Shown: piece after piece, positions 1-64,000 of the stretch
Position numbering within the stretch: the stretch's first letter is position 1
How the letters are laid out: the number at the start of each line of letters is the position of its first letter
Program-made: the position numbers and the translations under genes
Assembly (NCBI GenBank): GCA_963813075.1
Contig: CAWEXU010000004.1
Location: forward strand, 32,001-96,000
Direction: 5' to 3'
DNA length: 64,000 nt
From: Methanotrichaceae archaeon
Lineage (GTDB): Archaea; Halobacteriota; Methanosarcinia; Methanotrichales; Methanotrichaceae
The notes under the pieces: model-generated
Database searches by the model: none
What the model was told of the DNA's origin: nothing
Seen by the model: only the letters and a program-made list of their open reading frames with translations

Positions 1-280
1 CCGTCTCGATCTTGACCCGGCGGAGGCTGGACTGGCCATACAGCCCTGTCCCCTCGTAGAATTCGCCCTGATAATAGACCAGACCCTGAGTGAAGGCAGA
101 GGGGTCATGAGGATAGGAACCGACTATTCTGTAGCTGAAGGCCTCAATGGAACTGGAGCTGCTGCTGAACGAATCGAGATCGATCTGATCGGCACAGCTT
201 AAGCATACGGTCATGGCCAAAGCCAGGAGAGCAAGAGGCCCAATAAAAGAGGCCTTTTTTAATAGCGATACTGCGGCCAT
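1..280 (-). CDS. Glutaminyl-peptide cyclotransferase, secreted (runs off the window start; start codon uncertain)
   Basis: Manual translation: [14 protein letters not shown] signal, then [40 protein letters not shown], typical of type I glutaminyl cyclases. Confidence 0.8.
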
Positions 281-378
281 GATACGGGAGGCATTTGGGA
301 ATGTTAGCTTATAGATCTTGCTCTGAGAAACTATTTAATGCCGGGCAGTCATCTGTAAGATCAAAGAGAAAGGTGAAG

Positions 379-753
379 ATGATGAAGCATCCCGACCGCG
401 TGTTCTCATTCAAGGAGCTTGAAGCTGAGGACGATCTGATAGAGGCCATGACAAACCACCATTGGCCTGTTTGCTACGGCTTTTATTACGGAAATCATCT
501 CTATCTGGGCGATGGAGACACTGAGAACGATCCCGAATATGCAGTCACCACCGTGGACAAGACGGAGGGCCATCATGGGGTCCATGGCCGCGAAGTGGGC
601 AGGATCCAGCCGAAGGGGATGTCCCAGGATCAGGTGCGCAAGTTCATCCAGGAGATTACGGAAGGCAACTACACTAGCGAGAATCCGGTTCAGATTCAGG
701 TCGAGCCGATCTGGCATCACAGCTGCACCTTCTGCCGACTGGAAGAGGAATAA
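379..753 (+). CDS. Hypothetical protein with C-terminal HHSCxxC
   Basis: ORF after GGTGA RBS; no family recognised. Confidence 0.6.
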   Translation: MMKHPDRVFSFKELEAEDDLIEAMTNHHWPVCYGFYYGNHLYLGDGDTENDPEYAVTTVDKTEGHHGVHGREVGRIQPKGMSQDQVRKFIQEITEGNYTSENPVQIQVEPIWHHSCTFCRLEEE

Positions 754-776
754 AATCCCTCCGCTATAACCTCTTT

Positions 777-1181
777 ATGCCGGGAAATATACTGCCAGCA
801 CCTCCCAAAAAGGAGATCACCATAATCAAGGCTGGCAGCCACTGGCTTTTCAAACACTTCTTCGAGGACAAACAGATCTTTCAGGAGCTTGCGGACTACT
901 ATGATCAGGATGGATATCGCTTCGTCCTCAAAACACCAGGGGAGAGAAACCTGGTAGGAAAGCTCCTGGCAAGGAGGGGATTTGCGGTTACAGTTCTAGA
1001 GAACTCGCGCGGTTATGTGGTAAAATTGAGCCACAAGAGCAGATACTCCTGGCTGCTCAAAAACTCCCTCGCTCAGATCGAGACCCCGGAGTGGCGCATA
1101 TTCCTGATGAAGGACAGGGAAGCGGTCCAGGAAGCCATCCGGCAGGGGGCGAAGCTGGTAGAAGTGGATGTGCAATTCTGA
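777..1181 (+). CDS. Conserved hypothetical protein
   Basis: 134-aa ORF with protein-like composition. Confidence 0.6.
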   Translation: MPGNILPAPPKKEITIIKAGSHWLFKHFFEDKQIFQELADYYDQDGYRFVLKTPGERNLVGKLLARRGFAVTVLENSRGYVVKLSHKSRYSWLLKNSLAQIETPEWRIFLMKDREAVQEAIRQGAKLVEVDVQF

Positions 1182-1183
1182 TA

Positions 1184-2392
1184 TCAAAGCCGCTCTGGCG
1201 GCACCACCTGCCGGATGGAGAAGGCGGCAAGCAAGCTGAAGACCCCCAGATAGAGAAAGACGGGAACGAAGTTGCCTCCGTTCAGATCGAGCAGATATCC
1301 GGAAAGGGTGGGCCCCAGTGGACCGGCGACAAATCCGTAGGCTGCAAAGGTGAGGCCGAATATGGCTCCGAAATGCTCCAGGCCAAAGCAGTCCGCCACC
1401 AATGGAGCAGAGACGGAAAATAAGGTGCCAAAGGACAGTCCAACCACCGCCGCCAGGATTGCGGACGAAATCAGATCTCCTGCCAGGGGAAATAGAAAGT
1501 ATGCCAGGCCCGCAGCCAGGAAGGCCAGGCTCATGACCCTCCTTTGCCCCAACCGGTCGGAGAGGTATCCGCTCGCCAGCCTGCCGGTGCCATTGGTCAG
1601 ATTGAAGGCGGTGAGAATGAGAACCGCACCCTCCAGAGGGAGACCCAATGATAATCCATAGCCGGTGGAGAGGACAGTCATGGAGACTCCCGCCGCCCCG
1701 GCCAGGGTCCAGGTCAGCCAGAGAAACCAAAAGCTCCGGGTGTGGAGAGTCTCAGATACAGTGAGAGATCGCTTTACATAATCCCCTTTTTCGCTTTGCC
1801 TCGCAATCAGGTCATCCCGCTCCCGAGCGAAGTATGCGCCCAAGAGGCCTGCGGCCAGGGTGAGGACAGCCAGTACAAGGCTCATGTTCCTGTAGCCGAA
1901 TGCATTCAGCATCAGGCCGAAGATGGGGGACATGATGGCGGCGGCAAGACCAAAGACCATGCTCACCGTTCCCGAGACCAGCCCCTTTCTGTGGGGGTAC
2001 CACTGCTGCACCAGGGTGAGAGCGGGGATGTAGACGAAGCATGAGGCTGCGCCGTTGAGAAAAGCCCAGGCGTAGACCATGACAATAGATCTTGCATAGG
2101 CGGCGAGGATAGAGCCGCAGGCAGTGAGGAGGATTCCCAGGATGATCATCCTCCTGATGCCGTACCGCTCCTGCCAGCGGCCCACCAGAAACATGTTGAT
2201 GCCGACAGCTGCCAGCATGAAGAAGATGGCCGCTCCCGTGGCACCGCTGCCAACATGAAACATATCCTGCCAAAGGGAGGCCATCACTCCCGGAAAGCCG
2301 AAGGTGAGGGCTCCCGGCCAGAAGATAGCGATGCAGCAGCCGATTATGGCCAGGGCACCATTCCTTTTTCCATTTCCATTAAATTGATCCAT
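1184..2392 (-). CDS. MFS transporter (oxalate/formate antiporter-like)
   Basis: 12 hydrophobic segments, GRWQERYGIR and GYLSDRLGQR MFS motifs. Confidence 0.85.
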   Translation of the reverse strand: MDQFNGNGKRNGALAIIGCCIAIFWPGALTFGFPGVMASLWQDMFHVGSGATGAAIFFMLAAVGINMFLVGRWQERYGIRRMIILGILLTACGSILAAYARSIVMVYAWAFLNGAASCFVYIPALTLVQQWYPHRKGLVSGTVSMVFGLAAAIMSPIFGLMLNAFGYRNMSLVLAVLTLAAGLLGAYFARERDDLIARQSEKGDYVKRSLTVSETLHTRSFWFLWLTWTLAGAAGVSMTVLSTGYGLSLGLPLEGAVLILTAFNLTNGTGRLASGYLSDRLGQRRVMSLAFLAAGLAYFLFPLAGDLISSAILAAVVGLSFGTLFSVSAPLVADCFGLEHFGAIFGLTFAAYGFVAGPLGPTLSGYLLDLNGGNFVPVFLYLGVFSLLAAFSIRQVVPPERL

Positions 2393-2479
2393 ATCGATTC
2401 AAGCTCTCTTGCAGGTTCACGCTCTCTAGCGGGTCCATTCTTCCTTGCTGATTTTAAAAATTATCCTGCTACGCAGAAC

Positions 2480-2593
2480 ATGACCGGAATGACCCGCTAC
2501 TACACTCATCCTTCTATGAACACCACGGGTACGGTGAAGATCGACGGTCGCCAGATCATGGTTAAAGGAGAGAGCTGGTTTGACCATCAGTGA
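2480..2593 (+). pseudogene. Fragment of AttH/CrtC lipocalin-like hydrolase
   Basis: YYTHPSMNTTGTVKIDGRQIMVKGESWFDHQ* resembles the family WxDHxW segment; the rest of the gene is absent. Confidence 0.5.
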
Positions 2594-2908
2594 GGGAGAA
2601 TCAAAGTACTGGGAAGAGATAATACGCATCAGGGAGGGGGATCTTTCCGGAAAGCAGATTGGAGTAGGCTATAATGAGCTGGCAGGATATGCTCCCATCT
2701 CCATTGGGGTTATCTGATCGAGCTTGAGATGCAATAGAGGACGTTAATGAATAAATTGAGACTGGCGGCCCTCATCACCAACTGAGCCGCTGGTGATTTT
2801 TTTATACAAATCGAAATGAGATCCCACGGGCATAGAGAGCTTCCACCCTCCAACAGGCAAAGGATTGATCACTTATGATAGCATGATTATCAATGGAGGA
2901 GCGGCATT

Positions 2909-3355
2909 ATGGTCGAAGGAACGGAGATTGGATGCATCTTCTGCGATATTATAGCTGGAAAAGCACCCTGCCACAAGATCTTTGAGGATGAACTCTCTGT
3001 AGCCATCCTTGATATCAATCCCTTCTCAAAAGGGCATTGCCTGGTCATTCCCAAAAGGCACGTGCCATGGTGGCATGAGCTTTCGGTACAGGAAAATGCC
3101 AGTCTATTCAATGTGGCAAAGATCGTAGCTGAGAGGATGATGAAGGCCCTAAATCCTGATTTTGTCTGCATGTACGCCCGTGGAAGGAGAATACCGCATA
3201 CCCATATCTTCCTCGTTCCTACCTGCAGCGGGGACTTGCTGGACAGATTCTTCAATGCCCTGGAGCTTTTCCAGGAATCGCCCCCGAAGCTTGTTGCTCT
3301 GCGGGACGAACAATCCCAGGAGGAAATAGCAGAGCTTCTTCGGACTATCGGTTGA
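2909..3355 (+). CDS. HIT family nucleotide hydrolase (variant triad HTHIF)
   Basis: CIFCDII...AILDINPFSKGHCLVIPKRH. Confidence 0.85.
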   Translation: MVEGTEIGCIFCDIIAGKAPCHKIFEDELSVAILDINPFSKGHCLVIPKRHVPWWHELSVQENASLFNVAKIVAERMMKALNPDFVCMYARGRRIPHTHIFLVPTCSGDLLDRFFNALELFQESPPKLVALRDEQSQEEIAELLRTIG

Positions 3356-3429
3356 AGGAGATCAGAACGTCGAATTATTTTCTACATTCCACTCCTGGTG
3401 GAGTTATCTTCTTCTAGTAAGGATGACCT

Positions 3430-4014
3430 GTGTACGATGATGATCAGATGATCTCTCGAGTCTACATATCTCACGACCCGGATGATGAGGATCTGGCCCT
3501 GAGGCTCTCTCTGGCACTGGAAAGGGTGGGCCTGGAGAGCTATGCCGCCCTGTACAATCAATCGGCTGTGATCTCACTTGCTGAAAGGGTATCCTTTGCC
3601 ATAAGGAACTCCGAATGCCTGGTGGCCCTGGTGACCCAGAGGGGAGGCGAGTCTGCAGCCCTCTGCCAGGAGATAGGTCTGGCCAGGGGAATTGACCAGC
3701 TCATCATCCCCATGCAGGAAGAGGGGGTGCGCCTTCCATTTCTCATCGATCAGCTGCGACCGCTATCCTTCAGAAGGGAGAACTTTGCCGATGCCGTTGG
3801 CACATTGATCAAGACCATACGGGAGCTGAGCCGCCTGGAGTGGCTGAAGGTGGTCTGCCCCAAATGCGGAGAGGAGATGACCCAGTATCTGACCGACCAG
3901 GATGAGGTGGACTCTGCTCTGGAAAAGGGTGCCTTTCTGGAGACGATCTGCAGCTACTGCCAGAATGCCATCCAGCTCGACCCGCGAACATTCGAGCCGC
4001 TTCAAAGGGAATGA
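3430..4014 (+). CDS. TIR-domain protein with C-terminal zinc ribbon
   Basis: VYISHD...AIRNSECLVALVT...CQEIGLA...IIP TIR pattern; CPKC...CSYC. Confidence 0.7.
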   Translation: MYDDDQMISRVYISHDPDDEDLALRLSLALERVGLESYAALYNQSAVISLAERVSFAIRNSECLVALVTQRGGESAALCQEIGLARGIDQLIIPMQEEGVRLPFLIDQLRPLSFRRENFADAVGTLIKTIRELSRLEWLKVVCPKCGEEMTQYLTDQDEVDSALEKGAFLETICSYCQNAIQLDPRTFEPLQRE

Positions 4015-4331
4015 AAAGATGATGAATCCCCAGATCTAGATGAAAAATTTTGACAGAATTGTTTTTGATAATTTATCGAGATCTTAAGCATTCTATCCGG
4101 AGACCAGATTCCTCCGGCTCTTCCGATCATAAAAGCGATTTTTATTTCCTTTCGCTTGGGCAGAAATCTATCTTGTGAGGCCAATGTTCTTCAGAGAGGA
4201 AGATATAAGACCCAAGAGATGTCATATAATCTAGATGGAATAGCATTAACAGAGGTATAACGTCCAAAGAAAGGTTATGGTTAGAAAGTAAAAATGGCAA
4301 TCTAGTCACGAAAAAATCAAGAACGGATGAA

Positions 4332-5630
4332 ATGGATATGCATAAAATTACTATTGCTATTGTGTTTTTTATCATGATTGGCATGTGCCAAGCAGATGAA
4401 GGTCTAAAAGCTGATTTTTCCAACGTCATCATATCCGAGCCCGCGAGCTGCTCGAATGGCACTGATCCATTGGGAGTCTGTGCTATGCATGCTCAGAACT
4501 ATACTGGCAGAAACATCTCGATCGCCGTCATCGACTTCGAGTTCTACATGAACCGGCTCTCAGAGAGAGAACTGCCGATAGATAGAATCGATCTTTTCAA
4601 TGGCACATTCGATGAGGACGAGTGTCATGGTATCGCCTGCGCTGAGATCATAGGCGACACGGCACCCAATGTGACCCTCTATATGGTGGGCCTGGAAGAG
4701 CAGTCCCAGGCGGGATTCATAGAGGCAGCAGAGAAGCTCAACCGCCTGGATGAAAGGATCGATATCGTAAGCTCCTCCATAGACTTCTCCTTCGGCCTGT
4801 TCGATGAGGGAGATGACATCTGCAAAGCTGTCAACAACCTCACCAGAAATGGGACCATCTGGATCACCGCGGCAGGAGATTCTGCCAAGAAGCATTGGCT
4901 TGGCTCTTTCCAGGATGAGAATGAGAATGGATTCCATGAATTTGGCCCTGGTGACGAATCGCTGAATCTGACCGCAGAGAGAAGAGAGCTAATTGGGGTA
5001 TGGCTGAGCTGGAATGATAGCTGGAGCCAGGCCGATCAGGATTTTGATCTTTATCTTTACTCCCCCGATGGCACCTATGCCATATCCAGGAACACTCAAG
5101 AGGGATACGACAGCCAAGAACCAGCAGAATTGGTGACAATGATAGCTCCCGTCAGCGGAGATTATAGTATACAGATAAGACGATACAGCGCACCAGAGGA
5201 AAACATATCATTCCAGTTATTCAGCACCCATAACCTCACAAATTACATCGTATCGGCTTCGAGCATAGGTGCCCTTGCCAGCTGTTCAGAGGTCATCACC
5301 GTAGGTGCAGTTGACGCTCAAAGCCTGCAGCTGGAGAACTACAGCTCATTGGGTCCGACCCAGGATGGCAGAATGAAGCCTGAGCTGGTGGCACCGGATA
5401 ATATCACGGTCTCGTCTTACATGCCGGAGATGTTCCGGGGAAGCTCAGCCTCTGCACCTTATGCTGCCGGAATCTTCGCCCTCGCTCTGGAGAAGGGCAG
5501 AAAGATGGGCATGAAAGACGAGGAGATAGTGCAGCTCCTATTCGATAGTGCGATCGATCTGGGTCCAACAGGTCCGGAAAATGAGTATGGATATGGTCTG
5601 GCCAACCTTAAAAGATTTGCAGAATTGTAA
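4332..5630 (+). CDS. Secreted S8 (subtilisin-like) serine peptidase
   Basis: Signal peptide; IAVID, HGIACA, GSSASAP catalytic motifs; KPELVAP; YGYG. Confidence 0.85.
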   Translation: MDMHKITIAIVFFIMIGMCQADEGLKADFSNVIISEPASCSNGTDPLGVCAMHAQNYTGRNISIAVIDFEFYMNRLSERELPIDRIDLFNGTFDEDECHGIACAEIIGDTAPNVTLYMVGLEEQSQAGFIEAAEKLNRLDERIDIVSSSIDFSFGLFDEGDDICKAVNNLTRNGTIWITAAGDSAKKHWLGSFQDENENGFHEFGPGDESLNLTAERRELIGVWLSWNDSWSQADQDFDLYLYSPDGTYAISRNTQEGYDSQEPAELVTMIAPVSGDYSIQIRRYSAPEENISFQLFSTHNLTNYIVSASSIGALASCSEVITVGAVDAQSLQLENYSSLGPTQDGRMKPELVAPDNITVSSYMPEMFRGSSASAPYAAGIFALALEKGRKMGMKDEEIVQLLFDSAIDLGPTGPENEYGYGLANLKRFAEL

Positions 5631-5635
5631 TTGCA

Positions 5636-5690
5636 ATTGAGGTCAGACATTGAGGTCAGACATTGAGGTCAAGACAATTGAGGTCAAGAG
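5636..5690 (+). repeat. Four tandem copies of ATTGAGGTCA(A)GAC, 13-15 nt
   Basis: Units start at 5636, 5649, 5662 and 5677; no spacers. Confidence 0.9.
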
Positions 5691-5700
5691 GATGGTAAAT

Positions 5701-7540
5701 ATGAAAATCTTCATGAAGCATTGCTGTATAGAAAAATGGGGCGCAATTAAATGGATGTGCTCGGCACTGATGCTCCTTATGATTCTGCTTTTGCCCTGCC
5801 AGGCAGCGGATGAGACATTCAGGAGCCTCGAATATGGATTTGCCTTCGACTACCCAAAAGAGGCAGAAATCGATATAGATCCTGGAACGATCATTGGGAT
5901 AGAGGAATCGATTGTCGAGATCTGGATTTCCGGCTCGATGGATGTAATCATCGGCGTCTCTGAGAACAATCGAAGGTCTGCGGACGACCTGGCCTTGCTG
6001 GCCCAATCCCGATATGAGGACGAATCTAACCTCACCGTTCTGGACCAGGGAGAAATCGAGGTTAATGGATCCCGGGCTTCTTTCATGGAATCGCTGATGG
6101 AGTTGGAGGATGAGGAAGGAGCATTAAAGATCAAGGACGTCTTCTTGGTCAGCGGAGACAAAGCCTATCAGATCTCCTGCCGGGCGGTTGATAACAGATA
6201 TAAGCAGGCCAATCAGACCTATTTCGGCAGAATTATCTCCTCATTTAAGACTTTTCCCATCGATGAAGAGATAGAGGCCAATCTTCCTGGCTTCCCGGTG
6301 ATCACGGGAGATGATATCTGGTCCTCACCGGCGATGGCGGACCTGGACGGCGACGGCAGCAAAGAGATCGTCTTTGGGACGAACAAAGGGAACCTTCATG
6401 CCATAGGCATTGATGGCGAGGATATAGCCGGCTTTCCCCTGGTCTTAAGAGACGTCATCAGATCCTCTCCAGCCATTGGCGACATCGATGGAGACGGATC
6501 TATTGATATCGCCGTGGGTTGTGATGATGGAATGCTTTATGCTTTCAGCAAAGACGGCAGCATGCTCCCCGGATTCCCAGTCGAAACTGCCGATTTCATT
6601 GCCTCATCACCGTCCATTGGGGATATTGATGGAGATGGAATGGCCGAGGTCGTGGTGGGATCAAGAGACGGAGGCATATACGCCTGGAATGAGAATGGCA
6701 CGAATGTCTGCGGCTTTCCGCTGATAACCAGCGGAGCTGTCTGGTCTTCTCCTGCCCTGGGCGATATAGATGGCGATGGCATTCTGGATATTGTGGTTGG
6801 GTCTATGTATCTGTGCAGGGGACTGGATGAGTGCATGATGGAGTATATTTTTGGCAGCTACAATGGAGAGCTCCATGCCCTCGGCTCTCGAGGAGAGTCT
6901 CTTGGCGGATTTCCCAAGTATCTATCCCAATCGGATAATGTTGGATACTCATCACCCATCCTCTGTGATATCAACAAGGACGGCAAGCCGGAGATTGTGA
7001 TTGCGGGATCTTATAACCTGTACGTGAAGACCTCCGATGAAAAGAGGGATGACTATCTGGGATTTCCGAGAAAGGTCGCCGGCAGCATCCAGGATAGCCA
7101 GATTGCCATGGGTGATTTGAATGGCGATGGCATGCCTGAGATAGTGGCTGGAGCAACCGACGGGAGGTTGTACGTTTGGCGCTCCGATGGACGGTATCTG
7201 CAGGGATTCCCCATCCAGACCGGGGGTTATGTTCGACCATGTCACAATCGGTGATATCGATGGAGACGGGATGCAGGAGATCCTGGGTGGATCGAACGAC
7301 AACAGAGTCTATGCCTGGCGGCTGAATGGTACGGAGGTGGAGGGCTTCCCCAAGGTGACCTCGGACGACATAGAGACTGCCCCCACCCTGGCCGACCTGG
7401 AAGGTGATGGCACTCTTGAACTGGTGGTCGGATCGAATGACGGCCAGCTGTACGCCTGGAGGATCTCGGATAATTATGGAGAGCTGGACTGGCCGATGAT
7501 AAGGCAGAATCTGGAGCATACCGGCGTGGCTGTGATATAG
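5701..7540 (+). CDS. Secreted FG-GAP/VCBS-repeat protein with PsbP-like N-terminal domain (frameshift ~7230)
   Basis: Repeated SSPAxGDIDGDG...GFP units; repeats continue in the 7187..7540 frame. Confidence 0.8.
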
Positions 7541-7679
7541 AGAACAGCAAAACGAGCAAAAAAGGACCATTTGGGCATCGGCAGATGATGCCCGTTCCAT
7601 TTTTTTGAAATTGAATCGCCATTCTTCTTAGCTTTGCATAGGTTTAAGTGACTTGGAGCAATCATACTACCTGAAGTCC

Positions 7680-10202
7680 ATGCCCATAGGTGTTTATGTA
7701 TGTCACTGCGGCCTGAATATCGCCGGCGTCCTGGATGTGGAGGAGCTGAAGAGCTTTGCCGAGAAGCTGCCCGATGTGGCCGTGGCCAGAGATCTGCAGT
7801 TCTCCTGCTCCGATATTGGCCAGGAGCAGATTCAGAAGGATATTGCTGAACTTAAGCTCGACCGGATCGTGGTGGCCGCCTGCTCGCCCCGGCTGCATGA
7901 GCCCACATTTCGCCGCGCCATTGCCAAAGCCGGGCTGAACCCCTATATGCTGGAGATGGCCAATATCCGGGAGCATTGCTCCTGGGTGCATATGGACCTG
8001 CCGGCCATGGCCACAGAGAAGGCCAAGGACCTGATATCAATGGCTGTGGCCAAGGCCGCCCTCCTGCAGCCTTTGGAGCAGGAGAGTATCCCGGTCAACA
8101 AGGATGTGCTGGTGGTGGGGGGAGGAGTGGCAGGGATCGCTGCCGCCCTGGACCTCGCGGATTCGGGCTTTCACGTATTTCTGGTAGAGCGCCGGCCGAC
8201 CATCGGCGGGTACATGGCCCTGCTCACGGACGTCTTTCCCACCAACGATTGCTCCATCTGCGTTCTGGGCCCCAAGATGTCCGAGGTCTTCAACCATCCA
8301 AATATCACTCTTTTCACCTATTCCGAGGTGCTGGCGGTGGAGGGAAGCGTGGGCAACTTCACTGTATCTGGCGTTCACCGGGCACGCTATGTGGACCCGG
8401 TTCTCTGCAAGGGCTGCATAAATGAGTGTGCAGACGTCTGTCCGGTGGAGGTACCCAATGATTACGACTTCGGCATCGGCAAGAGGAAGGCCATCTATGT
8501 GCCCTATCCTCAGGCTGTCCCCCTGTCGGCATGCGTGGACCCCAAAGCCTGCATCGGCTGCGCCCGGTGCGTCGAGTCCTGCCCCACCCAGGCGGTCAAG
8601 CTGGATCAGGTGGCAGAGCACTTCAAGATCAATGTGGGAGCGATAATCGTGGCCACTGGATGGCAGCCCTTTGATGCCGCCCGGAAGGAGGAGTACGGCT
8701 TTGGAAGGTACAGAGATGTCGTCACCACTCTGCAGATAGAGAGGATGCTCAATGCCTCCGGGCCGACCAAAGGCGAGATCGTCCGGCCGAGCACGGGCCA
8801 GGTCGCCCAGTCCATAGCCTTTCTGCAGTGCGTCGGCTCAAGGGACGCCACAGTTGGCAACATCTATTGCTCTCGAATCTGCTGCATGGCCTCGCTGAAA
8901 AATGCCCAGCTGGTGGCGGAGAAGTATCCCGGCTCGGAGATCACCATCTACTATATCGATATCAGGGCATGCGGAGAAGGGTATGAGGAGTTCTATATAC
9001 GGGCGCAGAGGCTGGGAATAAACTTCGTTCGCGCCCGAATCTCCCGCATCGAAGAGGTGGATGGCGATATCTATCTCATCTTTGAGGATACCCAGACTGG
9101 AGAGATAAAAAGGGTCCGGCACGATATCGCCGTCCTCTCCGTGGGCCTGGAGCCGGATAAGAGCGCGGACGTTCTGGGCAACCTCCTCGGCCTCTCCCGC
9201 CGGCCGGACAGGTTCTTTGAGATCGCTCACCCCAAGATGAGGCCGGTGGAGGCTCATGTTGATGGGGTGTTCATCGCCGGCTGCGCCTCCGGGCCCAAGG
9301 AGATTCCCATATCCATCGCTCAGGGCAGTGCTGCTGCTGCCAAGGCCATAAGGCTATTGCAGAAGGGATTCCTGGATCTGGAGCCCACATCTGCTTACGT
9401 GGATCCTGATCTATGCATCAAGTGCAAGCTGTGCGTCGATGTCTGCCCGCAAAAGGCCATAGCGATGAAGAGCCCGGCTTCTGTGGATGAGGCAGCCTGC
9501 AAGGGCTGCGGGTCATGTGCTGCCGCCTGTCCGGTGGATGCCATCAAGATGCGCCTCTTCTCAGACGAGCAGATCATGGCTCAGGTCAGAGCGGCGACTG
9601 CGGTCAAGAGGGAGTTTCCCCTCATCGTCGCATTTCTGTGCAACTGGTGCAGCTACGGTGCCGCAGATCTCGCCGGGACCTCTCGCATCCAGTATCCCAC
9701 CAATGCCCGCAACATCAGGGTGATGTGTTCGGCGCGGGTGGATCCCAGCTTTGTCCTGGAGGCTCTGCGGCGGGGGGCGGACGGGGTGCTCATCGCCGGC
9801 TGCCGAATAGGCGAATGCCACTACCATGATGGGAACTACCAGGCTCTGCAGAGGGTGAATGTCCTGAAGGGAGTGCTGGAGAAGATAGGCATAGATCCGG
9901 GAAGGGTCAAGATCGTCTGGTGTGCAGCCAGCGAGGGGGAGATCTATGCAAAGGATTTGAGAGAGTTCATCGGAGAGCTGAAGGCCATCGGCCCCATAGG
10001 AACGGAGTTGAAAAAGAGAAGAAAAGGGCCGGGAGAGGGAAAGAGCGGTCAAGACGGGGGAAGGGCGAAAAAGACCGGCATGAACGAGGAAAAAGCGGAT
10101 GCGTCTGAAGAGGCAGAGCCGGATACAGATAAGTCAGATACAGAGACACCATTGAAGAGCGTGACGGCTACGGGAGGTGAAGGGCAGCATGATGGAGATT
10201 GA
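7680..10202 (+). CDS. hdrA: Heterodisulfide reductase subunit A fused to MvhD (HdrA-MvhD)
   Basis: GVYVCHCG, ACSPRLHE, GGGVAG FAD motif, CSRICC, ferredoxin motifs; C-terminal FLCNWCSYGAAD..RVMCS..GC..CHY MvhD domain. Confidence 0.95.
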   Translation: MPIGVYVCHCGLNIAGVLDVEELKSFAEKLPDVAVARDLQFSCSDIGQEQIQKDIAELKLDRIVVAACSPRLHEPTFRRAIAKAGLNPYMLEMANIREHCSWVHMDLPAMATEKAKDLISMAVAKAALLQPLEQESIPVNKDVLVVGGGVAGIAAALDLADSGFHVFLVERRPTIGGYMALLTDVFPTNDCSICVLGPKMSEVFNHPNITLFTYSEVLAVEGSVGNFTVSGVHRARYVDPVLCKGCINECADVCPVEVPNDYDFGIGKRKAIYVPYPQAVPLSACVDPKACIGCARCVESCPTQAVKLDQVAEHFKINVGAIIVATGWQPFDAARKEEYGFGRYRDVVTTLQIERMLNASGPTKGEIVRPSTGQVAQSIAFLQCVGSRDATVGNIYCSRICCMASLKNAQLVAEKYPGSEITIYYIDIRACGEGYEEFYIRAQRLGINFVRARISRIEEVDGDIYLIFEDTQTGEIKRVRHDIAVLSVGLEPDKSADVLGNLLGLSRRPDRFFEIAHPKMRPVEAHVDGVFIAGCASGPKEIPISIAQGSAAAAKAIRLLQKGFLDLEPTSAYVDPDLCIKCKLCVDVCPQKAIAMKSPASVDEAACKGCGSCAAACPVDAIKMRLFSDEQIMAQVRAATAVKREFPLIVAFLCNWCSYGAADLAGTSRIQYPTNARNIRVMCSARVDPSFVLEALRRGADGVLIAGCRIGECHYHDGNYQALQRVNVLKGVLEKIGIDPGRVKIVWCAASEGEIYAKDLREFIGELKAIGPIGTELKKRRKGPGEGKSGQDGGRAKKTGMNEEKADASEEAEPDTDKSDTETPLKSVTATGGEGQHDGD

Positions 10203-10522
10203 GAAGGATATGGAGGTGGAGGGATGCTCATATCCTGGCCAGGCAGAAGACAAAAGAGAGCGAGAAGACACTGGATTACGATTACAAGAAATGCGCCGGA
10301 TGCTCCATATGCGTTGACATCTGCCCCAAGAAGGCCTTGCAGGAGGGGCCATTGATGGAGATCGCCAAAGGGCTGGATGCGCCGCCTGTGTTGATAGACC
10401 TCGATCAATGCGTTTTTTGCGGGATGTGCGTGAACTTCTGTCCAATGAAGGCCTTCAGCATGAGCGTGAAAGAAAGGACTCCAGAGCCGGAGGCGGCAGA
10501 GGCAGCCGAAGCAAATGCATGA
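10189..10522 (+). CDS. 2x[4Fe-4S] ferredoxin (probable frameshift ~10225)
   Basis: Two CxxCxxCxxxCP motifs. Confidence 0.85.
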
Positions 10523-11624
10523 CTGAAAACGGCTGCGAGACGGAAGGCAAGGCAGTGCATAAGTCGGTCGACTTCAGAAAGAGGGATGAGTATCCAAAGC
10601 TATTGGCCGGGGCGAAGCCCAATGAAAAATGCCTGCCCTGCCTGCTCTGCGAGCCTGTCTGCCCGACAGAAGCGATTAAGGTGACCTTTGACCGGACCCG
10701 AGAGGATTTTGGACCTCTTAGGGAGGAGGTCAAGGGGAAGATCTCCATCGATCAGGAGAAGTGCAACCTCTGCGGACGGTGTGCCAAATTCTGCAAGGCC
10801 TTCCTATTAGTCGATAAAGTTGAGAAGGATCGGGATCCCCGCAATCTGGTGCCTTATGAGCAGTTGCTGATAGACGAGGATCTGTGCGACTACTGCGGTC
10901 TGTGTGTCCCCCTCTGTCCGGAGGAGGCGATAGCGTTGAGGGCGAGCCTCTGAAGCAGGATGAGGAGCCGAAGATCGAGGGCAAGATAGAGGTCGACGAG
11001 AGCCTGTGTATCGGCTGCGGCCGGTGTGCTCAGGTCTGTCCCTATGAGGGCATGGATGTGTCCAGGCCCTTCCAGGGGGAGATCAAGATGGTGGAGAAGA
11101 ACCTGGGTCGATGCGATCCCCTGGGATGCCTGGCCTGCTTCAATGTCTGTCCTGCCAAGTGCTGGTATGTGGACGAGCGGGGCAAAGCCGCTCCGGTGGA
11201 GGATCAGTGCATTCTCTGCGGGGCCTGCGAGAAGGCCTGTCCAGTCTCGGCGATTGATGTGCAGCGGTCAAATGTCAGCCATACGGAGGTAAAGGAGACT
11301 CCCTGGGCAGAGGAATGGAAGGAGGCGATCAGCACCATATTGACCGGCGAGCGGAAGGTGCCGGACGTGAGCGGTGCTGTGGTCCCGCCGGAGATCGAGC
11401 GGACGCCTCTCCCCCCTCCGGAGATGCCCAGAATGGACCCCGAGCTCCTCAGGATGGTGGATGAGGCCTTAAAGCCGCTGGTGCCGCTGCTGTCCAAGCC
11501 AAAGGTTCGTCAGATCATGGAGAATGAGCCGCCGGATAAGGCGAGCCAGAAGATCGTAGAAAGGCTTCAGGAGACAGAGGCAAAGAGGAAGAAGGCAATG
11601 GCGCAGGATGCGGGGGCGGAGTAA
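10519..11624 (+). CDS. Polyferredoxin (frameshift ~10935)
   Basis: About six CxxCxxCxxxC motifs across ORFs 10408..10953 and 10884..11624. Confidence 0.85.
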
Positions 11625-12179
11625 TGGGCACAGTAATGGCCACAGCAATGGCCACGGCAAAAGACGAGGATTTCAGGAACGAGGTCTTGCGCCTGGCAGG
11701 GGACGAGGTCAGGACCTGCATTCAGTGCGGCACCTGCTCCGGCCAGCTGTCCCACCGCCCATCTTATGAATCCCAGCATAAGAAAGCTGGTCAAGCTCTG
11801 TCTGGAGGGAAGACGGGAGGAGGCACTGCATAATGAGACTCTGTGGCTGTGCACCTCGTGTCTATTGTGCACAGTGCGCTGTCCGCGGGGGATAAGGCCG
11901 AAGATGGTGGTATCGGCGCTCAAGGAGCTGGCGGACAGGGAGAAGATAGTGAGCCCTGGCCAAAGCTACGACCACCTCTTCAATAAGCAGATCGAGGAAT
12001 TCGGCCGGATCAGCGAGCTTCCTCTCATCATTGAGTTCTTGCTCTCCTATCCCCAGGGGACGGTTCAGTCCATGAAGGTGGGCCTGGAGCTTCTCCCCAA
12101 GGGAAAGATAACCCTGGATAGAGAGCAGGTTAAGAGAAAGGATGAGGTCAAGAGGATTATGGAGGAGCTGGGCAAATGA
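11624..12179 (+). CDS. hdrC: Heterodisulfide reductase subunit C (frameshift ~11745)
   Basis: CIQCGTCSG + LWLCTSCLLCTVRCPRGI. Confidence 0.9.
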
Positions 12180-13021
12180 AGCTGGCCTACTATCCGGGAT
12201 GCGTATCTTTGTCCACAGGAAAGGAGATGGACCGATCCACCAGAGCGGTCTTTTCCAAACTAGGAATCGAGCTGGAGGAGCTGGAGGACTGGAACTGCTG
12301 CGGGGCAACGCACGTCTCCAATGAGATGGTGGCAACGGGCCTTGCTGCCCGGAACATGGTCCAGACGGAACTGGATATAGTGACCTCCTGCTCCATCTGC
12401 TACAGCAACCTCAGGGCGGCGGCCATCAAGCTGGAGGATGTGGAGCTCAGAGCTAAAGTGAATGCCGTCCTGGAAAAGGAGTACAAAGGAGCAAAGATTC
12501 GCCATGCTCTGGATGTGATCCTGGAGGTCCTGGAGAAAGATGACCAGGGGATTGTGCTGCCTTTAAAGGAGCTGAAGGTGGCCCCCTATTATGGCTGCCT
12601 GCTCTCCCGCCCTGTGGGGGTGTACAGCCCGGAGTTTCCCGTGGTCTTAGAGAAGTTGATCCGAATTTTGCAGGCGGATGCGGTTGACTTCCGGCTGAAG
12701 ACCTTCTGCTGTGGCGGGCCGATATTCATGCCCAAGGAGGAGGCGGCTGATGAGACTGCCTATCGAATTTTAAGAGATGCCAGGAAGGCGGGGGCGGAGG
12801 TCATAGTGACGGTCTGCCCTCTGTGCCAGCTAATGCTTGACACCAAGCAGAGGTCGCTGGAGCAGCAGCATGGCGAGGAGATAGGAATTCCGGTCCTCTA
12901 TGTGACCCAGCTGGTGGGCATTGCCCTGGGTCTCGGGCCGGATGAGCTGGGGCTGGATATGAATTCAGTATCGCCCATGCCGATGATGGAGCGGATATAC
13001 GAGAAGATGGCAGAAGGGTGA
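12176..13021 (+). CDS. hdrB: Heterodisulfide reductase subunit B
   Basis: YYPGC, WNCCG, CSIC, YYGC, CCGG, CPLC (two CCG domains). Confidence 0.95.
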   Translation: MKLAYYPGCVSLSTGKEMDRSTRAVFSKLGIELEELEDWNCCGATHVSNEMVATGLAARNMVQTELDIVTSCSICYSNLRAAAIKLEDVELRAKVNAVLEKEYKGAKIRHALDVILEVLEKDDQGIVLPLKELKVAPYYGCLLSRPVGVYSPEFPVVLEKLIRILQADAVDFRLKTFCCGGPIFMPKEEAADETAYRILRDARKAGAEVIVTVCPLCQLMLDTKQRSLEQQHGEEIGIPVLYVTQLVGIALGLGPDELGLDMNSVSPMPMMERIYEKMAEG

Positions 13022-13135
13022 AAAAGAGGGGTGAAAAGAGCCCCTCGCCCCAGGTCCTGCAATAGCCACCTCTTCATAGCAGATCACCGACATGGCTGGA
13101 GGCATTCCGCCGGCCACGATATATGTTCCTTAATG

Positions 13136-14053
13136 CTATGGCTTTTGTGTTTTAATAAATGTACCGTTATTGTACTCCTCGAAGGCAACACGCAACTCGT
13201 CTTTGCTGTTCATCACAATTGGACCGTACCATTCAACCGGCTCGCCGATCGGCCTTCCAGAAAGCAGCAAGAACCTGACGGGATCCGTTTCGGTGAAGGC
13301 CAGAACCTGATCGCCATCTCCGAAGAGGACAAGGTCTCCATTGCCAAGGGAAGCTTCTCGATTCATATCGAAGTAGTTCGCGCCCTCCATCTCATAAGAG
13401 AACGGTTTCTTCTCCCGGCAAAAGTACCCCCTTCCGTCGATGACATAAGCAAATACGGTATGTCCTCGCTTGGTAGGATGCACATATTCCCTTCCGGCAG
13501 GAACAGTTATGTCCAGGTATTCTGGGTCGATGATAATATCTCGCACCGGTCCCTCTTTATCTGCAATTTTTCCGCAAATGACCTTGATCTTCGTGCCGTT
13601 TGGAAGCACTGCTTCAGGGATCTGGTCATTCTTGATATCTCTGTAGCGGGGATCCATCATTTTGTGGGACCTGGGCAGATTGGCCCACAATTGAAAGCCA
13701 TGCATCTTGCCGTCCGGATCTCCTTTGGGCATCTCCTGGTGGATGATCCCGCTTCCCGCCGTCATCCACTGCACATCGCCTGATGAAATATCGCCCTTGT
13801 TTCCCATGCTGTCCGCATGTTCGATATCCCCGCGAAGAACATAGGTGATCGTTTCTATGCCTCTATGAGGATGCCAGGGGAAACCCTTGATATAATCTTC
13901 CGGATTGTCAGAACGAAAATCGTCCAGCATCAGAAATGGATCGAACAATGGAACCTGGCTGTACCCAAATGCTCTTCGCAGGTGCACTCCTGCTCCTTCA
14001 ATCGTTGGTCTACTTCTGAAGACCCTGGCTATTTTTCGGGTTTCATTCATCAT
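13136..14053 (-). CDS. Pirin family protein
   Basis: DPFLMLD, GFPWHPHRGIETITY, WMTAGSGIIHQE, QLWANLP. Confidence 0.95.
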   Translation of the reverse strand: MMNETRKIARVFRSRPTIEGAGVHLRRAFGYSQVPLFDPFLMLDDFRSDNPEDYIKGFPWHPHRGIETITYVLRGDIEHADSMGNKGDISSGDVQWMTAGSGIIHQEMPKGDPDGKMHGFQLWANLPRSHKMMDPRYRDIKNDQIPEAVLPNGTKIKVICGKIADKEGPVRDIIIDPEYLDITVPAGREYVHPTKRGHTVFAYVIDGRGYFCREKKPFSYEMEGANYFDMNREASLGNGDLVLFGDGDQVLAFTETDPVRFLLLSGRPIGEPVEWYGPIVMNSKDELRVAFEEYNNGTFIKTQKP

Positions 14054-14109
14054 CAAACACCCTTCCAAACATTTAGACGAACAAAATTTGTTGCCTTCTA
14101 CTTTACTTC

Positions 14110-15310
14110 TTATGAGATGAAGCTTTTTGCCCTGCGAATAGTGGGCAGGCAAAAAAGAATGCAGATCTCCCCCGCGCTCACTGCAGGGGCTGATGGAGCT
14201 TCTTTCAGCTCCTCTGCCCTGCCATGAGCGGCCTCGGCCTCCCCGGTCCTTCCCAGGGCGAAAAGGGCATCGCCCAAGCCCAGCCAGGCCTCGGGATAAT
14301 CGGGGTCGATCTCGATGGCCCGATCGAAGGCATCGATGGCATCCTCAAGTGCTTCCCTGGGTGTGCAGAAGACTGCCTTTCCCCTGCCATGGCCTCCGCA
14401 TCATCCGGATCGATCTCTATCGCCGGTCGTAGGCCTTTATCGCTTCATCCTCCCGGCCAGCGTGCCAGGAGAGGGCATCTGCTTTGCCCATCCAGGCCTC
14501 TTTATTCTGTGGATCGATCTCGATCGCTTTGTCAAATGATGCCACTGCCTCATCAATCCTGCTCAGATTTATCAGAGTAAGTGCCCTGCCCATCCAGGAA
14601 TCTATATCCCGTGTATCGATCTCAATAGCCAAGTCAAAAGCTTTCAGGGCATCATCGAATCTGCCCTGATCGCTGAGAGTTTTGGCCTTGCCGCTCCAGG
14701 CAAATGCGTTGTGTGGATCAATCTCAATGGCCCGGTCAAACGCCTTCAAAGCCTCATCGTACCTTTCCTGGGCCTTGAGGGCAAAGCCTTTGCTAATCCA
14801 TGCCTCTGAATTCCCTGGATCGATCTGGATGGCCATATCGAAAGCTTCTACTGCCTGGTCGTATTTGAAAAGAGATATTGTGGCATTGCCCAAGCCCTGT
14901 CGCATTAGCGCATTGCCCTTGCCAATCCAGGCCCAGGAATTCTGTGAATCAATGTCCGTCGCATTATGAAAAGCCTCCAACGCCTCATCATATCTGCCCA
15001 GATTGTATTGTGAAAAGCCCATATCAATCCAGGCTTCTGCATCATGTGGATTGATCTCTATTGCCCGGTCAAAAGCTTTTATTGCTTCATCATTCTCCCC
15101 TTGGTTGACGAGATTACGACCCTTGCTGATCCATCCTGCTGCATCTTCTGGATCGATCTTGATTGCCTCTTCGTTTGCATCTATCGCCTCGCTATTGCAC
15201 TGTGTGAAGGCCAGAACTTGCAGATTCTGATCATTGGATGATATCTGTCCAGATGCAATCATGCATAGAGCCGCTAAGATAATTGAATAGAAGATAAATT
15301 GCCCTCTCAT
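14110..15310 (-). CDS. Secreted TPR-repeat protein (several frameshifts 14270-14430; 3' end approximate)
   Basis: Signal peptide; repeated AW..KG..L...RYDEALKAFDRAIEIDP. Confidence 0.85.
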
Positions 15311-15471
15311 TTTTACCCCTATATCCAATAGATCTGCGTGATGAAATATTTTGTGTGCTATTAAGGATTGGATCTCAACTGGGAACTGTAAATTCCAGAA
15401 AGTTCCGTTAATAGAGCACCTGACAGTATGATCAATGATAAGAGGCCCCTCGAAAGCTTGCTAGGATAGCG

Positions 15472-15920
15472 CTAAATTTCCGATCTCACCACCTCAATTC
15501 CCGCCTGCTCCAGAAAATCCAGGGCCGTCTGGTCGGGGTAGCAGTGCAGATAGACCACCTTGGCCACACGCGCGTTGATCATCATCTTGGCGCAGAGGAT
15601 GCAGGGCTGGTGGGTGCAGTAGAGCGTCGCTCCCTCGATGGATATGCCGTGCATCGCCGCCTGGATGATGGCGTTCTGCTCGGCATGCACCGCCCGGCAT
15701 AATTCGTGACGGGTGCCCGAGCCACGCCCTCCCGCGCGCAGCCCATCACATCGCAGTGCTCGATACCCGCAGGCGCGCCGTTGTACCCCGTGGTCAGGAT
15801 CCTCTTGTTCTTCACAAAGAGGGCTCCCACCTGGTTGCGCAGACAGGTGGAGCGCTTGGCCACCACCGTGGCGATCTCCATAAAGTACTCATCCAGGCCG
15901 GGACGTTCGATAGGGTGCAT
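15472..15920 (-). CDS. dCMP deaminase family protein (frameshifted ~15690-15720)
   Basis: [16 protein letters not shown] + HAEQNA..PCILCAK. Confidence 0.9.
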
Positions 15921-16027
15921 CAGCCTGGATAGCTGCCCTCTTGATTAATAAGCTCTCTTGGAGACTTGTGGCTGTGCTCGGAGCACAACGGAAAGTTAAT
16001 ATCCCCTCCTTGCATCGATTGCGGAAC

Positions 16028-17532
16028 ATGTCTATTCACTGGGCGGATGTCATAGCCGAGAAGCTGGAAGGCTCTGGCCCCCATACCATCGCCACCGGAA
16101 TTACCCCCTCCGGACCGGTCCACATCGGCAACATGCGCGAGGTCATGACCGCAGAGGCGGTCTATCGCGCTCTCCTGGACAGAGGAGTAAAAGCGCGTCT
16201 GATCTACATCGCCGACACCTTCGACCGATTGAGGAGGCTCTACCCCTTCCTGCCGGAGAGCTTCAATGAGCATATCGGCAAGCCCCTCTCGGAGATACCC
16301 TGCCCGAAAGGCTGCTGCGCCAGCTATGCGGACCACTTTCTCAGTCCATTCTTAAAGAGCATGGAGCGGCTCGGCATAAAACCGGAGGTCTTCCGGGCGG
16401 ACGTCCTCTACAAGGAGGGCAAATACAACGATGCCATCAAGACCGCCTTCTCCCGGAAGGACGACATCGCCCGCATATTAAAAGAGGTCTCGGGCCGTGA
16501 CGTTCCCGAGGGCTGGAGCCCGTTTGACGCCATCTGCTCAGTCTGCGGCCGGACGAACACCACCCGCGTTACGGGATTCGACCTGGATGCGGAAACGGTG
16601 GACTATGTCATGCTCTTGCGGCAGCCAGGGCACGGTCCCCATGGCAGGCGGAGGAAAGCTGGTCTGGCGGGTGGACTGGCCGGCCCGCTGGCCCATATTC
16701 CATGTCACTGTGGAGCCCTTCGGCAAGGACCATGCCACCGCCGGCGGCTCATACGATACCGGTAAGCGAATCAGCGAGGAGATCTACAATTATCCCGCTC
16801 CTTTCCCCATGGTCTACGAATGGATCCACCTCAAGGGAGTGGGAGCCATGCACAGCTCCACCGGGATTGTGGTCACCATCCAGGAGATGCTGGACGTCGT
16901 TCCCGCCCGAGGTCCTGCGTTACCTGATCATCCGGAACAAGCCGGAAAAGCACATCGAGTTCGACCCCGGCCTGCCGCTGCTGAGCCTGGTGGACGAGTA
17001 CGACCAGCGAAAAGGGGACGAGAGGGCCATAGAGCTATCCAATGTGAGCAAGAGCGGCCCCTTTGAGATACCATTCAGACATATGGTCACCGCCGTCCAG
17101 ATCGCTCGGGGAGATGAGGAACAGCTCTTCGTCGCCCTGAAGAGATCCGGCTATGATGTCATATCCAGAAGAGAGGAAATCCTGGGCAGAGCCCGGAATG
17201 TGCTGGTCTGGCTGGAGAAGTATGCTCCCCCTTATGTCAAATTCCAGGTGCAAGAAGAGCTACCGGCAGCGGTAAACAACCTCACTCCCTCCGAGCGTCA
17301 GGGCCTGGGGCTGCTTGCCCAGAAGATGGAGGATAAGACCGCCGCCGAGATTCATGATCTGGTCTATGCCGTGGCCAAGGAGATGAACCTGGACTCCAAG
17401 AAGTTCTTCCAGGCGATATACCTGGCCTTCCTGGGAGACAGGCAGGGCCCAAAGGTGGGCTGGTTTTTGGCGAGCCTGGACCGGGATTTTGTCAGGACCA
17501 GGCTGGCTGCGGCATCTGCGTCTTCAGCTTGA
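16028..17532 (+). CDS. lysS: Class I lysyl-tRNA synthetase (frameshifts ~16610 and ~16905)
   Basis: [45 protein letters not shown]. Confidence 0.95.
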
Positions 17533-17565
17533 TGGAGAGGATGGTGAAGGGTGGAAGGGTGAAGG

Positions 17566-18024
17566 ATGGAGGAGATGGCAGATATGGGCCTGGGGCATAG
17601 CCAGAGGCATAGTATCTACCTTTCAGGCCCTCTCTTCTCCGCGGGCGATATCGCCTGGGGAAGAGAGCTCTCTTCCTTTCTGCGCGAGCGGCTGGCAAAT
17701 GCCGGCGTTCAAGTATTCTGGCCCTATGAGCTATCCATAAATCAGCTGGATCCGGAGGAGATATTCCAGGAGAACCTGAGAGCTCTGGACCGCTGCGAGC
17801 TGATGGTGGCCATGCTGGACGGACCCCAGGTGGATGACGGCACCGCCTGGGAGATCGGCCGATTCTTCCATCAGGGCAAAAAGGTCCTGGGGATAAGAAC
17901 GGATATCAGGAAAGGAGGCGAGTCCGATAGCCTCCATGTCAACCTGATGATAGAATGCTCATGTATCTACATAGCCTCAAACATTGCGGAGCTTTATTCA
18001 GAGCTGGAGAGGCTGCTGGAGTGA
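17566..18024 (+). CDS. Nucleoside 2-deoxyribosyltransferase family
   Basis: IYLSGPLF, DGPQVDDGTAWEIG, RTD, NLMI. Confidence 0.85.
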   Translation: MEEMADMGLGHSQRHSIYLSGPLFSAGDIAWGRELSSFLRERLANAGVQVFWPYELSINQLDPEEIFQENLRALDRCELMVAMLDGPQVDDGTAWEIGRFFHQGKKVLGIRTDIRKGGESDSLHVNLMIECSCIYIASNIAELYSELERLLE

Positions 18025-18824
18025 CAACTTCGGAATCCATTGACTCTGCTGAGCCTTTTTCTTCGCCCTCCCATTCCATCACACCAGTCTTCGATGCCCC
18101 TCTCCTCCTGGCAGAGGGCAAAGAAAGCGTCCTCATCGCCTCCGACCTCCACCTGGGCCTGGAGCACGAGCTATGGCTGGGAGGGGTATCCATACCCAGT
18201 CAGACCAAAAAGATCCTCGACCTCCTGAAAGGACACCTGGAAGTGATCAGGCCGGATAGGCTGATGATCTTAGGAGACCTCAAGCATAATGTCCCCAAGA
18301 TCAGCTGGCAGGAGAGACGAGAGGTCCCGGACTTCCTCCGCCAGCTATCAGGCCAGTTGAAGGTGGAGATCATCCTGGGAAACCATGACAGCAACCTGGC
18401 GGATATGGCCCCCCTGGGGGTGAGAGTGCATCCTTCCACTGGTATCCTGCGAGAGGGCAGGGGCTACTTTCATGGCCATACCTGGCCAGACGAGAGGGTT
18501 ATGGGTGCCGGCATTCTGGTGGCAGCGCACCTGCACCCAGCGGTAAGGCTAAAGGATCCGCTGGGCAACTTCCAGACCCATTCGGTATGGGTCAGAGCGC
18601 CCGTCCGTTCCGAGGTGATAAGAGAGCATTACGGCTTTGACTATCAGGGGGAGATCATCATTATGCCCGCCTTCAATCCCCTTTGCGGCGGCCTGGCACT
18701 CAATGAGCCGGCAGAGGATATGCGCGGCCCTCTGCTGGCGATGGCTGACATGGAACGCGCTCGCCTCTATCTGCTGGATGGAACCGATCTGGGTCAGCTC
18801 GCCAGGATCAGGGCGGCCCAGTAG
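18021..18824 (+). CDS. Metallophosphoesterase
   Basis: SDLHLG, GDLKH, GNHD, HGH, HLHP, MPAFN. Confidence 0.9.
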   Translation: MTTSESIDSAEPFSSPSHSITPVFDAPLLLAEGKESVLIASDLHLGLEHELWLGGVSIPSQTKKILDLLKGHLEVIRPDRLMILGDLKHNVPKISWQERREVPDFLRQLSGQLKVEIILGNHDSNLADMAPLGVRVHPSTGILREGRGYFHGHTWPDERVMGAGILVAAHLHPAVRLKDPLGNFQTHSVWVRAPVRSEVIREHYGFDYQGEIIIMPAFNPLCGGLALNEPAEDMRGPLLAMADMERARLYLLDGTDLGQLARIRAAQ

Positions 18825-18887
18825 TGGCCACGATGAACAGCAAGGATTATCAGCTCTTCCTCCGCTTTGCATTCAGGATAAGAGGGA

Positions 18888-19457
18888 TTGAAATTGAATG
18901 ATAGAGATCGACTCCTGGAGCTGCTGATTGAGAGATCGCTGGAGATAAGGCCGGTCACCCTGTCCTCAGGCAGGAAGAGCGACTATTATATAGACTGCAA
19001 AAAGGTTACATTGAGCCCGGAAGGGGCCTATCTTACTGCCAAGCTGATGCTGGAGATCATCCGACCTGAGGTATCAGCCGTGGGTGGTCTGACCTTGGGA
19101 GCGGACCCCATAGTATCATCCATATCCGTCCTGAGCCATCTGCAGGGCAGAGGGCTGGCTGCGCTGATAGTGCGAAAAGAGCCCAAGAAGCACGGCACCA
19201 TGAGCTATGTGGAGGGGCCGGTGCTGGAGAGCGGAACAAAGGTGGCGGTAGTGGAAGATGTTGTCACCTCTGGAGCCTCGCTCTTAAAAGCAATTGATCG
19301 AATTGCCGCTGCTGGCTACGAGCCGGTGCAGGCCCTGGCCATCCTCGACCGCCAGGAAGGCGGACGGGAGGCTATAGAGGAGCGCGGATTCCGTTTGCAG
19401 GCGCTCTATAATCGTGGCGATCTGGGTGTGGATAAGCAGAAGGGCGAAAAACTCTAA
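18888..19457 (+). CDS. pyrE: Orotate phosphoribosyltransferase
   Basis: LSSGRKSDYYID, RKEPKKHG, VVEDVVTSG. Confidence 0.95.
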   Translation: MKLNDRDRLLELLIERSLEIRPVTLSSGRKSDYYIDCKKVTLSPEGAYLTAKLMLEIIRPEVSAVGGLTLGADPIVSSISVLSHLQGRGLAALIVRKEPKKHGTMSYVEGPVLESGTKVAVVEDVVTSGASLLKAIDRIAAAGYEPVQALAILDRQEGGREAIEERGFRLQALYNRGDLGVDKQKGEKL

Positions 19458-19472
19458 AATTTTAGGTGCTCT

Positions 19473-20126
19473 TCAGCGGCTTCGCTCCTTGTCGTGCTCA
19501 GCATAGCGCTCCGATATCTGGTCTGGAGTCTGATCCTCATTCAGGTGAGGAGCATCTTCCGGGCAGTCAGCGCTATAATAGCCGTCCGGGCTCATGGGAA
19601 GGGGACTGTTTGGCATCCAGCCGCTCTGGTTCATCTCAACCCCCCCAGGAGGATAGAATTGAGATGAATTCCCAGGAGCACTGCCGTTTAGTTGAGGCCC
19701 GACGCCAGGGGGCAACATCTGGCCTGGCTGCTGCTGCATAGGCTGGCCAATAGCGGTGACGGGCGACTCCAGGGTCACCTTTCTCCAGTTTCCATCCTCA
19801 GAATACGATACTTGAGAGGCTACAATATAAGTGCCGCTCTGCACTGCTCGTATCGGATAGCTGATAGGAGCGGTTATGCCAGGATATAGCTGCGCGGTCT
19901 GGCCTTCCGGATTGCTGGTCTCAATGCCAGGAGGAAGCCCGGGAGTTATAATCGCCTGAGTGGCATCGCTGCCGTAATAGGTCAGGGTAACTGTAACCAT
20001 TGCATTCTCGCCGACGTTTACCGACGGAGGAACACTCTGTCCGGCCGTCAGCTGTGCCGTGGCCGGTCCCATGAATGCCCCGATCGCCAGGAACAAAAGA
20101 ACCCACACCAAACCCAAGTTTTTCAT
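19473..20126 (-). CDS. Secreted hypothetical protein (Ig-like domain, Pro/Gln-rich tail)
   Basis: Signal peptide, beta-rich domain. Confidence 0.7.
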   Translation of the reverse strand: MKNLGLVWVLLFLAIGAFMGPATAQLTAGQSVPPSVNVGENAMVTVTLTYYGSDATQAIITPGLPPGIETSNPEGQTAQLYPGITAPISYPIRAVQSGTYIVASQVSYSEDGNWRKVTLESPVTAIGQPMQQQPGQMLPPGVGPQLNGSAPGNSSQFYPPGGVEMNQSGWMPNSPLPMSPDGYYSADCPEDAPHLNEDQTPDQISERYAEHDKERSR

Positions 20127-20285
20127 CGACCCTCTATTTTTTCCGGCGAGATTTAAAGATAGCTGTCATACGAGATTTATATGAGAGCCATCCCGTGCAT
20201 TGATCACGATTTCTCTACCTGGAGAGGAGAAATTCTCTTTCGCCATACATAAAATACTTATTTGGATTGAAGATATGCATATCTG

Positions 20286-21524
20286 ATGGACGTCTCTTTC
20301 TCTGCCTGGCGGCATTCGCGCGAAGAAAGCTTGCAGCTCAAAGGAGATAGTTTCTCCTTCCTCTTCGATAGGCGTTACACCAATAGGCTCAATAGAATGA
20401 GCCGGGTTTTCTTCGAGGCTTATGTCGTCGCCACCAAAGAGCTGGCCGCGCAGGAGGACCGCTTCCCCAGCCTCAGCGAGATCGACGCAAAGATGGAGAG
20501 CGGCGCTGTATATGCATTCAAGGACCGGCTGATGAAGAACACCGAGTTCTTCGAAGAGGTCAAGATATCCGGCGTCTCCTATCTGGTTCCGCGCGCCCTC
20601 AAATTTGTGGATTCCACAGGCACATATACCGATCTGATCCTGAACTTCGATGAGGGGGCGGTGGTCCTGCCCACGCGCAGGAAAACGCCCTCCCTTGCCG
20701 AGCCGGCGACATCCTCAGATGAAGAGGAAGCGGTCTCCAACGAGCTGGAGGAGGAAACCGAATTAGAAACGGAACCGGAAGAAGAGGCCGCCCCTGAGCC
20801 CAGACAGGAATCCTATTCCGGTCTATTCGAGAAGACGTGGATAGCCATCGCGACGGAGAATGGTGCCGCGGATGTTGCCGAGGCTCCTGTCGCGAAGGCG
20901 GAGGAGAAAGCTCCTCCCAAGGTCGCCGAGCCGGTCCCAGCCACTCCTTTAACGGCAAAGGAAACGCCTATGCCCCCCGCAAAAGCAAGAATGAGCAAAG
21001 AGATGTTGATCGCCATAGTGGCAGGTTTAATCATACTGATAGCGGTGGGGGCGTATCTATTCTCCGGCGGTTTTCCAATAAACGGCCAGGTCTCCAACGG
21101 CTCTGGGAAGCCTTTGATCTTTGTCGATTACTCTGCTTATCTGGTCAATTCCAGCAATGAAAGCTATCTTGGCTTTGACATGAGCAATCCCCAGGGAATG
21201 CCCAATGAGATTGAGATGAAGCTGCCACCAAATATCGATGAAAGCATTAGCGCCCGGGGAGGAATAGTGACCATAGCTCATGGAGCGGACACCCTGGTGA
21301 GGATGAACTCCAGTACCGATGCCAGCGTGAAGATATATCTGCTGAACAACTGGACCCAGGTCCCTCTGACCCTCAGCTTTTCGGGCGCTGAGGACTATGA
21401 TACCAACCTGCAGGTTTATGGCCAGGATTACCTTGTCACGCGCAAGAACGATACCCTGATCTTAAACTTGAATTTGACCGGGGATGGCTTGAAGTTTGAG
21501 CAAAGCTACGCCAAAAAGAGCTAG
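20286..21524 (+). CDS. Membrane-anchored hypothetical protein with acidic/Pro-rich linker
   Basis: 412-aa ORF, single TM (MLIAIVAGLIILIAVGAYLF). Confidence 0.7.
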   Translation: MDVSFSAWRHSREESLQLKGDSFSFLFDRRYTNRLNRMSRVFFEAYVVATKELAAQEDRFPSLSEIDAKMESGAVYAFKDRLMKNTEFFEEVKISGVSYLVPRALKFVDSTGTYTDLILNFDEGAVVLPTRRKTPSLAEPATSSDEEEAVSNELEEETELETEPEEEAAPEPRQESYSGLFEKTWIAIATENGAADVAEAPVAKAEEKAPPKVAEPVPATPLTAKETPMPPAKARMSKEMLIAIVAGLIILIAVGAYLFSGGFPINGQVSNGSGKPLIFVDYSAYLVNSSNESYLGFDMSNPQGMPNEIEMKLPPNIDESISARGGIVTIAHGADTLVRMNSSTDASVKIYLLNNWTQVPLTLSFSGAEDYDTNLQVYGQDYLVTRKNDTLILNLNLTGDGLKFEQSYAKKS

Positions 21525-22527
21525 CCTCCTTCTCGCGGTGAGGGCAAAGAAGGAGGATGTAGCTGCCACTCTGAAGATCATCATTGAACAGGGATTGCTG
21601 GATCGCAGCCGAAAGGTGGTGGAGAAGAGCAGCTATGTGGAGATACCGGTCACAGATTTTGTGCCCGGCTTTCAGGTCATATCTCAGAACAGTCCAGTAT
21701 TCTACCGGAAGACGCCGGATCTGACAGAAGCCCTGAAGAGTGAGCTTTTGCCAGAGGAGATAGAGCTTCTTCCTCGAGGATGGCAGATCCTGGGAGAGGT
21801 CATCGTGGTCAAGATCCATCCCCGCCTTAACCTTTACCAGGGCCGCATAGCACAGGCTCTATTGGATTTTTACCCCCGCTGCAAGACCGTCCTGCGTGAC
21901 TATGGCATAGAGGGCCCCTTCAGAGAGCCGATGCGGGAGACGATCGCCGGCACGAAGACAGAGACTGTACATCGAGAGAATGGAGTCACTTTTAACCTCG
22001 ATGCCAGAAAGGTGATGTTCTCGGCAGGCAACCTGAGTGAGCGCATGCGCATGAGCAATCTTGGCCGGGGAGAGTATGTGGTGGACATGTTCGCCGGAAT
22101 TGGCTATTTCTCCATTCCCATGGCCGTTCACTCCCGGCCCAGCAAGATCCTGGCCATCGAATTGAACCCCAATGCTTACCACTATCTCTGCCAGAACATC
22201 AGAATGAATCGGGTAGAGGAGATAGTAGAGCCCGTTCTGGGTGATTGCGCGAAGGTGACTCCAGAGGGGGTGGCGGATAGGGTGGTGATGGGCATGGTCC
22301 AGGTAACCGATCGATATCTTCTAAAGGGGATCGGCGCTCTGCGGCCGGGCGGGGTGCTGCACTATCATCAGACTATACCATCAAGTATGCACCCCAAAAA
22401 GGCTATATGCGACATCGAGGAGGCGGCGAGGGCTATTGGAAGGCGATTCCAGATTCTGAGATGTATTCGGGTGAAGAAGTACTCTCCAGGAGTGGTCCAT
22501 TCGGTAGTGGATGCCAGGATAGAATAG
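21496..22527 (+). CDS. Trm5/TYW2(Taw2)-family SAM-dependent tRNA modification enzyme
   Basis: TETVHRENG, KVMFSAGNLSER, VDMFAGIGYFSIP, ELNP, KKYSPG. Confidence 0.85.
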   Translation: MSKATPKRASLLLAVRAKKEDVAATLKIIIEQGLLDRSRKVVEKSSYVEIPVTDFVPGFQVISQNSPVFYRKTPDLTEALKSELLPEEIELLPRGWQILGEVIVVKIHPRLNLYQGRIAQALLDFYPRCKTVLRDYGIEGPFREPMRETIAGTKTETVHRENGVTFNLDARKVMFSAGNLSERMRMSNLGRGEYVVDMFAGIGYFSIPMAVHSRPSKILAIELNPNAYHYLCQNIRMNRVEEIVEPVLGDCAKVTPEGVADRVVMGMVQVTDRYLLKGIGALRPGGVLHYHQTIPSSMHPKKAICDIEEAARAIGRRFQILRCIRVKKYSPGVVHSVVDARIE

Positions 22528-22683
22528 CCGTAATGGCGAAATTGCATCGGGATAGAAAGGTCATGACCGCTGCCCGAATGTGCTCAAGAAAACGGATAGG
22601 AGAAGGAAGTCTGTGATAAGGCAGCAGGTATCGAGGAAATGGATCGATAGATTAATAACCACCTGTTGCAAGGTTAGAGGCGA

Positions 22684-22756
22684 AGCCCGGTAGTGTAGCG
22701 GTCAATCACAGGAGGCTCTGGACCTCCTTACCTAGGTTCGAATCCTGGCCGGGCTA
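22684..22756 (+). tRNA. tRNA-Gln(CUG)
   Basis: Acceptor AGCCCGG/CCGGGCT, anticodon arm GGAGG-CT-CTG-GA-CCTCC, GGTTCGAATCC T-arm; no encoded CCA. Confidence 0.95.
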
Positions 22757-22791
22757 CTTTTCCGTATTCGAATTATGCTGTGAAATTCCTT

Positions 22792-23118
22792 TCACGGATC
22801 AATGCGATCTCTCTTCAACTCATCCATGGCCTCTGGGGTGAGCCTGATCTCTGCCAGCTGGATTGCACCCATCGAGGAGATCATCCTGGTCATCATCTCT
22901 GATATCCTCCTCCCCAGGTCTTCCTCTTTGCTGAATAGGGCCATGGATAAAGCATAGCCAAGGTTGTATGCCGTCCAGCTGGCATAGGTGAAGTGGACCA
23001 TCAGATCCTCCACCCTCCCTTCAACCCAGGGGCCATCCGATTCCTCGCAGATCACTCTGGATCGAATCTGATTCAAGCTCTGGATTTCCGCCTCAAACTG
23101 AACTAAACCCTGTCTCAT
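22792..23118 (-). CDS. Hypothetical protein
   Basis: 108-aa ORF after GATGTGA; no family recognised. Confidence 0.55.
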   Translation of the reverse strand: MRQGLVQFEAEIQSLNQIRSRVICEESDGPWVEGRVEDLMVHFTYASWTAYNLGYALSMALFSKEEDLGRRISEMMTRMISSMGAIQLAEIRLTPEAMDELKRDRIDP

Positions 23119-23229
23119 AAGATATCACATCCTTTGTGCTTGGTTTGCTTTCGGCCGTTTTTTCTGTTCCATGCAGCTGTCCAGTTACTGTTTGCCAAAT
23201 AGCTATTGTTTATTAGGCACTCATTCCTA

Positions 23230-24550
23230 GTCAACTACCGCGTCCTGAAGGGCGCGGCTTGCGACTACGCAAAAAGTCGTGTCGCGTCTGGCGGGCTGAC
23301 ATTACCGCCCTGAGACTCCAGGATATACCTCAAGTCTCGTGTTCGGTGCTCTATGTTCATAGCACCAGCTCTGTCGGCATGGGTTTCGTAACCGCATTTT
23401 TCGCATCGGAAGGCTACACCGCAGCGGTTAATTCGGCTGATGTGGTTACATCTGGGGCAAGTTTGGGAAGTATATTCAGGATTTACATAGATTACCGCTA
23501 TCCCGGCTTCTTTAGCTTTGTATTCCACGAAAGCCTGTAGTTGCCTGAATGCCCAACTGCTATGCTCGTACCTGAATTCTGTAGAGACTTTGTTTCCCGC
23601 TCTCTTCCTGATGCCCGTCAAATCTTCCATGCCTATTACCGAAACGTCATTATCTATAGCAAATTCTATGAGATCCCTGGATACCTTATGGTTGACGGCA
23701 GTCATGAACCGTGTCTCTCGACCTGCTATTTTTCTAAGAGTTGTCATAGAAGATCGAGTGCCCAAATATCGACCGCCTGCTTTCTGCAATCTCCGGCGTT
23801 CCTTGGATCGGATGTTTCGGTGATTCTTGATTTCACCACCTGCGAAGAATTTGCATTGCTTGTCCGTGGTAGATGCAACCGCGAGACAGTTAATACCGAC
23901 ATCAACACCCATGAAAGTGGATGCATCAACTATATTCTTATCTGGAATATCCTTTGCACAGGCCAAATGGAAAAAGTAAGCTCCGTTCTTATGTAAACAA
24001 AGCTTGGATGCCAGATATTTCCAGGACCCGTCTAAATATCTCTGAGCATACTGGTAATTCCAGAGCTTATATCTCCTTCGACCCGCTAATGTGGTTATGC
24101 TCAAGGTATCTTTGGATAAGCCAAAATCGCGTTCAAAGGAGAATGTAGCCGAGGTTGGATCGAAATCGAGTAATTGCCATTCTGATTCTCTTTTGTCGAT
24201 CTGACTCTGAAGTGTTTTGTAAGCTCCTGAAACCTGGCGAGCTACATTGCAAGCCATCTGAGATTTCAGGTTAAGATTGTTCCGCAGATGCTTGTAAGTG
24301 GCTTTTTGGATAAGTCCACTTCCAACAGGCTTGCCAATTTCAAACACGATTTGCGAGGCATAATTCATGCCTTGAGAGAACGCTTTTAGCAACTCTGCTA
24401 GATCATTATCCGATGCATCTAATTTCAGGATAATGGTCTTTGTGAGCTGCATGGCTTGTTATATTCACTTAATGCTATATATTTTTATCTCAGGTGAAGA
24501 TATTTATACGCGCTCCTCCCCACCGCAAACGATGGAGACTCCGCGCTGCT
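23230..24550 (-). mobile_element. IS200/IS605-family tnpB-only (IS1341-like) element; left end approximate
   Basis: Right end ...CAAGCCGCGCCCTTCAGGACGCGGTAGTTGAC at 23230; subterminal hairpin at ~24510-24547; no tnpA. Confidence 0.85.
23265..24452 (-). CDS. tnpB: TnpB RNA-guided nuclease
   Basis: RuvC GVDVG / MEDL / ADRAGAMNI intact; TSQTCPRC..CEKC zinc finger. Confidence 0.95.
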   Translation of the reverse strand: MQLTKTIILKLDASDNDLAELLKAFSQGMNYASQIVFEIGKPVGSGLIQKATYKHLRNNLNLKSQMACNVARQVSGAYKTLQSQIDKRESEWQLLDFDPTSATFSFERDFGLSKDTLSITTLAGRRRYKLWNYQYAQRYLDGSWKYLASKLCLHKNGAYFFHLACAKDIPDKNIVDASTFMGVDVGINCLAVASTTDKQCKFFAGGEIKNHRNIRSKERRRLQKAGGRYLGTRSSMTTLRKIAGRETRFMTAVNHKVSRDLIEFAIDNDVSVIGMEDLTGIRKRAGNKVSTEFRYEHSSWAFRQLQAFVEYKAKEAGIAVIYVNPEYTSQTCPRCNHISRINRCGVAFRCEKCGYETHADRAGAMNIEHRTRDLRYILESQGGNVSPPDATRLFA

Positions 24551-24734
24551 GCGAGTTGAAGGTTGTTGTCTTAATCGCGAGGCTGCAAGCTGGGAGGAGA
24601 CCGTTCGGGATATCGCACTAACTATATTTAAAAATATCATCAGAAGAATAAATTAACCATAAGGTTGCGCCATTTTAATAGTTGCCCTCTGTCCCGAAAA
24701 CTAGATATATCTATAACGAATAAAAAAGTATTTT

Positions 24735-25180
24735 GCCGCGTGATACCCTCGAATAGATGCGGACTGATAAGCCGATTAAGCCTTTGCCGGCCAATCATCC
24801 TGGCAATGGGTGATTGATCTCATCCTCCATCAAAGAGCCAGATCAATCAAGCTGGGCCGGATGGCGCCGCACGAATAAAGGTGCAGGTCTTCGGCAGTCT
24901 GGCGAAAACGCCATTGAGCGCAATATAAGATCCTGTCGCCAAGTCTGCATGATGATGATCGCGGAGCGGGTAGTGCGAAGGAATGAGCCATGAAAGATCC
25001 CTCACCACCGGTGATCGGGTCCCCGTAAAAAGGGCGCTGTGCAAGAATCCAGTGCTGTCTGGCTTCTTCCTCGCATTGGCTGAGGGCGGGATGAGACAGC
25101 CACATAATATGCGGATCTGTTTCCTCTTGAGGGGAGCGCTGTGGCCTGGCGTTTGTCCTGCCTCTATCTCACCTGCTAAT
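24735..25180 (+). ncRNA. Candidate large structured ncRNA, family unknown
   Basis: Nested long-range helices with G-U pairs on + strand, upstream BRE/TATA-like motif, no credible ORF. Confidence 0.55.
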
Positions 25181-25210
25181 CCAATTTTCCTGAAATTCCC
25201 TTTTCAAGCA

Positions 25211-25244
25211 AAAAATTTATATCATACCACTATCATAAGGTTAG
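25211..25244 (+). promoter_or_regulatory. hsp20 promoter (BRE/TATA) and HSR1-like operator CTATC-N5-GTTAG
   Basis: AAAAATTTATAT then CTATCATAAGGTTAG (25230-25244). Confidence 0.5.
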
Positions 25245-25275
25245 TATGCTAAAGTAATTGTGAGGTGAAATAGAT

Positions 25276-25863
25276 ATGTGGGACAAGAAGTATCCATCAA
25301 TATTCGATATATTTGAGAGTTTCACAAAAGGCTTCCCCTTTGAGAGGAAGGAGAGGTTCGAGGATGATTGGTTCAAAGAGCCCTTTGAGAGCATGATCCA
25401 GAGGTTCGAGGAATCCATGCCCAGCGAGTTCAATGAACTGATTCGCGAGGAGGAGACACCCTCTGGCGTATCTCGCCGCTATGGGCCCTTCGTCTATGGC
25501 TTCAGCTACACCGCAGAGCCGGGAAAGGAGCCCGTATTCCAGGAGTTTGGCAACATCAAGCCCTCCTACCGGGGAATTGAGCCCAGCCAGGGCAGAGAGC
25601 CACTGGTCGATGTCATGAGCGAGAAGGACAAGTTCAAGATATTCGTCGAGCTTCCAGGCGTCGAAAAGGAAAAGGTGAAGCTGGATGTGGCAGAGGACAG
25701 CGTGGAGATCAAAACCGATGACGAGAAGAAGTTCTACAAGATGATATATCTGGACTCCACCGTAGATCCGGACAGCGCCAAGGCCTCCTACAAGAACGGC
25801 ATATTAACCCTGGAGCTGGATAAGAAAGAGACGAGAAAAGGAAAAGAGGTGAAGATCGACTAG
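25276..25863 (+). CDS. hsp20: Archaeal small heat-shock protein Hsp20
   Basis: GPFVYGFS, EFGN, REPLVDV, ELPGV, ASYKNGIL. Confidence 0.95.
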   Translation: MWDKKYPSIFDIFESFTKGFPFERKERFEDDWFKEPFESMIQRFEESMPSEFNELIREEETPSGVSRRYGPFVYGFSYTAEPGKEPVFQEFGNIKPSYRGIEPSQGREPLVDVMSEKDKFKIFVELPGVEKEKVKLDVAEDSVEIKTDDEKKFYKMIYLDSTVDPDSAKASYKNGILTLELDKKETRKGKEVKID

Positions 25864-26301
25864 GAGGATCCAATAGGTGAACAAATGGGCGGATCGAAGA
25901 AGGGATTGAAAGCTAGAATATCCTTTCGGGCATCCGTTCTGACATCCATTCTGGATGCATCCGGAATAGTGGGATGGACGGGGCGGTGAGACCAGGTGGC
26001 AGGGCGCTCCTGTCTTGCCCCTGGGATGGATAGGTCGGTGATCTGCCTGGGTTTGACCTGATGTGATGTGTTCTGCTCAACCTTTTATTAATCAGTATGA
26101 AGCAATAACTTGAGCAATTGGCTCCCTATACAGAACAGAGTATATCACCAATTCTATGCAAAATTGCAGGATTTCTTTTACATATTATACCTAGATAAAG
26201 GCTACATGAAATTCATATGATTCAAAATATGAGTATAATAATCTAATAAAAAGCCAATGTGAAAAACAACTACTTAAATCATTCCGTACCATGTAGATTA
26301 C

Positions 26302-26475
26302 ATGCAGCAGATGAGTGAGATATGGGGGCAGGGAATTGAGGTGGGTGATGATGGCCAAAACGGCATATTTCGGGTTCTCGGCCGGGTTATGCAGGGCAAA
26401 TACGGAGATGTAATCCTGCTATGCACGGTCATGGCCGCCTTCGTTATGCTCCTGGCGTTCTCTGCCTCCTGCTGA
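26302..26475 (+). CDS. 57-aa putative membrane protein (below ORF-track cutoff)
   Basis: MQQMSEIW...VILLCTVMAAFVMLLAFSASC*; CTTAAAT TATA-like box ~25 nt upstream. Confidence 0.5.
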   Translation: MQQMSEIWGQGIEVGDDGQNGIFRVLGRVMQGKYGDVILLCTVMAAFVMLLAFSASC

Positions 26476-26592
26476 GATAAGCCAGCAGGTGGGCAAGAGA
26501 TCTGCCCTCCGGAGATCTGCGTAATCCCCTCTTTTTCCATAACAAAGATTAAATTACCTCCGATACTCTGGTGCCATACCGAGGATTGGGAA

Positions 26593-28338
26593 ATGGACAG
26601 GAATGAGTTGGTAAATGAACTTGCCCGCAGGCGGGGCTTTCTCTGGCCCGCTTTCGAGCTCTACGGCGGAGCGGCGGGATTTTACGATTACGGCCCTCTG
26701 GGAGCACCACTCAAGAGGCGCATTGAAGACATCTGGCGGCAGTATTTCGTCATTGCCGAGGGTTTCGCAGAGATCGAGGCCCCAACCATCGGGGTGGAGG
26801 GGATCTATCAGGCTTCAGGCCATTTGAGCGGATTTTCCGATCCCCTCACCGGCTGCAAAGAGTGCAAGGAGGTCTACCGGGCAGATCACCTGATAAAGCA
26901 TATCATAGAGGTTCCCGATGCCCTGAAAAATGATGAGATCTACCGCTGCATGCAGGAGAATGAGATCACCTGCCCGGAATGCGGCGGCGAGCTCTCAGAG
27001 GTCTATGAGTTCAATCTCATGTTCAAGACCATGATCGGCCCGGGAAATAAGATGACCGGCTACATGAGGCCGGAGACTGCCCAGGGGATGTTCATCAACT
27101 TCCCCCGGCTCCTGCGTTACTTCCGGGGGGCTCTGCCTTTTGCGGCAGTGCAGATCGGCAAGTCCTATCGAAATGAGATCTCCCCCCGTCAGGGAGTGAT
27201 CAGGTTGAGGGAGTTCACCCAGGCTGAGGCCGAGATCTTCATCGACCCGCGGGACAAAACACACCCCAGATTCGATGAGGTAAAGGATATCCGGATGAAG
27301 TTCTACTCCCAGGAGGCGCAGGAGAGGGGAGAAGAGGATGAGATGAGCTTTGGCGAAGCGGTGGAAAAGGGAGTTGTCGCTCACCAGACTCTGGCCTATT
27401 ATGTGGCCCGGACATACCAGTACCTCCTGGCGGTGGGCATAGACCCGCAAAAGCTTCGCTTCCGCCAGCATAAGTCCGACGAGATGGCCCATTATGCTGC
27501 CGACTGCTGGGATGCGGAGGTCCTTTTGGACCGGCTGGGCTGGATAGAGCTGGTGGGGGTGGCGGACAGGACCGACTACGACCTTAAAGCCCATACTGCA
27601 GTCAGCAAGGTGAACCTTTCCGTCTTCGTCAATTACGACCAACCCGTAAAGCGGCAGAAGCTGGTGGTCAAACCCGATTTCAAGGCCCTGGGGCCGATGT
27701 TCAAGGGGAAGGCCAAAGCGGTAGCTGAGGCCTTGCGCGCCCTCACTCCCCAGGAGCTGAGCGGGGATAAGATTCAGTTGTCTGTGGATGGAGAGATTAT
27801 CGATATTGACCGGGCTTTAGTCTCCTTTGAGGAGGTTGAGGAGGAGGTGCGGGGAGAGGAAGTGGTGCCTCATGTGATTGAGCCCTCCTTTGGCATTGAC
27901 CGGATACTCTATTCCATTCTCGACCATTCCTACTACGAGGATGAGATCGATGGCGAGAAGAGAGCAGTCCTCAGGTTCAAGTCGCGAGTAGCGCCAATTG
28001 AGGTGGCTGTGCTGCCTTTAATGGATAGAAGCGAGCTGACAGGGCCGGCGAAGAGGATACTGGAGGAATTGCGTTCCCGGGGCATGAGGACGGACTACGA
28101 CACCTCCGGGTCCATCGGCAGGCGTTACCGGCGCAACGATGAGGTCGGGACACCTTATGAGGTCACTGTTGACTATGAGACCATTGAAGAGAGCACTGTC
28201 ACCATCAGGGATAGGGATAGCATGAGCCAGGTCAGGGTTCCTCGCTGGCAGGTGGTGGATAAATTGCAGGCCCTCCTCAATGGGGACCTCTCCTTCCAGG
28301 ATGCTGGCGATCCCGTCCGTTCAGCAAAGAGCGATTGA
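26593..28338 (+). CDS. glyS: Glycyl-tRNA synthetase (alpha2 type)
   Basis: YDYGPLG, RPETAQG, RNEISPRQG, EPSFGIDR. Confidence 0.97.
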   Translation: MDRNELVNELARRRGFLWPAFELYGGAAGFYDYGPLGAPLKRRIEDIWRQYFVIAEGFAEIEAPTIGVEGIYQASGHLSGFSDPLTGCKECKEVYRADHLIKHIIEVPDALKNDEIYRCMQENEITCPECGGELSEVYEFNLMFKTMIGPGNKMTGYMRPETAQGMFINFPRLLRYFRGALPFAAVQIGKSYRNEISPRQGVIRLREFTQAEAEIFIDPRDKTHPRFDEVKDIRMKFYSQEAQERGEEDEMSFGEAVEKGVVAHQTLAYYVARTYQYLLAVGIDPQKLRFRQHKSDEMAHYAADCWDAEVLLDRLGWIELVGVADRTDYDLKAHTAVSKVNLSVFVNYDQPVKRQKLVVKPDFKALGPMFKGKAKAVAEALRALTPQELSGDKIQLSVDGEIIDIDRALVSFEEVEEEVRGEEVVPHVIEPSFGIDRILYSILDHSYYEDEIDGEKRAVLRFKSRVAPIEVAVLPLMDRSELTGPAKRILEELRSRGMRTDYDTSGSIGRRYRRNDEVGTPYEVTVDYETIEESTVTIRDRDSMSQVRVPRWQVVDKLQALLNGDLSFQDAGDPVRSAKSD

Positions 28339-28356
28339 GTGGGAAAGGGCGAGGAA

Positions 28357-29022
28357 ATGGATATCTCGGAAAAGGAGTGTGCAAGAGGAGTCTCATCCCT
28401 GCCTGATATCGCCCCTGACTGGCGAAGAAGGCTGATTGTGGAGATAAGGAGAAAGGCCATTCACCTCTCCGGCCTCTCCGTCCCCCTATCTCTTCTGCTC
28501 TTTGGCAGGGATTTTACCATCGGCTTTGTGGCCCTTGCTCTGGCTATCTCGCTGATCCTGGAGTGGCAAAGGCTGAAGGGACGGATTCGCCTTCCCGAGG
28601 TGCGGGCCCAGGAGGAGCATAAGGTGGCCAGCTTCGTTTATTACATCACCGGCTGCCTCTTATGCGTCATTTTCCTTCCGAAGATGATCGCGGTGAACGC
28701 CGTCCTGCTGCTCTCTTTGGGCGACACTATCAGCGGTCTCGCGGGATCGGTTCTAGCCAACGCTGATGTGCGCGGCAGGAAAGAGATGTGGGGATGCAAG
28801 CCCTTGCCTATTATGGCCGCCATGTTCTCCGGCTGCCTTCTGATCGGATATCTGGCCTCGGGTGTAACCCAACTATCTTTTCCGGTCTATCTGGCGGGAG
28901 CAGTTGCGGCGACTATCGCTGATGGCGTATGCATAATCGTCAATGGCATGGGGCTTGACGACAACTTCTCCATACCGGTCTTCTCCGGCCTGGTGATGAC
29001 CGGGGCGGCAGCAATATTTTAG
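28357..29022 (+). CDS. Dolichol/phytol kinase-like membrane protein
   Basis: RKAIHLSG, GDTISGLAG, LDDNFSIP. Confidence 0.8.
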   Translation: MDISEKECARGVSSLPDIAPDWRRRLIVEIRRKAIHLSGLSVPLSLLLFGRDFTIGFVALALAISLILEWQRLKGRIRLPEVRAQEEHKVASFVYYITGCLLCVIFLPKMIAVNAVLLLSLGDTISGLAGSVLANADVRGRKEMWGCKPLPIMAAMFSGCLLIGYLASGVTQLSFPVYLAGAVAATIADGVCIIVNGMGLDDNFSIPVFSGLVMTGAAAIF

Positions 29023-29140
29023 ATCGTCACCTCCCAAGAGCGGGGAATGGAAAAGGTTTTTTAGTCTGGGGATTGTACTCTTTCAGCGCTTGAAAGCGGC
29101 AAATGGCTGCAAGGCTATGGGAATTAGGAGGATTGGATAA

Positions 29141-29788
29141 ATGAATATTATATTGCTCGGCCCGCCGGGATCCGGCAAGGGCACACAGGCTAAGATGATC
29201 GCCGACAAGTACAAGGTAACTCACGTATCCACCGGTGACATTTTAAGAGAGAACGTTCGCAGCGGCACCCCCCTGGGGGTTGAGGCCAAGAAGTTCATGG
29301 ATGCAGGAAAGCTGGTTCCAGATGCCCTGCTCATCGATATCATCAAGGACCGCCTGGCAAAAGACGATGTCAAGGGCGGATGGATGCTGGACGGATTCCC
29401 CAGGACCATGCCCCAGGCAGAGGCACTGGACAAGATCCTGCCCACTCTGGGCCAGAAGATCGATGTGGTCCTGAATATCGATGTTCCGGATGAGGAGCTG
29501 GTAAAGAGGGTCACAGGAAGGAGAATGTGCAAGTGCGGCACCACCTATCACGTTCAGTTCAACCCGCCAAAGGTGGCCGGAAAGTGCGATGCCTGCGGCG
29601 CAGACCTCTACCAGAGGGCGGATGACAACGAGGAGACGGTCAAGCAGAGGCTGTCTGCCTATCATGCCCAGACCCAGCCTTTGATCGACTACTACAACAA
29701 GCGCGGCATTGTGGCCACGGTGCTTGGCGTGGGCGACATCAAGGCCATCTTCGGCGAGGTCGTCAAGGCTCTGGATAAGAGGGCATAG
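29141..29788 (+). CDS. adk: Adenylate kinase
   Basis: GPPGSGKGTQA, STGDILR, LDGFPR, zinc lid. Confidence 0.97.
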   Translation: MNIILLGPPGSGKGTQAKMIADKYKVTHVSTGDILRENVRSGTPLGVEAKKFMDAGKLVPDALLIDIIKDRLAKDDVKGGWMLDGFPRTMPQAEALDKILPTLGQKIDVVLNIDVPDEELVKRVTGRRMCKCGTTYHVQFNPPKVAGKCDACGADLYQRADDNEETVKQRLSAYHAQTQPLIDYYNKRGIVATVLGVGDIKAIFGEVVKALDKRA

Positions 29789-29874
29789 AGCCTTCGAAAT
29801 CCTTTTTTCAAAATTTTTTGGCTGGCTACCGGCAAAAGAGAAAATAGAGTACTGTTTTTGATCCGCGGTCGTGT

Positions 29875-30215
29875 CTATCGCTTTGGAATCCAGACCAGCT
29901 TTCTTTCTATTGTCGCCTCGGCGTTCTCCGTCAGGATGAGCCGCTGAGCCTTGTGCCTTCCCGTTTTCGCTATGAATTTTGGATCACTGACCTTTCTGGC
30001 TTCTGCTCTGATTCTATAGCCATAGATGGAGTCTCCAACTTCATAGCATTCCATCAAAGCACCTCCAGCCTCCCTTCTCATTTCAGCTCCTCCACGATCT
30101 GGCAGACCAGCTTAAAGTCAATCTCCAGGTCTTCTTCGATCTCGGATGGATATGCCTCTCTTCTTTCCTGGAAATATCCCATGACTTCCTTTTTAGCGGT
30201 ATCGTAATCAACTCA
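29875..30215 (-). pseudogene. Decayed two-gene remnant (wHTH-like fragment plus short ORF), possibly toxin-antitoxin
   Basis: DYDTAKKEVMGYFQERREAYPSEIEEDLEIDFKLVCQIVEELK*EGRLEVL with internal stop and no start. Confidence 0.4.
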
Positions 30216-30476
30216 CGAACCCCAGTAATGGCGGGGAGCTTGCTCAAGGGATCTCAAGGCCAGGGGTTAAGGTAACTGGATGGATGCGACCAACTTGCAT
30301 GACCGTCTTCGGACAAATCTACAGCCGAGACCCTTGAGACCGGCATGCTGTGGAGTGAGGATTTGCTCACTTTACTGAAATGATCTCATGAGCTTTGAAG
30401 AAGTGAAATGATGATCAACTGACGCTAAAAAGTGAATCATTAAATTAAAATAATAGTTCAAAAAATTGATGGTGAG

Positions 30477-31971
30477 TTAAGAACTCGCCCAATTTTTAAT
30501 TGCATCATCTACGTATGCTTTAGTAACTTCACCTCGGGAATACATATTGATGGCTTCGACCGTTTCAGATAATGTAACAGTCCCGTCGATATTCAGATCG
30601 CCTGCATTGCTCGTAAGATTATAGCTGTCGCCGCTTCCATCTTGGGCGGAGAACTTCCACGTGACGGGATTAGCTGTGTAGTATACTGACATGGCATATT
30701 GATTGCTGAGCTGGTTCCAGGATTTGCTTGCTTCGTTCAATCTCCAGATCTTTGTATCAACGCCTTTGGCATTTACCTTCACATCTGCGTTGGATTTGAA
30801 GTTCAAGCTGCCCCTAACTTCCGATCTTACCGAAGGATTGAAGTTAATGACATCGCCCGCAGTTGTTCGCTCAATGGCGGAAGTCTAGAGTCCAGATTTC
30901 CAATGGTTGCGTGTTTCTGTGGTGACCACATAGCCCGCAACGGTTCTCGTCTAGGCTGTGGCATTATCGCTGTTAGTGCTCATAATGGCACTAGATTGGG
31001 CATTGGCATAGGTAGTGCTCTTTACATTTCTAGTTGTAGCTGAGGCGGTTATGCTTCCTGATCCAAGCAATTGCCAATCCGCATGGGACACTGCCTTGTA
31101 GTAATTGGTTTTTGCAGTGCTTAGTCTGTAATAGGCTTCACTATCTGCAGAGGCGGAATTTGCTGATCCGCTGATCGTAGCCTTGGCATCCATTCTATGG
31201 GTGCCACCAAGAGTCCACTCCTGAGCCGTCGCTTCTGTCACCTTCGTAGAAGTACTCTCTGTAATCGCATTGGCGACTTTTAATGCTGGTGCTAACTGAT
31301 GCTCTATCATAATTTTGAGCTGCAGTGTAACTGGGAGCACTTCTGGTGTATGCAGTCATGTCCAGAGCTCCATTTGCATTCGAGACATCCTGTGTCATAT
31401 ATATGCTCGATATCGCTGGAGAATACCCTGTATCAAGCCAGGCTTTGGCAGAGTTCTTGAATGTTGCTTTCCCGTTTTCTTGTGTGAGCTTTGTTGAGCT
31501 ATAGCCGTTCAGCTTTTCGCCAGGGGTTCGATAGCCTTCAGCACGAGCTTCCTGGTAAGCGTACAGGTAACCCTTCTTTGTCGTCCCTGCTCCGGTTATA
31601 TAGCCTCGATTGCTTACCTCGATTGAGTTTGTATCTTTGTATGCATTTCCTGAGAACTCAATGGGGTAGCCGTATCCTGTTGCATAATTATGAATGCAAT
31701 ATTTGCCGCTTGAACTGCAATACCATTTATCTATTGTGGGCAAATCACCTCTTGTACTTGAAGATCCTTTATAGTAGTACCATGAATCCGCTAAGGTTGC
31801 GGCTCCTAAAGTTACACTTTCACGTATACTATCTGATTTTCCTGCTAAAAAATTGCTTGTAGTTGAATCTTCTCCATTGCTAAAGCTTGCGGAAATCGCA
31901 AAAGCTGGCAGTGCAATGGCGTGTATTGAAAGAAGCAATACTCCCAGCACTAGAACTGAAGATCTCGACAA
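30477..31971 (-). CDS. Secreted Ser/Thr/Ala-rich protein, split in three ORFs
   Basis: Signal peptide at 31971; ORFs 31195..31971, 30951..31340 and 30477..30806 have similar composition; AT-rich. Confidence 0.6.
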
Positions 31972-32441
31972 ATCTATTCCCTCCTCGCTTAATCTATTTT
32001 AGGTACTTGCCATTCGAATATTTTCCCTTATTTAACTGATAATGGCAGCATATTGTTATCATTATTTCATATTAAAACTTACGAATTTTGTATACTGATG
32101 TTTGGCTCTTAATGGTGCATCAATGGAATTGATAAAGCAATAAAGCTGCTATCCATCAAGAACGAGACACAATTCAAGCTAAGAAGATCTCGACAAGTGC
32201 ATGTATGTAGATATATATTCCTGCTGTCAATGTGGATTGTCACTCCAACGCCATCAATTGCCATGTGATGCCAGATGGATTCTATAGGGGTATTTCCTGA
32301 TTGGTTCTATATGTCCAAAACATCCTTACTAAACAAGCTGATCAATCATCAGTCGTTCAGGTTTCAGTATGCATGCCTGTTCTATCAGGTATGCACAATC
32401 TATATGAAATAGTAGACCATCTAATTCAATAAGGTGCCCAA

Positions 32442-33331
32442 ATGAGGCAATGCTTGTTAGTAGGCTTTATTGTATTAATTCTGGCATGTGATGCTTGTGC
32501 CAACACATGGTCGAGCAACATAGTTACCAATTCATCATCGTGGTCTATCTATCGCCACGGTAAAATATTAGCCTGAATATGACAAGTTTTGTGGAAGGCC
32601 GCGTCTCTCCTTTGGAGCTTAATGGCCGATCTGTAAGTCCTCATCTCTCAACATTAGTGGAAATTGAAGAAAACGGTGTAATGCTCAAAGAAAGAACTAG
32701 TGCACAGGAAGGCATTTACAGTTCAAGAGAGATGACAGATCTTTCGTCCATCGTAGATCGCGATGTTAACGCTTATATGGATAAACCGATAGGAACTACG
32801 GTATATAATGTGAATTATTATGAGCAATGGCCTGTTTCGCTGACTTCAATCAAAGAAATAACATATTATGGAAAGGAAATAAATGACAGGGATTTTGAGG
32901 GCAACAACCACGATTTTGTGGGCACTAACATTCTTTATAATAGAGTACTATCCAAAACACGCCGATCAGTCATGAAAATTGATCGAATGAATGCCACAGT
33001 ACATGCTACAGACGATGAAATACTCTCTGTTGAATTTCAACCTACTAAGTATTTGGGATATCTAACAGATATTCACAGCACAGGGATAGTGGATTTAAGC
33101 TATAAACAAACTGGATCATCATATGACACGAAAAGACAGACGTACTCTGTTATTAGCAATGGAAATGAACGGTATTATGGTACATTTAATATAACCAGGC
33201 TTCTGGAGATGAGATCGATTTTCAATAGCAGTATTGAGACGGAATTGGAGCCAGAGTATCTCAACCGTTCGCTGATACTAGATATCCTGATTAAAATTAT
33301 TAAATTTATATTAAATAATTCAATTAAATGA
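32442..33331 (+). CDS. Secreted hypothetical protein (frameshift ~32560)
   Basis: MRQCLLVGFIVLILACDACA signal, then 32579..33331 ORF. Confidence 0.6.
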
Positions 33332-33438
33332 TTGCGCCATTCCTTCAAAACGCCTTTCTTCCAAGTGCTCAGCCAAATCAAGTGAGCGCATTTGGGCTCC
33401 GGCAACCTTTTTATCCCTCCCCCTCGCTAGCCCCTCCC

Positions 33439-34098
33439 ATGATACTTGTCTATTCCCTGGGAGGCTCCATCCTCGCCGGCCGCGATGCGAAAAGCCTGCA
33501 TGAGTACGCCGATGCCCTCCGCCAGCTGGCGGCAGAGCACCAGATCTATGTCGTCGTCGGTGGTGGCAGGATCGCCCGCGAGTACATCGAGAAGGCCCGC
33601 GCCCTGGGCGCTCCGGAGATGTTCTGCGACCTCATCGGCATCGGGGCGACAAAGCTCAACTCCGCTCTGCTCGTCGCCGCTCTTGGCTCCGCCGCCCCGC
33701 AGGAGATCCCGGAGACCTATGCCCAGGCTGCCCGCCTGGCCTGTCCAGGAAGGGTGGTGGTCATGGGCGGAGTGGCCCCCGGCCAGACCACAGACGCCGT
33801 CGCCGCCCTGCTGGCGGAGTATGTGCACGCAGACAAACTGATCGTCGCCACCTCCGTGGACGGGGTCTACACCGCCGATCCGGAAAAAGATCCCCAAGCG
33901 GAGAAGATCACCAGCATGACCCACAGCGAGCTATCAAGAATGGCTGCCCAGACGGAGATGAAAGCCGGCTCCCGCTCACCTGTCGATCCCCTGGCGGCCA
34001 AGATCATTGAGCGAAGCACAATTCCCACCTCGATCGTCCTGGGAAGCAATATTGAAAACCTGAAAAAAGGTGCCCTGGGAGGGCACAGCAGGAACTGA
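33439..34098 (+). CDS. pyrH: UMP kinase (last codons probably frameshifted)
   Basis: SLGGS, VVVGGGRIAR, PGQTTD, VDGVYTADP. Confidence 0.95.
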   Translation: MILVYSLGGSILAGRDAKSLHEYADALRQLAAEHQIYVVVGGGRIAREYIEKARALGAPEMFCDLIGIGATKLNSALLVAALGSAAPQEIPETYAQAARLACPGRVVVMGGVAPGQTTDAVAALLAEYVHADKLIVATSVDGVYTADPEKDPQAEKITSMTHSELSRMAAQTEMKAGSRSPVDPLAAKIIERSTIPTSIVLGSNIENLKKGALGGHSRN

Positions 34099-34100
34099 GA

Positions 34101-34967
34101 TCAGACAGGAGTGAGGGTCTTTATCAGGTCTGCGGGGGAGACGAAGCCCCAGAGGGTGCCCTCCTCCGAGACCACCAGCTGGGCGGTGCCGGTCTTGCCC
34201 AGCATCTTGATCGCCTCGTATATGGTCTCCTCGGAGTCGATGGTTAAAAATCCCCGGCTCATGAACTCCCTCGCCTCCTGGTCACCCTTTCCTTCTGCTA
34301 TCGCCCGGACGATGTCCGTCTGGTTGACCATCCCCGGGGAGCTGTCCTCGACCAGCGCCTCCTGGACGCCGTTGTGCACCAGAATGCGTGCTGCCTCCTG
34401 CATGGAAGCGCCGGGGGGAATGCGCACTGCGCGACGGGCGATCTTCTTGATGGCCATCTTGGGCACGGATATCATCGCATCAACGTGGATGATCAGCCGG
34501 CTCATGGTGTCATCTCTGCCCCGAACGGTGCCCCGAAGGTAGAGCTTGTTCACGGGAGTGGGTCCCACCTCCACCTCATCGCCCACATTGAAGTCTCTGA
34601 TGTTGCCGATGATGCGGATGACGCCATCGCATAGCTGGGTGTGCATCACCTTGTTGAATATGAGCTCGCTGGCGGTGGTCCCCTCCATGAGCACCCCATT
34701 CCTGAGGACGGGTACAGTCACCACGTCCCCGGTGGCCTCGACATTGAGCGCCTCATAGGCAGATCCTGTGGCCCGGTAGCCTCCCTTGGGGCCCGGCACC
34801 CCCTCCACCAGATTGAGGGCTTTCAGGGATTGCATCTGATTTCGGATGGTTCCCGGATTGCGGTCAATCAGCTCGGCGATCTCCTCGCCCTTTACTGCTC
34901 TTCCTTCAACACGATAGATGTTGATCAGCGCGGTTAATATATCTCTTTGAACAGGTGTCAAATCCAT
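34101..34967 (-). CDS. HTH transcription regulator with C-terminal CBS pair
   Basis: GEEIAELIDRNPGTIRNQMQSLKALNLVEGVPGPKGGY; CBS domains. Confidence 0.9.
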   Translation of the reverse strand: MDLTPVQRDILTALINIYRVEGRAVKGEEIAELIDRNPGTIRNQMQSLKALNLVEGVPGPKGGYRATGSAYEALNVEATGDVVTVPVLRNGVLMEGTTASELIFNKVMHTQLCDGVIRIIGNIRDFNVGDEVEVGPTPVNKLYLRGTVRGRDDTMSRLIIHVDAMISVPKMAIKKIARRAVRIPPGASMQEAARILVHNGVQEALVEDSSPGMVNQTDIVRAIAEGKGDQEAREFMSRGFLTIDSEETIYEAIKMLGKTGTAQLVVSEEGTLWGFVSPADLIKTLTPV

Positions 34968-35108
34968 GGTTAGATCAGATTGTTCATGATTAATGTCCTA
35001 TATAGATCTATTGATTGTAGGGGCCCTATAAAAATTCCTTTTAATTTAAATCCTGTTCATATCCCTCCTTGGGCGGATAAAATCTTTCTCGATGGCAGAA
35101 AAATTACC

Positions 35109-36245
35109 CTATTTTCTCATAGGGCATATTTTATCCCCTTTATGTGGAAATCGTCCCATTCGCTGCCAGATTTTCTTCACTGGCTCTTTCATAATGTTGC
35201 CCCAGGACTCCGGGTAGCAGGAGCAGGGATAGACCTCTCCAGAGGGGGTGACATGCATCCAGCTCCTGGCAGCAAAGCAGCCAAACCGACGGTAAGCGTC
35301 GGGAACAGAGAAGATCCTGGGCGCTCCCCTGGAGGAGACGAATTCCGCCAGATGGGCGTGCTCCGCAGCGGTCAGGGCCAGGCCCTCGCGACCGGACCAG
35401 CGGCCAGTGGATACCACCTCAAAGAAAGTCAGCTCGTGCGCCCCAAGGCTTCTAGCCAGCTGGTGAAATTTCTCCAGGTGGCAGAGGTTCTCCCGGCGAA
35501 TGACAACATAAAGATCGACCAACAGGCCCGCCTGAAGGGCATTTTTGACCGCCTGCGTCGCCTCGGAGAAGACGCCCTCCCTCCCTCGCATGGCATCGTG
35601 CTCCTCAGCCAGGGGGCTGTCCAGGCTGACGTTTACCGCGTACAGACCGGCCTCCTTGAGCTGCTCGGCCAGGGAGAGGGTGAATCCCGCTCCGGAGGTG
35701 AAGAGGGTGGATATAGCCCTGTCGTCCACATATCTCACCAGCTCCGGCAGCTCTCGATAGAGGGTCGGCTCTCCCCCATCGAATATCACCAGGGTGGTCC
35801 CCATATCCAGGACCTGGCCGATGAGGTCCTGGACCGTTTTCGGATCGAGGCGCAACCGGTTTCCGGAGTTGGGCAGGGCGCAGTGCGCGCAGCGGTTGGG
35901 GCACTCCTCAGTGATGGAGATCGTCACCTGGTCCGGGGTACGCAGACCCAAAAGAGAGCGGATGCGACTATTTGCCAGCCGGTCGAAGGCTTTGCCTGGC
36001 AGGGGAGGAATCCAGGTGGAGAGAGAGAGCTGCTCAGCTCCTGCCCTCACTGCCAGCTGGCCATCGAATAGCTCCAAGCTGGACCTGATCACGGGAAGAA
36101 AGGCAAGAGGTCCCTTAACCCTGATCTTCACCCGCTCGCCTTCCAGACTGGCCTCCGCCTGGACCAGAGGGCTGCGATAGAGGGGATAGGACCGTCCTAT
36201 GAAGGTATCAGAACTGGATTCTTTGTCAACCCGGTCGGGATTCAT
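35109..36245 (-). CDS. Radical SAM protein with SPASM/twitch domain
   Basis: CPNRCAHC, GGEP, VSLD, GCFAA..GEVYPC. Confidence 0.9.
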   Translation of the reverse strand: MNPDRVDKESSSDTFIGRSYPLYRSPLVQAEASLEGERVKIRVKGPLAFLPVIRSSLELFDGQLAVRAGAEQLSLSTWIPPLPGKAFDRLANSRIRSLLGLRTPDQVTISITEECPNRCAHCALPNSGNRLRLDPKTVQDLIGQVLDMGTTLVIFDGGEPTLYRELPELVRYVDDRAISTLFTSGAGFTLSLAEQLKEAGLYAVNVSLDSPLAEEHDAMRGREGVFSEATQAVKNALQAGLLVDLYVVIRRENLCHLEKFHQLARSLGAHELTFFEVVSTGRWSGREGLALTAAEHAHLAEFVSSRGAPRIFSVPDAYRRFGCFAARSWMHVTPSGEVYPCSCYPESWGNIMKEPVKKIWQRMGRFPHKGDKICPMRK

Positions 36246-36268
36246 CCTTGCTTCCCTCACCTTTCCCC

Positions 36269-36607
36269 TCAATAGACATCCTGGGGGTCGAAGACCTTCT
36301 CCCCCACCACCCGGCCATCAATGGTCCGATAAAAGCAGGATCTATAACCGGTATGACAGGCACCGCCCTCCTGCTCGATCAGGAGCAGTATGGCGTCCTC
36401 ATCACAGTCCACCCTGATCTCCCGGACAAGCTGAAAGTGCCCGGAGGACTCCCCCTTCAGCCAGAGCTTATTTCGCGATCGGGACCAGTAATGAGCCCTG
36501 CCGGTCTCCCGGGTCTTGGCCAGGGCCTCGTCGTTCATATAGGCCAGCATCAGCACCTCTCCTGTCCTCCAGTCCTGGGCGATGGCCGGAATCAACCTCT
36601 CTTTCAT
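36269..36607 (-). CDS. hisI: Phosphoribosyl-AMP cyclohydrolase
   Basis: [27 protein letters not shown]. Confidence 0.97.
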
Positions 36608-36695
36608 CGAAAAAATGGTAGTGGATATATCCTATAAGGGCCTTGCCCAGATGGAAGGAAGAGGGCATCTTTCAGATTAGTGATAAAGGAGAACT

Positions 36696-37865
36696 ATGAG
36701 CTGCATCACCTGCAAGGGCCGGGGAGAGTGTGGCCAGCCAGTCTGTCCAATAGTCCGCCGACTGGAGGAGCTGGTATCCATCCCCAGGATCGGCAGTCAT
36801 ATGGAGGGATTCACCCCACCGGAGGTCTTCGTAGGCAGGTCCGGCTATCCCCTGGTCAGAGCGGGCCCCGTCATCCCCTCTACCCAGGCCGAAGAGCTGC
36901 CTCATCTGGGGATGAACATGGACCAGATCATCTCCGCCCGCCTGGGGATGGTCCGCTCCGAGACCAAAATTAGGGTATTGGAGGCAGGTGAGCCTGGAAG
37001 GCTTCTGGAGGCCTGCCAGCAGATCGCCATGTCCTCCGCCCCGGTGGGAACGGAGGTCTCCTTCATCAAACCGCCCCGGAGAAGGTTGCAATTCGATGGC
37101 GTCCTCTCCCCTACCGGTCCATCCGGGGAGCTGGATAAGATGGAGATCACCACCAATCCCCTCATCCCTCGCAAGGTGGACCAGATCGTCCTGGACCGGG
37201 GTGCGCCGACGGATGTGGCAATAGCCGAGCTTTACTCTGCAGGTATCGGTATTGATCACCTCTCCCGACTGCTCTCCATTGGCCTGTTGGGCAAGAAGAG
37301 GAGGCTTGTGCCAACCCGCTGGTCCATAACGGCATCCGACGACATGATCGGCAAGAGGCTGAAGGATGAAGTTCTTGATTTTCCTCTGGTCAAAGGCTAC
37401 TATTTATTCTCCGGGGAGGAGCTGGGAAACCACTTTGAGGTCCTCCTTTCTCCCCGGCCCTTCAGCTTCGAGCTGATTGAGATCTGGCGGCCTCATTCCC
37501 TCTGGGCGGAGGAGGGATTTATTGGTCGGGATGAGGAGGACGCCCGCCCCAAAAAGGGCTACAGCCCTCTGGCCGGCGGATACTATGCTGCCCGTCTCGC
37601 CGTGACTGAGCATCTCATGCGTTGGGGTCGGCAGGCCGGGGTCCTGGCGGTAAGAGAGATCTCTGAGGAGTACAGGATTCCTCTGGGGGTCTGGGTGGTG
37701 CGGGAGGTGGCGCGAAAGGCGATGTGCTCAGAGCCCATGCGCTTTGACTCCCTCTCCTCCGCCCGAGAGGTGATGGCCAGCCGGTTGCATACCCCGGCCG
37801 GCTTATGGCTCAAGAAGGCGGCCCTCTTTACCGGATCGACACAGAGGAGTCTGAACGAGTTCTAG
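36696..37865 (+). CDS. nreA: Nre-family DNA repair protein
   Basis: N-terminal CxxCKG..CG..CP, LVPTRWSITA, GGYYAARL, C-terminal PIP box QRSLNEF. Confidence 0.85.
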   Translation: MSCITCKGRGECGQPVCPIVRRLEELVSIPRIGSHMEGFTPPEVFVGRSGYPLVRAGPVIPSTQAEELPHLGMNMDQIISARLGMVRSETKIRVLEAGEPGRLLEACQQIAMSSAPVGTEVSFIKPPRRRLQFDGVLSPTGPSGELDKMEITTNPLIPRKVDQIVLDRGAPTDVAIAELYSAGIGIDHLSRLLSIGLLGKKRRLVPTRWSITASDDMIGKRLKDEVLDFPLVKGYYLFSGEELGNHFEVLLSPRPFSFELIEIWRPHSLWAEEGFIGRDEEDARPKKGYSPLAGGYYAARLAVTEHLMRWGRQAGVLAVREISEEYRIPLGVWVVREVARKAMCSEPMRFDSLSSAREVMASRLHTPAGLWLKKAALFTGSTQRSLNEF

Positions 37866-37980
37866 CTCAGATGATGAAGAGGCTCTTCGCTGTATCGAGT
37901 GGCTAGCGGGATAATTAATCCTGGTGGTTTACGGAATACGGAATAAAACCTCAGAGTCACAGAGCGCACAAAGGATCATG

Positions 37981-38150
37981 AAAAAATGTCGAATTCCTGT
38001 GACGGGCGCACGAACCCACACCAAACAGCGAGGAGCCGATGAAGATATGGTGAAGAAGGGAAATTATATTTGAAGCGGTAAATAGGAGGGGGGCAAAAGT
38101 CAGCCGTTCAGGTGGGAAAGAAATGGAGATTCGACCTTTGCCATTAGTTA
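37981..38150 (-). ncRNA. Candidate ~160-nt sRNA
   Basis: BRE/TATA upstream, 5'/3' closing helix, T-run terminator. Confidence 0.4.
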
Positions 38151-38296
38151 CATACGGCAATTGCCGAGAATATAAGGATTTCGGTACAGGTTTTTTAGGA
38201 CGAACTCAGGGCTAATCCCCGCTTTTCAAAGGCGGGATACAGCCCGTGCCTATCGATAGGTATATATACATATGGTAACCATATGTGTAATTCAGA

Positions 38297-38707
38297 ATGA
38301 CTAAGCAAGAGCATTGGATAAGCGCAAGAGGATGCGTCTATAACGTGTATTACCACTTTGTATGGTCAACAAAGTATCGAAGGAAGGTTCTTATTGGTTC
38401 AATCGCCGAAGACCTTCATTGGTTGCATGAATTGATAGCAAAGCAGAAGGGAATTACATTGATCAATCAGGAGATCCTGCCGGATCATGTTCACCTCTTC
38501 ATGACAGCTCATCCTATATTTGCTCCTGCTAACATTGCCAAGATCTTCAAAGGCATTACGGCAAAGAAGCTCTTTGAAACGCATCCTGAACTAAGAGATC
38601 AGCTTTGGGATGGCCATCTTTGGAATCCATCTTACTATGTTGGCACTTGTGGAGATGCTACCAAGGATGTAATAGAACGATATGTAGAGATGCAAAAGGT
38701 GAAGTGA
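38297..38707 (+). CDS. tnpA: Y1 HUH transposase TnpA
   Basis: YHFVWSTKYRR, PDHVHL, LWNPSYY, RYVEMQ. Confidence 0.97.
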   Translation: MTKQEHWISARGCVYNVYYHFVWSTKYRRKVLIGSIAEDLHWLHELIAKQKGITLINQEILPDHVHLFMTAHPIFAPANIAKIFKGITAKKLFETHPELRDQLWDGHLWNPSYYVGTCGDATKDVIERYVEMQKVK

Positions 38708-38708
38708 T

Positions 38709-39809
38709 TTGCTGAAAGTGCTTCGCTATAGGATCTATCCTACAAAATCTCAGAGAACCAAGATGGCTGACACCTTGGAGCTTTGCAGATGGACCTATAA
38801 CGAAGTACTAGCCATCAGGAAGAACGCTTACGAACAAGAAGGCAAATCTCTCTCCTATTACGATACCAAGAAGCTTTTGCCAGGATGGAAAGAAGAAAAG
38901 CTCGAATTGAAAGAAGTCCATTCTCAGGTTCTACAGGAAGTCGTCAAAAGAGTTGATTTGGCCTATCAAGCCTTCTTCCGAAGAGTCGAGGCAGGAGAAA
39001 ACCCGGGATATCCCAGGTTCAAGGGCTATGGCAGGTACGATAGCTTCACCTATACTCAATCAGGCTTTTCCCTGAAACCTGGCAAACTATGGTTATCCAA
39101 GATCGGAGATATCAAGATCAAGCTTCATAGAGCTGTAGATGGAGAAATCCAGAGGCTTAATATCAGAATAATGCCTACCGGAAAATGGTTTATATCCTTC
39201 CTGGTTGAAGTTGAACCAGATGAACCTCTTCCGAATACCGGATTATCAATAGGCGTTGATGTGGGTTTGAAAAGCTTCATCACCCTATCAGATGGCGAGC
39301 AGGTAGATAATCCAAGATTTTTTGTTCATGAAGAAAATGCTCTGGCAAAGGCTCAAAGAAAGCTATCAAATGCAGAAAAAGGAACACCGGAAAGGGCTAG
39401 AGCCTTAAAAGTGGTTCATAGGGTTCATGAAAGAATTACCAACAAGAGGGATGATTTTGTTCAAAAACTCTCCATATCCCTGGTTAAATCCTATGACTTT
39501 ATAGCCTTCGAAGACTTGAATATCAATGGCATGGTCAAGAATCGTTGTCTTGCAAAGCATATATCGGATGCTGCTTGGAGCAAACTAATAACTACCACAT
39601 CTTACAAGGCAGAATGGGCCGGTAAACGTGTCGAACTAGTGAATCCCAAAAACACATCTCAAATATGCTCTGGTTGCGGTAAAGTGGTTCAAAAAGATCT
39701 ATCAGAAAGAGTCCATAGTTGTCCTTTCTGTGGTCTGACTCTGGATAGGGACCATAACGCCGCTATAAACATTCTCAGACTGGGGCTACAGTCTGTGGCG
39801 AAAGCCTAG
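38709..39809 (+). CDS. tnpB: TnpB RNA-guided nuclease
   Basis: YRIYPT, GYPRFK, GVDVG / FEDL / DRDHNAAINI, zinc finger. Confidence 0.97.
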   Translation: MLKVLRYRIYPTKSQRTKMADTLELCRWTYNEVLAIRKNAYEQEGKSLSYYDTKKLLPGWKEEKLELKEVHSQVLQEVVKRVDLAYQAFFRRVEAGENPGYPRFKGYGRYDSFTYTQSGFSLKPGKLWLSKIGDIKIKLHRAVDGEIQRLNIRIMPTGKWFISFLVEVEPDEPLPNTGLSIGVDVGLKSFITLSDGEQVDNPRFFVHEENALAKAQRKLSNAEKGTPERARALKVVHRVHERITNKRDDFVQKLSISLVKSYDFIAFEDLNINGMVKNRCLAKHISDAAWSKLITTTSYKAEWAGKRVELVNPKNTSQICSGCGKVVQKDLSERVHSCPFCGLTLDRDHNAAINILRLGLQSVAKA

Positions 39810-39880
39810 ATGCCTGCCAATTTATTGGTGGGAGTGGTCACTTCAAGATGATTGAGAGAATGATGCCCCATCCCGGGCAT

Positions 39881-42544
39881 TCATCTCAATCCAGAGAGGA
39901 TCTTTTTCATCACCTCTGCCGCCACTATCACCAGCAATCCCGTTGTCAGGATGAGAATCCAGCTCTCAGATGTAAGCGGCCGGGTCTCGAATATGAACTG
40001 CATGAAAGGAATGTAGACCACCGCCAGTATGGACAGAATTGAGGCCGCGATTCCCATGAGCAGGGTCTTGTTCCCCAGAGGATTCATCCTGAAGACGGAC
40101 TCCTGCAAAGAGCGGCTGCTGTAGGCATTGTAAACCGTGAAAAAGCCCAGGCCCACGAAGGCCACCGTCCGGGCATAGCTCACATCGGGATTCGATTGCA
40201 GAGTTAGTATGTACATCCCCAGTGTCCCGGCCACAATGGCGGCGGCGATTCCCAGGGTATAGATCATCAGAGAGCGGGAGGGCATCGATTCCTTGGGATC
40301 ACGTGGCTTTCTTTTCATGATATCGGAGTGAGAGGGTTCTAATGCCAGGCCGATGGCGGGAAACTCCTCTGCCACCACATTGATCCACAGGATCTGGGCG
40401 GCGAGGAGAGGGAGAGGAAATCCCAGGGCAACGGCGAAGAAGATGGTGGCCAGCTCGGCAAAACTGACCGAGAGGAGATAGGAGGTGCCTTTTCGGATAT
40501 TGTCGAAGATCCGCCTCCCCTCCTCGATGGCGCTGACGATGGTGGCGAAGTTGTCGTCAGCGATCACCATATCGGAGGCCTCTTTGGTGACCTCGGTCCC
40601 CGTCCGGCCCATAGCCACGCCGATATCGGCAGCAGTCAGAGCAGGGGCGTCGTTTACCCCGTCCCCGGTCATGGCCACGATATGGCCTCTTGCTTTCAGG
40701 GCCTCCACTATGCGCACCTTGTGCTCTGCGGTGACCCGGGCGAATACGGATACCTCATCTATGTGCTCACGCAGATCCTCGGCGCTCATCCGGTCCAGCT
40801 GGACCCCCTCGATCACCTCTCCGTTGCCTATACCCAGCTCTTTGCCGATGGCCCTGGCGGTCAGGCGGTGGTCTCCGGTGATCATAACCGTCCTGATGCC
40901 CGCCATCTTGCTGATTCTTATCGCCTCAGGGACCTCCTTTCTCGGCGGGTCCATCATGCCGGTCAGGCCGGCGAAGATCAGCCCGGACTCTATTAAATCG
41001 ATGCTGTCAGCTTCTGCAGGATCGTTGATAGATATGGGCTTCCAGGCGAGAGCTAAAACCCGCAGAGCGTTCTCTGCCATATCGTCCGCCTCTGCCAGGA
41101 TCCTTCTTTTATCCTCGTCCGTCAGGGTCTTGGTCCCATTGGGGCTGATGGTTTCTGTGCAGTGGCTCAGCACCACCTCTGGAGCACCTTTCATGGAGAC
41201 GACATGGCCCTCTCGCTTCACCTCGTCGACGGTGGTCATCCTCATGCGCTCGGAGTCAAAGGGGTACTCAATGAACCTGATGCTGCCGTCTTTTATCTTA
41301 TCGAGAATCGCTGCCTTCCTGGCGGCCACGATCAGCGCTCCCTCTGTGGGATCGCCCACCACACGCCAGCCGCCATTGGCCTTCTCTATGGCAGAGTTGT
41401 TGGCATGCACTCCAATCTTGAGAATTCTCGCCAGGTCCTCTTCTGTGGGGTCAAGCTTTGCTCCATTGGAGGTGAACTGGCCGACTGGATCGTATCCAGC
41501 TCCTGTGACCTCGATCTTTCTGTAGGTGCGAATCTCCCGGAGGGTCATCTCTCCTGTGGTCAGGGTGCCGGTCTTATCGGTGCAGATCACCGTGGTCGAG
41601 CCCAGAGTCTCCACCTCAGGGAGCCTTCTGATGATGGCGTTCTTCTTTGCCATGGCCTGGGTTCCAAAGGCCAGGGCCAGTGTGACTATGAAAGGAAGGG
41701 CTTCAGGGATGCCGGCTACCGCCAGGGCGATGGAGGCGATGAGGGCATCTATGACCGGCAACCCCCGGCTTAACATGAGGATGAAGACGATCGCCGATAT
41801 CACCATCACTAAAAAGGCCTGCCTCTTCGCCAGCTGCTGGAGCTTGATCTTGAGAGGAGGCTCCGACTGCTCCTGCTTCATCAGGCCGGAGATCAATCCC
41901 AGCTCTGTGCTGCGACCGGTGGCGGTGACTATTGCCCGGCAGTTGCCCTGAGAAACTATGGTCCCCATGAAGACCATATTCTTCCGGTCTGCCAGCGCTA
42001 TATCCTCGGGCAGGGGCAGGGCCAATTTCTCCACCGGCATGGACTCTCCGGTTAAAGAGGACTCGATGACCTGAAGGGAGGTCACCTCCAGGATGCGGCC
42101 ATCGGCTGGTACCTTATCCCCTGCCTCCAGGAAGACCACGTCTCCTGGAACAAGGTCTGCAGCTGGGATGGCGCTCATCCTGCCGTCTCTGATCACATCC
42201 GCCTCCGGGGCCACCATCTCCCTCAGCGCCTCCATGGCCTTCTCCGCCTTGTACTCCTGGACGAAGCCGATGATGGCAACCAAAACGACGATCCCTAAAA
42301 TGACATAGGCATTGGTGGTCTCTCCGGCGATAAAAGATATGATAGCGGCAAATACCAGCACCAGGACCATATAATCTTTGAACTTGCCGATGAAGATTTT
42401 CAATGGGGAGGGTTTGGTGGGGCTCTCAAGCTGATTGGGGCCGTGCTGGGAGAGCCTCTCTTTTGCCTGCTCTGAGCTTATGCCTTTCAGGTCAGAATCC
42501 AGCTTGGATAAGACCTCTTCCGTTGTCATTGTGTGCCAGTTCAC
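39881..42544 (-). CDS. P-type (IIA-like) cation-transporting ATPase
   Basis: TGES, PEAL, DKTGTLT, KGAPE, TGDGVND. Confidence 0.95.
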   Translation of the reverse strand: MNWHTMTTEEVLSKLDSDLKGISSEQAKERLSQHGPNQLESPTKPSPLKIFIGKFKDYMVLVLVFAAIISFIAGETTNAYVILGIVVLVAIIGFVQEYKAEKAMEALREMVAPEADVIRDGRMSAIPAADLVPGDVVFLEAGDKVPADGRILEVTSLQVIESSLTGESMPVEKLALPLPEDIALADRKNMVFMGTIVSQGNCRAIVTATGRSTELGLISGLMKQEQSEPPLKIKLQQLAKRQAFLVMVISAIVFILMLSRGLPVIDALIASIALAVAGIPEALPFIVTLALAFGTQAMAKKNAIIRRLPEVETLGSTTVICTDKTGTLTTGEMTLREIRTYRKIEVTGAGYDPVGQFTSNGAKLDPTEEDLARILKIGVHANNSAIEKANGGWRVVGDPTEGALIVAARKAAILDKIKDGSIRFIEYPFDSERMRMTTVDEVKREGHVVSMKGAPEVVLSHCTETISPNGTKTLTDEDKRRILAEADDMAENALRVLALAWKPISINDPAEADSIDLIESGLIFAGLTGMMDPPRKEVPEAIRISKMAGIRTVMITGDHRLTARAIGKELGIGNGEVIEGVQLDRMSAEDLREHIDEVSVFARVTAEHKVRIVEALKARGHIVAMTGDGVNDAPALTAADIGVAMGRTGTEVTKEASDMVIADDNFATIVSAIEEGRRIFDNIRKGTSYLLSVSFAELATIFFAVALGFPLPLLAAQILWINVVAEEFPAIGLALEPSHSDIMKRKPRDPKESMPSRSLMIYTLGIAAAIVAGTLGMYILTLQSNPDVSYARTVAFVGLGFFTVYNAYSSRSLQESVFRMNPLGNKTLLMGIAASILSILAVVYIPFMQFIFETRPLTSESWILILTTGLLVIVAAEVMKKILSGLR

Positions 42545-42861
42545 AGTTTTTCAGACCCCTATCGCATTGGGATAAAGGAGAGTCCGTCAATTGTAGAAAT
42601 ACTTAACGCTGATTATTCTGGAATCCTGAGACTATTCAATTTTTCCTTTATCAGGGCGGCCCTTCGACAGGTTTATGTATCATCAGTCTAACCGAAAAAA
42701 ACGTGCCTCTGAATACATCAAAGATCCCAATTATCAATTACAGAACCATGCTCTCAAAGCAGCAGAGGCTGGCATTGGGAGTCTGGAGCCACACAGTCTT
42801 TTCTTTCTTTTGAGGGCAACTGGCAGTTGCCCGGAAAATCAATCAGAGCAGGGACGATACT

Positions 42862-44370
42862 ATGCCATCAGATTTATCGGATAACGAGTTTCTGGTGCTG
42901 AAAGCGATATCAGAAGGACTTTCAGATCCAGGGAGCATTGCCCAAAAGCGGCAGATGAAGATCGAGACGGCCCGAGCGGCAGCAGACCTGCTGGCAGAAC
43001 AGGGCCTGATCCAGGTGGATAAGTCGGTGAATGAGACCTTCTCCCTCACCGATGAGGGGACAGCTTATGCCCGGGAGGGGCTGCCGGAAAGAAGGCTCCT
43101 TCAGTCTTTGGGAGGAGGTATGTCCATGTCCGAGCTGAAGGACCCTGCCCTCAAGATCGGCCTGGGCTGGCTGCGCAAGAAAGGCTGGGCGGTGATCGAG
43201 GGGGGGATGATCAAACCCCTGAAAGATGCCGCCAGGGGCGAGGACGAAGAGATACTGGAGGCTCTAAGAGATGGGGCCGTCTCCAATCCCAATTGGGGCG
43301 AGAAGGTTTTGGCCGCATTGAAGAGCCGGGGGCTTGTCACCTCCAGCAAGAGCAAGGAGTGGCGCTATATCATCACCGATGCCGGCGACCTGGCGATAAA
43401 GGAGTTCGAGCCGAAATATTCCGGCATAAAGAAAGCGGTACTGGATATGCCGGCTCTCACCTCTGAAATGATAAAGTCAGGGGAGTGGCGGGATGACATG
43501 GACGGTTTATCCCTGTGCTACCAGGGCTCAGTTTATCGCCCTCGCCCCTATGACGTCACTCTCCCAGCCGACCGGATCTTTCCCGGAAAGAGGCATCCCT
43601 ACCAGCGGCTGATCGATAACATGCGGGAGATCATGCTGGAGATGGGATTTGTGGAGATCAAGGGGCCGATCGTCCAGACCAGCTTCTGGAACTTCGATGC
43701 GCTATTCCAACCGCAGGACCACCCGGCCAGGGAGATGCAGGACACCTTCTATCTGAATAGCCTTGGGGATATCCCCGATTATGCCCTCGTCAAAGAGATG
43801 CATGAATGCGGCGGCAGCGTCGGGTCGACCGGATGGGGAGGCTGCTGGAGCCCGGAGGTGGCCCGGCAGGAGGTATTGCGCACCCATACCACCGGGGTGA
43901 CGATCAAGTACCTGGCCGAGCATCCTCAGCCGCCGGTCAAGGCCTTCGGAATCGATCGGGTCTACCGGCGGGAGGCGATAGACTCCACCCATACCCCGGA
44001 GTTCGAGCAGCTGGAGGGAATAGTGATGGACGAGAGCGTGACCTTCTGCCACCTCCTGGGCATCTTGAAGGAGTTTTATGGAAAGATGGGATTTGAGGAG
44101 GTGCGCTTCCGTCCCGGCTACTTCCCCTACACCGAGCCCTCAGTCGAGCCCGAGGTCTATATCGACGGCCTGGGATGGGTGGAGCTGGGAGGAGCAGGGG
44201 TGTTCAGAAAGGAGGTTACCGCCCCATTCGGCATCGATCATCCCGTTTTGGCCTGGGGCCTGGGGGTCTCCAGGGTGGCCATGCTCAGGCTGGGGCTGAA
44301 GGACCTGAGGCTGCTCTATCAATCGGATATCGAATGGCTGCGCCAGACGCCTGTTTCCATCAAGCTGTGA
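42862..44370 (+). CDS. pheS: Phenylalanyl-tRNA synthetase alpha
   Basis: WNFDALFQPQDHPAREMQDTF, LRTHTT, YFPYTEPS. Confidence 0.97.
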   Translation: MPSDLSDNEFLVLKAISEGLSDPGSIAQKRQMKIETARAAADLLAEQGLIQVDKSVNETFSLTDEGTAYAREGLPERRLLQSLGGGMSMSELKDPALKIGLGWLRKKGWAVIEGGMIKPLKDAARGEDEEILEALRDGAVSNPNWGEKVLAALKSRGLVTSSKSKEWRYIITDAGDLAIKEFEPKYSGIKKAVLDMPALTSEMIKSGEWRDDMDGLSLCYQGSVYRPRPYDVTLPADRIFPGKRHPYQRLIDNMREIMLEMGFVEIKGPIVQTSFWNFDALFQPQDHPAREMQDTFYLNSLGDIPDYALVKEMHECGGSVGSTGWGGCWSPEVARQEVLRTHTTGVTIKYLAEHPQPPVKAFGIDRVYRREAIDSTHTPEFEQLEGIVMDESVTFCHLLGILKEFYGKMGFEEVRFRPGYFPYTEPSVEPEVYIDGLGWVELGGAGVFRKEVTAPFGIDHPVLAWGLGVSRVAMLRLGLKDLRLLYQSDIEWLRQTPVSIKL

Positions 44371-44380
44371 GGAGTATACC

Positions 44381-46030
44381 ATGCCCGTTGTCAGACTTTA
44401 TTATCAGGATATGGAGAGGCTGATTGGCGCCTCTCAAGAGACGATCATGAATAGGCTTGCCATGATGGGTGCAGACATAGGAAAAAGGGCGGAGGAGGAG
44501 CATGTGGATGTGGAGTTCTTCCCCGACCGGCCCGACCTCTACAGCTCGGAGGGGGTGGCCAGAGCGATGCAGGGTTTCCTGGGGATCAAGACCGGTCTGG
44601 TCGAGTATGCCGTTGAAAAGGGCCCGGTGGTCCTGCAGGTGGAGGAGTCGGTAAAATCGGTTCGCCCTCTGATCGGCTGCGCCGTTGTTCGTGGTCTGGA
44701 GTTTACCAGTGAGGCCATCGAGTCCCTGATGGGGCTGCAGGAGGACCTGCACTGGGGGCTGGGCCGGAACCGGCGGAAGGTGGCCATCGGCGTGCACGAC
44801 ATATCTAGGGTCAGGCCCCCATTCCGCTACTTCGGCGAGAGCCCTCTGCGCCGGTTCGTCCCCCTGGACTATAGCGAGGAGATGACCATGGAGGAGATCC
44901 TGCAGAATCACCCCAAAGGAAAGGATTACGGCCATATCCTGAAGGGCTGCCCGGTCTATCCCCTGATTGTGGATGCAGATGATCAGGTTCTGTCCTTCCC
45001 GCCGATCATCAATGGCGAATTGACCAGCGTCACCGAGGAGACAAGGGATCTCTTCATCGATGTCACCGGGACTGACCCTGTGGTCCACAAGGCCCTGAAC
45101 ATCGTGGTCACCTCTCTCGCCGAGAGGGGTGGAAAGATAGAGAGCGTTCTGGTGAAGAGGAGCGATGGCGACCTTATCAGCCCGGACCTCAGCCCCGCCA
45201 GCTGGAGGGTAAATGCTGCGGAGGCCAACCGGCTGATAGGATTCGATCTGACGGGAGCTGAGCTGGCCGAATGCCTGCAGAGGATGCGCTTTGGGGCAAA
45301 GGCCGCCGGCGAAGAGGGGATGGAGGATATGGTAGAGGTTCAGGTTCCGGCCTACCGGGCAGACATTATGCACTCCTGGGACATCTTCGAGGACGCGGCC
45401 AAGGCATACGGCTATGACCATCTGGAGGCCCGGCTTCCTCAGACGGTGACCGTGGGCCGGGCTCATCCTTCTGAAATGCGCAAAGGGGAGATCAGAGAGA
45501 TCATGGCGGGCCTCGGGTACCTGGAGACCATGCCCTTCACTCTGACCAATGAGTTGGTGCACTTCCAGTGGATGCGCCGATCCAACGCTCCGGAGGTGGC
45601 GGGCGCGACAAGAGTGCTTCACCCCATAAGCGAGCTGCATACCATCCTTCGCACCTCGCTTCTCAGCTCCCTTCTGGAGATCTTCGCCCTCAATCAGCAT
45701 CATCCTCTCCCGCAGAGGATATTCGCCGCCGGGGATGTGGTGAAAGACAAGAAGACCAGGATGAATCTGGCTGCGGCATCCATTCACAGCGGGGCGAATT
45801 ATTCGGAGATCAGGTCGGTGGTGGATGCAGTCTTGAGGGAGATGGACATCGAGGCGGATATCGCTCCCACCAAAGACGGGGCTTTTATGCCGGGAAGGGG
45901 GGCGGACCTCCTCGCCAAAGGCAAAAGGATCGGCTGCTTTGGTGAGCTGCACCCCATGCTTTTGCGCAGCTTCGGCCTGGAGCAGCCGGCAGTGGGCCTG
46001 GAGCTGGAGTGGGGAACGCTGGAGCGATAG
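44381..46030 (+). CDS. pheT: Phenylalanyl-tRNA synthetase beta
   Basis: PDRPDL, QEDLH, SFPPIIN, VPAYRADI, GELHP. Confidence 0.95.
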   Translation: MPVVRLYYQDMERLIGASQETIMNRLAMMGADIGKRAEEEHVDVEFFPDRPDLYSSEGVARAMQGFLGIKTGLVEYAVEKGPVVLQVEESVKSVRPLIGCAVVRGLEFTSEAIESLMGLQEDLHWGLGRNRRKVAIGVHDISRVRPPFRYFGESPLRRFVPLDYSEEMTMEEILQNHPKGKDYGHILKGCPVYPLIVDADDQVLSFPPIINGELTSVTEETRDLFIDVTGTDPVVHKALNIVVTSLAERGGKIESVLVKRSDGDLISPDLSPASWRVNAAEANRLIGFDLTGAELAECLQRMRFGAKAAGEEGMEDMVEVQVPAYRADIMHSWDIFEDAAKAYGYDHLEARLPQTVTVGRAHPSEMRKGEIREIMAGLGYLETMPFTLTNELVHFQWMRRSNAPEVAGATRVLHPISELHTILRTSLLSSLLEIFALNQHHPLPQRIFAAGDVVKDKKTRMNLAAASIHSGANYSEIRSVVDAVLREMDIEADIAPTKDGAFMPGRGADLLAKGKRIGCFGELHPMLLRSFGLEQPAVGLELEWGTLER

Positions 46031-46204
46031 AAGGCTCCCTCTTTTTCCCCGTCGGGAGTCGCCGGCTCAGATATAACAGGTAAGATATCATTGAATTAAC
46101 ATATCCTGAGCGTCTGATTTATCTTGGTAGAGCGGCAATAGATGGATTGGAAATGCAAGACGGCGGCAATTATTCTATCTGTCCGCAAAAGGAATGGTTG
46201 TGTC

Positions 46205-46585
46205 ATGAAGGTCAGAGATTTGATGAGCTACCCCATAGTCACCGTGCGCCCGGAGGCCATGGTGCTGGATGCCATAAAGGTGATGGCCGCTCAGGAGAAA
46301 GGCAGCGTTCTGGTGGCGAAAGAGTGCCTCCTCAAGGAGTGTCTGGGCATCGTCACCACCAGCCAGGTCTTCTTGAAGGTGTTTGCCCGGGGGCTGGACC
46401 CGGCAAAGGTGAGGGTCTCGGATATCATGACTCCCGGGCCTCTGATCACCATTGATCTCGATGAATCCACCCAGAAGGCGGCGGAGCTGATGCAAAAGCA
46501 CAGGATCAGAAGGCTGCCGGTGATGAAGGAGGGGACGCTGGTGGGCATCATCACCAGCAAGGATCTTTTGGCCTGCGTGAGATGA
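46205..46585 (+). CDS. CBS-pair protein
   Basis: MKVRDLM..., IRRLPV..LVGIIT. Confidence 0.85.
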   Translation: MKVRDLMSYPIVTVRPEAMVLDAIKVMAAQEKGSVLVAKECLLKECLGIVTTSQVFLKVFARGLDPAKVRVSDIMTPGPLITIDLDESTQKAAELMQKHRIRRLPVMKEGTLVGIITSKDLLACVR

Positions 46586-46670
46586 GGGCAGGGCTTTTTG
46601 ATCTCTTATCGGTTTTGAGGGGCGAGAACGCAGATTTTAAATAGTCATAGGTTAAGTCCCCAGGGTCAGA

Positions 46671-46755
46671 GTCGAGGTCGCCTAGCCTGGTATGGCGCAG
46701 GTTTGCTAAACCTGTTCCGCTCCGCGGATCGTGGGTTCGAATCCCACCCTCGGCG
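46671..46755 (+). tRNA. tRNA-Ser(GCU)
   Basis: GTCGAGG/CCTCGGC acceptor, CAGGT-TT-GCT-AA-ACCTG, long variable arm, G discriminator. Confidence 0.95.
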
Positions 46756-47068
46756 CTCAATTTCTAAAGGCCACAGATTTGCCCACTTTGCAGTAATTTA
46801 AATTATTATGAAAATTTTTGCATTAGAACAGTTTTTCTGAGCCCACCATTGGTCATCAGCGTGCAGCTCATTCTGCAGATCCATGGATTCATAAGGTTTG
46901 CTCGATCACCTGAATGGAACCATTTCTGCCCTCTTATGCCTGAACTGAACGGTCTTCAGGGAATTTCCAGCCTGAATGGCATAAGATGATGCCGTTCGTT
47001 CGCCTCAGTTTTTAAATATCGTTCGTTCTTCGGAGGCACAAGCGGATAATCAGCAGAAGAGCTGATCT

Positions 47069-47347
47069 ATGGGGAGTCTGATGTTGAGAGCGATCAGAGA
47101 ATACTTAAAGCATAAACCATGTCTGAGGGGCCAGATCCTCGATCGGGGCGAGCTGAAGCGCGTGGCCCAGGCCTGCGGATTGAGCCCCCAGGAGGCTAGA
47201 GGTGAGCTGAGACGGCTGGGGTTCATCCTGACAAGAAACAATCACGGCCTGCCCGTCTGGACGATGCCCAGGGCTGATCGGCCGGAGGGCGGGGCCAGCA
47301 CGGAAAAGCTCAACCGACCTCAGAGAAGAGGCAGCCTGACCGGTTAA
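47069..47347 (+). CDS. Small hypothetical (wHTH-like) protein
   Basis: ELKRVAQACGLSPQEARGELRRLGF helix-turn-helix-like pattern. Confidence 0.45.
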   Translation: MGSLMLRAIREYLKHKPCLRGQILDRGELKRVAQACGLSPQEARGELRRLGFILTRNNHGLPVWTMPRADRPEGGASTEKLNRPQRRGSLTG

Positions 47348-47372
47348 AGAGAAATAGATGATTGATAGATGA

Positions 47373-48092
47373 TTGATAACTGAATATAAAAAAGATATAA
47401 GAGAGCTGAGTGCAATTACCGTACTGATAGAGCTGAAGGACATCAAGAAGACCTACCTCATCGGCAGGAGCGAGTATCCTGTTTTGAAGGGCATAGACCT
47501 GGAGATAGAGGAGGGGGAGTTTGTGGCCCTGATGGGGCCATCGGGCAGCGGCAAGTCCACCCTGCTGAACATCATCGGCTGCCTGGACCGGCCCACCAGC
47601 GGGCGCTTTCTCTTGCAGGGCACGGATATCAGCCGGACGGCGAACGAGGAGCTGGCCAGGATCCGGAGAGAGGAGATGGGATTCATCTTTCAGACCTTCA
47701 ACCTCATCGCCCGGATATCGGTCCTGCAGAATGTGGAGATCCCCATGATGCTGCGCGGCGTCCCCCGCGGGGTGAGACGGGAGAGGGCGATGAAGCTATT
47801 GGAGAGCATGGATATCGCCCACCGGGCGGACTTCGGCCCCCAGAACATCTCCGGCGGAGAGCGGCAGAGGGTGGCGATAGCCCGCGCCCTGGCCAACGAT
47901 CCTAAGATCATAATTGCCGATGAGCCCACCGGCAACCTGGACCTTAAAAACAGCAATGAGGTCATGAAGATCTTAAACCAGCTTCACCAGGAGGGCCGAA
48001 CCATCATCATGGTCACCCACAATCCGGAGATAACCGAGAACTGCAGCCGGGTCATCCGGCTCAGAGACGGACGAATCATGGAGAATTCTTAA
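47373..48092 (+). CDS. ABC transporter ATPase (LolD/MacB-like; start uncertain)
   Basis: GPSGSGKS, ISGGERQR, ADEPTGNLD, VTH. Confidence 0.95.
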   Translation: MITEYKKDIRELSAITVLIELKDIKKTYLIGRSEYPVLKGIDLEIEEGEFVALMGPSGSGKSTLLNIIGCLDRPTSGRFLLQGTDISRTANEELARIRREEMGFIFQTFNLIARISVLQNVEIPMMLRGVPRGVRRERAMKLLESMDIAHRADFGPQNISGGERQRVAIARALANDPKIIIADEPTGNLDLKNSNEVMKILNQLHQEGRTIIMVTHNPEITENCSRVIRLRDGRIMENS

Positions 48093-48984
48093 ATGAAGAG
48101 AATTTTTATATTAATTTTAATGCTGCTATTTGCCGGCCTGGCAGGAGGATACGAGTATCGTATGCCCGTGAACATCCAGAGCAGCACCAATCCTGCGGTG
48201 CTCATGCCCGGAGACGAGGCGATCCTGACCATCCAGATGCAGAACGGGGCAGCAGCCTACGGCGTGGGAAAGGATGCAGGAGTCTCCTCTTCCTCAAATG
48301 CCATTTTGTCCACTCCCATAAACCACACCACTCTGCATGGTACAACTGAGCTGGAGGTCATCGATCCAGATAGCTATGATCTGGGGATGATCGGGCCCAA
48401 TGATTCATTTCCCATCTACTACAAGATCATGGCAGGGAATAATGTGAGCAGCGGCACCTATCTGCTCGACTTTGAGGTTCAGGGAGGCTATGATATGATC
48501 ACCATCAAAAGGGAGATTCCAATCAAGGTGGATTCCTCGACGGTGAGTATGGCGATCATAGATTCTACCTCCTCTACTACTCCCTCTGCCACCCCTGCCG
48601 CGGCAACCCTGAACCTGAATGTGGCCAACCCCCGTGAGAACACCCTGAATGCCGTGACCATAGTGCCCTCTGCCCAGGGGCTGAGGTTCTCTCCGGAGAG
48701 GTACTATATCGGCACTATGGATGCGGATGAGGTCTTCACCATCAGCTTTGGAGTGCAGTCCGTGGATCCCGTCCAGAAATCCGGCCAGGGAGGCGAGCAA
48801 TATCAGCTTTGTGGCTGAGTTCAAGAACGGTGACACCTGGCACAGGTCAGAGCCTTACATCACCACCTACAGTCCGCCTGTGCAGGATGCCCGGCCGAAT
48901 AACAATCTTCTGCCCCTGGCCATTGGCGCTCTGGCCCTGCTGGCTGTTGCCGCCTACCTCTACCGCAAAAAGAGGAAAGAATGA
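48093..48984 (+). CDS. S-layer-like accessory protein with C-terminal TM anchor (frameshift ~48785)
   Basis: Signal peptide; C-terminal TM + YRKKRKE in the 48721..48984 frame. Confidence 0.75.
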
Positions 48985-50210
48985 AATTATCGGATATGCT
49001 GGAGTTCATCTCCCTGGGATTCAGAAGCGATCGCTTCAAGACGCTCATGTCCTCCCTGGGGATCATCATCGGCGTCCTGGCGATAGTGGTGATGCTCTCC
49101 GTGGGGGAAGGGCTGTACTCCGGCGTCTCCAGCCAGTTCTCCACCCTGGACCTGGATGTGATCCATGTGATTCCGGGCAGCGCTCGTTTTGGCGGGCCGG
49201 ACGGGGGGCCGGGAAGCAGAAATGCTGCCGAGCCCGCCAAGTTCACCGATAAGGACACCAAGGTGCTGGAGAATGTGGTGGGAGTAAAGAACGTCGCACC
49301 ACAGACCTCGACCGGTGTGGTGATCTCCTTTCGAAACACCAACAGCTCAGGCAGCCTAACCGGGGTGGACCCGGACAAGGAAGAGGACCTGAAGGATGAG
49401 GTGGCACAGGGTCGGTGGCTCACCGGCTCGGACTACAAGTCGATAGTGATCAGCAATGGCATATCCCAGGAGATGTTTCGCATGAAGGTCACCCCGGGGA
49501 ACAAGATCCGGCTGTACTATCGGGACCGGCCCATGGACTTCACCGTGGTGGGGGTGCTGGGAGAAGAGGAGGATACGGGCTTTGGCGGCGGAGCAGGGTG
49601 GGGGGCGGACAATGCCATGTACATCACCCATAAGGCAATGGACGAGCTCCTGGCGGAGGAGAACTACTACTATGACACCTTTCAGGTCACCGTCTATGAT
49701 CCCGATCAGGCGGACTTTATAATCGATCGAATCATGAACGACCTCAAGAGATATCATAAAGACGAGGCCTATGATGCCACCACCGCCCGGGATATGCTCA
49801 GCACCCTGATGACCACCCTCTCCATGATCAAGTACGCCCTGGCCGGAATTGGGGCCATATCCCTGCTGGTGGGAGGGATTGGCATCGCCAATGTGATGAT
49901 GCTCACCGTAAAGGAGAGGATCAGGGAGATCGGGACTCTGCTCGCCCTGGGGGCAACGGTAGAGGACATCCGCAGGCAGTATCTGCTGGAGGCCGGAGTC
50001 CTGGGGGTGGTCTCAAGCCTGATAGGGATAATCTTAGGGGTGGGAGCCTCCTATCTCATTGGCTCGCTGGCCGGTCTGCCCTCGTCCGTAACCCCGGAGT
50101 CGATAATACTGGGCATTCTGTTCGGGGTTCTCACCACCACCATCGCCGGCTTTTATCCGGCGAACAAAGCGGCAAAGCTCGATCCAATAGAGGCATTGCG
50201 GGCGGAATGA
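48981..50210 (+). CDS. ABC permease (MacB/FtsX-like)
   Basis: LGIIIGV, GGIGIANVM..ERIREIG, AAKLDPIEALR. Confidence 0.95.
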   Translation: MKLSDMLEFISLGFRSDRFKTLMSSLGIIIGVLAIVVMLSVGEGLYSGVSSQFSTLDLDVIHVIPGSARFGGPDGGPGSRNAAEPAKFTDKDTKVLENVVGVKNVAPQTSTGVVISFRNTNSSGSLTGVDPDKEEDLKDEVAQGRWLTGSDYKSIVISNGISQEMFRMKVTPGNKIRLYYRDRPMDFTVVGVLGEEEDTGFGGGAGWGADNAMYITHKAMDELLAEENYYYDTFQVTVYDPDQADFIIDRIMNDLKRYHKDEAYDATTARDMLSTLMTTLSMIKYALAGIGAISLLVGGIGIANVMMLTVKERIREIGTLLALGATVEDIRRQYLLEAGVLGVVSSLIGIILGVGASYLIGSLAGLPSSVTPESIILGILFGVLTTTIAGFYPANKAAKLDPIEALRAE

Positions 50211-50331
50211 TCTACCCTTCTGGAAAATCGGTTATCGGTATGAAAAATTCAGCTCATAGCAGGATCGACCGCAAGAGTCGCTATCAGAGTCTTAAATACT
50301 ATGAAGATATAGCACTTTCAAGGGGAAGTCC

Positions 50332-50652
50332 ATGGATTCCAGCAAGCAAAAAGCCATTGATGAGTTCATTAAGAGGGCGACTCAGTCTTACGGAGACCAA
50401 ATCCGGAGCATCACTCTCTTTGGCTCTGTTGCTAGGGGCACAGATCGGCCTGACTCGGATATCGATCTTTTGGTGGTGGTGGACAGAGAGGACTTCCGGC
50501 TGCGTCGAGAGCTGATCGGCCTGACATTCGATATTCTGCTGGAAACAGGAGAAGATATCTCGGTGAGGGTTCTCTCCCAGAATGACTTTGAAGCCAAAAG
50601 GTCTTTCTCCTTCTTGAGTAACGTCCTATCCGAGGGTATCAAGATTGCCTGA
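50332..50652 (+). CDS. Minimal nucleotidyltransferase (MNT antitoxin)
   Basis: LFGSVARG...SDIDLLVV. Confidence 0.9.
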   Translation: MDSSKQKAIDEFIKRATQSYGDQIRSITLFGSVARGTDRPDSDIDLLVVVDREDFRLRRELIGLTFDILLETGEDISVRVLSQNDFEAKRSFSFLSNVLSEGIKIA

Positions 50653-50695
50653 AGATTGAAAAAAGCCACTTAGCAATCACGGAAGCGGAAGAGTC
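50645..50695 (+). pseudogene. 5' stub of probable HEPN toxin gene
   Basis: LKIEKSHLAITEAEES overlapping the MNT stop, cut at 50696. Confidence 0.45.
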
Positions 50696-51001
50696 GTCAA
50701 CTACCGCGTCCTGAAGGGCGCGGCTTGCGACTACGCAAAAAGTCGTGTCGCGTTTGGCCGGTTGACACAAGACTAGCGAAGTCCTGAGGGATCATAGATT
50801 TCTCTCTACCCTGGCGACCTGCTTTGCATGGAGATCTTAACGCCGTTGTTGCCGAATCTTTCCATTCGGCTCAGATCATCCCCTTACAGGAATCATGCCG
50901 CGCAAAGCGATTTGTCTTTCATTCACCGTCTTACTCCGGTAGATCCGGAGTGCCCTACCTCATAGAGGCGAAAGACTGTTGCCCGAGTGCATCGGGGAAC
51001 T
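50696..51001 (-). ncRNA. Protein-free IS605 right-end derivative / candidate stand-alone TnpB omegaRNA
   Basis: 69/72 nt identical to 23230-23301; the remainder is nested helices; TATA-like box upstream. Confidence 0.7.
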
Positions 51002-51127
51002 AAGCTTATATAGTATGTGATACTATTTAAGACTTATGTTCACTAACATACAGTTGATGAGGCTGAGAACGGGTTCGTCTGCAGAATGGAAAAAGCTATG
51101 AGCAATCAAGGAATGGAAGAGTCATAA

Positions 51128-51436
51128 ATGAATACAATCAACGTTATTTGCTGCTTTGCTGCCATCCTTCTTCTGGCCGCCGGCACCCTGGCTGAGCCCT
51201 CGATGAAGCTCGACGGAAGCGCAGGCAAATTGATTCTCGCTCAGCTAGCGGATCAGGGCCAGAATCAGAGCGAAATGAGCAATCAAACGAATGAGACGGA
51301 AAACCAGAGCAAAAATCAGACATTAGAGGGACTCTGGAGCTGGGGCGGCGTGCCTTCCGGCTTTACTCTGAACCAATCATCGGGAAAGCTGGAGGCGGTT
51401 CCCACCGGCGAGGCGGATTGGCTGGCTAATATCTAA
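51128..51436 (+). CDS. Small secreted hypothetical protein
   Basis: Signal peptide, Asn/Gln-rich, LWSWGGVPSG. Confidence 0.7.
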   Translation: MNTINVICCFAAILLLAAGTLAEPSMKLDGSAGKLILAQLADQGQNQSEMSNQTNETENQSKNQTLEGLWSWGGVPSGFTLNQSSGKLEAVPTGEADWLANI

Positions 51437-51536
51437 AGGACAGCAGGCATGGGATTCTGAGGGAATGAGCGGGAGAGCGGAAGTCTCCCCTGAAAATCCC
51501 CCAAGATGCATGATCTGTGGCCTGGGGCCTGAGACC

Positions 51537-52322
51537 TCAGTCCAGCCTCCTGCTCTTTTTCAGCCCGCCCTCCACTGCCTCTCTGATGATATAGCCGCCC
51601 ACATGCAGCACGGTGTCTCCTAGTTCATTGTCTCTTTCCATGGAGCCGGTGCAGGGATAGGAATGATGGGCCTCGGATATCCTCTCTCTGATGTCCGGCT
51701 GATCGGGCTCCAGGCCCAGCATCTTCTTGGCCACAAACCAGGTCGAGCCGCAGGGAGCGCTTCGCACGACATTGGCCCCCATGATCACATCCTTTCCCTC
51801 TCTGCTGCCCTGGACGGTGAACTCTATCAACGGATCGCCAATTCTTGCTTCCTTCAGGAACTGAGCGATGATGGGCTTGGAGGGATCCGGCCGCAGGGCG
51901 CAGAAGGGCTTGGCAAAGGCCGCCTCCATCCCCAGCTCTGCTGCCTTATCCTCCACCTGCTTTCTCTGCCCCAGCGGCATCTCCTTGGGCGACTCCGATC
52001 CGCCTATAATCGCTTTGACCCCCGCTTCTTTGAACTTGGGCAGCAGGCCGTAGAGAATATCGGGATGGACATTGATCACGATGATGATATCCGCCTTCGG
52101 TATATCCTGCGGAAGCAAGGGCTCCACATCATCTATGAAATCCCCGTACGTCGAAGGATCGGGCATCTCCACCAGGGCCACAATATCCTTGGCCAGGTCC
52201 GGGGCAACATTCCGGCATTCGGTGCAGGCATCTGCGCAGGAGATGCAGAACCCGGAGAAGTTTACCAGGTTGCCCACCACTCTAGCGCCGAATTCGCCGC
52301 TATAATATACCGCCAGCTTCAT
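51537..52322 (-). CDS. DUF166-like protein
   Basis: HPDI, KPFCAL, VRSAPCGSTWFVA, HHSYPCTGSM. Confidence 0.75.
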   Translation of the reverse strand: MKLAVYYSGEFGARVVGNLVNFSGFCISCADACTECRNVAPDLAKDIVALVEMPDPSTYGDFIDDVEPLLPQDIPKADIIIVINVHPDILYGLLPKFKEAGVKAIIGGSESPKEMPLGQRKQVEDKAAELGMEAAFAKPFCALRPDPSKPIIAQFLKEARIGDPLIEFTVQGSREGKDVIMGANVVRSAPCGSTWFVAKKMLGLEPDQPDIRERISEAHHSYPCTGSMERDNELGDTVLHVGGYIIREAVEGGLKKSRRLD

Positions 52323-53101
52323 CTTCTCACCATTTCTTTATCCTTGACTACCTTCCCGTCGATCATGCATATGAACTGATCGAGGGGGATATTCTTTCCC
52401 GATCTTTTCAAAGCCTCTTCGACCAGATTCATAAGATGAGAGCAGCAGGGAACCTCCATCCTGAGGACGGTTATGTCCCGGATCTCATTTGACTTGAGAA
52501 TCTCCGCCAATTTAGAGACGAAGGACTCGCCTGGGTCAAGCTTGGGGCAGCCGATGAGAACCACCCTCTTCCGGATGAACTCGGAGATGACCGGGCAGGC
52601 AAATGCCGAGCAGTCGGCAGCTATCAGCAGACTGGCGTCCTTGAAGTATGGTGCATCGGTGTGGGCCAGCCGCATCTGCACCGGCCAGCTGGAGAGCTGG
52701 GAGGAGGGGCCGAGCTTCTTCAGGTGCTGTCCCGGTCCCTCGCCTCTTCCCATCTGCGAAGCCTGTGGTCGGTGAATTGGGAGGGTCGCAGGGGGCTACT
52801 GGCCCCGATTCGCTCCCTCCTCTTCCGCCTTCTTCCCGGCGGGGCTGCTTCTCTCTGCTTTTGATTGCTGCTGCTCGGCTGCTGCCTTCTCATCGAAGGC
52901 TTCCGCCTCTCTTCGCTCTATGGTCAAAGCCCCGGTGGGACACTCGCCAATGCAGGCCCCCAGGCCGTCGCAAAACGATTCCCTAACCACCCGCGCTTTG
53001 CCGTCCTTCATTTCTATCGCGCCCTCTGAGCAGGCGATAACGCAGCTGCCGCAGCCATTGCAGAGGGACTCATCGATCTTGATGATATTTCTCTTTACCA
53101 T
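52319..53101 (-). CDS. hcp-associated Fe-S protein (ferredoxin + C-terminal domain; frameshifted ~52760-52800)
   Basis: CNGCGSC..C, CDGLGACIGECP; WPVQ, AADC, GCPKLD, MEVPCC. Confidence 0.85.
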
Positions 53102-53129
53102 TCCAACTCCCGATCAACAAATCCGAGAT

Positions 53130-54443
53130 CTACTCAGCCATCATCCTCTTGATATCCTCATCCGGGGTGCTGATCAGCCGGATGTCGTACTGGTCCACCA
53201 GGATCTTGAGCATATCATCATTGATCCATCCGGGGACGATGGGGCCCAACCAGATCCCTTTGATTCCCAATGCCAATAAGGACCAGAGAATGGCCACTGC
53301 CTTCTGCTCCATCCAGCTTACCACCAGGGTCAGGGGCAGGTCATTAACTCCCACTCCGAACAGGTCAGCCAGAGCTCCGGCCACCTCCAGGGCGACGATG
53401 GCATCGTTGCACTGGCCCAGGTCGATCAGGCGGGGAATGCCCTCGATATCCCCCAGATCCAGGTCATTGAAGCGGAACTTGCCGCAGGCTAAGGTGAGGA
53501 CCACTACGTCTTTGGGCAGCTTTTGCACGAACTCCCGGTAGTAGTCGGACTTCTTCAGGGGGGCATCGCAGCCTCCTACCAGGAAGAACCTCTTGATCTT
53601 GCCCTTCTCCACCAGCTCCTTGATCTTGGCGGCGTGCGAGAGCAGGACGGAGGTGGAAAAGCCGGTGGTCAGCTCATACTCTCCCGGAGCGTCTGGGAGC
53701 TCGGGCAGCTCTCGCGCTTTGGCTATCACCTCGGAGTAGTCGTATCCATCGATGTGCTTTACCCCTGGCAGGTAGACCGGCCCGGTGGAGAACATGCGGT
53801 CGATGTACTCCTCACGCGGAGGAAGGAAGCAGTTGGAGGTGCCGAATAGGGCCATGGGATACTGGGCGAAGAGCTTCTTTTGGTCAAACCAGGCTTTGCC
53901 CAGGTTGCCGGCCAGGTTCTTGTATTTCCGCAAGCCCGGATAGCCGTGGGCGGGGAGCATCTCCGAATGGGTGTAGACGAAGACATTCGTTCCCTCCACC
54001 TGCTGCAAGAGCTTATCCAGGGCGTTCATATCGTGGCCGGTGACCAGGATGCCGTGGCCCTTGACCGTTCCCGTCCTCACCTTGGTGGGCGTGGGCTCGC
54101 CGAACTTCTCGATGTGCGCCTTCTTGAGAAGCTTCATGGTCCGGATATTCATCTCCCCTGCTTTCACCGCTAAATTGAGGAACTCCGCGGGGTCGAAGTT
54201 CACATTGGTCAGGGTGGAGAAGAAACCCTTCTCTATGAATGCGTCCACCTCTGGATCAGTATAGCCCAGCTCCCGGGCATGATAGAGATAGGCGCTGATG
54301 CCCTTGATGGCGAAGAGCAGGTTATCCTGCAGCCGGGCGACGATCGGTTCCTTTCCACATACTCCCTTCATTGTGCAGCCGGTGCCCCGAGCGGTCTGGG
54401 AGCACTGGTAGCAGAACATGTCCAGTTTCTCAGTAGCTGCCAT
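53130..54443 (-). CDS. hcp: Hybrid cluster protein (short form)
   Basis: [10 protein letters not shown]...[38 protein letters not shown]. Confidence 0.95.
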
Positions 54444-54515
54444 TTTTTATTTCCTCACAACCAGTATACTAATGATACCAAAGTATATAACCTCGAACGT
54501 TTCCCTGAGTATACC

Positions 54516-54875
54516 ATGCAGGAAGGATGCACAGTAAACCAGACTGTGAAGTATATTGCCAGGAAATGGACCATGCTCATACTGCTGGAGCTGTACAAGG
54601 GAGAGGGGCACACCAGGCGGTTCTCTGAATTGAAGGCCTGCCTGGCAGGGATCACCCAGAAGATCCTATCCGTTCGGCTCAAGGAGCTGGAGCGAGAGGG
54701 GCTGGTGGAGAAGAAGATGGACAGCGCGGCCTTTCCCCTGAAGAGCGAGTACACCCTCACCGAGAGCGGCCTGGAGATGATCGAGGTCATCAAGAGCATA
54801 AAGCTGTGGGCCCTGCGCTGGAAGATAAAGAACATCGAGTGCGGCAGCCAGGATTGCGGGCAGTGCGTTCTGTGA
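54516..54875 (+). CDS. HxlR-family wHTH regulator with Cys-rich tail
   Basis: KWTMLIL, RRFSELK, ITQKILSVRLKELE, EYTLT; CGSQDCGQC. Confidence 0.9.
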   Translation: MQEGCTVNQTVKYIARKWTMLILLELYKGEGHTRRFSELKACLAGITQKILSVRLKELEREGLVEKKMDSAAFPLKSEYTLTESGLEMIEVIKSIKLWALRWKIKNIECGSQDCGQCVL

Positions 54876-55137
54876 GCTGCTGGGCTGTCCTGGGCGGGCT
54901 CAGTCGATCTTGACGGCAGCGAGTCTCTCTGGGATGAGACCTGAACTGCTCAATTTTAGTGATTGGGCTGGCACTAATTGGCAGATCATATTCGTCCTAA
55001 TAAATTCTCAGTACGGTTATTCCTGGGCAAGGACAAGGCTTTCATATGGACTCTCGTGCCGCGGGTCAAGTTCCTGGCAGCAAAAAAAATCTATTACCCT
55101 ATTCTACAGATAGTGATATTGAGAATGACGACAAAGG

Positions 55138-55275
55138 ATTTCTTAAGGAAAAAGCAGCAAAGAAAGGAATGGAGACGGCATTGCTGAGCGAATCTGTTTT
55201 GGCACGGGAATGGCTAGCCCAGAGGAGGACGAAGCTTGGAAGGATTTGTGAGAGGAGATGTGGTTGTCCTGCCTA
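55138..55275 (+). pseudogene. Antitoxin C-terminus + PemK/MazF toxin 5' stub
   Basis: ETALLSESVLAREWL/PEEDEAWKDL* then MEGFVRGDVVVLP. Confidence 0.6.
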
Positions 55276-55498
55276 CTGCTAATTTTGCCATAGAAAGCTG
55301 CATCCAGACCTGAGTCCATCAAAGGTCAGGATCCGAGCATTCTCCCCCTCGTCCGCGCATGCCTTCGTACTCTCGCCCGTCCCCCCCTTTGCATTCGCTC
55401 AGGCGCACTGCATGCAGAAAAGCAATCCTTGAGAGATCAGCCAGAATGCGGTCAGAAGGCTTATATTGCTGTCCCACAATAATTTTGCGAGGCTTTTG

Positions 55499-55911
55499 AT
55501 GGACCTATCAGTAATTGCAGCGATGGCTTCCTCAGTGGTGGCTCCATACCTGGCTAAAGGAGGCGAAGCTTTTGCCAGCGAATTTGGCAAGAGCGCAGGC
55601 CAAAAGATTGTCGAGCTTGCAGATCTTGTCAAGAGCAGATTTAAGGGGGATAAAGATGCGGAGGCCATTTTCAGTCTGGCGGAAAAGGATCCTCAATCCA
55701 GGGCACGCGTGGCCTCGCTGGAGGAGGAGATAGGCAAGAAGATGAAGGAGGATCCCGATTTCGCCCGGAAGCTCGGCGCATTGATGGAGGAGGTACAAGA
55801 GACGAATCGGGAAAGGTCGTCATAAATGCGTTTTATCGAAGTGTAGCAGCGCAAAATATCACCGGAAGCACAATTTCCACCGGAGACTCCAATCCCTCCA
55901 GAGAAGATTAG
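55499..55911 (+). CDS. Bell-like helical effector with C-terminal amyloid-like motif (frameshift ~55800)
   Basis: VVAPYLAKGGEAFASEFGK...DPDFARKL; continues VVINAFYRSVAAQNITGSTISTGDSN..* in the adjacent frame. Confidence 0.7.
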
Positions 55912-55964
55912 CTGGCCGAGAACAGACAGTGACCTTCAGCCAAATAGAGCCTAAACGGAGCAGT

Positions 55965-58900
55965 GTGAACGAAAAGATAGAGGCCTCAGATCGCAGCGTA
56001 GCCGCATCTGAGATCATCAAGAGCATTATTACCACAGGCAATAACAGCCCTGTCTTCCTGGGCTACGAGCGGCTGCGAGACGCAGTTATCCAGCCCAGAT
56101 GAGGTCTTCAGGCGGGTTCACATCGAGTCTTTTGTGGGCCGCAGGTGGCTGATAGATCAGGTCGATTCCATTCTAAATGATGAGAATAACAGTTGCGGCT
56201 ATCTGGTGCTGGAGGCCCATGCCGGTCTTGGCAAGACTGCTTTTTTGGCCTGGCTGGTAAAAGAGCGAAACTATATTCACCACTTCGTCGAGCTGGCCCC
56301 GGGACAGGAGGGAATTGAAAAGGGCCTGAAGAACCTGGCCGCCCAGATCATCCTGGCGTATAAGCTCAGTGCAGATGAGGCGATACCAGATGCTGCTGGC
56401 AGACCTGATTATCTATACCGGCTGCTCTCCCAGGCAGCTGAGAAGCGAGGTCCAGGCGAGAGGATAGTGGTTGTGGTGGATGCCCTGGACGAGGCTGGCA
56501 CCCCGCCCAACCAGAACGTTCTAGGCCTGCCAAAAGTCCTGCCGGAGGGCGTGTTCTTCATCGTCTCCATGCGGCCGGTGCAGGTCACACTGCAGTCTGA
56601 CAGATCCATAACTCCCCGCTGGCCTCTGAAGATCCTCGCTGAAAGCCGTGAGAACCTGGATGACATGAAGAGCTTTCTGCAGGCCTCCGCCGCCTGGCCA
56701 AAGGTGAAGCAGGCACTGGATGAGAGCAGATACACTGCAGATGATTTCATCGATGCTTTAATGAAGAAGTCTGGAGGACTGTGGATCTATCTGCATTTTG
56801 TGATTCCAGAGATAGAGCGGGGGGAGAGATCGCCACTGGATCTGGATAAGCTTCCAGAAGGGCTGCAGGAGTACTATGCAGGTTACTGGGATCGATGGCG
56901 CAAAGCCGATAAATGGTATGAACTTTACCTGCCGATTCTTACCACGCTGGCCGCAGCCCAGGAGCCCAGCACGCTGGAGCGCATTCTGGATTGGGCAGGG
57001 ATAGTGGCTCCATGATGATGAAAAACAAAAATTGAGGAGAATTCTGAAGGAAGAGTGGCGTCCATTCCTGGCCATCTCTGGTGAGGGGAAGGAAGAGAAG
57101 TATCGTTTCTATCATGCCACAGTCAGAGAGTTCTTCGAGGGAAAGGTAAAACAGAACAGTCCTATGGCGACGGAAAATGATTTGATTATATGAGCTTTCC
57201 CAAGCTACTAAAGAACGGCACAGGATGATAGCAGAGCGCTATCTTGCTCGCTGGGGTGGTCTGGAGAAGGGGCTGCCAGATCTGGTGAATAAAAGAGATG
57301 AAGACGACGGCTATGGCCTGCGCCACCTGGCCGCCCACCTGGAAGCCTCAGGGCAGGATGATGAGCTTCATCGACTGTTGAAGCTGGAAACCAGCCAAGG
57401 AAGAAACCTCTGGTATGAGGCTAAGGAGGCTGGAGGCGATACGACTGGCTACATCAACGACGTCATGAGAGCCTGGCGGTTGGCTCGGGTGGGATATGAT
57501 CGAAAAGATATAAAGAGAACTGGCAAGCTCATCGCTCTTCAAAACAGGTATGCATTGATCTTTACGTCCATCAACAGCCTCTCGGGCAACATCCCATCTG
57601 AGCTTCTGCTGGCCCTGGTGGAAAACGACATCTGGTCTAAAGAGGAAGGACTGGCTCATGCCAGACATGTTCCGGATCCGTCCAAACGGTCGCGAGTTCT
57701 TGCAGAGTTATCATCACTAATGAATGAGCCCAAATTTATGGATGAAGCCCTCTTGAGGCCCAAGAGATCCAGAATTTGGAGGATTCTGCGGAACTCTAGC
57801 CGAGATTGTTCCTAAAATTCAGGACATAAATGACGGGCTGGCGATGGCCCGAGAAATCGATGGATGATTATTGCCGGGCCATAGCTCTAGCAGAGATTTC
57901 CCTTAGACTTCCGGAAGATCAGAAGATAAAGATCCTGGATGAGGCGCTGTTGAATGCCCGAGAAAGCAAGGATTGTTTTGGGCGCGCAGAAGATTCTTAT
58001 TGGCGTGCCATAGCTCTGGCTGAGATTGCCCCCAGACTTCCGGACGCTCAAAAGACAAAGATCCTGGATGAGGCGTTGTCAGCGGCCCAAGAAATCGTGG
58101 ATGACTGGTCACGAGCCATAGCTCTGTTTGAGATTGCTCGCAAACTTCAGGGTATAGATAAAGCGTTGGAGATAGCCCTAGAAATCCAGGATGATTATCG
58201 GCGTGCCATAGCTCTAGCTAAGATTGCTCCCAGACTTCCGGACGCTCAAAAGACAGAGATACTGATGGAGGCGTTTTTGGCAGCACTAGAAATCAAAGCC
58301 GATCGTTCGCGAGCCATAGTCATGGCCGAGATCGTTCCCAAACTTCACGATATAAATGATGCGCTGTCGATAGCCCGAGAAATCCAAGATGGTTATGGGC
58401 GTGCTAAAGTTCTGGCCGAGATTGCTCCCAGACTTCCGGACGCACAAAAGACAGAAGTACTGATGGAGGCGTTATCAGCAACCCGAGAAATCCAGGATGA
58501 TCAATCTCAAGCTATAGCTCAGGGAATGATTGGTTCCAAACTTAAGAATGCTGATGAAGCGCTGGCAATAGCCCAAATAATCCCAGGAATGATTATCGAC
58601 GTGACATAGTTCTGGCTGAGATTGCTCCCAGACTTCAGGGTATAGATGAAGCGTTGGAGATAGCCCTAAAAATCCAGGATGATTATCGGCGTGCCATAGC
58701 TCTAGCTAAGATTGCTCCCAGACTTCCTGATGCTCAAAAGACAAAGATCCTGGATGAAGCGTTGTCAGCGGCCCGAAAAATCAAGGGTGATTATTGGCGT
58801 GCTGAAGCTTTGGTCGAGATCGCTTCCAGACTTCCGGACGCCCAAAAAATAAAGATCCGGGAGGAAGCTTTGTCAGCAACCAATAAGATTCGTGATCCAC

Positions 58901-59125
58901 CTCGGTCTGCCATTGTGATACTTCCAACTGAAGAAGAAGCTGAAGAAGAGTCTATTTATTTATCCCATGGGCGCTTACTATCTGCGATCTATCAACTATG
59001 AAGCAGATCAGATTTTCTATCTGACCTGTCGTCTTTAGCCACCTCTAGTGGCCAGGCTGGGCGGCGATGAGGCATTGCTGGAGACAATACAGGCTATAAA
59101 AGACGTGGGAAGATGGTGGCCTTAA
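55965..59125 (+). CDS. NLR/STAND protein: N-terminal amyloid-like motif, NACHT-like NTPase, helical repeats (multiple frameshifts; alternative start 55929)
   Basis: FVGR, Walker A AHAGLGKT, Walker B VVVVDALDE, GLWIY, LPEGLQEYY; RAIALAEIAPRLP repeats; ends AIKDVGRWWP*. Confidence 0.8.
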
Positions 59126-59365
59126 TTCTTGCCCAATATCTTCCTGACGGGGCTTTCTCTCTGTAATGCCCCCTTCTCAGATCCTTCTATCCTTCGATCT
59201 ATTGGCTGCAAGCAATATCCTGCGCCCTTTTTTTTGGGTATTCCCGCGAGTCGGCCTGCGGCCTCCCGCGCTAGCAGTCTGGCCCACTCCAGGCCGTGGC
59301 GGCCCCCCTGACCCCGCGTCCGCGGGGGACAAACTAAGAGACTTTGCCTTTTATTCTTATACGTA

Positions 59366-59813
59366 TTATTGAGATCGCAAGGATGAAATATCCTGTGGGC
59401 CAAACATCTCCCTTAATCTTCTTTGAACTTCCTCTAAGAGGTCATGATCGATCTCGCCAAACTCCCCTTCTAAGAGAGACTTATCCAGAGTTGCCAGTTT
59501 GTTCAACTTTATTACCGAATCTCTCTTCAATCCCGATCTCCTGAAGGTGGGCATCTGTCTGGCCAGAGGGACATCCTCAAGGATGCACGTTGATCTTTGA
59601 AGAATGAACGAAATAACATCGTCATGCTCATAGATCAAGACAGGCCTCACGCCTGGATCGTGAATGGAAAAGGAACGGCAACGATCTTGCCTATCATTTG
59701 TATCTGACTTTCAGGTCCTTAAGCGAGTAGATATCTGGCTCGTCTTCCAAGAACTTCTTCAAAGAGATCTCTTCCAGCTTCATTATCGCTGCCATTTCTT
59801 CTTCATCCGTCAT
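59366..59813 (-). pseudogene. Decayed antitoxin + PemK/MazF toxin pair
   Basis: SLKKFLEDEPDIYSLKDLKVRYK*, then MIGKIVAVPFPFT / RPVLI..SGLKRDSVIKLNKLATL. Confidence 0.7.
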
Positions 59814-60043
59814 ATCGCCTTCAAAGATGGTTATCCGGATCGATCCTGGAAAGCGACTGCATGGGCCTGTGGGCAACTGACGATCTGTCGGCTCGGGCGA
59901 TCTCCTCTGCGCCTTCTGCTAAATGGTTTTTCGTTTTTGCTTTTGATGTCCTCTTCATCCTGGCAGCCATTGGCGTTTTCATCTTGCATCTGCTAAATAC
60001 CTTTGGCAAGATCCAGCACATCATCTTCTGGATCGCCCTCCCC

Positions 60044-61412
60044 TCACCCCCTCAGCTCTCCTCTGGCCAATGAGAATACGGTGCCCACCAGGCACAGCCC
60101 GGCAAAGACCGCGAAGGCCATCTGGATGCTGCTCATGAGCATATCGATATTCTCGGGCGCGATCTCTACGTGGCCCATGATAATAGAGAAGATGAGCATG
60201 GCAACTCCCAGGCTGAGCGACTGGCCGATCAGCCGCATGGTGCTCACCATCCCCGATGCCACCCCGTAGTCCGCCGGGTGAACAGCGCTCATGATGGCAT
60301 TGGTGTTGGGCGAGGCAAAGAGGGCAAACCCCACGCCCATCAGGACCAGCCCTGCCAGGATGATCTCCAGAGGGGTCTGGGGAAGAAGACGGGCGAAGAG
60401 AGCCAGGCCCAGGACGCACAGCCCCATGCCAAGAGAGGCCACGATCCTGGGCTCAATGCTGTCCGAGAGCCTTCCCGCCAGGGGGGAGAGGGCGGTCTGC
60501 ACCGCCGGCTGGGCGATCAATATCAGGCCGGCTGCCTCCGGGCCGAAGCCCTTCAGATACTGCAGGTAAAGGCTGAGGAGAAATGCCACTGCTGCTGTGG
60601 CGCTGTAGTTGATCAGAGCGGCCAGATTCGAGAAGAGGAAGACCACATTATTGCGAAATAGGTCTCACCTTCAGCACCGGATTGGCGTTGCCGCTCTCCC
60701 AGCGGAAAAAGAGGATCATAGTCGCCCCGGAAAATAGAAGCAGTACGGCTCCCATTCTATCGGGAATGAGGGTCAGGCCATAGATGAGGGAAGAGAGCAT
60801 GGCAGTATAGAGCAGCGTTCCCGCAATGTCGAAGCTTTTCCCATTCTCCCCCTTCCACTCCCCCTTGATCTTCCACCTGGCGATGACCAGGGCCAGCAGG
60901 GAATAGACGGCAACGGCAAGATAGATGAACCTCCAGCCGGCGTATGCCGTGATGACTCCGCCCAGCAATGGTCCAGTGGAGAGGCCCAGGTATGCTGCCG
61001 CCACGTTGATCCCCAGCACCCGTCCCCTTTCCCGCAGGGGGAAGACGGAGGCGAGGATGGCAATGGAGGTGCCGAAGATCATGGCGCTGCCCACTCCCTC
61101 CACCATTCGGGAGGCGATGAGCATGTGCACCCCGGTGGAGATGCTGCAGAGCAGGGAGGATACGATGACCACCACCAGGCCCGCCAGAAAGACCCTTCGC
61201 CTGCCGTAGATATCGGCTATTCTGCCGAAAGGGACAATGAAAATGGCTGCCGAGAGCAGAAATGCGGTGACGATCCAGCCCAGGAGAGACTGATCAGGAA
61301 TGGAAAATTCGCTGTTGATGGCGGGAAGGGCAACGGTCACGGATGAGGTGAGAAAGGGGGTGATGAAGGAGGACATGCAGGCAGCAACCAGCACAGCCAT
61401 CTTGTCGTTCAT
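60044..61412 (-). CDS. MFS drug:H+ antiporter-like (DHA2) transporter (frameshift ~60655)
   Basis: VALPAI, GRIADIYGRRR, GPLLGG, GRLSD, FASPNTNA. Confidence 0.9.
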
Positions 61413-61552
61413 GGTAGGGCTGAGGTGGGCGGCATATGTTCATAAAGCCATCCCGATCCCTTGAATCCGATGCTCCTAATCCAGCCGATGAAAAAGAAAG
61501 CTGATCTTGATCCGGGTCATCGATCAAGCCAAAAGCTATCCTTGAGCCTCTC

Positions 61553-61810
61553 TCAGCCTCTTCCTTCCAGGATCTCCAGCCTCCTCTCCAAAGATCTGGT
61601 CCTCTCCATCAATTCGTTCAGCAGACCCTCAAGACGGGCGATCCTCTCCTCGTCCTGAGCAATCATTATCGGCCTGTTCAAAAGCTCCTCTTTATAATCC
61701 TCTAAAATCGGATTGTCCGAGTCTCGCAGAATTCCTCTCTTCCCTTCCTTCTCAAGCATTGCAAATGCACCTCCGGAGGGCAAATCATCAACTTGCCTTG
61801 AAGTAATCAT
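61553..61810 (-). CDS. Small coiled-coil hypothetical protein
   Basis: ERIARLEGLLNELMERTRSLERRLEILE. Confidence 0.4.
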   Translation of the reverse strand: MITSRQVDDLPSGGAFAMLEKEGKRGILRDSDNPILEDYKEELLNRPIMIAQDEERIARLEGLLNELMERTRSLERRLEILEGRG

Positions 61811-61846
61811 ATAGACGTTCTGCGAATATGCATCTTGCCCTCCGAT

Positions 61847-62998
61847 CTATCCCTTCTCATAGATCTTCTCTGCCATGTCGCAGATCCTCTCCCAGTCGTA
61901 GCCCCGTGCCAAATGCCGGCAGGGCGCACGCATCCTGCTGCTCTCTTGAAGAGCCAAAAGGAGCCCTTCTGCCAGATCCTCGGGCGCAGGCGGGCAGATG
62001 ATCCCGGTATTCTCTGTGACCAGATCCATCACCGCATTCATCCGGTGCTCGACCGTCACCACCGGCAGGCCGCAGGCATTGGCATCCAGGGCGGCCATGC
62101 CGAATCCCTCTCTGGTGGAGGGGGAGGCGAAGGCGCGGGAGGACTTCATCAGGGCCAGAGCATCATCATAGTTCTCCAAAAATCCGGAGAACTCGATATT
62201 TTTCTCCAGCCCCAGTTTCCCGGTAAGGGCTCTCAGCCTCTCTTTCTCCGGCCCGTCGCCGATGATCACCGCCCGCACATCCGGCAGATCTGACCTCATT
62301 ATGCCCACCGCCTGGATGAGGAGGTCGATGTTCTTATGGGCGGCCAGCCTCCCGGCAAAAACGATATCATACTGCTTCGGGGAGGGCGCTATCCCCTCGA
62401 TCTTCTGCCAGTCGAGGCCGTTGGGCACCACCTGCACCCCACTTGCACCCAGGCTCTCCAGGTCCCTGGCCGTCCTCCTGGATACTGCCAGGTTGCGATC
62501 GGTCAGCCGGGCAGCGACAAGTTCAGTGATCCGGCCCATCTCTCCCTTCCTTCCCAGGTACTGGTGCCAGTAGTCACCCCAGACCTCATGCCAGGTGATA
62601 AAGAGCTTCTGAGGCTCATGGTTTCTCTGCTTATTCCATCTGCTCGATAGATGTGCGGAAAAGCAGGACAGATATGGAAAGTTCTGGCAGTCGACCACCG
62701 CCTCTCTGGAAGGATGAGCGAGCAGACCGGCGGCGAAATAGACCGCCTCTCTGATCGATCTCTTCCCATTGACATAAAGGGGCCTGGGCGGGCATATGCC
62801 ATGAAGGCGAACCCCCTCTCTTTCAATCTCGTCCTCTCCCGGCCACCATTTCATGCCGTAGCAGTGGACGGCGTGCCCCCGCCCCGCCAGCCTGCGGGAG
62901 AGCTCATAAATCCTCTTCTCCGCTCCCCCTTTGACCCAGGGATAGACCGCATCGTACACATAGGCGATCTCCACCTCATTCGCCGTCCTGGTGCCCAT
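61847..62998 (-). CDS. GT4 glycosyltransferase
   Basis: [37 protein letters not shown]. Confidence 0.9.
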
Positions 62999-64000
62999 GG
63001 TAAAGCAATAGCAGGCTGATGAACATCCCCGAGAATATGGTCTGAATTCCAAGAATGATGAGGATCATGGCCACCATGGCGTTCTGGGCGGCGTCTAATG
63101 CCCCAAATCCCGCTCCCTTCCACCTTATCAGAACCCCGAGACCGATGACGATTCCCGCTGCCAGCAGAGCCAGCCCGATTAAAAGCTCCTTTTCCAGGGA
63201 ATGGTAGCTGATCAGCTTTTTCATTCCGCTCGACCTGGACAGGCCCCAGGCAGCCCCAAAAGCTCTGAAATGCAGCCCGGCAAGAAGCATCTGATAGCCG
63301 ATGATCAGAAGCAATCCCCCCAGGATCAGGGAATGCATCCTCGAGCCCCCCTCCAGATAAACCGCCACTGCCAGGACCAGGCCGAAGAGGAGGGCCACAC
63401 CACCCGGGACGAGCAGAAAGGGCCCCGGCCGGTAGAGCATCATGAACCGCATATGCCTCCAGCCATCGGTGAACGAATTCAGCTTGGAGCTCCCCTGGCG
63501 GGGATAGTAGTTGATGGGGACCTCAGCAATCCTCAGACCGCGGGATGCAGCCTCGATCACCATCTCCGAGGCGAACTCCATCCCTCCTGACCTGAGGTTC
63601 AGCTTATTCAGAGCATCGCGGGTCATGCCGCGCAGACCGCAATGGGCATCGGAGATCCCGGCGGAGAAGAGCCGGTTTAAAATCCAGGTCAAAATGGGGT
63701 TTCCCACATAACGGTGAAGGGCGGGCATCGCCCCGGGGATTATCCTGCCCTTCAGCCTCGATCCCATGACCATGTCATACTCGCCCGTCTCCAGGCAGGG
63801 CAGCATATCCAAAATGGCCTCCGGGTCATAGGTGAGGTCCCCGTCCATGAGAAAGATATAGTCCCCCTGAGCCTCCTGGAAACCCAATAGATATGCATTG
63901 CCATACCCCAGCCTCTGGGGGAATACAACCCGAGCCCCGCAGGAGGCAGCTATATCCGCCGTCTGGTCGGTGGAGCTGTCAGCGACAATTATCTCTCCCT
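62976..64000 (-). CDS. GT2 (dolichol-phosphate mannosyltransferase-like) with TM tail; 5' part outside window
   Basis: [36 protein letters not shown]; frame open to window end. Confidence 0.9.

What the first reader, a model, noticed from the sequence alone, without database searches (positions are those of the whole stretch)
24695..25195. Unassigned ~440-nt two-domain structured RNA candidate between the TnpB element and hsp20
Seen: CGAAAA/GATATATCTATA (24695-24715) about 20-25 nt before a GC-rich block. Domain 1 helices: CCGCG 24736/CGCGG 24960; ATGCGGACT 24757-65/AGTCTGCAT 24942-50; CCGGCC 24787/GGCCGG 24855; GCAC/GTGC; TGGCG-AAAA-CGCCA. Domain 2 is closed by AGCGGGT 24965-71/ACCTGCT 25171-77 and contains GATCC..TCACC/GGTGA..GGGTC and GCTGTCT 25054/AGACAGC 25094. 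A T-rich stretch follows. Imperfect pairs are G-U on the + strand, and an ATGATGA (C-box/K-turn-like) abuts one helix. I do not see RNase P, SRP or group I/II signatures, nor a credible ORF. Inference: a large, independently transcribed ncRNA of a possibly undescribed class, perhaps stress-linked given the neighbouring hsp20.
Basis: partly seen in the sequence, partly recalled or inferred. Interest (0 to 1): 0.75.

Follow-up and report, generated by a model that had tools for sequence, protein, structure and literature searches.

The report
Multi-copy two-headed RNA of methanogens
A large folded RNA that matches no catalogued RNA family is present, often in many copies, in the acetate-eating methane producers of digesters and sediments, and it carries two matching four-armed heads whose job is still to be shown.

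Summary
Real and probably undescribed. The ~445-nt + strand RNA (24735-25178) has its own archaeal promoter, is non-coding and has no Rfam match. It belongs to a multi-copy family: 355 matches in 83 of 105 Methanotrichaceae-family genomes (1-13 each, 5 here), none in 76 genomes of other families of the class. Comparative analysis gives a variable 5' domain plus two duplicated heads, each a perfect four-way helical junction with two conserved loops. In 102 copies 95% of cells pair and 34 of 42 pairs show compensatory changes. RNA-library contigs from four studies lie within 24741-25172. The neighbours mislead. TnpB is a strain-specific IS605 insertion. The hsp20-locus copy is deleted in close relatives, and 90 other copies sit in unrelated contexts. 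Best reading (about 45%): a trans-acting RNA that binds two copies of a protein; DUF1699 and MC1 chromatin-type genes are enriched nearby. Rivals are RNA-only oligomer, selfish element and metal binder. Function is untested.

The parts
24694..24734 (+). Promoter block: BRE (24695-24700), non-canonical TATA-like box (24702-24709) and a conserved downstream stretch; shared by most family copies
   Evidence: Found by pattern in 72 of 115 copies (the pattern itself fixes the first positions). Out of sample: 32 of 60 metagenome copies vs 22 of 1600 shuffles. Top four genome PWM hits are RNA copies (training set; the fifth copy scores only 15.4). BRE/TATA labels are from established archaeal promoter knowledge.
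24735..25178 (+). The RNA gene (~445 nt), subfamily I (hsp20-locus type)
   Evidence: Homology limits; RNA-library contigs 24748-25170 (one contig, X1) and 24741-25172 (X2)
24735..24964 (+). Domain 1, variable between subfamilies I-IV: closing helix 24736-40/24960-64, helix 24757-65/24942-50, helix 24771-75/24891-95 enclosing a three-way junction, hairpin 24900-13
   Evidence: RNAalifold on 26 orthologues; pair counts; subfamily variants
24965..25177 (+). Domain 2: closing helix 24966-70/25172-76 (subfamily I) with two arms
24994..25057 (+). Head A: perfect four-way junction. H0 24995-6/25055-6, H1 24997-25000/25017-20 with inner hairpin, H2 25021-23/25032-34 with U-R-A-R-A loop, H3 25035-39/25050-54 with UG-started loop
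   Evidence: junction pair C-G 48, U-A 45 of 102; G47 and G49 of the model invariant in 102 of 102
25093..25154 (+). Head B: duplicate of head A (H0' 25093-95/25152-54, H1' 25096-98/25118-20, H2' 25121-24/25133-36, H3' 25137-41/25147-51) on arm 25084-90/25157-63; somewhat degenerate in this copy
   Evidence: Column-by-column match to head A; pairs; the single-head model finds 9 of the 10 heads in this genome and misses this one
25183..25206 (+). U-rich tail, likely archaeal terminator
   Evidence: sequence; pyrimidine-rich in orthologues; terminator function inferred
23230..24555 (-). IS605-family element with tnpB (23265-24452), inserted about 140 nt upstream of the promoter; unrelated to the RNA
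   Evidence: Pfam/NCBIfam; ends from the empty site in G021; two further copies in the genome; no similarity of its ends to the RNA
25209..25863 (+). hsp20 (25276-25863) with its own BRE/TATA (25209-25223); neighbour, not part of the RNA
   Evidence: promoter kept where the RNA is deleted

Best explanation
A host-encoded, independently transcribed, trans-acting ncRNA of a Methanotrichaceae-wide multigene family that evolves by birth and death. Each transcript folds into a variable 5' domain and two homologous heads, each a perfect four-way junction; the H2 and H3 loops probably dock to make a compact surface (inferred). The two equivalent heads most likely bind two copies, or a dimer, of one host protein, so the RNA works as a scaffold or decoy. 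Leading partner candidates are the multi-copy chromatin-type proteins encoded beside many copies: MC1 as junction binder, and DUF1699 (alpha/beta plus HTH) as binder or as regulator of the shared promoter. Shown: structure by covariation, duplication of the head, copy number, non-coding status, independence from hsp20 and TnpB. Hinted: transcription with the predicted ends. Inferred only: protein binding, the partner and the physiological role.
For: Copies at one orthologous locus have kept their pairings down to 68% identity and across genera, so selection acts in place. Two heads with the same topology and consensus. Out of sample, 80 of 80 metagenome loci picked by a 25-nt head-A pattern score on the model, and 58 of 68 carry head B against 2 of 1600 shuffles. 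No fixed downstream gene or orientation, which argues against cis action. DUF1699 lies within 1.5 kb of 17 of 90 dispersed copies (256 kb examined; about 0.6 expected at roughly 6 genes per 2.6 Mb, my estimate), in at least four arrangements; MC1 lies beside 7 of 90. MC1 binds DNA four-way junctions with KD about 2.5e-8 M (PMC6776556, passages).
Against: No binding was tested. The MC1 data concern DNA, not RNA. DUF1699 and MC1 are multi-copy, many neighbouring cases share ancestry, and variable islands could gather both. DUF1699 occurs in 67 of 67 genomes of family f3, where the RNA was not found, and this genome's DUF1699 and MC1 genes are not near its RNA copies. 22 of 105 family genomes, several near complete, show no copy, so the RNA is dispensable. 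Decayed copies exist. Single-sequence folding z-scores are weak.
Confidence: 0.45

Rival explanations
1. An RNA-only homo-oligomer or cage that works like GOLLD/ROOL/OLE; the identical junction strands of the two heads could swap within or between molecules.
For: Similar size class, and a conserved 3' plus variable 5' layout as described for GOLLD (bioRxiv 10.1101/2024.12.08.627333, passages). Found on two IMG/VR contigs beside an integrase. The cross-module helix is 82% paired in subfamily I.
Against: No Rfam match. The top 60 mutual-information pairs show no convincing long-range or kissing pair. No match in phage or plasmid records. tRNA genes in only 1 of 8 loci scanned.
Confidence: 0.2
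2. A selfish or hitch-hiking non-autonomous element whose structure serves its own spread.
For: 1-13 copies per genome; scattered sites; one empty site. Recent duplicates share little more than promoter to 3' stem. Domain 1 is swapped between lineages. A decayed fragment lies in another family's genome.
Against: The promoter lies upstream of the transcript yet travels with it, which argues against an RNA intermediate. No common target duplication or fixed boundary was seen. No RT, TnpB or transposase family is consistently adjacent among 129 neighbours. Long-term conservation at one locus.
Confidence: 0.15
3. A trans-acting metal or cofactor binder: four-way junctions as in the NiCo/czcD riboswitch, T-loop-type docking as in cobalamin riboswitches.
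For: G-rich four-way junctions. NiCo binds Co2+ at conserved junction guanosines (bioRxiv 10.1101/2025.08.02.668262, passages). The resemblance to the cobalamin aptamer is recalled, not tested.
Against: RF02683 and RF00174 do not hit any of the five copies even at E 10. NiCo depends on non-canonical G-A junction pairs, whereas these junctions are fully paired. No expression platform and no metal-gene context.
Confidence: 0.1
4. A cis-acting leader or stress switch for hsp20, or an RNA partner of the adjacent TnpB.
For: 41 of 131 distinct copies lie at the hsp20 locus; hsp20 is the next gene in 15 of 16 full-length orthologues.
Against: U-rich tail and a separate hsp20 promoter. RNA deleted in G005 and G031 and decayed in G022 while hsp20 and its promoter are intact. 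TnpB absent from the orthologous loci. The RNA is at the IS left end, on the other strand, with no similarity to the IS ends.
Confidence: 0.04

Closest known systems
Large ornate bacterial ncRNAs GOLLD, ROOL, OLE
   Same: Several hundred nt, heavily structured, stand-alone, function open. GOLLD also has a conserved 3' and a variable 5' part (passages).
   Different: No Rfam match; archaeal; chromosomal multigene family with a shared promoter; two duplicated perfect four-way junctions; no tRNA-island or phage preference found.
NiCo (czcD) riboswitch, RF02683
   Same: Four helices around one junction with conserved guanosines.
   Different: No model hit; fully paired junction; tandem heads; own transcription unit; no czcD downstream.
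Cobalamin riboswitch, RF00174
   Same: Recalled likeness of the H3 hairpin and the A-rich/GGG string to the T-loop arm.
   Different: No model hit; different helix order; not a 5' leader.
Multi-copy protein-sequestering or nucleoid RNAs (CsrB/RsmZ; E. coli HU-binding naRNA4) (recalled)
   Same: Redundant copies, repeated binding modules, trans action: the closest 'works like' analogy.
   Different: No sequence or structural relation; binding not shown here.
Archaeal RNase P and SRP RNAs
   Same: Size class and archaeal host.
   Different: Both are encoded elsewhere in this genome.

Membership tests
Any Rfam 15 family | Covariance-model score at the gathering threshold | tested here: not met
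   Window: only two tRNAs. Region: best E 0.24, snoRNA-level noise. Seven other loci, six of them holding a copy: no hit that fits the RNA.
RNase P / SRP RNA | Match to RF00373 / RF01857 | tested here: not met
   Single true copies on contigs C6 and C5
TnpB omegaRNA | Encoded at the IS right end, overlapping the tnpB 3' end, and co-occurring with tnpB | tested here: not met
   Lies outside the left end; IS absent in orthologues; no similarity
Box C/D or K-turn RNA | Conserved C-box/K-turn motif | tested here: not met
   Motif absent from 25 of 25 other orthologues
NiCo riboswitch | RF02683 match, G-A junction pairs, position upstream of czcD | tested here: not met
NiCo riboswitch | Cooperative Co/Ni/Fe binding | not testable with these tools
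   needs in-line probing
Cobalamin riboswitch | RF00174 match and 5'-leader position | tested here: not met
GOLLD/ROOL/OLE | Rfam model match | tested here: not met
GOLLD/ROOL/OLE | RNA-only oligomer | not testable with these tools
   needs cryo-EM or SEC-MALS
Y RNA / tRNA mimic | Ro60 (TROVE) partner and tRNA-like domain | tested here: inconclusive
   No TROVE in this 83%-complete genome; ARAGORN calls no copy in 8 loci
Retron or group II intron RNA | Adjacent reverse transcriptase | tested here: not met
   No RT among 129 nearest neighbours of dispersed copies
MITE / non-autonomous IS | Terminal repeats, target duplication or fixed target, precise empty sites | tested here: inconclusive
   One empty site with diverged flanks; duplicate boundaries vary by 5-15 nt; no duplication seen (output partly cut)
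Protein-coding gene or pseudogene | Conserved frame | tested here: not met
   465 of 486 indels not multiples of three; no shared long frame; no Pfam hit for the two overlapping ORFs tested

The most novel reading that the evidence does not exclude
A first archaeal multigene family of large modular ncRNAs, in which twin perfect four-way-junction heads mimic branched DNA to bind or titrate the nucleoid protein MC1 (or DUF1699). Swappable 5' domains would set what each copy does, giving an RNA layer of chromosome organisation in acetoclastic methanogens.
Probability: 0.15. Interest if true: 0.95.

Novelty: categorically new. Interest (0 to 1): 0.82.

Why it matters
Large ornate ncRNAs of open function are, to my knowledge, described almost only from bacteria. 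This one is archaeal, occurs as a gene family of up to 13 copies with one shared promoter type, and is built from an internally duplicated perfect four-way junction. Its hosts drive acetate-to-methane conversion in digesters and sediments, and the RNA turns up in metatranscriptomes of many studies (14 RNA runs listed). The alignment, two models and a defined minimal head (about 65 nt) make it directly testable by probing, cryo-EM and pull-down. The rating 'categorically new' means a new RNA class that failed every membership test run here; it could fall to 'new variant' if it proves to be a GOLLD-like cage.

Tried and rejected
Single-sequence folding is uninformative: z -0.75; 12 orthologues +0.2 to -3.4, and the minus strand is sometimes as good. 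The sigma-70 promoter/terminator scan does not apply to archaea. No match in plasmids (72,556 records) or phages (50,697). The gapped pattern scan of all genomes was too loose and stopped at 120 rows, so it does not bound the range; of 89 loci scored, the 9 strong hits were Methanothrix/Methanotrichaceae/Methanosarcinales records or the two IMG/VR contigs, and 6 of the other 40, whose titles were not shown, also scored. A promoter pattern found 0 viral contigs. Outside the family: phylum sample 1 of 150 at E 0.003 with the two-head model; 2 of 150 with the one-head model, one inside a LeuRS gene (chance) and one decayed fragment. The G123 hit reads like SRP54 coding sequence and is taken as chance (label recalled). 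No RNA near 19 DUF1699 genes of other families. The upstream 108-aa gene is not an obligate partner: present in 6 of 7 g22 genomes that lack the RNA, not found in 16 g21 genomes of which 10 have it; no Pfam, NCBIfam or Atlas hit. The anti-Shine-Dalgarno idea for the subfamily I loop was dropped: its 11-nt complement is at 0 of 9 plausible starts and the loop is lost in several orthologues. The DUF1699 fold gave no clear match (Foldseek none at E 0.001; VIA best Z 6.3, HTH-like matches Z about 5-6). Contig depth was not used to rank genes. Five look-ups of earlier scan findings returned nothing.

Full report
Observation. The single sequence folds no better than its shuffles (z -0.75), so the case rests on homologues. 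Rfam finds nothing but two tRNAs in the window and only noise in the region. RNase P and SRP RNAs are encoded elsewhere.

Orthologues. A search of 61 genomes found near full-length matches at 68-83% identity in 16 other genomes of the genus. Conservation starts at the BRE and ends after the last helix. hsp20 is the next gene in 15 of these 16, a 108-aa gene lies divergently upstream, and none shows TnpB (one contig ends 150 nt upstream). The TnpB gene belongs to an IS605 element at 23230-24555 with two more copies in the genome, so it is an accident of this strain. The region is non-coding: 465 of 486 indels are not multiples of three.

A multigene family. This genome has five copies. A covariance model of the 171-nt core gives 355 matches in 83 of 105 family genomes, 12 of 16 genera, 1-13 per genome, and none in 76 genomes of four other families of the class. 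In a 150-genome phylum sample only one marginal hit appears. A single-head model adds one chance hit and one decayed fragment. These are samples, scored with strict filters: not found, not shown absent. Record titles place the family in Methanothrix/Methanotrichaceae. Two IMG/VR contigs carry complete copies beside a tyrosine integrase, one also with ParA.

Structure. Twenty-six hsp20-locus copies give 86 consensus pairs, 35 with changes on both sides. Domain 2 has two arms. Mutual information on 102 copies corrected my first register and showed that each arm ends in a perfect four-way junction. One junction pair is C-G in 48 and U-A in 45 copies. The two heads match column by column, so they arose by duplication. 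Refined structure: 95.2% of 4169 cells paired, 34 of 42 pairs with compensatory changes, 0 of 500 shuffles as high, slid controls at most 47%. That alignment was fitted to the model and relatedness inflates the shuffle test, but the unfitted alignment gave 94.7% and 17 of 38. The H2 loop (U-R-A-R-A) and H3 loop look like T-loops; that label is recalled and the docking is inferred.

Expression. Fourteen RNA runs hold the stretch. In four runs of four studies laid on 22500-26100, one has a single 423-nt contig at 24748-25170 and nothing else; another covers 24741-25172 plus one short divergent hsp20 piece; a third has cover only within the RNA; the fourth also has pieces from relatives of the flanking genes. 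One contig reads like a paralogue. Contigs show neither strand nor level and no DNA control was laid, so this is a hint. Strand comes from the promoter position and from G-U wobble in the covariation.

Context. The hsp20-locus copy is reduced to about 40 nt in G005 and G031 and decayed in G022, while hsp20 and its promoter are intact; these genomes keep 5, 3 and 2 other copies. Of 131 distinct copies held, 41 are at that locus and 90 are dispersed in varied orientation and company. Recent duplicates share the promoter through the last stem and little more; others share flanks and heads but differ in domain 1, which shows recombination (output was partly cut). One empty site was found. The one recurrent neighbour is DUF1699, within 1.5 kb of 17 of 90 copies in several arrangements; MC1 is beside 7. 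Both are multi-copy and the cases are not independent. DUF1699 models as an alpha/beta domain plus a three-helix HTH-like domain with no clear fold match.

Mechanism. Long conservation at a fixed locus argues for host benefit; loss of single copies and variable number argue for redundancy; the lack of a fixed downstream gene argues for trans action. Two equivalent heads with invariant loop and junction bases are most simply read as two binding sites for one partner. I put a protein scaffold or decoy at about 45%, an RNA-only assembly at 20%, a selfish element at 15%, a metal or cofactor binder at 10%, and cis control of hsp20 or a TnpB role at 4%. MC1 is attractive because it prefers DNA four-way junctions (PMC6776556, passages), but RNA binding is untested.

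Literature. Ten searches of the open library listed no paper describing this RNA. 'Methanothrix' with 'structured RNA' gave 0 papers; 'Methanotrichaceae' with 'ncRNA' gave 3 listings on other subjects. I read passages of three papers and only listings and abstract starts of the rest. Subscription papers and bioRxiv supplements were not available, and motif-screen supplements could hold this family.

Verdict. A real, conserved, probably expressed RNA family with an architecture not matched by any family tested; function open; interest 0.82.

Noticed in passing
window 25230-25244: Palindrome just after the hsp20 TATA box, better matched in relatives; resembles the Archaeoglobus HSR1 heat-shock operator (label recalled).
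   Followed up: no
window 23230-24555: IS605/TnpB element without tnpA; target pentamer TTCAA on the element strand; full-length relatives on C13 and C31 and six more right-end fragments in the genome.
   Followed up: partly
window 22792-23118 (-): Conserved 108-aa protein with no Pfam, NCBIfam or Atlas match; found in 81 of 105 family genomes, nearly always single copy.
   Followed up: partly
G000 C31:37217 and C12:25609: Weaker match (score 26.8) to the RNA's promoter motif in front of two paralogous secreted-looking proteins; possible shared regulon.
   Followed up: no
L086:1450-1671: A copy in genus g18 seems to have only the two heads, with an AT-rich promoter-like stretch just upstream and no domain 1; its head B has the long loop of head A. 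Possibly a minimal form.
   Followed up: partly
L346:1465-1561 (G215): Decayed head-A fragment next to a transposase remnant in a genome of another family: horizontal transfer or bin contamination.
   Followed up: partly
L304-L333; DUF1699 (PF08004) is present in 148 of 151 class genomes at 1-21 copies and models as alpha/beta plus HTH; an unstudied multi-copy family.
   Followed up: partly
L037 (G000 C31:240900-242740): Ku-like and LigD-like genes beside one RNA copy (ligase domain by Pfam, Ku label recalled).
   Followed up: no
L028, L078, L110, L128, L141: Several copies abut the 3' ends of paralogous histidine-kinase/receiver genes; recombination between such paralogues could spread the RNA gene.
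   Followed up: no

Follow-up and report, generated by a model that had tools for sequence, protein, structure and literature searches.

Analysis of a 64,000-nucleotide stretch of DNA from a Methanotrichaceae archaeon (hereafter the window) revealed that the site at 50670..51035 harbors a copy of a mobile non-autonomous transposon. Judged from sequence conservation, the element specifies a real, selected and structured RNA on the minus strand, whose 3' part appears to rebuild the core of a native TnpB omegaRNA and whose extra folded domains seem to be uncatalogued, being without a match in Rfam. The likely partner of this RNA is a TTTAT-type TnpB family of 353 aa and not the 395-aa TnpB encoded in the window. 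An earlier note on this DNA had read the site as an omegaRNA-like gene on the minus strand that stands alone, folds and has its own promoter, serving the TnpB 27 kb away or a relative and possibly on its way to domestication; the description of the gene stands, and the partner and the domestication are not supported.

The full unit is a nuclease-less IS200/IS605 element of ~517 bp whose contents are a TATA box, an RNA of ~306 nt and the right end. Counting the genome copies and comparing their flanks, as the earlier note had proposed, gave three copies including the window's; the siblings on contigs C31 and C30 are 97% and 95% identical to it over 50696-51081, and the right flanks of the three are unrelated. 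No ORF of at least 70 aa lies inside any of the three copies, and no tnpB was found at the window site (50670..51035), which bears out the earlier description. Past the equivalent of 51081, the C31 and C30 copies go on with a small ORF in divergent orientation and a left end with a hairpin, preceded by TTTAT in C31 and by the variant TCTAT in C30; the unit in the window reaches at least 51081. Subterminal hairpins at both ends, the left one preceded by a short target motif, were found in C31, in C30 and in 29 of 50 loci of type A, the subfamily of the window copy.

At the site matching C31 in a relative (genome G035), the upstream motif is followed directly by the guide at a clean junction from which precisely the element is missing, and the empty site reads TATAA. 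In a contig of run X2, only 29 letters separate 50666 from 51127, which indicates that the window site also occurs as an empty allele; this allele lacks TTTAT. Such mobility, the empty sites elsewhere and the diversity of type A guides (40 different among 50 loci, which by itself makes domestication unlikely) argue against the proposed step toward domestication. With its mobility and its site-specific guide differences, the element looks like a parasite, not a domesticated gene. An IS200-like gene with similar end hairpins (C4:312559-312912) is a candidate TnpA. TTTAT insertion sites lie on a start codon in the window (51124-51130) and on a TATA-like motif in C31 (G000:C31:64350), suggesting that insertions may often strike expression signals.

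The window copy lacks a left end and carries an atypical diverged duplication. A broken remnant of the divergent small ORF, 21 codons long, is found on the plus strand at 51036..51101; the ORF is intact in C31, where its 46-aa product is Pfam DUF7557 (RHH-like), and open in C30. In place of the left end there is a mosaic stretch (51058..51123, assigned to neither strand) that aligns with both the DUF7557 ORF and the right flank and in which 51115-23 is a 9-nt exact match to the start of the guide, followed by the TTTAT target/TAM motif on the minus strand (51124..51128), which overlaps the start codon of ORF 51128-51436. Loss of the left end is possibly an assembly artefact, and the mosaic may have arisen either through genuine recombination or through the merging of filled and empty alleles into one consensus. 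The mosaic, or a target-site duplication, accounts for the guide match 430 bp away; when off-site targets of five standalone guides were sought, the sole match to TAM and seed listed was this local one at 51115-28. With its left end gone as assembled, the window copy would no longer move. On the other side of the site, a nucleotidyltransferase gene (PF01909) occupies 50332-50656, and the sequence past 50656 differs in three public runs; a partner gene has possibly been lost here, although this is a guess.

On the minus strand, the predicted RNA begins with a 5' hairpin, P1 (50982..51001), followed by domain 1 (50914..50976), a three-way junction of P2, P3 and P4 in which conserved motifs at 50949-59 and 50921-31 stay single-stranded. 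The next segment (50815..50908) comprises domain 2, in which helix P5, the equivalent of the first stem in native omegaRNA, is expanded by the GNRA hairpin P6 and by P7 and P8, and the 5' arm of P9 (50815-19). An insertion in the P9 loop (50767..50814), with hairpin P11 (50770-84) and a K-turn-like motif (50788-811), is missing from native omegaRNAs. The omegaRNA core (50727..50766) contains the GUCAAC pseudoknot strand (50761-66), the 3' arm of P9 (50756-60) and P12 (50727-51); its layout is that of native tnpB 3' ends, and covariation is present. The IS200/IS605 right end (50696..50724) contributes a subterminal hairpin (50703-24) and the terminal GUUGAC (50696-701), the 3' strand of the predicted pseudoknot. 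Here the scaffold ends, and a variable 3' guide from the flank follows, predicted as the 20 nt just outside the right end (50676..50695), where it had been placed before, and different in each copy. The five helices named previously were all located on this strand, at 50970-76/50914-20, after 50949, and at 50902-08/50821-27, 50879-92 and 50851-70.

In a hand-drawn structure of 70 pairs, 94.6% of 1308 cells were paired across 19 type A sequences, compared with 77.9% in a shuffle control (0/500 as high) and 30-43% in a slid control; both controls flatter the structure, because the model is based on the window sequence and the 19 sequences are relatives of one another. Compensatory change on both sides was observed in 47 of the 70 modelled pairs among the 19 homologs. 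A crude covariation listing was too noisy and was superseded by the 70-pair test and an unguided mutual-information ranking, which recovered most of the same helices. The minus strand is favored by an excess of G-U over A-C cells in the paired columns (103 vs 23). The P6 loop conforms to GNRA in 24 of 38 type A and 6 of 9 type B RNAs, and its reverse complement never does. Single-sequence folding (z of -2.1 for the minus and -1.9 for the plus strand) leaves the strand undecided by itself. The pseudoknot strands form six complementary pairs in all 19 type A sequences and are invariant, so that the pseudoknot has no covariation support within type A, where the helix never varies; a G-U variant occurs in type B and in the TCAAC TnpB family. 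The A-U versus G-U difference reported previously for the GUCA(A/G)C:GUUGAC helix is real.

Native tnpB ends present, in order, a stem, the P9 stem with a GUCA(A/G)C loop, another stem, the right-end hairpin and GUUGAC, and the native core of the TTTAT family measures ~109 nt. The 306-nt RNA keeps the native order and adds the 5' hairpin with the three-way junction, the expanded first stem and the P9-loop insertion. K-turns, which are binding sites of L7Ae, are defined by tandem G.A pairs, a 3-nt bulge ending in U and flanking stems. A strict K-turn pattern was matched, always at a single position, by 13 of 34 type A RNAs, the window's among them, compared with 3.4% of shuffled sequences and 3 reverse-strand matches, and by 0 of 21 RNAs of types B, C and D, while a loose tandem-GA pattern is unspecific, ~60% of shuffles matching it. 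By eye only, the RNA presumably bears some likeness to a T-loop or to RNase P. A search of the window against Rfam, using gathering and E-value thresholds, returned two tRNAs only and nothing meaningful at the site, the recommended HEARO model giving no match. The ~440-nt stretch just upstream of the tnpB element (24735-25175) showed no similarity to the present RNA family.

An archaeal TATA box, CTTAAATA, is located at 51024..51031 on the minus strand, as claimed previously, and its spacing predicts a transcription start at ~51001. A TATA-like box ~22-29 nt before the first conserved base is kept, by eye, in 30 type A and 11 type C upstream regions that are otherwise varied. The inverted repeat between box and start (51011..51025, on neither strand in particular) is a candidate operator for the small, presumably DNA-binding protein of the DUF7557 ORF. 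Scanning with a bacterial promoter model gave no match. RNA-library contigs, which do not reveal the strand and may be DNA, cover the element at low depth; in X17 they span 50696-50986, and one contig stops at 50986.

Among 105 genomes of Methanotrichaceae, 52 match the element DNA, mostly at the right end only, and 26 match the 5'-domain profile, including one CRISPR spacer and one fragment. A phylum-wide DNA search matched 8 of 401 genomes, convincingly only G000 (the genome of the window) and G044. Pattern scans found 18 stretches in genome contigs, 17 of them named Methanothrix, Methanosaeta or Methanotrichaceae, and at least 121 in metagenomes; among 120 viral loci, four are true type A copies and 116 were not confirmed by profile. 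One pattern match in Chloroflexia was rejected, as it lacked a right end. Pooling of the listed loci yielded 106 distinct cores, from which 22 that could be put down to chance or to the ends of ordinary tnpB genes were removed. The 84 that were kept fall into four subfamilies among the matches listed (A 52, B 16, C 14, D 2), hosted by Methanotrichaceae, a sister family, metagenomes and four viral contigs. Type D matches 7 of 59 genomes of one genus in a second family. The profile model R1 kept only 3 pairs and so behaves as a sequence profile.

A same-strand TnpB within 1.5 kb upstream was found at 0 of the 84 listed loci (at least 500 nt upstream was present in 42), and one upstream TnpB match belongs to a neighboring element on the other strand. 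The small ORF is present in 20 of 45 type A, 4 of 13 type C and 0 of 15 type B loci. Two type B siblings in this genome (G000:C6:63104-63495 and C5:147125-147515) are ~390 bp long, have a TCAAC left end and lack the small ORF. A 39-nt CRISPR spacer (L426:1503-1541, G024:C21) matches in its 3' part the type A domain 1 as found in the viral copies, which suggests that the element arrives on invading DNA; an exact search with the first 28 nt of the spacer matched 0 viral contigs. On an IMG/VR contig (L313:1350-2670), a type A element is nested with the remnant of a tnpB, a left end of B type and a further B-like RNA element whose left end is inverted. Decayed or truncated RNA copies (L423 in G100:C82, L434 in G296 and L427 in G077) point to turnover of the family.

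The genome contains 14 TnpB-domain matches. Over 70-71 nt, the left end of C31 shows no difference from three copies of the 353-aa TnpB family and matches a fourth at 98.6%; the copies lie on C9, C5, C30 and C27, and the family keeps three RuvC acidic residues by eye. Two 353-aa tnpB genes are damaged (G000:C27:7673-8446 and C30:381345-382521), one being internally deleted with both ends kept and the other frameshifted. The left-end motif is TTTAT in 10 of 15 members of the 353-aa family, TCAAC in 3 of 4 of the window's family and TTCAT in 4 of 7 of a third, the rest being unmatched by the pattern. With exceptions, the RNA subfamilies match these motifs: TTTAT precedes type A in 29 of 50 loci (16 with no end found), TCAAC type B in 10 of 14 and TTCAT type C in 7 of 14. 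Similarly, the core variant is GUCAAC in types A and C and in the TTTAT and TTCAT families, and GUCAGC in type B and the TCAAC family. According to the passages on TAMs in 10.1101/2023.03.14.532601, elements of this family have their TAM immediately ahead of the left end, so that only a TTTAT-type TnpB would cut the empty site of the element. TnpB of the TTTAT family occurs in 9 of 19 carriers and 9 of 85 other genomes, and that of the window family in 5 of 19 and 6 of 85, a comparison that does not separate the candidates and that uses a carrier list compiled by hand. A close TTTAT-family TnpB is missing in 10 of the 19 carriers.

The reading that we consider probable is that of a nuclease-less transposon of the PATE type, in which a TATA-driven conserved RNA would act as an enlarged omegaRNA, probably loading a TnpB produced by TTTAT-type elements elsewhere in the genome. 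The element would be moved in trans by a Y1 TnpA, for which the IS200-like gene on C4 is a candidate. In this scheme, of which transcription, loading and cutting are the parts that we infer, the TATA box at its conserved fixed distance would drive an RNA of ~306 nt that reads into the flank, the 3' core would bind TnpB, and the flank guide would direct a cut at TTTAT followed by the empty site. Recombination at the cut empty site would then restore the element after excision, as in the retention model set out in passages of 10.1101/2023.03.14.532601. The added domains, including a K-turn that may bind L7Ae, could speculatively stabilize the RNA or aid its competition with the cis omegaRNA. As a tentative extension, the family may be an ancient line of SINE-like RNAs that parasitize TnpB. 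An independently transcribed guide RNA of several domains would use the extra ones (K-turn/L7Ae, three-way junction) to capture TnpB from its producer elements, would on at least three occasions have been paired anew, through swaps of ends and core, with TnpB families that differ in TAM, and would spread among archaeal chromosomes and viruses.

This mechanism does not explain the conservation of the ~200 extra nt. Also counting against it are the invariant pseudoknot, the empty sites of G035 (TATAA) and X2 (no TTTAT), the undiscriminating co-occurrence, the restriction of the strict K-turn to a minority of type A RNAs, and the evident swapping of right-end modules between families, seen in the 58-nt identity with the TCAAC family, by which shared ends may mislead on partners. 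It is conceivable, if unlikely, that the extra domains are a functional cargo, either a ribozyme or a platform for some other partner, to which the omegaRNA-like tail is secondary. Consistent with a cargo, domains 1 and 2 are rich in compensatory changes, native cores manage with just ~109 nt, and the single-stranded motifs of domain 1 are kept across subfamilies at ~51% mean column identity, the invariance of one of them being partly built in because it was in the search pattern. Conversely, no Rfam model matches the RNA, the core variants track the TnpB family, and all 19 sequences keep the strands of P9 and of the pseudoknot, which TnpA is not known to need.

We regard as improbable a role of the RNA as a decoy or inhibitor of TnpB that guides no cuts and damps the nuclease on behalf of the element or of a carrier virus. 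The copies in four viral contigs and the G024 spacer matching domain 1 would suit such a role, as would the inhibition of AmaTnpB by an mRNA region described in part of PMC10278001. In each subfamily, however, the left-end motif is that of the candidate partner, a correspondence relevant to empty-site cutting and not to a decoy; shared ends could, on the other hand, stem from descent alone.

Service to the 395-aa TnpB of the window, by a cassette on its way to domestication, likewise seems to us poorly credible. That TnpB is encoded on the minus strand by a separate element (23230..24559) with a TCAAC left end and a right-end module in common with the RNA element. The relationship noted previously was confirmed: 50696-50753 equals 23230-23287 base for base, and BLAST aligns 72 nt at 95.8% (69/72). 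This 58-nt identity, the enrichment of the family in carriers (5 of 19), the missing left end of the window copy and the TTTAT with a 9-nt seed match at a start codon 430 bp off all speak for the proposal. Against it, the TCAAC left end and GUCAGC core of the window TnpB resemble type B and not type A, the type B elements on C6 and C5 are better candidates for it, and the TTTAT left end of the C31 sibling disagrees with TCAAC, leaving only the loose qualifier "or a relative" to fit. Moreover, guides differ widely (40 among 50 loci), and the seed match is explained by target-site duplication or may be an assembly mosaic.

Lastly, it is hardly tenable that the 5' part derives from the decay of a tnpB 3' end and has no selected function. 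Domain 1 does show a loose colinear resemblance to the TTTAT-family codons for the zinc finger and RuvC-III (mean z 1.3; 2 of 20 above 2), faintly compatible with remote tnpB descent, but this signal is weak and not position-specific (the stretch is outside the top 6 along the gene). Covariation is extensive, and the 5' profiles match 0 of the 14 tnpB copies in the genome, in agreement with the earlier statement that this part is unlike a tnpB 3' end; no decayed tnpB is detectable, and the absence of selection is largely refuted.

Guide-only elements that are proposed to borrow a nuclease are known; the enlarged folded domains are uncatalogued, and the partner code can be tested. Our search of the literature found no description of this RNA family, and supplements, which were outside the search, could hold such elements. 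The family addresses the question of how guide-only elements compete with a guide cut from TnpB's own mRNA. Three RNA subfamilies and three candidate TnpB families constitute natural test pairs, and a single genome holds type A and type B RNAs together with all three TnpB families. The ~300-nt archaeal RNA architecture is itself uncatalogued, and compact editors could profit from what its added domains teach about the stability of guide RNAs.

Large structured RNAs inside IS200/IS605 elements are also found as the HEARO/IscB omegaRNA and the group I introns of IStrons. In the IscB/HEARO arrangement, the RNA reads inward from the right end, opposite to the present RNA; a corresponding reading of the opposite strand was rejected on the basis of the G-U bias, the GNRA loops and the lack of an Rfam match. 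Group I introns of IStrons require a terminal G at the right end, and this identity was rejected as well, there being no Rfam intron match and the element ending in C in 19 of 19 sequences. Trans activity of standalone omegaRNAs has reportedly been demonstrated for IscB, which uses a 5' guide; unlike those RNAs, the present one has a 3' guide of the TnpB type, and its trans activity is predicted.

Standalone omegaRNAs acting in trans are described in passages of PMC10691335, and the likeness extends to a mobilized RNA that lacks effector and transposase in a genome that holds effector loci. The archaeal RHH/MazE-TnpB clade, as presented in the same passages, combines a small RHH-like gene with a long non-coding 3' region, much as here; the present element differs from it in having no tnpB and in the divergent orientation of its small ORF relative to the RNA. 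The omegaRNA (reRNA) of ISDra2 TnpB, for which part of PMC10097598 describes a pseudoknot beside the guide, shares the right-flank guide preceded by a right-end stem and a pseudoknot, the latter being predicted in our case. In contrast to it, the present RNA overlaps no ORF and would not be cut from an mRNA, while its length lies within the range of 79-466 nt given for processed omegaRNAs in part of PMC10278001. Lastly, PATEs are gene-less elements that often encode omegaRNAs needing TnpB in trans, according to passages of Meers et al. (10.1101/2023.03.14.532601), and the present element resembles them in having both ends, no tnpA or tnpB, a predicted omegaRNA at the right end and a presumable need for TnpA and TnpB in trans. 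Compared with these text passages on PATEs, it is distinguished by a dedicated TATA box of conserved position, by ~200 nt of extra covarying structure, by an often present divergent DUF7557 ORF and by four subfamilies matched to different TnpB families.

Follow-up and report, generated by a model that had tools for sequence, protein, structure and literature searches.

The window, by which we mean the whole 64,000-nucleotide stretch of DNA analysed here, from a Methanothrix-like archaeon, probably carries a two-gene defence module of the amyloid-signalling type, in which a Bell-domain effector and an NLR-like receptor are coupled through matched motifs of the BASS6 family. The two genes are adjacent and collinear, with 53 nt separating 55911 and 55965. 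This agrees with an earlier sequence-only reading, which had linked a Bell-like effector to an NLR by amyloid-like motifs and which is supported by the matched motifs, by motif matching at family level and by relatives. The features are as follows.

55499..55911, forward strand: Bell-domain effector gene, ~137 aa if intact, with one base missing at ~55802-55804
55499..55555, forward strand: hydrophobic helix at the N-terminus carrying Asp2, a Bell signature, from hydropathy and the model of P0002
55766..56019, forward strand: exchangeable block comprising the end of Bell helix 5, the effector motif, the 53-nt spacer and the first two thirds of the NLR motif
55822..55893, forward strand: effector-side BASS6 motif, 27/30 identical to the tail at locus L041
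55965..59125, forward strand: NLR-like gene (STAND NTPase and helical repeats), ~1050 aa if intact, with 10 frame-breaking indels
55977..56048, forward strand: NLR-side BASS6 motif, from comparison with L037 and the reciprocal match
56134..57015, forward strand: NACHT-like STAND NTPase, from sub-cut-off Pfam matches, PADLOC STAND_TPR and fold matches
56215-56238, forward strand: Walker A, sequence motif
56467-56493, forward strand: Walker B, sequence motif
57799..58875, forward strand: helical repeat region, putative sensor, with a 198-nt (66 aa) period and copies 70-83% alike
59366-59650, reverse strand: PemK/MazF toxin, PF02452 over cut-off
59694-59876, reverse strand: small upstream partner ORF, no family match

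The two motifs align without gaps at 55822-55893 and 55977-56048, as had been reported from the sequence, and share 12 of 24 residues. Each is the other's best non-self match over 5,416,884 six-frame positions of the 2.7 Mb assembly, with a score of 47 for the pair and next-best genome scores of 36 and 37. DNA identity between them is 42/72 (58%) and 7 of the 12 shared codons differ synonymously, so the likeness has been kept at the protein level. Given that the motif spans only 24 residues, its match could be due to chance or to a recent duplication of DNA; both appear exceedingly improbable against these values, the conservation of the motif in relatives and the lack of cross-family combinations among 27 pairs. 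Both were rejected. Codon comparisons with L037 show both motifs to be under purifying selection, with 5/17 synonymous vs 3/55 non-synonymous sites differing in one motif, and 7/16 vs 2/56 in the other, NLR-side motif.

The motif family, previously described as unassignable, is BASS6 on the basis of sequence comparison, and a new motif family is thereby ruled out. The L041 tail reads, in a comparison by eye, as the published entry C09_s028, to which the window tail is near-identical, and cluster C09 corresponds to BASS6 in supplement 1 of PMC8086366; the NLR-side sequence is not among the matches listed in that supplement. A crude pattern places a BASS6 core before the NTPase in 62 of 120 NLR homologues. 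The label of C09_s028, A0A0W8FAR7_9ZZZZ, is presumably a code for an unclassified source, and BASS6 may not have been called archaeal. The family also occurs in other settings: P0061 fuses a Bell-like domain, BASS6, an NTPase and WD40 in one chain, at L088 a caspase-domain protein bears BASS6 next to an NLR of the window's clade, and L025 and L027 add BASS6-type pairs from the genus whose partners are different, a CHAT-STAND protein in the case of L025.

Each motif is joined to the rest of its gene across a break in the reading frame. The stops at 55823-25 (TAA), 55909-11 (TAG) and 56100-02 (TGA), and the GTG start at 55965 preceded by GGAG at 55957-60, are all present where the sequence-only reading had placed them. 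Its proposed frameshift in the effector stood as far as the join is concerned, with 20/24 aligned full-length homologues ending in the window motif (the other 4 end in another), and failed in its site, the missing base lying at ~55802-55804 rather than in CAAGA. The indel at ~56096 that was proposed to join the motif to the NTPase is borne out by L037, L040 and P0031/P0032, which run straight through, and intact relatives confirm both joins. A metagenome scan gave 18 loci from 499 pattern matches; in L037, L040 and L041 a window-like effector tail is followed by the same NLR head. The accessions of P0016 and P0032 are consecutive (MHB8119510.1/MHB8119511.1) and belong to a record named Methanothrix sp.; the first residue of P0032 is a Met, at the site of the window GTG. 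In short-read contigs from four runs of four studies, a base is inserted behind 55802 in 3/4 runs among the matches listed and a base is left out at 56099 in 4/4 runs, with the frame-restoring contigs below full depth in most runs among the matches listed. The exact window strain was found in none of these runs (best share 0.40), and RNA runs contained only 5-9% of words.

Frameshift-aware alignment places 11 frame-breaking indels and no in-frame stop in 55499-59125, nine of the indels, all in the NLR gene, being additional to the two noted previously. Beyond 57600 the window differs from P0033 by 7 indels and 7 residues, a ratio of the kind that read errors produce. The 236 ORFs in 320 kb of G005 gave a background of at least 31 frame changes in 151,932 bases, with 25/146 ordinary orthologues frameshifted. 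We consider it likely, from alignment to relatives, that the frameshifts in this assembly are sequencing errors. A somewhat unlikely alternative is that the system is real in the lineage and the window copy a genuine pseudogene, the locus being a costly suicide system with many decayed alleles. The local indel density (11 in 3.6 kb, or 3.0 per kb) is ~15x the genome background, the short-read alleles L005/L038, L035, L040, L041 and L042 are also broken or cut, and among 301 class genomes just one besides this carries the NLR clade, at 34%, all of which would fit decay. Against it stand the frameshifted ordinary orthologues of the same assembly, the absence of nonsense codons, the parity of indels and residue changes after 57600, and the NTPase comparison with L034/L035, in which 20/121 synonymous vs 10/359 non-synonymous sites differ.

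The effector is a Bell protein by homology to the Bell of L007, with which it shares 43% identity over 88 residues (E 3e-24); the L007 tail reads as that of A0A1V4VC50_9EURY, which was among the archaeal seeds when Bell proteins were originally searched for. Bell proteins are characterised by a hydrophobic first helix with an acidic residue at position 2 or 3 (bioRxiv 10.1101/2020.01.06.895854). The first helix of the effector is hydrophobic (mean hydropathy of residues 1-19, 1.51) and carries Asp2, and its size fits a ~100-aa helical domain in a protein of 120-140 aa. A frameshift-aware alignment with P0002 gave 126/136 identical residues, and the model of P0002 is all-helical (pLDDT 81) with a helix at 3-20; residues 103-117 are drawn as helix and the remaining tail has pLDDT <50. 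Searches of PDB sequences and with Foldseek (E 0.001) gave no match to the effector, the best Z of 5.5 being to unrelated helical proteins. Bell models vary widely in topology (bioRxiv 10.1101/2024.11.07.622273), and these blank PDB searches do not demonstrate a new fold. Pfam, NCBIfam and PADLOC assigned no family, and HetE-N (PF20701), which appears in the precomputed matches of 7/29 effector homologues, was absent in hmmscan.

The effector search returned 29 matches among 38 candidates, the homologues being mostly 132-149 aa long and up to 91% identical to the window effector. Its profile matched 25/59 genus genomes and 42/301 class genomes. On a Bell tree of 89 columns the FDQ label requires at least 4 changes, a count to be read with recombination blurring the tree. 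Other Bell arrangements were also observed, including all-in-one Bell-motif-NB-ARC-like fusions in the genus (L008, L009), Bell-motif fusions to a domain that is CHAT-like by eye, likewise in the genus (L010, L012, L029), and Bell proteins whose longer tail is charged and repeat-like and resembles neither BASS6 nor FDQ (L076, P0190, P0199, P0222, P0247).

The NLR gene encodes, by sequence and profile comparison, a STAND-type NTPase followed by C-terminal superstructure-forming repeats. Pfam NACHT scored 20-23 bits vs a cut-off of 26.7, AAA_16 and NPHP3_N were also below cut-off, and PF05729 appears in the precomputed matches of 2/120 NLR homologues. The PADLOC model STAND_TPR matched at E 4.6e-12, and fold matches to the NTPase were ORC5, Roq1, Apaf-1 and NRC1. 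The repeat profile matches helical-repeat chains, with Pfam TPR_30 below cut-off, and one repeat unit is skipped (58030 to 58229) in run X2. The window NLR is identical to P0033 at 912/967 residues, without an in-frame stop, and to P0031 at 256/300, and P0030 is an unbroken relative of 1077 aa. Identity to P0033 over 56200-59122 is a mosaic, with 48 residue differences before 57600 and 7 after, a pattern that suggests recombination between NLR alleles exchanging the sensor half.

Motif matching was evaluated across pairs of neighbouring genes at loci L005-L051 and L068-L077, which with the window gave 27 distinct pairs; fused or long-tailed Bells, loci at contig ends, duplicates and anchorless loci (including L025, L027 and L041) were left out. 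Four of the 27 pairs are BASS6 on both sides and 23 have an FDQRGQ-type tail, for which 21 heads were classed alike and 2 were unclassed by the pattern. None of the 27 extracted pairs combined two families. Cognate scores were 40-79, apart from one mis-cut head at 11, and cross-family scores were at most 26. In the FDQ group cognate pairs scored above shuffled ones (p 5e-5, a value overstated by kinship); in the BASS6 group they did not (n=4, p=0.17). At the level of sequence, this shows that motif matching across pairs holds for families.

Alleles that have exchanged the motif pair were found among close relatives. The 254-bp block at 55766..56019 is replaced by non-homologous DNA in L034, L035 and L042, with alignable flanks: L034 and L035 are 94% identical to the window over 55415-55765 and 93% from 56020 on, and L042 is 93% and 85% identical over the two flanks. 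The replacing block shares 83% identity with L005/L038 and 73% with L007, and encodes an FDQRGQ-type (BASS2/3-like) tail together with a matching head. The NTPase of the window and that of L034/L035 are identical at 152/160 residues. In the swapped alleles the NLR still carries the final third of its BASS6 motif, and because of this remnant the exchange is read as running from BASS6 to the FDQ type. A joint from 55765 to 56020 was found in run X6 and a loose end at 55765 in run X2, and the unbroken P0030 has a hybrid head of the swapped type. In addition, P0012, on a single contig of 919 bp, combines a window-type body (79/89 identical; 38/85 to L007) with a tail identical to that of L007 (57/57), which suggests a second capture of the tail.

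With effector tail and receptor head facing each other, the matched pair would form a single exchangeable cassette. Because the two motifs share a single DNA block, linkage by itself accounts for their moving together, which gives no separate proof of co-evolution; in sequence terms, the exchange shows modularity rather than co-evolution. Whether a ~250-290 bp cassette has re-plugged the same Bell body and a bacteria-imported BASS6 NLR more than once with the resident BASS2/3-like pair in Methanothrix, in alleles that work, is in our judgement evenly balanced. If it has, this would be a natural rewiring of an amyloid signalling channel, possibly linking the module to other receptors or insulating it from them, or allowing escape from viral inhibitors directed at one fold. 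The swapped alleles, with effector and NTPase ~90% identical and motif families that differ, provide a ready-made way to test amyloid motifs for sufficiency, interchangeability and orthogonality as adaptors. In the literature searched, outside subscription journals, natural exchange of a motif cassette was not found to have been described.

The NLR was likely imported from bacteria, judging from the distribution of its homologues. Except for a handful of proteins from methanogens, every named relative comes from bacteria (Chloroflexota, Acidobacteriota and Planctomycetota; 46-58%). Scanning GTDB with P0031 found nothing, and scanning with A4 gave at least 80 loci, all titled bacterial. A DNA search for the locus found no orthologue among 31 related genomes, and viral contigs searched with two patterns gave no relative. 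Three distant NLRs of the same clade (P0056, P0085, P0143) have an FDQ-like head, in two of them stacked on a BASS6 core, and may represent similar re-plugging outside Methanothrix. In actinobacteria, wider-clade NLRs (L087, L090, L093) lie behind small proteins with two transmembrane helices and matching C-terminal motifs.

If the module works as Bab/Agp and HET-S/NWD2 do, the NLR would sense an invader through its repeat domain, the STAND domain would oligomerise and its N-terminal motifs would stack into a cross-beta seed. This seed would template the C-terminal motif of the effector, setting free the hydrophobic helix 1, which would damage the membrane and kill the infected cell. We think it rather unlikely that the motifs instead pair the proteins without self-propagating amyloid, as a small beta-sheet adaptor, or that the output is something other than membrane damage. 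The BASS families tested in the cited work are BASS1, BASS3 and BASS11, with BASS6 not among them, and the effector has no fold match to known pore formers; on the other side, all of those families formed fibrils, and the effector keeps its hydrophobic first helix with acidic residue 2.

The trigger could also be another non-self cue (a plasmid, a neighbouring cell or stress), or the module could be an addiction element, as toxin-antitoxin genes flank the locus. Such readings have a low probability in our assessment, given that the sole Bell-type system with a shown role in the cited work is antiphage and that the repeat region varies between alleles, as expected of a pathogen sensor. Several further features were observed around the locus. 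Upstream of the effector, inspection by eye suggests a degraded antitoxin gene and the beginning of a PemK-like toxin at 55084-55300, with no Pfam family at cut-off, and L034-L036 have a PIN and MazE-type pair in this slot. A GC-rich interspersed repeat at 59228-59340, with 21 matches in its own genome and high contig depth in all four runs, is possibly a miniature mobile element or REP-like repeat. The MFS transporter at 60044-61412 (reverse strand) is split into two ORFs where L035 has one, probably by another assembly frameshift.

The window pair belongs to a known class, and the novelty implied by the sequence-only reading is not supported: Bell domains and matched Bell/NLR pairs have been described in Methanothrix and Methanosarcinales (Dyrka et al. 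2020, bioRxiv 10.1101/2020.01.06.895854), which rules out a first archaeal case. That preprint counts 94 archaeal genomes with Bell among 1183 and describes a Bell from Methanothrix soehngenii, two pairs from Methanosarcinales that fall outside BASS1-10, and prion assays for BASS1/BASS3; the window pair may already be listed in its figures or Table S2. For a different motif family, an NLR-side peptide from Methanothrix soehngenii was amyloid-like in vitro by ATR-FTIR and Congo red (PMC8086366), and related literature includes PMC12261475 and PMC9815663. The statement that functional characterisation in archaea is lacking held up, as no in vivo function was found in the literature searched, outside subscription journals, and the two allele types offer an accessible candidate with which NLR-coupled amyloid signalling could first be tested in living archaea.

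Compared with published BASS6 Bell/NLR pairs, the window has the same collinear adjacent genes, the same matched C-terminal and N-terminal motifs and a near-identical tail. The Methanothrix soehngenii pair AEB69174.1/AEB69175.1, with tail and head named BASS2 (FDQ tail) and BASS3-like by its authors (PMC8086366), is from the same genus by source names, and the neighbour of the L007 Bell carries the published M. soehngenii peptide letter for letter. It differs in its motif family, which is the type replacing BASS6 in the swapped alleles, and in its NB-ARC/TPR receptor, whereas that of the window is NACHT-like. Bab/Agp (BASS11) of E. coli, which is antiphage and in which engineered motif and effector exchange works (bioRxiv 10.1101/2024.11.07.622273), likewise has a Bell-related effector whose C-terminal amyloid motif is activated by the N-terminal motif of the adjacent gene's product. 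However, its activator is a TPR-GreA/B-PIN protein, while the window partner is a STAND NTPase with no GreA/B or PIN match, and its shorter Babybell domain gave no structural match to the window effector. HET-S/NWD2 shares amyloid templating from receptor head to effector tail in adjacent genes, a likeness of architecture, but has a HeLo domain, an HRAM motif with two repeats and a WD40 sensor. Alongside these systems, the window pair adds an archaeal BASS6 example, with motif-cassette exchange as the new detail.
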